Assembly: GCA_964408105.1 (NCBI GenBank)
Contig: CAYOYI010000003.1
Span: forward strand, 1-26,828
Direction of reading: 5' to 3'
Source: an uncultured Chitinophagaceae bacterium
GTDB taxonomy: Bacteria > Bacteroidota > Bacteroidia > Chitinophagales > CAIOSU01
DNA: 26,828 nt
Shown: in pieces, positions 1-26,828 of the stretch
Layout: each line of letters opens with the position of its first letter
How positions within the stretch are numbered: the first letter of the stretch is position 1
The notes under the pieces: model-generated
What the model was told of the DNA's origin: nothing
Databases searched by the model: none
Seen by the model: only the letters and a program-made list of their open reading frames with translations
Translations under genes and position numbers: made by a program

Positions 1-1
1 C

Positions 2-2149
2 CCCTCCCACATCCTCCGCCATCAATTCGGCTACTACGAATTCCGCCACAATCAAAAAGCGGTGATTGATAACGTGCTTGCGGGAAGAGATGCATTCGTG
101 CTGATGCCAACGGGTGGTGGAAAATCTTTGTGCTACCAAATTCCCGCGTTGATATTTGAAGGCGTTACGGTTGTGATCTCTCCGCTTATCGCGCTAATGA
201 AAGACCAGGTGGATGCGCTGCGGCTCAATGGCATCAAAGCGGCTTATCTCAATTCAACGTTGTCATCGGCAGAACAGCAATCTGTTATCAACGCACTTCG
301 CGCAAATGAATTGAAGTTACTCTATGTCGCGCCTGAGCGATTGCTGGGCAATGAGGCACAATTCATGCAATTCCTGAAAGGATCGAAAATTTCGTTGTTT
401 GCTATTGATGAAGCGCATTGCATTTCGCAATGGGGACATGATTTCAGACCTGAATACAGGATGCTTTCGCAATTGAAAAAACATTTTCCCGAAACTCCGG
501 TTATTGGGCTCACGGCCACGGCAGACAAGATCACGCAACGTGACATTCTTGAAAAACTGGAGCTGGATCATCCGGGTGTTTTCGTTTCCAGCTTCAACCG
601 TCCTAACATTCATTATTTCATCGAACAAAAGAAGAATCACTATTCGAAATTGCTTGACTATTTAGAGAAACACCGCAATGACTCCGGAATTATTTATTGC
701 CTCTCGCGCGATGCCACAGAGGTGCTGGCTGGAAGGCTTACTGAAGATGGTTTTTCGGCAAAGCCTTATCACGCTGGCCTGGATAAAAATGTTCGTGATA
801 AAACACAGGATGAATTTCTCCGCGATGATGTGAAGATCATTGTCGCAACCATCGCTTTCGGCATGGGCATCAATAAATCAAACGTGCGCTTTGTCATTCA
901 TGCTGACCTGCCGAAGAATGTAGAAAGCTACTACCAGGAAACAGGACGCGCGGGCCGTGATGGTGTGCGAAGCGATGCGATTTTGTTTTACGGCCGTGGC
1001 GATGTGATGAAGCTGAAAATGTTTTGCGAAGTGGAGAATAATCCGGAGCAAACGAAAGTGCTGCTTGACAAGCTGAACAAAATGGCTCAGCTCTGCGAGA
1101 GCCGCGTATGCCGGAGAAAATACCTCCTGAATTATTTCGGAGAAGATGCGCCCGATCATTGTAACAGTTGCGACATCTGCACCGGAAGTTATGAGCAAAG
1201 CGATGCAACCGTGATCGCCCAGAAAGCGCTTTCCGCTGTGGCGAGGTTGGAGGAGCGGTTCGGCATTCATTATATAGTTGACTTCCTGCGTGGTTCAAAA
1301 TCTGAAAAAATCTGGGAGCAGCATAAGCAACTAAAGACTTACGGTGCAGGTGCTGATGTCAGCAAACAGGATTGGCTCAACTATATCCGCGATTTGATTT
1401 CCTACGGTTATTTGAAACAGGATGATGGTGAGCGCCCGGTGTTAAAACTCACAGTGAAAAGCTGGAAGGTGTTGAAAGGGGAGGAAAGAGTGATGCTGTC
1501 AAAGAAGACTGTTGTCAGCGAACCCGAAACAAAAATCCGCAGCAAAACTGAATTGGTTTATGAACCAGATCTGTTGGAAGAACTTGTCAAGCTCAGAAAA
1601 TATCTCGCAAGAAAGGAAGACGTTCCCGCTTACATGATCTTCAGCGACATGACGCTGCACGAACTGGCTGCTTATCTTCCGCACACAAAAGAGGAGATCA
1701 GGAAAATTTCCGGTTTTGGAGACGTTAAAGTTTCCAAATACGGCACTGCTTTTTTGAAAGTGATCCGTGAGTATTGCGAGATTAACCAACTCTCATCTCG
1801 TATCGATTTGAAAACTCCCAAGCGTGAACGAAGTTCTTCTGGCGAGGGGAGAGGCAACACGAGGCTGAAGTCGCTTGAGCTTTTCCGTCAGGGAATACCA
1901 ATTTCGGAAATCGCAAGGATACGTGATTTGACCGCGGGCACGGTAGAGAACCACCTCTGCTCATTTATAATGTCAGGCGAGGTAATGGTCACTGATTTGG
2001 TGGCTGAGGAAAAAATTCCGGTCATAAAGGAGGTTATCCGGAAGATTGGCGGGATGTCGGTTAGCCCGTTTAAAGAGGCTTTGGGAGAAGGCTATAGCTA
2101 TGGAGAGATACGGGCCGTGATGAATTTTATGACAAGGTATAAAGTGTAA
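2..2149 (+). CDS. recQ: ATP-dependent DNA helicase RecQ (5'-truncated; true start lies upstream of the window)
   Basis: Frame is open from base 2 (PSHILRHQFGYYEFRHNQK, the RecQ FGY..FR..Q motif). It contains Walker A TGGGKS, DEAH box, QETGRAGRDG motif VI, Zn cysteines CRR...CNSCDIC, an RQC region, HRDC (YMIFSDMTL) and a C-terminal HTH region typical of Bacteroidota RecQ. Confidence 0.97.
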   Translation, partial: PSHILRHQFGYYEFRHNQKAVIDNVLAGRDAFVLMPTGGGKSLCYQIPALIFEGVTVVISPLIALMKDQVDALRLNGIKAAYLNSTLSSAEQQSVINALRANELKLLYVAPERLLGNEAQFMQFLKGSKISLFAIDEAHCISQWGHDFRPEYRMLSQLKKHFPETPVIGLTATADKITQRDILEKLELDHPGVFVSSFNRPNIHYFIEQKKNHYSKLLDYLEKHRNDSGIIYCLSRDATEVLAGRLTEDGFSAKPYHAGLDKNVRDKTQDEFLRDDVKIIVATIAFGMGINKSNVRFVIHADLPKNVESYYQETGRAGRDGVRSDAILFYGRGDVMKLKMFCEVENNPEQTKVLLDKLNKMAQLCESRVCRRKYLLNYFGEDAPDHCNSCDICTGSYEQSDATVIAQKALSAVARLEERFGIHYIVDFLRGSKSEKIWEQHKQLKTYGAGADVSKQDWLNYIRDLISYGYLKQDDGERPVLKLTVKSWKVLKGEERVMLSKKTVVSEPETKIRSKTELVYEPDLLEELVKLRKYLARKEDVPAYMIFSDMTLHELAAYLPHTKEEIRKISGFGDVKVSKYGTAFLKVIREYCEINQLSSRIDLKTPKRERSSSGEGRGNTRLKSLELFRQGIPISEIARIRDLTAGTVENHLCSFIMSGEVMVTDLVAEEKIPVIKEVIRKIGGMSVSPFKEALGEGYSYGEIRAVMNFMTRYKV

Positions 2150-2175
2150 GCAATTTCACCTAATACTACTCCACT

Positions 2176-2197
2176 AAGCCTTACCTGAAAAGGTTTT
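2176..2197 (+). terminator. Possible weak intrinsic terminator after recQ
   Basis: AAGCCTT-N7-AAGGTTT can pair with one G-U. The stem is weak and the U-tract is short. Confidence 0.25.
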
Positions 2198-2228
2198 CAA
2201 CATCCGCTCAAAATTTTTTTTCGTTTTG

Positions 2229-2259
2229 TTGTTTGTGTTGAGTTCGTAGCTTATGTTTG
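2229..2259 (+). promoter_or_regulatory. Bacteroidota primary-sigma promoter of the act-cox operon
   Basis: Exact -7 box TAnnTTTG (TATGTTTG, 2252-2259). TTG at 2229-2231 lies 20 nt upstream, and the surrounding sequence is TTTG-rich. The box ends 56 nt before the actA ATG. Confidence 0.7.
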
Positions 2260-2269
2260 CACCGCCAAT

Positions 2270-2299
2270 TTTGACACTCCCGTGACAAACTCTGTCAAA
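2270..2299. promoter_or_regulatory. Candidate operator: TTGACA-N5-GTGACA-N5-TGTCAA
   Basis: Inverted repeat TTTGACA (2270-2276) / TGTCAAA (2293-2299) with a third TGACA (2283-2287). It lies immediately downstream of the -7 box. Confidence 0.45.
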
Positions 2300-2315
2300 C
2301 AACCGAAAACCCCCG

Positions 2316-3665
2316 ATGAACTGTAGGAAAGTCGTTTGCCTCTCTTTGATTTTTTCAGTTTTACTGATTTCAAGTTTTTCCGTTATCGCAGAGCCAACCG
2401 AAGCGGTTTTGGCCGGGGAAAAGCTGTTTAAAACCAGTTGTGCAAGCTGCCACAAAGTTGACAAGAAGCTCATCGGCCCGGCACTTCAAGGCGTTGAGCA
2501 GCGCTGGATTGATGCCGGTGATTTTGACGGCAAAGCCGGGAGGGAATGGCTGAACATTTGGATCCGTAATTCATCTGAAGCTATTAAAGCAGGGTATCCT
2601 TATGCTGTTGAAATGAGCAAGTTCGATGCACAGGTGATGACGGCTTTTCCGCAGCTTACAGATGCCGACATAGCGAATATTTTGACTTATGTAGAGAACG
2701 TTCCCCCTCCACCGTCTCCTCCTGGAGGAGAAGTTGCTGCTCCGTCTGGGTCAGGAGAAAACACACAACTGTTCTTATATGGGCTTGTTATCGTCCTTGT
2801 TCTTGTAATCCTGTTTTTAGGTAAGCTGTTATCTAATCTCAACAAGATGGTTTTGGAAAAACAAGGCCTTCCAATTCCCATACCTGTTCCATTTTATAAA
2901 GACAAGAAATTTGCAGTGACAATCGGCTTATTGCTGGTAATATACATCGGGTATGCCGCAGTTAATGAGGCCATCAACCTGGGCAGGCAGCAGGGTTATA
3001 TGCCTGAGCAGCCTATTAAGTTCTCTCACAAACTGCATGCGGGTATTGATAAAATTGATTGCCAGTATTGCCACTCAAGCGCAGCAAAGAGTAAAACTTC
3101 GGGCATTCCTTCAGTGAATGTATGTATGAACTGCCATAAGGGAATTCAAGAGGGAGCAATAAATGGGAAATACGGCCGCAGGGAGATCACTAAGATTTAT
3201 GCTGCTGCCGGATTTGATCCCAATACCTTGAGCTATCATAAGCTGGATGATGATTCCGCTGCAATGAAACTATACGCAGAATGGCTGAAGGGAGACGAAA
3301 AACACAAGTACACCCAGGAAGATATTGATGAGGTTACTTCATTCGTCAATAAGCCTGTTGAATGGGTTAGGATTCACAACCTCCCGGATCACGTTTATTT
3401 TAATCACTCGCAACACGTAACTGTTGCCGGTTTACAATGTCAGACTTGCCACGGCCCGGTAGAGACCATGGAAGAAGTTTACCAGTTTGCTCCTCTGTCC
3501 ATGGGATGGTGCCTGAATTGTCACAGAACCAACGAAGTGAGCTTTGCACAGAATAATTATTACGAGGATTACCACCGCCTGCATGAGCAATTAAAGGAAG
3601 GCAAGATTGATAAAGTTACGGTGGAAACAATCGGTGGCACGGAATGTCAAAAGTGTCATTATTAA
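2316..3665 (+). CDS. actA: Alternative complex III subunit A: hexaheme cytochrome c (monoheme domain + 2 TM + pentaheme domain)
   Basis: Signal peptide followed by six CxxCH motifs (CASCH, CQYCH, CMNCH, CQTCH, CLNCH, CQKCH). Two TM helices separate hemes 1 and 2. ActA motifs QPIKFSHKLHAG, WVRIHNLPDHVYFNHSQH and MGWCLNCH are present. Confidence 0.95.
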   Translation: MNCRKVVCLSLIFSVLLISSFSVIAEPTEAVLAGEKLFKTSCASCHKVDKKLIGPALQGVEQRWIDAGDFDGKAGREWLNIWIRNSSEAIKAGYPYAVEMSKFDAQVMTAFPQLTDADIANILTYVENVPPPPSPPGGEVAAPSGSGENTQLFLYGLVIVLVLVILFLGKLLSNLNKMVLEKQGLPIPIPVPFYKDKKFAVTIGLLLVIYIGYAAVNEAINLGRQQGYMPEQPIKFSHKLHAGIDKIDCQYCHSSAAKSKTSGIPSVNVCMNCHKGIQEGAINGKYGRREITKIYAAAGFDPNTLSYHKLDDDSAAMKLYAEWLKGDEKHKYTQEDIDEVTSFVNKPVEWVRIHNLPDHVYFNHSQHVTVAGLQCQTCHGPVETMEEVYQFAPLSMGWCLNCHRTNEVSFAQNNYYEDYHRLHEQLKEGKIDKVTVETIGGTECQKCHY

Positions 3666-3680
3666 AAATCACGACTACGA

Positions 3681-6600
3681 ATGTCGAACGAAATGAAATA
3701 CTGGAAGGGACTGGAAGAAAAGGAAAGTAACGCCAATTCCAAACTGGCAGATGAATTTCCGGATGAGCTTCCGGTGACCGGGAGTCTGGAAAATGTGGGG
3801 AAAGCTCCTTCGAGCAGGCGTGACTTTCTCAAGATGATGGGCTTCAGCGTTACCGCTGCTACGGTTGCAGCAAGTTGCGAGATGCCGGTGAGGAAATCCA
3901 TCCCTTATGTGGTTAAGCCTGATGAGATCACTCCCGGTGTAGCTAATTATTATGCTTCCACTTATGCTGAAGGCGGAGATTATTGCAGTGTTTTGGTGAA
4001 GACAAGAGAGGGTCGTCCGATCAAGATTGAAGGGAATAAGCTATCTAAGATTACTAATGGCGGAACCAGCGCTGTTGCTCAGGCTTCAGTACTTGGATTA
4101 TATGATAATTACCGCTTGCAAAGGCCATCAGCGAACGGTGAAAAAATAAGCTGGAAGAAAGTTGATGAAGCGATCACCACTGAACTGGCTGCAATAGCGG
4201 CTTCGGGTGGACAAATAAGGATTCTTTCATCAACTATTCTCAGCCCTTCCACGAAGCAAATCATCAATGACTTTATAGCTAAATACCCGACTGCGAAGCA
4301 TGTTACTTATGATGCCGTATCCTGCACGGGAGTTTTAAAGGCCAATGAATCATCTTTCGGAAAAAAGGTGGTTCCGAATTATCGTTTTGATAAAGCGGAT
4401 TTGATCGTTAGCGTGGGCGCTGATTTCCTCGGAACATGGATCTCACCTGTGGAGTTTGCTACCCAATATGCCAGCCGCAGAAAAGTTTACAAGGAGAATA
4501 GGAAGATGAACCGCCATGTTCAGGTTGAATCATACCTCTCGCTTACTGGCAGCAATGCCGATACGAGAATTCCGGTGAAGCCTACACAGGAAAATTCGGC
4601 TTTACTTCATTTATATAATGTAGTGGCTTCCCGTTCGGGTGCGCAAAACATTTCACTGCCTGAATTGGATGCTGTGGTGAAAAGCAGTTTAGCCAAAGTA
4701 GGTGATGAATTGGTGGCAGCTAAAGGCAAGTCATTGGTGGTGTGCGGGTTGAATGATGTGAATGCCCAACTCATTACGAATGCGATAAATAATCTGTTGG
4801 GCAATTACGGCTCAACTATTGATTTCACCAATGCATCTTATCAAAGGCAGGGTGATGATTCAGCAATGAACGATTTGGTAAAGGAACTGGGCAGTGTTGA
4901 TGCTTTGCTTGTTATTGATGCTAATCCGGTTTACAATTACCCGGATGCCGAAACATTCAAAAAGGGATTGGAAAAAGTGAAGCTGTCAGTTTCTCTGAAT
5001 TCAAAGAAAGACGAAACAACAGCTTTATGCAAATACGTTTGCCCGAGCCATCATTACCTGGAATCATGGAATGATGCCGAACCAAAAGCAGGTTATTATA
5101 GTATCACGCAGCCAACCATTGCTCCGCTTTTCAAAACCCGCCAGGCTGCTGACAGCCTTCTGAAATGGATAGGTTCCGATGTTTCCTACTATGATTATAT
5201 CAGGAGCTACTGGAAGCAAAATATTTTCCCGAAACAAACACAATTCGTGTCTTTCGATGTTCTTTGGGATAGGGCAGTGCATGACGGGGTGTTTGATCTC
5301 GCATTGGCGCCAGAGATGCCAGTATTCAACTCAATTGACGTTGCCAGTGTCGGAGCGGCTTTGGCAAAAACGGTTAGCGGAGAAGGACTTGAGCTGATCG
5401 TTTATGAAAAGGTAGGGATTAGAGACGGAAAATTTGCCGATAACCCGTGGCTTCAGGAATTGCCCGATCCGGTATCAAAGATCGCATGGGACAATTACGC
5501 AGCAGTTTCCAAAAAGACTGCCGAGCAGCACGGTTTCAGCAAGGCCTTATACAAAATGAACGAAAGCGTTGGCACAGAAACTGACTTGGTGAAACTGAGC
5601 GCCAACGGTTATGAAATAACTATTCCTGTAATAATTCAGCCGGGAACACCTGATAATACTGTCGCAGTTGCGCTTGGTTATGGCAGGGTAATGGACAGAC
5701 AAAAAGATCAGGAAGTTGTTGGACAGAATGTGTTCCCGTTCATGCAGTCAAAAAACGGGTTATTTGTAAAATACTCTTCCGGAGCAAGTATTGAGCTTGC
5801 CTCCACGGATGCTTACAGGATCGCTCAAACGCAGATGCATCATTCTATCCAAACTCCGATGGAGAAGGTTGGTAAGAATATTGAGCGGAGAATTGTGAAG
5901 GAAACAACGCTGAAAGAATACACTGCTAATCCTTATGCAGGCAATGAAGACCGTGAAGAGATTCAAAAACATTTGAAATCGCTTTACCCGGCAAATCCCA
6001 ATTTAAAGAATGGGCATCACTGGGAAATGACGATTGACCTGAGCACTTGTATCGGTTGCAGCGCTTGCGTGGTTGCATGTAATGCAGAAAACAACGTTCC
6101 GGTTGTAGGCAAGCTGGAAGTTTCCCGTTCAAGAGAAATGCACTGGCTCAGGATTGACCGATATTTCGCAGGAAGTGATGAAAATCCATCGGTGATTTTC
6201 CAGCCTATGCTTTGTCAGCATTGCGACAATGCTCCGTGTGAAAACGTTTGTCCCGTTTCTGCAACCAACCACAGCAATGAGGGTTTGAACCAAATGGCTT
6301 ATAACCGGTGCTTCGGTACTCGCTATTGTGCTAACAATTGTCCTTTTAAAGTAAGAAGGTTCAATTGGTTTGATTATATGGGAGCCGACAGCTTCTTTGC
6401 CGGAACCATCTTCAATAATGACAAGGACGAATTTCAGATGACTGAAGATCTGACGAGGATGGTGCTGAATCCGGATGTCACCATCCGATCAAGAGGGGTG
6501 ATGGAGAAATGTTCGTTCTGCGCACAGCGGATTCAGGCAGGAAAGTTGAAAGCCAAGAGTGCCGGACGACCATTGCAGGAAGATGATATTGTGGTGGCCT

Positions 6601-6776
6601 GTCAGGATGCCTGCCCGACCAATGCTATTTCATTCGGTGATCTGAACAATGAAAAGAGCACGGTTTCAAAAATAGCTGCGGATGAACGCGGATTTAAGGT
6701 GCTTGAAGAATTACACGTATTGCCTTCCATAACTTATCTGACAAAGGTTAGAAATAAAGTGAGCGAGGAAGCATAA
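3681..6776 (+). CDS. actB: Alternative complex III subunit B (Tat-exported molybdopterin-oxidoreductase-like domain + Fe-S domain; probable lipoprotein)
   Basis: Tat motif SRRDFLK, lipobox-like VAAS-C66 and GRPIKIEGN. The C-terminal domain has 15 Cys (CIGCSACVVAC, CQHC..PCENVCP, CFGTRYCANNCP, CSFC, CQDACP). Gene order follows actA. Confidence 0.95.
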   Translation: MSNEMKYWKGLEEKESNANSKLADEFPDELPVTGSLENVGKAPSSRRDFLKMMGFSVTAATVAASCEMPVRKSIPYVVKPDEITPGVANYYASTYAEGGDYCSVLVKTREGRPIKIEGNKLSKITNGGTSAVAQASVLGLYDNYRLQRPSANGEKISWKKVDEAITTELAAIAASGGQIRILSSTILSPSTKQIINDFIAKYPTAKHVTYDAVSCTGVLKANESSFGKKVVPNYRFDKADLIVSVGADFLGTWISPVEFATQYASRRKVYKENRKMNRHVQVESYLSLTGSNADTRIPVKPTQENSALLHLYNVVASRSGAQNISLPELDAVVKSSLAKVGDELVAAKGKSLVVCGLNDVNAQLITNAINNLLGNYGSTIDFTNASYQRQGDDSAMNDLVKELGSVDALLVIDANPVYNYPDAETFKKGLEKVKLSVSLNSKKDETTALCKYVCPSHHYLESWNDAEPKAGYYSITQPTIAPLFKTRQAADSLLKWIGSDVSYYDYIRSYWKQNIFPKQTQFVSFDVLWDRAVHDGVFDLALAPEMPVFNSIDVASVGAALAKTVSGEGLELIVYEKVGIRDGKFADNPWLQELPDPVSKIAWDNYAAVSKKTAEQHGFSKALYKMNESVGTETDLVKLSANGYEITIPVIIQPGTPDNTVAVALGYGRVMDRQKDQEVVGQNVFPFMQSKNGLFVKYSSGASIELASTDAYRIAQTQMHHSIQTPMEKVGKNIERRIVKETTLKEYTANPYAGNEDREEIQKHLKSLYPANPNLKNGHHWEMTIDLSTCIGCSACVVACNAENNVPVVGKLEVSRSREMHWLRIDRYFAGSDENPSVIFQPMLCQHCDNAPCENVCPVSATNHSNEGLNQMAYNRCFGTRYCANNCPFKVRRFNWFDYMGADSFFAGTIFNNDKDEFQMTEDLTRMVLNPDVTIRSRGVMEKCSFCAQRIQAGKLKAKSAGRPLQEDDIVVACQDACPTNAISFGDLNNEKSTVSKIAADERGFKVLEELHVLPSITYLTKVRNKVSEEA

Positions 6777-6786
6777 AAGAACAAAG

Positions 6787-8223
6787 ATGTCAGCCTACGA
6801 ATCATCCATAAGAGAGCCCTTAGTTAAAGGTGATAAGAGTTATCATCAGATAACGAGGGATATCGTCCGCTCTACCGAAGGGATACCTCCGTTGAGTTGG
6901 TTTGCCATTACCGGTTTAACGGCAACGTTTATGACAGGCGGTATTGTTGCAATTCTTTACACCATTTGGATGGGTATCGGAGCTTGGGGATTGAACAGAA
7001 CCATTGGGTGGGCATGGGACATCACCAACTTCGTTTGGTGGATCGGGATTGGTCACGCGGGAACATTGATCTCAGCAATCCTTCTCATCTTCCGCCAGAG
7101 ATGGAGGACAGGTATCAACCGCTCGGCAGAAGCCATGACAATATTTGCGGTGTTATGTGCGGCTTTGTTCCCCGGAATTCACATGGGACGAATCTGGGAT
7201 GCATTCTTCATTTTCCCGTATCCGAATACGCGCGGTCCGCTGTGGCCGAATTTTAACTCACCGCTTTTATGGGACGTTTTCGCGATCTCAACCTACTTTA
7301 CGGTTTCACTGCTGTTCTGGTATTCAGGACTGCTGCCTGATTTCGCAACAATCCGTGACCAGGCGAAATCTAAATTCCGCAAATTCATTTACAACAAATT
7401 AAGCTGGGGCTGGACGGGCTCAACCAAGCATTGGCAAAGGTTTGAATCATTGTCATTGGTTCTTGCAGGGTTGTCAACCCCGCTGGTGCTTTCGGTTCAC
7501 ACTATAGTTTCGTTCGACTTTGCGACATCGGTGATTCCCGGCTGGCATACTACCATCTTCCCTCCATATTTCGTTGCTGGGGCTATCTTTTCCGGATTTG
7601 CGATGGTGCTCACGCTGATGATTATTGCGCGAAAAGCTTTGAAGCTTGAGGATTATATAACGATCGGCCATATTGAGTCCATGAACAAGGTCATTATCCT
7701 TACAGGCTCGATAGTTGGGGTTGCCTACCTAACCGAATTATTCATGGCGTGGTACTCAGGATATATGTATGAGCAATATGCTTTCTATAACCGCGCACTT
7801 GGTCCCTACTGGTGGGCATATTGGATCATGATGTCGTGCAACGTGATCTCGCCTCAATTATTCTGGTTTAAGGGTCTTAGGAGAAGTGTTGCTTTCACTT
7901 TCCTCATGTCAATCGTGATCAATATCGGGATGTGGTTCGAGCGTTTTGTGATCATCGTTACATCGCTCCACCGTGATTTTCTCCCGTCAAGCTGGTCGTA
8001 CTATAGCCCCACCATAGTGGAGATTGGAATTTATACCGGAACACTTGGAATATTCTTCACATTGTTCCTGCTATTTGCCAGGTCATTTCCTGTTGTTGCA
8101 ATTGCGGAAGTGAAAGCTATTTTGAAGATTTCGGGTGAAACACAAAAGCAGCATCAGCATGAACCGGAGATTGGTCATGCACATGGAGGAGAATTGGCCG
8201 GAGCATTAAGAAATAAAGAATAA
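6787..8223 (+). CDS. actC: Alternative complex III subunit C (NrfD/PsrC-family quinol-oxidising membrane subunit)
   Basis: Polytopic membrane protein with WDITNFVWWIGIGHAGTLISA, RSAEAMT, IHMGR, SPLLWDVFA, HTIVSFDFA and GMWFERFVII. Confidence 0.95.
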   Translation: MSAYESSIREPLVKGDKSYHQITRDIVRSTEGIPPLSWFAITGLTATFMTGGIVAILYTIWMGIGAWGLNRTIGWAWDITNFVWWIGIGHAGTLISAILLIFRQRWRTGINRSAEAMTIFAVLCAALFPGIHMGRIWDAFFIFPYPNTRGPLWPNFNSPLLWDVFAISTYFTVSLLFWYSGLLPDFATIRDQAKSKFRKFIYNKLSWGWTGSTKHWQRFESLSLVLAGLSTPLVLSVHTIVSFDFATSVIPGWHTTIFPPYFVAGAIFSGFAMVLTLMIIARKALKLEDYITIGHIESMNKVIILTGSIVGVAYLTELFMAWYSGYMYEQYAFYNRALGPYWWAYWIMMSCNVISPQLFWFKGLRRSVAFTFLMSIVINIGMWFERFVIIVTSLHRDFLPSSWSYYSPTIVEIGIYTGTLGIFFTLFLLFARSFPVVAIAEVKAILKISGETQKQHQHEPEIGHAHGGELAGALRNKE

Positions 8224-8230
8224 TTGTCCA

Positions 8231-8743
8231 ATGAGTAAGTACATAGTTGGTTTGTTCGATGATGATGAGGTGCTCCTTAAGGCTGCCAAAGCAGTAAGGA
8301 ATGCCGGTGTAAAAATCATGGATGTATTTACGCCATACCCCGTGCATGGCCTGGATGCTGCAATAGGCTTGAAGGATTCGAGGCTGCATACTGTGGGTTT
8401 CATTGCAGGGGCCTGTGGGTGTCTCTTCGCTGTTTCTTTCATTATCTGGACTAATACGGTTAGCTATCCAATAAACTTTGGCGGAAAGCCATACTTGTCA
8501 CTTCCATCGTATATCCCTATCACGTTTGAGGTAACGGTGTTGTCCGCTGCGGTGACAATGGTTGTCAGTTTTTTCGCGCGTTGCGGATTTTCATTGATAA
8601 AAGAACCCAGGATATTCGATGAGCGCACAACCGATGACAAATTTGCTATGGTGTTTTCGGCTGAGGAAGTGGAAGAAGGAAAAGTGAAGGAGCTCCTGAA
8701 GCAGCACGGTGCAATTGAAGTGAATGAAAAAGTTTTTGAATAA
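8231..8743 (+). CDS. actD: Alternative complex III subunit D (DUF3341 type)
   Basis: FTPYPVHGLD motif, two TM helices, GGKP..S.PSYIPITFE and position between actC and actE. Confidence 0.92.
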   Translation: MSKYIVGLFDDDEVLLKAAKAVRNAGVKIMDVFTPYPVHGLDAAIGLKDSRLHTVGFIAGACGCLFAVSFIIWTNTVSYPINFGGKPYLSLPSYIPITFEVTVLSAAVTMVVSFFARCGFSLIKEPRIFDERTTDDKFAMVFSAEEVEEGKVKELLKQHGAIEVNEKVFE

Positions 8744-8749
8744 AGTGAC

Positions 8750-9415
8750 ATGAAAAGACTCAACCTAATTCCGGCTTTGGTACTCTTGATTGTTGTTGTA
8801 TTATCATCATGCAGCAGGGATCCGAAGAGCACTGGCAGAATTTATATGCCGGATATGACTTATTCACAAGCTTACGAGACTTATACAACCAACCCGAATT
8901 TCAGCGATGGTCAGACCGCACGCAAACCCGTGAGCGGAACAATCCCAAGGGGCACGCTGTCTGAAGACGTTCAGCCGGAAAGTTCGCACAAGTCGTATCT
9001 CTATAAAACTTATTATGCCGATCATCCTGATGATTATGAGAAGGCAGGAGTGGAGTTGACGAATCCAATTGCGCTGAATGATGAAACGCTTGCGGAAGGG
9101 AAGAAGATATATACGATTTACTGCCAGGTCTGTCACGGAGAAAAGGGAGATGGGCAGGGTTCTATTGTCGAAACGGGTGCTTATCCTCCCGTAAATCCTT
9201 ATACTACATTGCTAAAGGATAAGCCAGAAGGAAAAATGTTCCATTCGATCACCTATGGCAGAAACCTTATGGGAAGCTACGCTTCACAGGTTACGGTTGA
9301 AGAAAGATGGAAGGTGATCTACTATATTCAGAAGCTATCTGGAATGGGACGATTTGCAGCTCAGCCAGCGCCTGCGGAAAATGCCGCAAGCGCCAGCGCA
9401 AACCAAACGAATTAA
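8750..9415 (+). CDS. actE: Alternative complex III subunit E (monoheme cytochrome c lipoprotein)
   Basis: Lipobox VLSS-C, YMPDM.YS, single CQVCH, distal Met in LMGSYA and ERWKVIYYI. Confidence 0.93.
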   Translation: MKRLNLIPALVLLIVVVLSSCSRDPKSTGRIYMPDMTYSQAYETYTTNPNFSDGQTARKPVSGTIPRGTLSEDVQPESSHKSYLYKTYYADHPDDYEKAGVELTNPIALNDETLAEGKKIYTIYCQVCHGEKGDGQGSIVETGAYPPVNPYTTLLKDKPEGKMFHSITYGRNLMGSYASQVTVEERWKVIYYIQKLSGMGRFAAQPAPAENAASASANQTN

Positions 9416-9418
9416 GAA

Positions 9419-10624
9419 ATGACAGAGACATTTGTATTTCCGGGAAAAACCAAGAAGCTCGCAATTGCGCTGATGATTATCGGAGTGTTGGGTTTGGTTG
9501 TAGGCTTTACGTTTGGTGATGCCAACCGTGTTTGGGGAAATTTATTGCTCAATACCTACTTTTTCTTAGGCATATCCTTGGCAGGGGTATTTTTAACCGC
9601 AGCACATCAGGTTGGTTATGGAGGGTGGCATATACAGATAAAGAGGGTCTTTGAATCAACCGGTTCTTACATTCCGGTATTAGGTGTGGTTGCCATTCTG
9701 ATCCTTGTAGGGGCAAAAATGCACTGGCATCATTTGTATCACTGGATGGATCATGACTTATTTGATCCGGCCAGCCCGAGTTTCGATAAGATTCTTGCGG
9801 GTAAAGAGGGATTTTTGAATTTTCCCTTCTTCTCGTTCAGGATAGTCGGGTATATCGTGCTGTGGTCGCTCTTTGCCTGGTTGCTGCGCAAAGTATCAAT
9901 CCAGGAAGATGAGATGGGCGGTTTGGGGTACTATAAAAGAAATAAGGCCTATGCAGCTATCTTCCTTGTGATCTTTGCCGTTACGAGTTCTACAAGTTCG
10001 TGGGATTTTGTGATGTCAGTAGATCCCCACTGGTACAGCACGCTCTTCGGATGGTACAATTTTGCAAGCCTGACAGTGTCGGGGGTTGCTGCGATAACTC
10101 TGGTAATTCTTTTCCTTAAGTCGAATGGCTATCTGAAAAATGTGAATGAAGAGCATTATCATAACCTTGGCCTGTTCATGTTTGGTTTCAGTGTTTTCTG
10201 GGCCTATCTCTGGTTTTCGCAGTACATGCTTCAGTGGTATGCCAATGTGCCGGAAGAAACAATTTATTTCTATAACCGTTTGCATGGCAGGCCTCTTTTT
10301 GCCGTGCTTTTTTATGTGAACCTGTTGTTGTGTTTCTTTTTTCCCTTCCTGTTCCTAATGACCAGGTCTGCCAAGCGCAGCTCCGGCAAGTTGTTGGTAG
10401 CATCCTGCATTATTCTTTTTGGCCATTGGATTGATTTTTATCTGATGGTGATGCCCGGTTCAGTAGGAGAACATGCCGGCTTTGGACTCACAGAGCTTTT
10501 TATAGCATTGGGTTTTGCCGGAGGATATATTTTCGTCATTCTTAGCACGCTCACAAAAGCGTCATTGGTGCCGGTGAACAATCCTTTCCTGAAGGAAAGC
10601 ATGGTTCATCACACCTTAAAATAA
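9419..10624 (+). CDS. actF: Alternative complex III subunit F (membrane subunit, ActC paralogue)
   Basis: Polytopic, with WDFVMSVDPHWYSTLFGWY, FSVFWAYLWFSQYMLQWYANVPEE and GHWIDFY. Confidence 0.93.
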   Translation: MTETFVFPGKTKKLAIALMIIGVLGLVVGFTFGDANRVWGNLLLNTYFFLGISLAGVFLTAAHQVGYGGWHIQIKRVFESTGSYIPVLGVVAILILVGAKMHWHHLYHWMDHDLFDPASPSFDKILAGKEGFLNFPFFSFRIVGYIVLWSLFAWLLRKVSIQEDEMGGLGYYKRNKAYAAIFLVIFAVTSSTSSWDFVMSVDPHWYSTLFGWYNFASLTVSGVAAITLVILFLKSNGYLKNVNEEHYHNLGLFMFGFSVFWAYLWFSQYMLQWYANVPEETIYFYNRLHGRPLFAVLFYVNLLLCFFFPFLFLMTRSAKRSSGKLLVASCIILFGHWIDFYLMVMPGSVGEHAGFGLTELFIALGFAGGYIFVILSTLTKASLVPVNNPFLKESMVHHTLK

Positions 10625-10631
10625 TTACTGA

Positions 10632-11681
10632 ATGGTTACTCTTTTATTAATTCTTGCAGTTGTTCTTGTAGGGGTGATTATTTTCCAGATTGCCCGTGCA
10701 AGCGAGATGCTTTCCATGCTGAAGGGGCAAAAGGAAGGTGAAGTCGCACCGGATACCAGCCGCTCCCTTGCTTACTTCATGCTCGGTTTTTTGGTGATTG
10801 GAATGATCGGCACTTTTTGGTCGGTCGCGAAATATAAAGGATATTTTCTGCCCCCGGCTTCCAGCATACACGGAGTTGAACTGGATAATATGTTCAACAT
10901 CACATTGCTTTTCACCGGAATCGTATTCATCATCACGCAGATTCTTACGTTTTGGTTTGCATTCAGGTACAGCAGTGATAAGGGAAAGAAAGCATATTTC
11001 TATCCGCACAATAATAAACTCGAATTGGTTTGGACAGCCGTACCTGCCGTGGTAATGACAGTACTTGTGATCTTTGGTATTAAGGCATGGTTGAAAACCA
11101 CTGGTCCCGCTCCTCAAGAAGCCATGGAAGTTGAAGCGATTGCCGAGCAATTTCAATGGACAATCAGATATTCCGGAAGTGACGGAAAACTTGGAAAAAG
11201 GAATTTCGAGCTGATGTCAATGGATAATCCGCTTGGAATTGATTGGACCGATGAGAACAGTAAAGATGATTTTACAACAACTGAAATTCACCTCCCGGTA
11301 AATAAGCCGGTATTGTTCCGGTTATCATCGAAAGACGTATTACATAGTTTTTACCTCCCGCATTTCAGGGTGAAGATGGATTGTGTTCCGGGTATCCCGA
11401 CAAGGTTTTGGTTTACTCCGACACAAACTTCCGTTGAGAAACAAAACGAAGTAAAGGACTCGAATTTTAAATACGTGCTTGCCTGCGCAGAGTTGTGCGG
11501 TTCGGCTCATTGGAATATGCGCAGGGACATCACGGTAGAGACCGATGAAGAATTCAAATTATGGTTTGATCAACAACAGCCTCTTTACAATACGATGAAG
11601 GCTTCGCTCGAACAACCTGCAACAGACACTTCAAAAGTAAATTCAGTCAATGATGAGGAAAAACCCATTTCCTCACTTTAA
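10632..11681 (+). CDS. coxB: Cytochrome c oxidase subunit II (CuA; no fused cytochrome c)
   Basis: CuA ligands DVLHSF and CAELCGSAHWNM, QFQW loop and LELVWTAVPA helix. No CxxCH motif. Confidence 0.96.
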   Translation: MVTLLLILAVVLVGVIIFQIARASEMLSMLKGQKEGEVAPDTSRSLAYFMLGFLVIGMIGTFWSVAKYKGYFLPPASSIHGVELDNMFNITLLFTGIVFIITQILTFWFAFRYSSDKGKKAYFYPHNNKLELVWTAVPAVVMTVLVIFGIKAWLKTTGPAPQEAMEVEAIAEQFQWTIRYSGSDGKLGKRNFELMSMDNPLGIDWTDENSKDDFTTTEIHLPVNKPVLFRLSSKDVLHSFYLPHFRVKMDCVPGIPTRFWFTPTQTSVEKQNEVKDSNFKYVLACAELCGSAHWNMRRDITVETDEEFKLWFDQQQPLYNTMKASLEQPATDTSKVNSVNDEEKPISSL

Positions 11682-11693
11682 AAAAATCCAGTA

Positions 11694-13520
11694 ATGGCGC
11701 ACGAAAATCCTAAAGTAGCGGAAGAGGTTCATGCACACGCGCACGGCCACAATGGCCATGATGAGCATCATGAGCACGAGCATCACGACAATTTCATAAC
11801 CAGATACATCTTCAGCCAGGATCATAAGACCATTGCCAAGCAATTCCTGATCCTTGGAATTTTCTGGGCGGTGATTGGCGCATTGTTCTCTGTATTTTTC
11901 CGCTTGCAGCTTGCATTCCCCGACCAGTCATTCCCGATTATGGGACAAATATTAGGTAATTGGACTGAGGACGGAAAACTTCTTCCCAACTACTATTATG
12001 CTTTGGTGACGATGCACGGGACTATCCTGGTATTTTTCGTTTTGACAGCAGGCTTAAGCGGAACATTCGCGAATTTTCTTATTCCATTGCAAGTAGGAGC
12101 ACGTGATATGGCATCTCCATTTATGAATATGCTTTCTTTCTGGTTTTTCGCCTTATCAAGTGTGGTGATGATGGCTTCACTTTTTCTTCAAACCGGTCCT
12201 TTTTCCGGTGGATGGACAGCTTATCCGCCATTGAGCGCTCTGCCGCAAGCCAGCCCCGGGTCAGGATGGGGAATGACCCTTTGGTTAGTGAGTATGGCAC
12301 TGTTTATTATCTCTGTCGCGCTTGGAGGATTGAATTATGTTTCTACGGTCATCAACCTGCGCACCACAGGAATGACTTTTTTCAGAATGCCGCTTACGAT
12401 TTGGGCGCTGTTTTTTACAGCCATCGTAGGTCTGCTTTCATTCCCCGTGTTGTTTGCAGCAGCAGTACTTTTAATATTTGACCGTTCGCTTGGAACAAGT
12501 TTCTATCTCTCTGATATCTTTATTGGAGGAGAAGCGCTTAGTTATTCCGGTGGAAGCCCGATACTTTATCAGCATTTGTTTTGGTTCCTTGGTCATCCTG
12601 AGGTGTATATCATCATTTTGCCCGCAATGGGATTGGTCTCAGAAGTACTTTCCGTCAATGCTCGCAAGCCGATCTTTGGATACAGGGCGATGGTTTACTC
12701 CATTATGGCAATCGTAGTGTTGTCCTTCATCGTGTGGGCGCATCACATGTTTGTGTCAGGATTGAATCCCTTTGTTGCTTCCATATTTGTATTGTTTACA
12801 CTTCTTATTGCAGTTCCTTCTGCGGTTAAAGTATTCAACTGGATCACTACTTTATGGCGGGGCAATATCAGGCTCACTGTAGGGATGTGCTTTGCGATCG
12901 GCTTTGTTTCGCTTTTCATTTCGGGTGGATTGACCGGTATCTTTCTTGGCAATTCGGCAATTGATATTCAGTTGCATGATACCTATTTCGTTGTTGCACA
13001 CTTCCATATTGTGATGGGGGTTGCGGCCTTCTTCGGTATGTTCGCAGGAATCTATCATTGGTTCCCGAAGATGTTCGGAAGATATATGAATAACACGCTC
13101 GGCTATATTCACTTTATTGCGACTTTGGTCGGCAGCTATATGATTTTCTGGCCGATGCACTACATGGGGATGACTGGGGTGCCGAGAAGGTATTTTGCTT
13201 TTTCAAGCTTCGAGATGTTCAACACTTACGGTGACATGAATATTTTCATTACGGTGTTTGCCATCCTGACATTCATGGCGCAGTTGCTTTTTATTTTCAA
13301 TTTCTTCTACAGCATCTATAAAGGCAGGCAGGTTACGGAATTGAACCCATGGGATTCCACAACCCTGGAATGGACTACACCGATCAATCCGGGGCACGGC
13401 AATTGGCCGGGAAATATTCCTTCAGTTTATCGCTGGCCCTATGATTATAATAAAGACGGACAGGAATTTGTCCCTCAAACCGTGCCACTGAGACCGGGTG
13501 AAAAAGATGAAGGGCATTAA
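11694..13520 (+). CDS. coxA: Cytochrome c oxidase subunit I, type A1
   Basis: His ligands in TMHGT, GHPEVY (Glu-containing A1 motif with cross-link Tyr), WAHHMF and VAHFH. D-channel Asp in GARDMA and K-channel Lys in AVKVFNW. Confidence 0.98.
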   Translation: MAHENPKVAEEVHAHAHGHNGHDEHHEHEHHDNFITRYIFSQDHKTIAKQFLILGIFWAVIGALFSVFFRLQLAFPDQSFPIMGQILGNWTEDGKLLPNYYYALVTMHGTILVFFVLTAGLSGTFANFLIPLQVGARDMASPFMNMLSFWFFALSSVVMMASLFLQTGPFSGGWTAYPPLSALPQASPGSGWGMTLWLVSMALFIISVALGGLNYVSTVINLRTTGMTFFRMPLTIWALFFTAIVGLLSFPVLFAAAVLLIFDRSLGTSFYLSDIFIGGEALSYSGGSPILYQHLFWFLGHPEVYIIILPAMGLVSEVLSVNARKPIFGYRAMVYSIMAIVVLSFIVWAHHMFVSGLNPFVASIFVLFTLLIAVPSAVKVFNWITTLWRGNIRLTVGMCFAIGFVSLFISGGLTGIFLGNSAIDIQLHDTYFVVAHFHIVMGVAAFFGMFAGIYHWFPKMFGRYMNNTLGYIHFIATLVGSYMIFWPMHYMGMTGVPRRYFAFSSFEMFNTYGDMNIFITVFAILTFMAQLLFIFNFFYSIYKGRQVTELNPWDSTTLEWTTPINPGHGNWPGNIPSVYRWPYDYNKDGQEFVPQTVPLRPGEKDEGH

Positions 13521-13534
13521 AGTTTCCGGGTTGG

Positions 13535-14455
13535 ATGAATGAAATGAGAAATCATGAAGCGATCGAGGTTATTTCAGCTTACAGGCCTCAGACGTTAAGC
13601 CTTAAGCTAAGCGACTACGCCCTTCTGTTCAAGTTCCGGCTTTCCTTTACCGTAGTTTTTTCATCCGTTATTGCTTACTGCATTGCCGCTCATGAAACGC
13701 TGTTGTTCAGTAATGTGGTTTTTGTTTTTATCGGAGGTTTTCTGATCACTGCCGGAGCAAACGCTTTTAACCAGGTTTTAGAAAAAGATTATGACAGGCT
13801 GATGAGGCGCACGCAAAACAGGCCGCTTGCTGCGGGCAGAATGAATGCCCCGGAGGCCTTGTTGATTGCCGGGTTGAGTGGCATCACCGGAGTTATTGTT
13901 CTCTGGCTCTGTTTCAACATGCTCGCAGCAATCCTAGGAGCGATTTCGATGTTCACTTACGCCTTTGTTTACACACCGCTAAAAAGGTTATCACCACTTG
14001 CGGTTTTGGTGGGAGCCATTCCGGGAGCATTGCCTCCGCTTATTGGCTGGGTGTGCGCAACGGGTGTAGTAGGCTTTGAAGCGATGCTTCTTTTCAGCAT
14101 TCAGTTCCTTTGGCAGTTCCCGCATTTTTGGGCGATAGCATGGATCTCACATGATGATTATCAGCGGGCGGGTTTCAAACTACTGCCTTCAACTGGCGGT
14201 AAGGACCGCCAAACAGCTTTACTAAGCATATTATATATCGCCATACTGATTGGCGTTTCAGTGCTTCCGGTTGTCACGGGAATGACAGGCTATATTTCGG
14301 GTGCAGTAATCGTTGCCGCAGGAATTATTTTTCTGATGCAAAGTATTCGGCTTTACAAGAGTTGCGAAATTAAGGATGCAAAAGCGCTGATGTTCGGCTC
14401 GATTGTTTATTTGCCGGTTGTTTTAATAGCATTGTTAACGGGGGCAATTTCCTGA
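13535..14455 (+). CDS. cyoE: Protoheme IX farnesyltransferase (heme O synthase)
   Basis: NQVLEKDYDRLMRRTQNRPL, YTPLKR, GAIPGALPPLIGW and WQFPHFWAIAW. An alternative start exists at 13544. Confidence 0.95.
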   Translation: MNEMRNHEAIEVISAYRPQTLSLKLSDYALLFKFRLSFTVVFSSVIAYCIAAHETLLFSNVVFVFIGGFLITAGANAFNQVLEKDYDRLMRRTQNRPLAAGRMNAPEALLIAGLSGITGVIVLWLCFNMLAAILGAISMFTYAFVYTPLKRLSPLAVLVGAIPGALPPLIGWVCATGVVGFEAMLLFSIQFLWQFPHFWAIAWISHDDYQRAGFKLLPSTGGKDRQTALLSILYIAILIGVSVLPVVTGMTGYISGAVIVAAGIIFLMQSIRLYKSCEIKDAKALMFGSIVYLPVVLIALLTGAIS

Positions 14456-14456
14456 C

Positions 14457-15068
14457 ATGGATATAGCAATGAATGCCGGAGAGTTTATGAGCGAAAAACC
14501 TACACGGGTTCACCCGCAGCGTTTTGCGCTGTGGCTGGGCATTGCCTGCCTCATCATGACCTTTGCGGGATTGACCAGCGCATACATTGTTAGAAAGGGT
14601 GCGGGTAATTGGGTTGAATTCAGGTTGCCGTTTAACTTCATCATCAGTGCCGCTATCATGTTGTTGAGTAGCTTATCAATTCATTGGGCGAGCCTTTCTT
14701 TCAAACATGATAAGCTGAATAATTATCGCTGGGCTCTTGGAGTCACTTTTTTACTAAGCGTGGCATTCTTGTTCAGTCAATATTTGGGATGGAAAAAGCT
14801 TCAGGAGATCGGAATTTATCTTTCAGGAAATCCGTCAGGTTCATTTGTGTATGTGATCAGCTATCTGCATGTTGTGCACGTAGCCGTGGGAATGATTTTT
14901 ATCCTGATCGCCTTTGCCAAATCATTGGTTTTATTTAGTAATCCGGCAAATTTTCTCATTTACAGAACAGACAGCAATAAGAGTATCCGAATCGGGATGC
15001 TGGCTACATACTGGCACTTCGTGGATGTGCTGTGGCTATATTTGCTGGTCTTTTTTATGGTAAGCTGA
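14457..15068 (+). CDS. coxC: Cytochrome c oxidase subunit III, paralogue 1 (5-TM, CoxO-like)
   Basis: FAGLTSAY, FLFSQYLGW, YLHVVHV and YWHFVDVLW. The start could be 14457, 14469 or 14487. Confidence 0.88.
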   Translation: MDIAMNAGEFMSEKPTRVHPQRFALWLGIACLIMTFAGLTSAYIVRKGAGNWVEFRLPFNFIISAAIMLLSSLSIHWASLSFKHDKLNNYRWALGVTFLLSVAFLFSQYLGWKKLQEIGIYLSGNPSGSFVYVISYLHVVHVAVGMIFILIAFAKSLVLFSNPANFLIYRTDSNKSIRIGMLATYWHFVDVLWLYLLVFFMVS

Positions 15069-15087
15069 ATTTGAAAAAGAATTAAAC

Positions 15088-15780
15088 ATGAGTACAGAAG
15101 CCATCAAGCAGGAAAATCTTTGGGGAGGCGGAGTTTCGCCCTTCAAGGTGAGCTACGGCAAGATGATGATGTGGTATTTCCTGCTGTCTGACGCATTTTC
15201 GTTTGCGGCACTATTGATCACCTACGGAGCCATTCGCTTCAGCCATGTGGATTGGCCGGATCCGAATGAAGTTTTCTCTGCATTCCCATTCATGGGCCAC
15301 ACGTACCTGCCGCTGATGTTCGTGAGCTTCATGACCTTCACACTTATCATGAGCAGTGTTACCATGGTGCGTGCGGTACAGGAAGGAGCAAGAATGAACA
15401 GGAAAGGAGTGATCTTCTGGCTGGGATTAACAATACTTGGGGGACTAACGTTCTTAGGCAGTCAGGCCTGGGAGTGGAATCACCTGATTCACGGGGGAAT
15501 GACATTGACCACACCCTGGCAACAGCTGGATCATCACACCCACGAACCGGTTGGCCAGGCAGCTCCTTTGATTTTCGGGCACTTGTTTTTTACAATTACC
15601 GGGTTTCACGGATTTCACGTTTCAACGGGAGTTTTGATCAATATCATTGTGTTCATACAAGTGATTCAGGGTGTCTATGATAAGCGGGGACATTATGAGA
15701 TGATAGAGAAGATTGGCCTGTACTGGCACTTCGTTGATTTGGTTTGGGTGTTCGTGTTCCTGTGTTTTTACCTTTTGTAA
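15088..15780 (+). CDS. coxC: Cytochrome c oxidase subunit III, paralogue 2 (5-TM, CoxP-like)
   Basis: YGKMMMWYFLLSDAFSF, TFLGSQAWEW, FFTITGFHGFHV and LYWHFVDLVW. Confidence 0.9.
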   Translation: MSTEAIKQENLWGGGVSPFKVSYGKMMMWYFLLSDAFSFAALLITYGAIRFSHVDWPDPNEVFSAFPFMGHTYLPLMFVSFMTFTLIMSSVTMVRAVQEGARMNRKGVIFWLGLTILGGLTFLGSQAWEWNHLIHGGMTLTTPWQQLDHHTHEPVGQAAPLIFGHLFFTITGFHGFHVSTGVLINIIVFIQVIQGVYDKRGHYEMIEKIGLYWHFVDLVWVFVFLCFYLL

Positions 15781-15801
15781 ATCGAACTTAAAACTTATAG
15801 T

Positions 15802-16131
15802 ATGTCAGCAACAATGACCGAAGAAGAATATAAGCACCATGTGAGCAGCGTGTGGCGCGTTACGGTGATTTTGGCCGTAGTAACAATTGTTGAGGTGGTA
15901 GGAGCTTTGATGTATCCTGAAAGCATGCCCCGCATGGTATTGAACCTGTTCTTCATCATCATGAGCCTTATTAAGGCCTTCTATATCGTTGCGGTTTTCA
16001 TGCACATGAAATACGAAAAGCAGGCCTTGCAAATGACCGTTTTGCTTCCAACGCTCTTTTTGGTTTGGGCGATCATTGCATTCCTCTGGGAAGGCAGCGC
16101 ATGGCTCAACTTGCGCAGTATTTGGTTTTAA
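15802..16131 (+). CDS. Prokaryotic cytochrome c oxidase subunit IV family protein
   Basis: Three hydrophobic helices, VTIVEV and KAFYIVAVFMHMKYE signature. It follows the subunit III genes. Confidence 0.88.
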   Translation: MSATMTEEEYKHHVSSVWRVTVILAVVTIVEVVGALMYPESMPRMVLNLFFIIMSLIKAFYIVAVFMHMKYEKQALQMTVLLPTLFLVWAIIAFLWEGSAWLNLRSIWF

Positions 16132-16160
16132 GCTTCAAAGTTTCCGGCTGGGGAATGCAG

Positions 16161-16168
16161 TAGTTTTG
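16161..16168 (+). promoter_or_regulatory. Internal Bacteroidota -7 promoter box upstream of sco
   Basis: Exact TAnnTTTG (TAGTTTTG followed by CA) in the longest intergenic gap of the operon, 7 nt before the ATG. No clear -33 TTTG. Confidence 0.45.
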
Positions 16169-16175
16169 CAGGCCG

Positions 16176-16850
16176 ATGCCGAGATTGTCAAATACCAAGA
16201 TCATAGCGCTTTTTTTGGCTATTCTGCTTCCGGTCAGCTTCTTCATTTATTTCGAAATCAAAAAGCAAAAAACCGGGATCAGAGTTAAAGAATTACCAAA
16301 GCTGAGCCAAACAACGATCCCTTCTTTCAGTCTGATTTCTCATACCGGTGATTCCGTTACGGAAAAGAATGTGTCTGGAAAAATTATGGTTTCGGATTTC
16401 TTCTTCACACGTTGCCGCGGAATTTGCCCGGTGATGGGCCGGCAGATGAAGTCGCTGCAGGATTACATTGGAAAGCATCCGAACCTGAAGTCTGAATTCA
16501 TCCTGCTCTCTCACACCGTTGATCCTTATTATGACAGCCTGAATGTGCTGAGCGATTATGCGGCAGTGTATGGCGCAGATGGAGAACTGTGGAAGCTTGT
16601 GACCGGAGAAAAAGCACAGCTCTATGATTTGGCGAAAAATTTTTACAAGCTGCCGATGCTTGAAACTCCGGAAGATACTGTTAATCCTTATGCGCACAGT
16701 GAAAGGTTTACCTTGGTGGATAAGGAAGGCTTTGTCCGGGGATATTATGATGGAACAGATTCGGCCAGCGTCAAAGAACTGATGAAGGATATAGTGATGC
16801 TCGATCTGGCTTATCAGATCGAAGAAACTAAACTTGATAAGGCTCAGTAG
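16176..16850 (+). CDS. SCO1/SenC family copper chaperone
   Basis: N-terminal TM anchor, FFTRCRGICP (CxxxC), SHTVDP..D and the conserved His in HSERFTLVD. Confidence 0.93.
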   Translation: MPRLSNTKIIALFLAILLPVSFFIYFEIKKQKTGIRVKELPKLSQTTIPSFSLISHTGDSVTEKNVSGKIMVSDFFFTRCRGICPVMGRQMKSLQDYIGKHPNLKSEFILLSHTVDPYYDSLNVLSDYAAVYGADGELWKLVTGEKAQLYDLAKNFYKLPMLETPEDTVNPYAHSERFTLVDKEGFVRGYYDGTDSASVKELMKDIVMLDLAYQIEETKLDKAQ

Positions 16851-16854
16851 AGCA

Positions 16855-17370
16855 ATGTCCGATTCCGCTTATAAAAAAATTATCATCGCCATATCGCTGC
16901 TCATACCGGCAGTAGTCACTGCTCTGGTGTTTGTGAAAATACCTGTTGAAGGGATCAACCTACTTTTCTTTCCAAAATTTCATGCTACCCTCAACAGCAT
17001 TACGACCATATTGCTGACTTCTGGATTTTTTTTCATTAAGCAGAAGAACATCAAAATGCACAAGGCCTGCATGTTTTCCGCCATCGGATTTTCGGTGGTG
17101 TTCCTTATGTCGTATGTGTTTTACCATTCGATTTCCGAACCGACAAGATTTGGCGGTGAGGGAATGATCCGCTCGGTGTATTTCTTCATCCTTATCACGC
17201 ACATCGTGCTGGCAGCAGCAGTGCTGCCTTTTGTGCTATTTACCGTCTATCGTGCGCTCACCAAACAATTTGCTCAACACAAAAAAATTGCCCGTTGGAC
17301 TTTACCGGTGTGGCTTTACGTGGCGGTTACGGGTGTAGTGGTTTACCTTATGATGGCGCCCTATTATTAG
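16855..17370 (+). CDS. DUF420 membrane protein (CtaM/YozB-like oxidase assembly factor)
   Basis: Four TM helices with FHATLNS, HKACM, SYVFYH, ILITHIVLA and HKKIARWTLPVWLYVAVTGVVVYLM. ATG 16855 is preferred over TTG 16834, which overlaps sco. Confidence 0.88.
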   Translation: MSDSAYKKIIIAISLLIPAVVTALVFVKIPVEGINLLFFPKFHATLNSITTILLTSGFFFIKQKNIKMHKACMFSAIGFSVVFLMSYVFYHSISEPTRFGGEGMIRSVYFFILITHIVLAAAVLPFVLFTVYRALTKQFAQHKKIARWTLPVWLYVAVTGVVVYLMMAPYY

Positions 17371-17404
17371 GGGCAAGGGACGGGGGACGAGTGTCAAGTG
17401 ATTT

Positions 17405-17920
17405 TCACAATTTTTTCTCCAACACAACAAATTCCAGTTGTTTTTTTGGAATTCCTAAACGGGGATTGCTCATCGGAAAAGGGTTACGTTGATTGGTTGT
17501 TTGATAACCGTATCGTTCATACCAGGCGATTAGCTCATCGCGTCCGGAAATAACGTTCATATAGATTGAAGTGCACTTCAGTTTTCTTGCTTCAGCCTCA
17601 ATTGCTTTCAGGAAGATTTTTCCAATACCTTTATTTTGCAGCTTAGGCGCCACCGTTAACATTCCCATGTATAGCTTGCTGCCGTGCTGCTCTATGTGAA
17701 CACATCCGATTATTTTTTTATCATCAACGCACTTCAAAACCTGAGAATGAGGTTTGTTCAGAATTTCGGTGAGCGCTTCCGGGTCAGTACGGATGCCTTC
17801 AATCAAATCGGCTTCGGTGGTCCAACCCTCCTTAGCGCTTTCTCCGCGATACGCGGAGTTGATGAGCAGATTCAATTGCTCAACATCATCTTCTGTTGCT
17901 TTTGAAATGATCGTGTTCAA
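17405..17920 (-). CDS. GNAT family N-acetyltransferase
   Basis: Acetyl-CoA motif A VAPKLQNKGIGK, N-terminal YRGE...GWTTEADL and WYERYGY. TTG start. Confidence 0.9.
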   Translation of the reverse strand: MNTIISKATEDDVEQLNLLINSAYRGESAKEGWTTEADLIEGIRTDPEALTEILNKPHSQVLKCVDDKKIIGCVHIEQHGSKLYMGMLTVAPKLQNKGIGKIFLKAIEAEARKLKCTSIYMNVISGRDELIAWYERYGYQTTNQRNPFPMSNPRLGIPKKQLEFVVLEKKL

Positions 17921-17958
17921 TCGGGATAGAATTGGGCTTAATTTTACTGCACATTTTT

Positions 17959-18210
17959 ATGAGAACAAAATTGTGGCTCGTACTTCTGGTTATCGTGATC
18001 GTTTTCATGATATTTCCTGCATTGGCACAATGCCCCATGTGCAAGGCATCAGTGGAATCATCAATGAAGGAGGGCAGCACGGCTGCAGTTGGCATCAATC
18101 GCGGGATTCTTTATTTGCTCTCCATGCCGTATCTGCTTTTCAGCGTCATTTTCCTGCTTTGGTATAGGCATTACAGGAGACACTCAAATATCCCCCAACA
18201 TTGGCCTTAG
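17959..18210 (+). CDS. Small exported, membrane-anchored protein with N-terminal QCPMC motif (function unknown)
   Basis: 83 aa from ATG 17959. Signal peptide ends ALA|Q, followed by CPMC, a short polar segment, GINRGILYLLSMPY, a TM helix and a basic stop-transfer sequence (YRHYRR). Confidence 0.8.
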   Translation: MRTKLWLVLLVIVIVFMIFPALAQCPMCKASVESSMKEGSTAAVGINRGILYLLSMPYLLFSVIFLLWYRHYRRHSNIPQHWP

Positions 18211-18882
18211 CACAATATCTTCAACAACCGATCTTTCCGAGAGGGAATAAATACTGAAGATAGTGTCTGCAATGTCCCTTGCATCCATGAATCTTTTTTC
18301 CGGAAGGTTTGAGCCTTCCCATGATGGGGTGTAGGTTGCTCCGGGAAATAATGAGGTAACGCGGATGTTGTGGGGCTTCAATTCTTCACGTAATGCGCGG
18401 GAGAAGCCGAGCAAGGCATGTTTGGAGATAGAGTAAGAGCCTCCATTCGGATAAGCCTTAAGCGCTGCTACAGAGCACATATTAAAAACATGTCCCGACT
18501 TGTTCGGAAGCATTAATTCGAGTACCTCACGTGTCAGGTAGTATGCGCTGTAAAGGTTCACTTTCATCAGGTCTTCCATCAACCCGTCTTCCTCTTCGAT
18601 AACAAGACCGGGTAAAAAGATTCCCGCGTTATTCACCAGCACATCAAGTTTCTTCCAGGCCTTTTTGATCTTTCTTGCAAACGCTTTCAACTGTTTCTTT
18701 TCTGAAACATCACATTGAACGGCAAGTACTTTGCAGTCGAATTTGGATTTTAGCTGGTGGGCAAGAGCGTCCAGATCACCCTTACTTCTGGCGCAGACCG
18801 CTAACTGTGCGCCTTCTTCGGCAAATTTTTCTGCAATAGCACGGCCTAATCCTTTGGTTGCCCCTGTAACGATAACATTCAT
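18184..18882 (-). CDS. Short-chain dehydrogenase/reductase (classical SDR)
   Basis: TGATKGLG, NNAG, catalytic Ser (CSVA) and YSISK (YxxxK). ATG 18882 is preferred because the longer ORF overlaps mlaE. Confidence 0.93.
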   Translation of the reverse strand: MNVIVTGATKGLGRAIAEKFAEEGAQLAVCARSKGDLDALAHQLKSKFDCKVLAVQCDVSEKKQLKAFARKIKKAWKKLDVLVNNAGIFLPGLVIEEEDGLMEDLMKVNLYSAYYLTREVLELMLPNKSGHVFNMCSVAALKAYPNGGSYSISKHALLGFSRALREELKPHNIRVTSLFPGATYTPSWEGSNLPEKRFMDARDIADTIFSIYSLSERSVVEDIVLRPMLGDI

Positions 18883-18925
18883 GATCTTAGTTAATGTGCC
18901 GGTCAAAATAACTAAAAAAATCAGG

Positions 18926-18933
18926 TATTTTTG
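18926..18933 (+). promoter_or_regulatory. Bacteroidota -7 promoter box for mlaE-mlaF-lgt-P450
   Basis: Exact TAnnTTTG (TATTTTTG) 14 nt upstream of the mlaE ATG, in the divergent intergenic region. Confidence 0.55.
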
Positions 18934-18947
18934 ATTGCGCGTAAAGG

Positions 18948-19685
18948 ATGACATTTTTCTATCATTTTGGGCGATACCTGATGCTGATTGGCCGGTGCTT
19001 TTCGAGGCCCGAGAAATTCGTAATGTACTGGAAGGAACTGGTAAGGCAGATGACCCAGATCGGAGTTGGGTCGCTTGGTATCATATCTATCATGTCTCTT
19101 TTTATCGGGGCGGTAACAGCCGTTCAGTTCTCGTATCAATTAAGTGGCACCTTTGTTCCAATGTGGTGGGTGGGTTTCATTGTGAGAGACTCTATGATAC
19201 TTGAGCTTGCACCAACTTTTTCATGTCTGTTGCTTGCCGGAAAAGTTGGTTCTAACCTTGCGTCTGAGTTGGGTTCCATGCGCAACACCGAGCAGATAGA
19301 TGCGCTTGAGATCATGGGAGTAAACACTTCAGGTTATTTGGTCGGGCCTAAAATTTTAGCTTCCGTTATCGTTTTCCCTTTGCTTATTATTTTCTCAGTG
19401 TTCTTCGGAATCTTCGGAGGTATGTTTGCCGGCAGCACTATTGGCTTGTATTCCGTTGCTGAATATGTCAGGGGGTTACAGGATGATCTTAATCCTTTCG
19501 ATGTTCAGGTGATGTTTATAAAAACCGTGACTTTCGGATTCATCATCACATCCATTTCATGCTACCAGGGATTTCATGTCACAGGTGGCGCGCTTGAAAT
19601 AGGAAAGGCAAGCACAAGAGCCGTGGTTTTCAGCAGCATCGTATTGATCATTTCAAACTTCCTTATTGCGGCATTGGTGCTATGA
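18948..19685 (+). CDS. mlaE: MlaE-family ABC transporter permease
   Basis: GAVTAVQF, ELAPTF..LLLAGKVGS, ELGSMRNTEQIDALEIMG and GGALEIGKASTRAVV. Confidence 0.93.
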   Translation: MTFFYHFGRYLMLIGRCFSRPEKFVMYWKELVRQMTQIGVGSLGIISIMSLFIGAVTAVQFSYQLSGTFVPMWWVGFIVRDSMILELAPTFSCLLLAGKVGSNLASELGSMRNTEQIDALEIMGVNTSGYLVGPKILASVIVFPLLIIFSVFFGIFGGMFAGSTIGLYSVAEYVRGLQDDLNPFDVQVMFIKTVTFGFIITSISCYQGFHVTGGALEIGKASTRAVVFSSIVLIISNFLIAALVL

Positions 19686-20437
19686 TCGAGATCAAGAATC
19701 TTTTCAAATCTTTCGGAAGTCAGGATGTGCTGCAGGACATTTCTCTGACGTGTGAGCCCGGCAAAACCAACCTGGTCATCGGTCGGAGCGGTTCTGGCAA
19801 AACTGTGCTAATGAAATGCATGGTCGGATTACTGGAAGCCGACCGGGGTGAGATTCTTTATGACGGAAGGAATTTTGTGACCATGGACAGAAAAGAAAAG
19901 AAAGCAATACGTATGGAATTCGGAATGCTCTTTCAGGGAAATGCACTGTTTGATTCCATGACGGTTGAACAAAATGTGCGCTTCCCTTTGGATATGTTCT
20001 CCGCGATGACCGCAAAAGAGAAAAAAAAAAGAGTGGATGAGGTGCTGCACCAGGTGAATCTTGAAGGCGCCCACAATAAATTTCCTGACGAGATAAGTGG
20101 TGGAATGAAAAAAAGGGTAGGTATTGCACGAGCCATCGTGCTGAATCCAAAATATTTATTTTGCGATGAACCGAACTCCGGCCTCGACCCCAAGACCGCT
20201 ATAATCATCGATGATTTGATTCACGACCTCACAACAGAATTGAAGATCACTACCGTTGTGAATACACACGACATGAATTCCGTAATGGGCATTGGCGATA
20301 AAGTGGTTTTCCTGTACCAGGGGAAGAAGCATTGGGAGGGAAGCAATAAGGCTGTCCTGAATACAGACAATCCCGAACTAAACGATTTCATTTTTGCATC
20401 GAAATTCCTCAAGGAGCTGAAGGAGAGCAGGGCATGA
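19682..20437 (+). CDS. mlaF: MlaF-family ABC transporter ATP-binding protein
   Basis: Walker A GRSGSGKT, Q-loop LFQ, signature ISGGMKKR, Walker B LFCDEP and H-loop THD. It overlaps the mlaE stop by 4 nt. Confidence 0.93.
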   Translation: MIEIKNLFKSFGSQDVLQDISLTCEPGKTNLVIGRSGSGKTVLMKCMVGLLEADRGEILYDGRNFVTMDRKEKKAIRMEFGMLFQGNALFDSMTVEQNVRFPLDMFSAMTAKEKKKRVDEVLHQVNLEGAHNKFPDEISGGMKKRVGIARAIVLNPKYLFCDEPNSGLDPKTAIIIDDLIHDLTTELKITTVVNTHDMNSVMGIGDKVVFLYQGKKHWEGSNKAVLNTDNPELNDFIFASKFLKELKESRA

Positions 20438-20461
20438 GTTTCTTTAACTAAAACCAGTAAG

Positions 20462-21625
20462 ATGTTTTCACGTTGTTACGCCACCATATCTGACCTAATA
20501 CTTGATCTTACCGGGGTTAATGTTCCGCTGCCGATCTTCAGCTACGGTTTTTTTGTTGCGCTGGGATTTCTTGCAGCGGCTTATATCCTCTCGCTTGAGC
20601 TGAAGCGAAAGGAGAAGGAAGGATTGGTGAAGCAGTTCAAGAAAAAAATAATCGTTGGGATGCCTGCGTCCCCGCTTGAGATCGGGCTGAATGCGTTGAT
20701 TGGTTTTGTGCTGGGCTTTAAGCTGGTTTTGATCATTATGAATTACAGCGAGTTTGCAGCCAATCCGCAGGAGGTGCTGCTTTCCGGTCAGGGTAACTGG
20801 CCGGGAGGAATTGCAGGCGCCCTGCTCCTCGGATATTTGAAATTCCATGAAAAGAATAAAACCAAGCTTGCGCAACCGCAAACCGAGACAATAGAAGTAC
20901 ACCCGCATGAAACCGTGGGAGATCTGACGATCGTAGCAGCGATCTCGGGAATTCTAGGGGCTAAGATCTTTTACTTCTTTGAAAGCCCCGGCAACTTCAG
21001 CGATTTTCTTGCTGATCCGTTCGGCTCGTTTTTCGGGGGACTGACCGTATATGGCGGTTTGATTCTCGGCACCATTTGCGTGTCATGGTATGCATGGAAA
21101 CGCGGAATGAATCCCCTTCATATTGCTGACGGAGCAGCACCCGGATTATTTCTTGCCTACACCTTCGGGCGTATGGGGTGCCAGGTTTCAGGCGATGGCG
21201 ACTGGGGAATTGTAAACACAATAGACAAGCCATCGTGGCTTAGCTGGCTTCCAGACAGGATGTGGTCGTTCACCTACCCGCATAATATTATTAATGAAGG
21301 AGTACGGATGCCCGGGTGTGCGGAAGCGCATTGTTACATGCTGCCGGAAGGAGTTTTCCCAACTCCGATCTATGAATCAACCACAACGCTGCTATTGTTT
21401 TTCGCGCTCTGGATGGTTAGAAAACGCATCACCATTCCAGGAGTGATGATCTCGATATATTTTATTCTCGCGGGAATACAGCGCTATTTCATCGAGATGA
21501 TCCGTGTGAATACCGATCTTAATTTCCTTGGAATAGACATGACCCAGGCGGAATTTATTTCCATCCTGTATGTATTGGTAGGAGTAGTCGGCATCATCTA
21601 TTTCACGCGAAGGGCCAAGTCTTAA
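20462..21625 (+). CDS. lgt: Prolipoprotein diacylglyceryl transferase, variant type
   Basis: SYGFFVALG, ILGAKIFY, GLTVYGG, GRMGCQVSGDGDWG, PTPIYE and RYFIEMIR. Confidence 0.88.
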   Translation: MFSRCYATISDLILDLTGVNVPLPIFSYGFFVALGFLAAAYILSLELKRKEKEGLVKQFKKKIIVGMPASPLEIGLNALIGFVLGFKLVLIIMNYSEFAANPQEVLLSGQGNWPGGIAGALLLGYLKFHEKNKTKLAQPQTETIEVHPHETVGDLTIVAAISGILGAKIFYFFESPGNFSDFLADPFGSFFGGLTVYGGLILGTICVSWYAWKRGMNPLHIADGAAPGLFLAYTFGRMGCQVSGDGDWGIVNTIDKPSWLSWLPDRMWSFTYPHNIINEGVRMPGCAEAHCYMLPEGVFPTPIYESTTTLLLFFALWMVRKRITIPGVMISIYFILAGIQRYFIEMIRVNTDLNFLGIDMTQAEFISILYVLVGVVGIIYFTRRAKS

Positions 21626-21638
21626 GAGTCAGTCGCAA

Positions 21639-23021
21639 GTGCAAATAATTATCAATAAACGACAGTTTTCCAAACGTTACCATCTTCCTCCGTCTCCTCA
21701 AAGAGAACACTGGCTCTTTGGAAGTGGTTATTATTTCGCTACGGATGCCATTCCTTTTCTATTAGAGAACTGTCCGCAGTTTGATGGTATCATGTGGGTG
21801 ACATCACGTTTTGAAAAGCTTATTGTAGTATATCAGCCTGATTACATCAGGCATGTGTTGCAGGAAAATAACCGCAACTATGTAAAGAGCTTTGGCTATG
21901 ATGTGCTGAAGCTGTTGTTAGGTGAAGGCCTTCTCACCAGTGAAGGTGAATTCTGGATGAAGCAGCGCAGGCTCATTCAGCCTGCATTCAGCCGTGACAG
22001 GCTGAATTCTGTTTTCACTACTATGACCGATTGTGTGCAGGATACAATCAATGACCTTGATAAGAAGCGTCAGCAGGGCCCGGTGAACTTGCAAAAGGAG
22101 ATGATGGGGCTGGCGCTGAATATTGTTGCGCGCTCCCTTTTCAGCTCGGATGTGAAAGACATGATCGCAGAAGTGGGGGAGAATATGGATATTGCCAATG
22201 AATCTGCGATTGACCGTATTCGTGACCCGTTCCGGCCGCCACAATGGTTCCCGACACCCATGAATATCAGCGAGAAGCGCGCCATTAAGGTGCTTGACGG
22301 TATCATGATGCGCATCATCGAATCGAGGCGCAAGTCTGGTGAGGATCATCCTGACCTGATGGGTATGCTCATGGCTGCGCAGGATGAAGATACCGGTGAG
22401 CGTATGACCGACAAGCAACTACGTGATGAGGCCATGACCATCTTCCTTGCGGGTCACGAAACTACCGCTCTTGCCTTGACGTGGCTGTGGTATTGCCTGC
22501 ATAATAATCCGGAAGAGGAAAAGAAAGTGAGAGAAGAGGCAAAGCGCGTGCTCAATGGACGTACGCCCGTTGCGGAAGACCTGCACAAGCTGGAATACAC
22601 CCGCATGGTGATTGATGAATCACTGCGCCTTTATCCTCCGGCATGGATGGTAGGGAGAAGAGCCCTGGCAGCAGATAAACTTGGCGATTATGACGTTCCT
22701 AAAGATTTCAACGTGCTGATCCCAAGCTTCATCGTGCACCGCGACCCGCGGTGGTGGGATGAGCCGGAAAAATTCGACCCTACGCGTTTCACAAAAGAGA
22801 AAGTCAAGAACCGCCATAAGTTCGCCTACTTCCCCTTTGGCGGTGGGCAGCGCCTTTGCGTGGGAAATAATTTCGCCATCATGGAAATGCAGCTTGCCGT
22901 AGCCATGCTCGTGCAGAAATTCAGTTTCAGGAAGATTGATGACACCGACCCGGGCTTAGACCCGCTTATCACATTACGGCCGAAGAGGAAGGTAATGATG
23001 GAGGTGGAGGAGTCAGCCTGA
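21639..23021 (+). CDS. Cytochrome P450 (soluble)
   Basis: GEGLLTSEG, I-helix AGHETT, ExxR (ESLR), FDPTRF and heme-binding FGGGQRLCVG. GTG start, and the exact start is uncertain. Confidence 0.96.
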   Translation: MQIIINKRQFSKRYHLPPSPQREHWLFGSGYYFATDAIPFLLENCPQFDGIMWVTSRFEKLIVVYQPDYIRHVLQENNRNYVKSFGYDVLKLLLGEGLLTSEGEFWMKQRRLIQPAFSRDRLNSVFTTMTDCVQDTINDLDKKRQQGPVNLQKEMMGLALNIVARSLFSSDVKDMIAEVGENMDIANESAIDRIRDPFRPPQWFPTPMNISEKRAIKVLDGIMMRIIESRRKSGEDHPDLMGMLMAAQDEDTGERMTDKQLRDEAMTIFLAGHETTALALTWLWYCLHNNPEEEKKVREEAKRVLNGRTPVAEDLHKLEYTRMVIDESLRLYPPAWMVGRRALAADKLGDYDVPKDFNVLIPSFIVHRDPRWWDEPEKFDPTRFTKEKVKNRHKFAYFPFGGGQRLCVGNNFAIMEMQLAVAMLVQKFSFRKIDDTDPGLDPLITLRPKRKVMMEVEESA

Positions 23022-23030
23022 CAAAGTATT

Positions 23031-24344
23031 TCAGAACAGCTCCTTCTGAGCTTCCTTCACATCTTCGTTTTCCGTTATCGTTCTGTCTAACCATTTTTGC
23101 GGAATGGTCTTGGTGTTTTCAGCGCCAAGCTCTTTTAGCTTTTCTACTCTTCTCAACAAACTGCCTTGTCCGGTGAGTTTGGTCATGGCGTTGGAGTAAG
23201 CGTCTTGGGTGGATTTTATTTTTTTACCGATCTCTTCAAGGTCAGCCAGCAGTCCGGCAAACTTGTCGTACAGCGCGCCTGCCTGTTTCGCGATCTCACG
23301 CACATTTTGATTTTGGTATTCCTGCTTCCACATCGAGGCTATAGTGCGCAAGGTCGCCAGCAGGGTAGTGGGGCTGATGACCACGATGTTCTTATCAAGC
23401 GCTTCCTGGAAAAGTGTGTTATCAGTTTGCAATGCAATACCGAATGCAGGCTCGATAGGAATGAACATCAGCACGAAGTCAGGGCTGTGCTCGTAGATGT
23501 GCTGGTAATTCTTTTCCCCAAGCTGCTTGATGTGCCTGCGTATAGATTGAATATGATTGCGAAGGTGTGTCTGCCGCTCCTCCTCATTTTCCCCGGCAGT
23601 GAATTTTTCATAATCCACCAGCGAAACTTTGGAATCAATAATGATCCGCTTATCTTCCGGCAGCTTGATGATAACATCGGGTTGCACCCTGCGGCCTTCC
23701 TCCGTGAGGAATCTTTGCTGAATGATATATTCCCGTCCTTTCGTCAATCCTGATTTTTCAAGGATGCTCTCCAGGATCACTTCTCCCCACGCACCTTGCG
23801 CTTTCGTATCACCTTTCAGCGCTTTCGTCAGGTTCTTAGCTTCCTCGCTCATCTGCTGATTGAGTTCTTTCAAATTGTGCAACTGTTGTATCAATCGTGA
23901 GTTACGGTCAATCGCTTCCTTATTCGTATCCTCTACCTTTCTTTCAAAATCGGTCAGCTTTTCACGAAGAGGTTTTAATATCTCATCAATATTTTGCTTG
24001 TTCTGCTCGGTGAATTTTTTGCTCTTGTCTTCGAGCAGCTCGTTGGCTATGTTTTTGAATTCCGATTTAAACTGATCCTGGAGTTTTTCCACTTCCTGCT
24101 TTTGTTCCTGCAAGCGGGTCTGTAAATTCTGATAATCAGCAGAAAGGCGGGAGTTCTTGTTATCGGCCTCACGAAATAGCTGTCTTTCCTTTTCAAGCTG
24201 GATATTAATACCATCGAGTCCTTCGGAAAGCAACGTATTGCGCTCTTCAAGCTTGCTAATGGTGCCTTCAAATTTTGAACGCATGAAGAACCATGTGATC
24301 AATCCACCCAATATCAGCCCAATAAATAAAAAAACAATCTCCAT
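23031..24344 (-). CDS. rmuC: DNA recombination protein RmuC
   Basis: N-terminal TM anchor, long coiled coil, QGAWGEVILESILEKSGL, PDVII...IDSKV nuclease-like motif and DFVLMFIPIEPAF. Confidence 0.93.
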   Translation of the reverse strand: MEIVFLFIGLILGGLITWFFMRSKFEGTISKLEERNTLLSEGLDGINIQLEKERQLFREADNKNSRLSADYQNLQTRLQEQKQEVEKLQDQFKSEFKNIANELLEDKSKKFTEQNKQNIDEILKPLREKLTDFERKVEDTNKEAIDRNSRLIQQLHNLKELNQQMSEEAKNLTKALKGDTKAQGAWGEVILESILEKSGLTKGREYIIQQRFLTEEGRRVQPDVIIKLPEDKRIIIDSKVSLVDYEKFTAGENEEERQTHLRNHIQSIRRHIKQLGEKNYQHIYEHSPDFVLMFIPIEPAFGIALQTDNTLFQEALDKNIVVISPTTLLATLRTIASMWKQEYQNQNVREIAKQAGALYDKFAGLLADLEEIGKKIKSTQDAYSNAMTKLTGQGSLLRRVEKLKELGAENTKTIPQKWLDRTITENEDVKEAQKELF

Positions 24345-24383
24345 GTTTGAATAAAAAATAAAGATAGGATTTTGGAATCCGAA

Positions 24384-25487
24384 TTACGAGGCAGGCAATT
24401 TCACCTCGTCCACTTTCTCGTTCATGATCTCCGTTTGCTGCCGGATGGATTCCTGGTGGATGAGCTGGAATATTTTCAGGATGAGCTCATCGGATAACCC
24501 AAGTTCACGAGCCAGTTCGGTTCTGGTCTCCACAATGTTGTTCCATCGTTCGGGTTGAAGAACGGCAATGTTGTTTTCCTTTTTGAAGAAACCGATTTGC
24601 TCAATGACCGCCAATCGCTCCTTCAGCGCACGAATAAGCTCATCATCATGCTTGTCAACGATCTCGCGTAGTTCACGAAGCGTTGCCTTTAGTTTTCTGT
24701 CTGAAGTACTTTTTTCCCGGATAACGAGATTGCTGAGAATTTGACCGGCTGCATCGGGAGTCAGTTGTTGTTCACGGTCACTCATCGCACGGTCAGGGTT
24801 GGGATGCACTTCTATCATCAATCCGTCAAAGTTCAAATCCATGGCCTGTTGTGCAACCTGCGGTATAAGATCGCGCCTCCCGCAAATGTGGCTCGGATCA
24901 CAAATGATGGGAAGCTCAGGGAAAAGCCGCTTCAGCTCGATGGGCAGTTCCCACATCGGCTTGTTGCGGTATTTGTTTTTCTCGAACGATGAGAACCCGC
25001 GGTGGATGGCAATGATCTTTTTGATGCCGGCATTGCTGATCCTTTCTATCGCTCCGATCCATAAGTTCAGGTCAGGCGTGATGGGGTTTTTGATCATCAC
25101 CGGAACATCAACACCTCGTAATGCGTCAGCGATTTCCTGAACTGTAAACGGATTAACTGTTGACCGCGCGCCAATCCAGAGCACATCGATATCGTGTTTA
25201 AGGCAAAGCTCCACATGGCGGGCCTTTGCAACTTCAACGGTAGTTCTTAATCCGGTTTCGTTTTTTACTTTTTGAAGCCATTTCAAACCAACAGTGCCCA
25301 CACCTTCAAAAGCTCCGGGGCGAGTGCGGGGTTTCCAGATGCCGGTGCGGAACAGTGCTATGTTCAGCTTTTTAAGCGCATGTGCGGTTTTCAGAACCTG
25401 ATCTTCTGTTTCCGCGCTGCAGGGCCCGGATATCAGGATAGGCCTTGTCTCCGGGAAATCTGATTCTGAAAGGGTTGCGAACTTCAA
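24384..25487 (-). CDS. Bifunctional DAHP synthase (I-beta-like) / C-terminal AroQ chorismate mutase
   Basis: GPCSAE, KPRTRPGAFEG, WIGARS, HRGFS, DPSHICG and IEVH...A.SD..QQ. The C-terminal CM domain reads LRELREIVDKHD..LI..LKER...IG..K. TTG start. Confidence 0.93.
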   Translation of the reverse strand: MKFATLSESDFPETRPILISGPCSAETEDQVLKTAHALKKLNIALFRTGIWKPRTRPGAFEGVGTVGLKWLQKVKNETGLRTTVEVAKARHVELCLKHDIDVLWIGARSTVNPFTVQEIADALRGVDVPVMIKNPITPDLNLWIGAIERISNAGIKKIIAIHRGFSSFEKNKYRNKPMWELPIELKRLFPELPIICDPSHICGRRDLIPQVAQQAMDLNFDGLMIEVHPNPDRAMSDREQQLTPDAAGQILSNLVIREKSTSDRKLKATLRELREIVDKHDDELIRALKERLAVIEQIGFFKKENNIAVLQPERWNNIVETRTELARELGLSDELILKIFQLIHQESIRQQTEIMNEKVDEVKLPAS

Positions 25488-25509
25488 ATGATGCAGTTTA
25501 TAGAGAAAA

Positions 25510-25517
25510 CAAAATTA
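25510..25517 (-). promoter_or_regulatory. -7 promoter box for DAHP synthase-CM (and probably rmuC)
   Basis: The + strand CAAAATTA reads TAATTTTG on the - strand, an exact TAnnTTTG, 22 nt upstream of the TTG start. Confidence 0.55.
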
Positions 25518-25551
25518 ATAAACTTGTGTTCAGGCTAAGATGCATCTTATA

Positions 25552-25559
25552 TAAGTTTG
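25552..25559 (+). promoter_or_regulatory. -7 promoter box for the 250-aa hypothetical gene
   Basis: Exact TAnnTTTG (TAAGTTTG followed by C), 16 nt upstream of ATG 25576. Confidence 0.6.
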
Positions 25560-25575
25560 CAGCAAGCTTTAAAGA

Positions 25576-26328
25576 ATGGCAGATACTAAAACGGACAAAG
25601 CTCAGCTTGGTGCGCATCTGATAGATAAATATCGCGAAACAATCGCGTTGCGATATGATTATGCCTTTTTATCCGAAAACTTTGAGTTGTCCGATAAATT
25701 GAATGAGGATGTGGTGGAAGCACTTAGAAACTATTTCCTGGACTGTTTGTATCCAACTGCTGTCGAGCGGCAAAAAGTGGATGATGCTTTTGAAAGTTTA
25801 AGGTCGTTTGTTCAAAAGCCGGCAAAGACATGGGCGCTTTTGGGAAATATGGCGAGTGCCATTTTTAAGTTTGGGATGCAGTTCCCGCAGGCGTTGAAGG
25901 CTGGAATAGTTTCACTGGAGTCTTATTTAGATGCGAAGCGGTTTGAAAATGATTTGCTGAAAGCAGCTATCGAGATGCGGCTGGAAGCTCCGATCTCAAA
26001 TGAACAATTTGAAAAATGCATCGCAAAACTGCCGAGACGTGAATTAAATCTGTTCGTCAGCCACATCATCTCGCTTTTTCAATCCATGGCCAATACCAAG
26101 CTTTTGGGAAAAACCATTTCTATAATGCATGATGTGCTGAGCAAAGTGAAGAAAAATAAACGTCTATATTCCAAGGATGATGCGGATGGCATTGCGCTCG
26201 GGATTTCTATTTTGCAAAGCGGGTACGACCTTTTTAGCCATTATCCCGATAGTCTGAAGTCTGAAATTATCTCCGTCATCCGTGCAAACGAAAGGAGATA
26301 TTTGGAAAGAATTTTCGCTGAAGAGTAA
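25576..26328 (+). CDS. Hypothetical protein, 250 aa, probably all-alpha and cytoplasmic
   Basis: Long ORF filling the gap between known genes, with its own promoter box and an A-rich ATG context. No signal peptide or family motif recognised. Confidence 0.85.
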   Translation: MADTKTDKAQLGAHLIDKYRETIALRYDYAFLSENFELSDKLNEDVVEALRNYFLDCLYPTAVERQKVDDAFESLRSFVQKPAKTWALLGNMASAIFKFGMQFPQALKAGIVSLESYLDAKRFENDLLKAAIEMRLEAPISNEQFEKCIAKLPRRELNLFVSHIISLFQSMANTKLLGKTISIMHDVLSKVKKNKRLYSKDDADGIALGISILQSGYDLFSHYPDSLKSEIISVIRANERRYLERIFAEE

Positions 26329-26826
26329 TTATTTATTCGCCAACTGCCCGCAAGCTGCATCAATGTCTTTTCCCCGGCTAAGACGAACTTTCGCGATCAC
26401 ACCGTTACGTTCAAGATAATTGACAAAAGCCTCCCGTTTTCTTTGCGGGGATTTTTTGTATGGAACACCCTTCACCGGATTGTACTCAATAATGTTCACC
26501 ATCGCTGGAACTTTGTCACACAATTCAACCAGTTCCTTCGCATCCTCCATACTGTCATTAAAGCCGTCAAACAGGATGTATTCAAAGGTGATCTTGTTGC
26601 CTGTCTTTTCGTGGAAATAATTTAATGCCTCAACCAAATCTTCGATTGGGTTGGAGTTATTGATAGGCATGATCTTGCTGCGCTTGATATTGTTTGCTGA
26701 ATGAAGTGATAACGCAAGTTCAAACCGTGCTCCATCATCGCCCAGTTTTTTGATCATTTTAGCAATACCCGAAGTAGAAACCGTGATACGCTTTGCGGAA
26801 ATATTCAGGCCATTTCCGGAAGTGAT
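26329..26826 (-). CDS. rlmN: 23S rRNA m2A2503 / tRNA methyltransferase RlmN, C-terminal part (5'-truncated)
   Basis: Frame is open to the window edge (ITSGNGLNISAKRITVSTSG). It contains LALSLHS, ITFEYIL..G.ND, VNIIEYNP and SRGKDIDAACGQL with the catalytic Cys. Confidence 0.95.
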   Translation of the reverse strand: MTSGNGLNISAKRITVSTSGIAKMIKKLGDDGARFELALSLHSANNIKRSKIMPINNSNPIEDLVEALNYFHEKTGNKITFEYILFDGFNDSMEDAKELVELCDKVPAMVNIIEYNPVKGVPYKKSPQRKREAFVNYLERNGVIAKVRLSRGKDIDAACGQLANK

Positions 26827-26828
26827 CT

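What the first reader, a model, noticed from the sequence alone, without database searches (positions are those of the whole stretch)
17959..18210. QCPMC mini-protein: candidate unrecognised copper-handling factor of the oxidase cluster
Seen: an 83-aa ORF with a type I signal ending A-L-A|Q. The mature chain would start Q24-C25-P26-M27-C28 and be anchored by one C-terminal TM helix with a basic inner flank, putting the Cys/Met head in the periplasm. It is on the same strand as sco and DUF420 and ~0.6 kb downstream of them. Established: Cys/Met clusters are typical Cu(I) ligands, CuA and CuB are loaded from the periplasmic side, and Bacteroidota SPI substrates often begin with Gln that is cyclised to pyroglutamate. 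Inference: a minimal Cu(I) carrier or thiol-redox partner acting with SCO and CtaM, possibly in place of CtaG/Cox11 or PCuAC, which are absent from this window. From memory, similar AQCxMC proteins occur near Bacteroidota cox genes with uninformative annotations; this was not verified here.
Basis: partly seen in the sequence, partly recalled or inferred. Interest (0 to 1): 0.7.

Follow-up and report, generated by a model that had tools for sequence, protein, structure and literature searches.

The report
Conserved Cys-Met-Cys mini-protein of oxidase operons
This 83-residue ORF is a real, strongly conserved, exported membrane mini-protein with no curated family that almost always sits right after the oxidase-assembly gene ctaM (DUF420) in Bacteroidota, and inside the oxidase operon in some Acidobacteriota, so it is probably a missing accessory factor for building the copper-containing respiratory oxidase.

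Summary
It has a signal peptide ending ALA|Q, a mature start QCPMC, one C-terminal TM helix and a basic tail.

It is a real gene. Synonymous sites against relatives are saturated (pS 0.8-1.0) while pN is 0.12-0.27. The family holds at least 7,900 90%-identity clusters and about 1,950 50%-identity clusters. All named members are called "hypothetical" or "membrane protein", and none matches Pfam, NCBIfam or the PDB.

Q24, C25, C28 and N47 are invariant in 150 diverse members. M27, E33, G49, I50, P57 and Y58 are at least 90% conserved.

In 72 of 77 evaluable species genomes the gene directly follows DUF420/ctaM on the same strand, often overlapping its stop codon. In some genomes the DUF420-mini pair sits alone, away from the cox genes. 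In Blastocatellia (Acidobacteriota) a homologue follows coxIV in the same operon as DUF420.

In this window a GNAT gene on the opposite strand has been inserted between DUF420 and the mini gene.

The best reading is a periplasm-facing Cys-x-Met-Cys accessory factor that works with CtaM in copper delivery or thiol chemistry for aa3 oxidase biogenesis. Copper binding was not tested, and a role as a small structural subunit is not excluded.

The parts
17959..18210 (+). Mini-protein gene (83 codons plus stop); member of an uncurated 'AQCxMC' family
   Evidence: ORF. Homologues. Purifying selection. No Pfam or NCBIfam match.
17959..18027 (+). Sec/SPase I signal peptide (residues 1-23, ending A-L-A)
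   Evidence: 150 members: position -1 is A144/S5/T1; -3 is A/V/L/S/T/I/G; -2 is variable; the h-region is hydrophobic but not conserved in sequence. Cleavage itself is inferred.
18028..18099 (+). Periplasmic head Q24-N47, carrying Q24-C25-P26-M27-C28 (18028-18042), then a short amphipathic helix and a turn
   Evidence: Q24, C25, C28 and N47 are invariant; M27 is 142/150; E33 is 141/150. AF2 places C25/C28 at the N-cap of helix 26-37 (mean pLDDT 85.8, but about 69 over residues 21-30).
18103..18165 (+). Conserved transmembrane helix (G49-Y69)
   Evidence: Hydropathy. G49, I50, Y52, L53, P57, Y58 and W68 are strongly conserved, with small residues at positions 62 and 65 in most members. AF2 helix 42-76.
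18166..18207 (+). Basic cytoplasmic tail (RHYRRH...)
   Evidence: K/R-rich at positions 70-76 across the family. By the positive-inside rule the head is periplasmic (inference).
16834..17370 (+). DUF420/CtaM gene, the conserved genomic partner (likely ATG start at 16855)
   Evidence: Pfam PF04238, E = 1.5e-47. Directly upstream of the mini gene in 72 of 77 species loci.
16176..16850 (+). SCO1/SenC copper chaperone gene with an intact CxxxC (TRCRGICP)
   Evidence: Pfam PF02630, E = 1e-23. Sequence.
10632..16131 (+). coxB, coxA, ctaB, two cox3 genes and coxIV, the structural and heme-O genes of the same operon
   Evidence: Pfam results.
17405..17920 (-). GNAT acetyltransferase gene inserted between DUF420 and the mini gene (specific to this genome)
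   Evidence: Pfam. No GNAT tblastn hit in any of the 86 loci searched. The closest syntenic relative L001 has a 226-nt spacer instead.
17939..17946 (+). TAATTTTA, a near match to the Bacteroidota -7 promoter element TAnnTTTG, 20 nt before the ATG; a possible own promoter
   Evidence: This is inference only, with one mismatch to the consensus. The sigma-70 scan was uninformative.
18184..18954 (-). Convergent SDR gene whose 3' end overlaps the mini gene by 27 nt; not part of the system
   Evidence: The same SDR-mlaE-mlaF neighbours occur in L001, L010, L064 and, for SDR only, L062.

Best explanation
SHOWN. The ORF encodes a real and ancient mini-protein. It has a Sec signal peptide with an AxA|Q cleavage site, a head of about 24 residues that begins (p)Gln-Cys-x-Met-Cys, and one strongly conserved TM helix with a basic C-terminal tail. 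Genetically it forms a two-gene module with ctaM (DUF420). The pair usually makes up the last two genes of the ctaB-cox3-coxIV-(sco)-ctaM operon, and the mini start often overlaps the ctaM stop.

INFERRED MECHANISM. After export and cleavage, the protein is a type-I single-pass inner-membrane protein. Its two Cys, plus Met, sit at the N-cap of a short helix held at the periplasmic face of the membrane. Its conserved TM helix (G49, I50, Y52, P57, Y58, small-xx-small) docks onto CtaM. CtaM has recently been proposed to export or reduce copper for oxidase assembly. The Cys-x-Met-Cys head would take Cu(I) as it emerges and hand it on, either to CoxA (CuB) or to SCO/CoxB (CuA). In this reading it acts as a minimal, membrane-tethered metallochaperone. 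It would work like Cox11 or PCuAC but is not related to either.

IN THIS WINDOW. The module has been split by insertion of a GNAT gene, so the mini gene probably uses its own promoter.
For: Reality and conservation:
- Homologues (1,946 clusters at 50% identity with E <= 1e-3; at least 7,925 clusters at 90% identity).
- pN is 0.12-0.27 against saturated pS.
- Q24, C25, C28 and N47 are invariant; M27 is 95% conserved.
- The same residues are invariant across Bacteroidota and Acidobacteriota.

Topology:
- A canonical SPase I site, an unconserved h-region and a highly conserved second TM helix.
- AF2 mean pLDDT 85.8, with the CxxC at a helix N-cap. Thioredoxin-type and Atx1/CopZ-type CxxC sites have the same geometry (established knowledge).

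Linkage to DUF420:
- 72 of 77 evaluable species loci have DUF420 directly upstream. In 69 of them the distance from the DUF420 stop to the mature Gln codon is 65-210 nt, and about 16 show start/stop overlap.
- Gene calls show 4-8 nt overlaps in L003, L004 and L087.
- In the reverse direction, 51 of 78 loci selected by DUF420 carry the mini gene immediately downstream.
- In Thermoflexibacter ruber and in a Saprospiraceae genome, the DUF420-mini pair sits alone, far from the cox structural genes.
- In Blastocatellia and Pyrinomonadaceae the mini gene lies in the cox operon together with DUF420.

Functional context:
- CtaM/DUF420 is required for aa3 and caa3 activity but not for heme a insertion (PMC9145763).
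- It is proposed to export and/or reduce copper for oxidase assembly (PMC13344008).
- No Cox11, PCuAC or CtaA gene lies in the window.
Against: - No biochemical or genetic data exist for any member of the family, and copper binding is untested.
- Met27 is replaced by L, I, V, T, A or Q in about 5% of members.
- A Cys pair can equally serve thiol-disulfide chemistry, or form a structural disulfide.
- In Acidobacteriota the gene follows coxIV, a structural gene, rather than DUF420.
- 5 of 77 species loci, one further homologue locus (Bernardetia, L089) and this window have the gene uncoupled from DUF420.
- 12 Bacteroidota-like DUF420 loci have no mini gene downstream.
- Whether these genomes really lack Cox11 and PCuAC was not tested.
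Confidence: 0.45

Rival explanations
1. Thiol-disulfide relay rather than a metal carrier. The membrane-tethered CxxC would cycle between dithiol and disulfide to keep the CuA cysteines of CoxB and/or the CxxxC of SCO reduced, as TlpA or Coa6 do. Alternatively it would reduce Cu(II) to Cu(I) at the CtaM exit.
For: - The CxxC sits at a helix N-cap, which is the classic redox-active geometry.
- The two Cys are invariant while Met is dispensable in about 5% of members.
- The CtaM literature raises a need for local Cu(II) reduction (PMC13344008).
- TlpA-type reductants are known CuA assembly factors (PMC9145763).
Against: - There is no thioredoxin fold and no Pfam match.
- No obvious source of electrons lies in the operon.
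- Met between the two Cys is 95% conserved, which is more typical of Cu(I) ligation.
- Lineages whose SCO-slot protein has no Cys still keep the mini gene.
Confidence: 0.2
2. A small structural subunit of the aa3 oxidase, or of the ACIII-aa3 supercomplex. It would be a single-TM helix packed against CoxA or Cox3, with the Cys pair forming a stabilising disulfide or a minor metal site.
For: - In Acidobacteriota the gene lies 9-11 nt after coxIV.
- The TM helix is far more conserved than a passive anchor needs to be.
- Small single-TM subunits are common in heme-copper oxidases (established knowledge).
Against: - In Bacteroidota the gene follows the assembly genes (sco, ctaM), not the structural genes.
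- When the operon is split, the gene stays with DUF420 rather than with the cox genes.
- No PDB chain matches the family profile, at E up to 10.
- Invariant exposed Cys pairs are unusual for bacterial subunit IV-type helices.
Confidence: 0.2
3. A membrane peptide with a function unrelated to the oxidase (for example envelope stress or regulation) whose position after ctaM is a historical accident. At the extreme, a non-functional ORF.
For: - Orphan locations exist: L008, L010, L033, L041, L071, Bernardetia L089 and this window.
- No expression data could be obtained.
Against: - Linkage to cox/DUF420 is found in two phyla with different gene orders.
- The sequence is under strong purifying selection.
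- The family comprises thousands of conserved members.
Confidence: 0.07

Closest known systems
Cox11 / CtaG (PF04442), the CuB insertion factor
   Same: A single N-terminal membrane anchor holds Cys thiolates close to the positive-side membrane surface. It is encoded in cox operons. The proposed role, Cu(I) delivery to subunit I, is the same.
   Different: Cox11 has a soluble beta-rich domain of about 120 residues with a CFCF motif and works as a dimer. The mini-protein has a helical head of about 24 residues with CxMC, the opposite anchor orientation (C-terminal TM after signal-peptide cleavage), and no sequence or profile similarity.
PCuAC (PF04314) and Bacillus CtaK (YtkA domain), periplasmic or extracytoplasmic CuA chaperones
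   Same: They are extracytoplasmic, membrane-associated Cu(I) carriers that act with SCO. They are lineage-specific, non-homologous solutions to the same task (PMC9145763).
   Different: Those proteins use His and Met ligands in beta-sandwich folds. This one uses Cys and Met in a mini-helix. No homology was found.
Atx1/CopZ HMA domains (MxCxxC) and thioredoxin-type CxxC proteins (TlpA, ResA)
   Same: The CxxC lies at the N-terminus of an alpha-helix (AF2 model).
   Different: The mini-protein has neither a beta-alpha-beta-beta-alpha-beta fold nor a thioredoxin fold. It has no Pfam match, and it is membrane-tethered and less than 60 residues when mature.
CtaM / DUF420 (PF04238)
   Same: It is in the same operon, usually with translationally coupled genes, and has the same phyletic context (A-type oxidases).
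   Different: CtaM is a separate polytopic protein and is the proposed partner, not a homologue. Bacillus and Staphylococcus CtaM have no described mini-protein partner.
Small accessory peptides of other terminal oxidases (CcoS/FixS, CcoQ, CydX)
   Same: They are single-TM proteins of fewer than 100 residues, encoded next to oxidase genes and long overlooked in annotation.
   Different: None of them carries an exported N-terminal Cys-x-Met-Cys head, and none matches the family.

Membership tests
AQCxMC mini-protein family (uncurated; defined here) | SPase I signal peptide ending in a small residue at -1, followed by an invariant Gln-Cys-x-(Met)-Cys | tested here: met
   The window protein has ALA|QCPMC. 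In 150 family members Q, C and C are 150/150 and M is 142/150.
AQCxMC mini-protein family (uncurated; defined here) | Invariant Asn-x-Gly-Ile entering a conserved TM helix with Pro-Tyr, followed by a basic tail | tested here: met
   The window has N47-R-G49-I50, P57-Y58, W68 and RHYRRH.
AQCxMC mini-protein family (uncurated; defined here) | Gene directly downstream of DUF420/ctaM | tested here: not met
   In the window a GNAT gene on the minus strand (17405-17920) separates the two genes by 588 nt. The adjacency holds in 72 of 77 relatives.
Bacteroidota Q-rule SPase I substrates | AxA|Q cleavage site exposing an N-terminal Gln | tested here: met
   Sequence pattern; the rule is described in PMC5837995 and PMC10653852.
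Bacteroidota Q-rule SPase I substrates | Actual cleavage, and cyclisation to pyroglutamate by glutaminyl cyclase | not testable with these tools
   This needs N-terminal mass spectrometry. Q24 is also invariant in the Acidobacteriota homologues.
Cox11/CtaG (PF04442) | Match to the Cox11 domain, with its CFCF copper motif | tested here: not met
   No Pfam hit for the window protein or for any of the 150 members.
PCuAC (PF04314) | Match to the PCuAC domain, with its H/M copper motif | tested here: not met
   No Pfam hit. The head contains no His.
SCO1/SenC and thioredoxin-fold reductases (TlpA, ResA) | Thioredoxin fold carrying CxxxC+H or CxxC | tested here: not met
   No Pfam hit. The AF2 model is all-helical.
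HMA domain (PF00403; CopZ/Atx1) | Beta-alpha-beta-beta-alpha-beta fold with MxCxxC | tested here: not met
   No Pfam hit. Only the helix N-cap position of the CxxC is shared.
c-type heme attachment site (CXXCH or CXXCK) | Invariant axial ligand (His, or Lys as in NrfA) directly after the second Cys | tested here: not met
   Position 29 reads K85, R47, T7, A4, Q3 and others. It is not a conserved ligand.
Bacterial lipoproteins | Lipobox L-[AS]-[GA]-C, with Cys as residue +1 | tested here: not met
   The residue before the Cys is an invariant Gln.
Oxidase subunit IV (COX4_pro, PF03626) or another solved oxidase subunit | Sequence match to a known subunit family or to a PDB chain | tested here: not met
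   No Pfam match. PDB profile search found nothing meaningful. Foldseek found nothing with E < 8.
Copper-binding protein (functional class) | Measurable Cu(I) affinity of the Cys-x-Met-Cys head | not testable with these tools
   This needs peptide or protein biochemistry.

The most novel reading that the evidence does not exclude
The mini-protein is the missing periplasmic partner of CtaM/DUF420. Together they would form a route of copper insertion into A-type heme-copper oxidases that does not depend on Cox11 or PCuAC. The route would be used throughout the aerobic Bacteroidota (Chitinophagia, Saprospiria, Sphingobacteriia, Cytophagia, Flavobacteriia) and in the Blastocatellia. An N-terminal (pyro)Glu-Cys-x-Met-Cys held at the membrane surface would be the smallest dedicated Cu(I) chaperone site known. 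The invariance of Gln outside the Q-rule phylum would mean that the N-terminal residue itself belongs to the site.
Probability: 0.3. Interest if true: 0.8.

Novelty: new variant of a known kind. Interest (0 to 1): 0.62.

Why it matters
How CuB and CuA are loaded in organisms that lack Cox11 and PCuAC is an open question. So is the function of CtaM/DUF420 (PMC9145763, PMC13344008).

This family gives that question a concrete handle. It is tiny and easy to mutate. It has four invariant residues. It is translationally coupled to ctaM in hundreds of species, including Flavobacteriia and Cytophagia, the classes that include genetically tractable species.

The case also shows that a family with thousands of members, in one of the most studied bioenergetic operons, still has no Pfam or NCBIfam model and is annotated only as "hypothetical".

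Tried and rejected
Searches and computations that gave nothing useful:
- PDB sequence-profile search: only noise, E >= 2.
- Foldseek of the AF2 model against the PDB: no match with E < 8.
- Pfam and NCBIfam on the protein, and Pfam on 150 family members: nothing consistent.
The CtaM contact could therefore not be modelled.
- Expression: only four metagenomic DNA runs hold the region and no RNA runs do.
- Sigma-70 promoter and terminator scan: no better than shuffled sequence.
- Literature: no paper contains QCPMC or QCAMC as a motif. Sun et al. 2018 (F. johnsoniae supercomplex) is not held, so unassigned helices in that map could not be checked.
- The first listing of cluster members gave no taxon names.

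Ideas considered and dropped:
- A CXXCK heme site: position 29 is not conserved.
- A lipoprotein: Gln precedes the Cys.
- A zinc ribbon: each chain has only two Cys. The one multi-repeat hit, P0055 (1,052 aa, with KCPxCxAEVES repeats), is spurious.
- P0032, which looked like a CoxA-mini fusion: it is a chimeric 1.1-kb metagenome contig joined at a shared GILYL stretch.
Full report
OBSERVATION

The ATG is at 17959, the stop codon at 18208-18210, and the product has 83 residues:
MRTKLWLVLLVIVIVFMIFPALA|QCPMCKASVESSMKEGSTAAVGINRGILYLLSMPYLLFSVIFLLWYRHYRRHSNIPQHWP.

Hydropathy shows two hydrophobic segments, at residues 5-19 and about 49-69. The first ends in A-L-A followed by Gln. The second is followed by RHYRRH.

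The window carries, in order: recQ, actABCDEF (alternative complex III), coxB, coxA, ctaB, two cox3 genes, coxIV, sco and DUF420/ctaM. Then come a GNAT gene on the minus strand, the mini ORF, and an SDR gene on the minus strand. After that are mlaE, mlaF, lgt, a P450 gene, rmuC and a DAHP synthase-chorismate mutase gene.

However, that gap is occupied by the opposite-strand GNAT gene (17405-17920). The ORF's last 27 nt also overlap the 3' end of the convergent SDR gene. No Cox11, PCuAC, CtaA or Surf1 gene is in the window.

IS IT A REAL GENE?

Yes, for three reasons.

First, homologues are abundant.
- A first search found 32 homologues of 70-106 residues.
- An exhaustive profile search of 1.84 billion cluster representatives found 1,946 clusters at 50% identity with E <= 1e-3, of which 810 had E <= 1e-10.

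Second, the sequence is under strong purifying selection. Over the 51-codon core, the window gene differs from eleven relatives at 78-100% of synonymous sites. It differs at only 12-27% of non-synonymous sites.

Third, no curated family covers it, so it is not a mis-called piece of a known protein. Pfam and NCBIfam give nothing for the window protein. No Pfam family is hit consistently by the 150 members scanned. The sources name members only "hypothetical protein" or "membrane protein".

ANATOMY

In an alignment of the window protein with 149 diverse representatives:
- Invariant: Q24, C25, C28, N47.
- At least 90% conserved: A23, M27 (142/150), E33, G49, I50, P57, Y58.
- Position 29 is K or R in 132 of 150.

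The site before Gln is a textbook SPase I site. Position -1 is Ala 144, Ser 5, Thr 1. Position -3 is A/V/L/S/T/I/G. Position -2 can be almost anything. The preceding hydrophobic core is not conserved in sequence.

The second hydrophobic helix, in contrast, is among the best-conserved parts of the protein (GILYLLxxPYL...W). Most members have small residues at positions 62 and 65. This contrast argues that the first segment is a cleaved signal peptide and that the second is a specific helix-helix interaction surface.

AlphaFold2 with this alignment gives mean pLDDT 85.8. That figure is about 69 over residues 21-30, which hold the Cys pair. It predicts helix 2-17 (signal peptide), a loop, helix 26-37 with C25/C28 at its N-cap, a turn, and helix 42-76.

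The basic tail places the C-terminus in the cytoplasm, so the Cys-x-Met-Cys head is periplasmic and close to the membrane. The length of the head varies between lineages. There are 18 residues between C28 and N47 here. There are about 14-16 in Flavobacteriia-type members and 13 in Acidobacteriota. The constant elements are therefore the AQCxMC tip and the N-x-G entry into the TM helix.

GENOMIC CONTEXT ELSEWHERE

A scan of one genome per GTDB species found relatives in 385 species, and 80 loci were fetched. They come from:
- Chitinophagales
- Saprospiraceae and Lewinellaceae
- Sphingobacteriales (for example Solitalea koreensis)
- Cytophagales (for example Thermoflexibacter ruber)

tblastn with the window's proteins gives the following for those 80 loci.
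- 3 loci are at contig edges and cannot be evaluated.
- 72 of the remaining 77 have DUF420 directly upstream on the same strand.
- In 69 of these, the distance from the DUF420 stop to the codon for mature Gln is only 65-210 nt. That is just enough for the signal peptide, so the start codon lies at or over the DUF420 stop. About 16 loci show overlaps of 1-16 nt.
- Independent gene calls confirm overlaps in L003, L004 and Dyadobacter L087.
- In 3 loci one extra same-strand gene, an FkbM-type methyltransferase, sits between DUF420 and the mini gene.
- 5 loci are "orphans". These include the two closest relatives of the window protein, L008 and L010. L010 and a third orphan, L033, keep the SDR-mlaE neighbours, and L008 keeps SDR at its contig end, but their upstream genes are unrelated to respiration.

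The genes downstream of the mini gene differ from genome to genome: SDR, rhodanese, a 2OG oxygenase, a glycoside hydrolase, a histidine kinase. The conserved junction is therefore the one with DUF420.

In Thermoflexibacter ruber and in a Saprospiraceae genome, the DUF420-mini pair sits alone. It lies between mreBC or batD on one side and an ion-channel or UDG gene on the other, with no cox gene within 6 kb. The unit that travels together is DUF420 plus the mini gene, not the cox structural genes plus the mini gene.

REVERSE TEST

Eighty metagenomic loci were selected by DUF420 alone and searched with the family HMM.
- 51 of 78 evaluable loci have a mini gene immediately after DUF420.
- Of the 27 without one, 15 have GC >= 0.52 and look like other phyla.
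- The other 12 have GC <= 0.46 and look like Bacteroidota. They have an ECF sigma factor gene or a minus-strand gene downstream instead.

Many of the positive loci carry a shorter variant, QCAMC[KR]AV[LV]E..., followed by G[IV]N[ND]GI.YLM..PY. Exact look-ups place this variant in Flavobacteriaceae:
- Winogradskyella psychrotolerans (WP_215927836.1)
- Polaribacter sp.
- Aequorivita aquimaris (WP_062619819.1)
- Aequorivita iocasae

A SECOND PHYLUM

One high-GC locus (L165) carries a divergent member right after coxIV. Searching with it returned 631 clusters whose named members are Pyrinomonadaceae and Blastocatellia, in the Acidobacteriota.

Two long contigs show the same gene order:
ctaA-ctaB-coxB-coxA-cox3-cox3-(cox3)-coxIV-MINI-(72-aa zinc-finger protein in L171)-(123/133-aa unannotated protein)-DUF420.

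Across both phyla A23, Q24, C25, M27, C28, N47, G49, L53 and P57 are invariant.

Two consequences follow.
- The association with A-type oxidase operons that contain DUF420 has held across a deep phylogenetic split despite gene-order change.
- The invariant Gln cannot be explained only by the Bacteroidetes Q-rule, which is described as specific to that phylum (PMC5837995). The Gln may be part of the functional site.

WHAT IT MOST LIKELY DOES

CtaM (DUF420) is required for active aa3 and caa3 in Staphylococcus and Bacillus but not for insertion of heme a (PMC4958251, PMC9145763). A 2026 study proposes that it exports and/or reduces copper for oxidase assembly, possibly handing it to SCO (PMC13344008).

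The mini-protein is translationally coupled to CtaM. It exposes two invariant Cys and a Met at a helix N-cap on the periplasmic membrane surface, and it has a TM helix conserved like an interaction surface. The best-supported reading is therefore an accessory factor that docks on CtaM. It would either carry Cu(I) from CtaM to CoxA (CuB) or to SCO/CoxB (CuA), or perform the associated thiol/Cu(II) redox step.

I give the copper-carrier version about 0.45, the purely thiol-redox version about 0.2, a structural small-subunit role about 0.2, and anything unrelated to the oxidase under 0.1.

Shown: the gene is real, it is conserved, its predicted topology is as described, and its synteny holds in both directions and in two phyla.

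Inferred: cleavage and pyroglutamate formation, contact with CtaM, copper binding, and replacement of Cox11 or PCuAC.

Many Saprospiraceae and Lewinellaceae loci have, in the SCO slot, a 214-aa protein that aligns co-linearly with SCO but lacks the CxxxC. The Acidobacteriota operons show no SCO at all.

COMPARISON WITH KNOWN FAMILIES

Functionally it resembles Cox11 (membrane-tethered Cys ligands for CuB), PCuAC and CtaK (lineage-specific extracytoplasmic copper chaperones), and, in local geometry, CopZ/Atx1 or thioredoxin-type CxxC sites.

It is a member of none of these. It has no profile match, no beta-rich or thioredoxin fold, and only about 24 extramembrane residues.

Three other readings were ruled out.
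- It is not a lipoprotein, because Gln precedes the Cys.
- It is not a CXXC[HK] heme site, because position 29 varies.
- It is not a zinc ribbon, because each chain has only two Cys.

It is best described as a new type of oxidase accessory protein, a new variant of a known kind of system.

THIS WINDOW SPECIFICALLY

Relative to the syntenic Chitinophagales genome L001, this genome has acquired a GNAT gene on the opposite strand between DUF420 and the mini gene. L001 has the order DUF420 - 226-nt spacer - mini - SDR - mlaE - mlaF - lgt - P450.

The mini gene is intact and conserved, at 67% identity to the L001 protein. It probably has its own promoter. A TAATTTTA element, one mismatch from the Bacteroidota -7 consensus, lies 20 nt upstream of the ATG. 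This is inference only. Expression could not be checked because no RNA runs hold the region.

VERDICT

The finding is a genuine, widespread, uncharacterised family that makes the CtaM question experimentally approachable. Interest is about 0.6.

Noticed in passing
window 17405-17920 (-): A GNAT acetyltransferase gene sits between DUF420 and the mini gene. No GNAT hit was found in any of the 86 loci searched by tblastn, and the syntenic relative L001 has only a 226-nt spacer there. It looks like a lineage-specific insertion that split the ctaM-mini module.
   Followed up: partly
window 18184-18210: The 3' ends of the mini gene (+) and of the convergent SDR gene (-) overlap by 27 nt.
   Followed up: no
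window 16834-17370; alignments A4 and A5: DUF420 has four invariant His residues (H69, H91, H116 and H142 in the 171-aa numbering that starts at the ATG at 16855). By my hand-drawn five-TM topology they lie pairwise near the two membrane faces. This is compatible with heme or metal sites in a transmembrane relay. The listed ORF starts at a TTG that overlaps sco, and the ATG at 16855 is the more likely start.
   Followed up: partly
L045 4724-5368 (Saprospiraceae); similar gap in other Saprospiraceae and Lewinellaceae loci: The SCO slot between coxIV and DUF420 is occupied by a 214-aa membrane-anchored protein. It aligns co-linearly with SCO (23% identity) but lacks the CxxxC copper ligands and has no Pfam hit.
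   Followed up: partly
L087 5807-6459 (Dyadobacter sp. NIV53): The SCO slot holds two short ORFs (115 and 99 aa) with no Pfam hit. The first contains a C-DDS-C motif, so this may be a split or frameshifted sco gene.
   Followed up: no
L050 5256-6002 and 6241-6636 (the methyltransferase-sized gap also in L053, L069): An FkbM-type methyltransferase gene is inserted between DUF420 and the mini gene on the same strand. In L050 a DUF983 gene (a Cys-rich membrane protein) follows the mini gene directly.
   Followed up: partly
L171 7270-7985 and L172 7551-7952 (Blastocatellia / Pyrinomonadaceae): Between the mini gene and a short (143-aa) DUF420, L171 encodes a 72-aa treble-clef zinc-finger-like protein and a 123-aa protein with no Pfam hit. 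L172 shows a 133-aa unannotated protein. Both may be further uncharacterised components of the operon.
   Followed up: no
L090 (ENA contig k119_1782903), protein P0032: A 1.1-kb metagenome contig joins a caa3-type coxB and the N-terminus of coxA to the C-terminal half of a mini gene plus the SDR 3' end. The join lies at a shared GILYL stretch. This is almost certainly an assembly chimera, not a natural fusion.
   Followed up: yes
protein P0055 (1,052 aa; representative library): An unrelated large protein with about ten repeats of KCPxCxAEVESTxRDGRIDNRRxCGH scored 98 bits against the family profile. It is a spurious match to zinc-ribbon-like repeats, and it shows that the CPxCxAxVES tip resembles a zinc knuckle.
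   Followed up: partly
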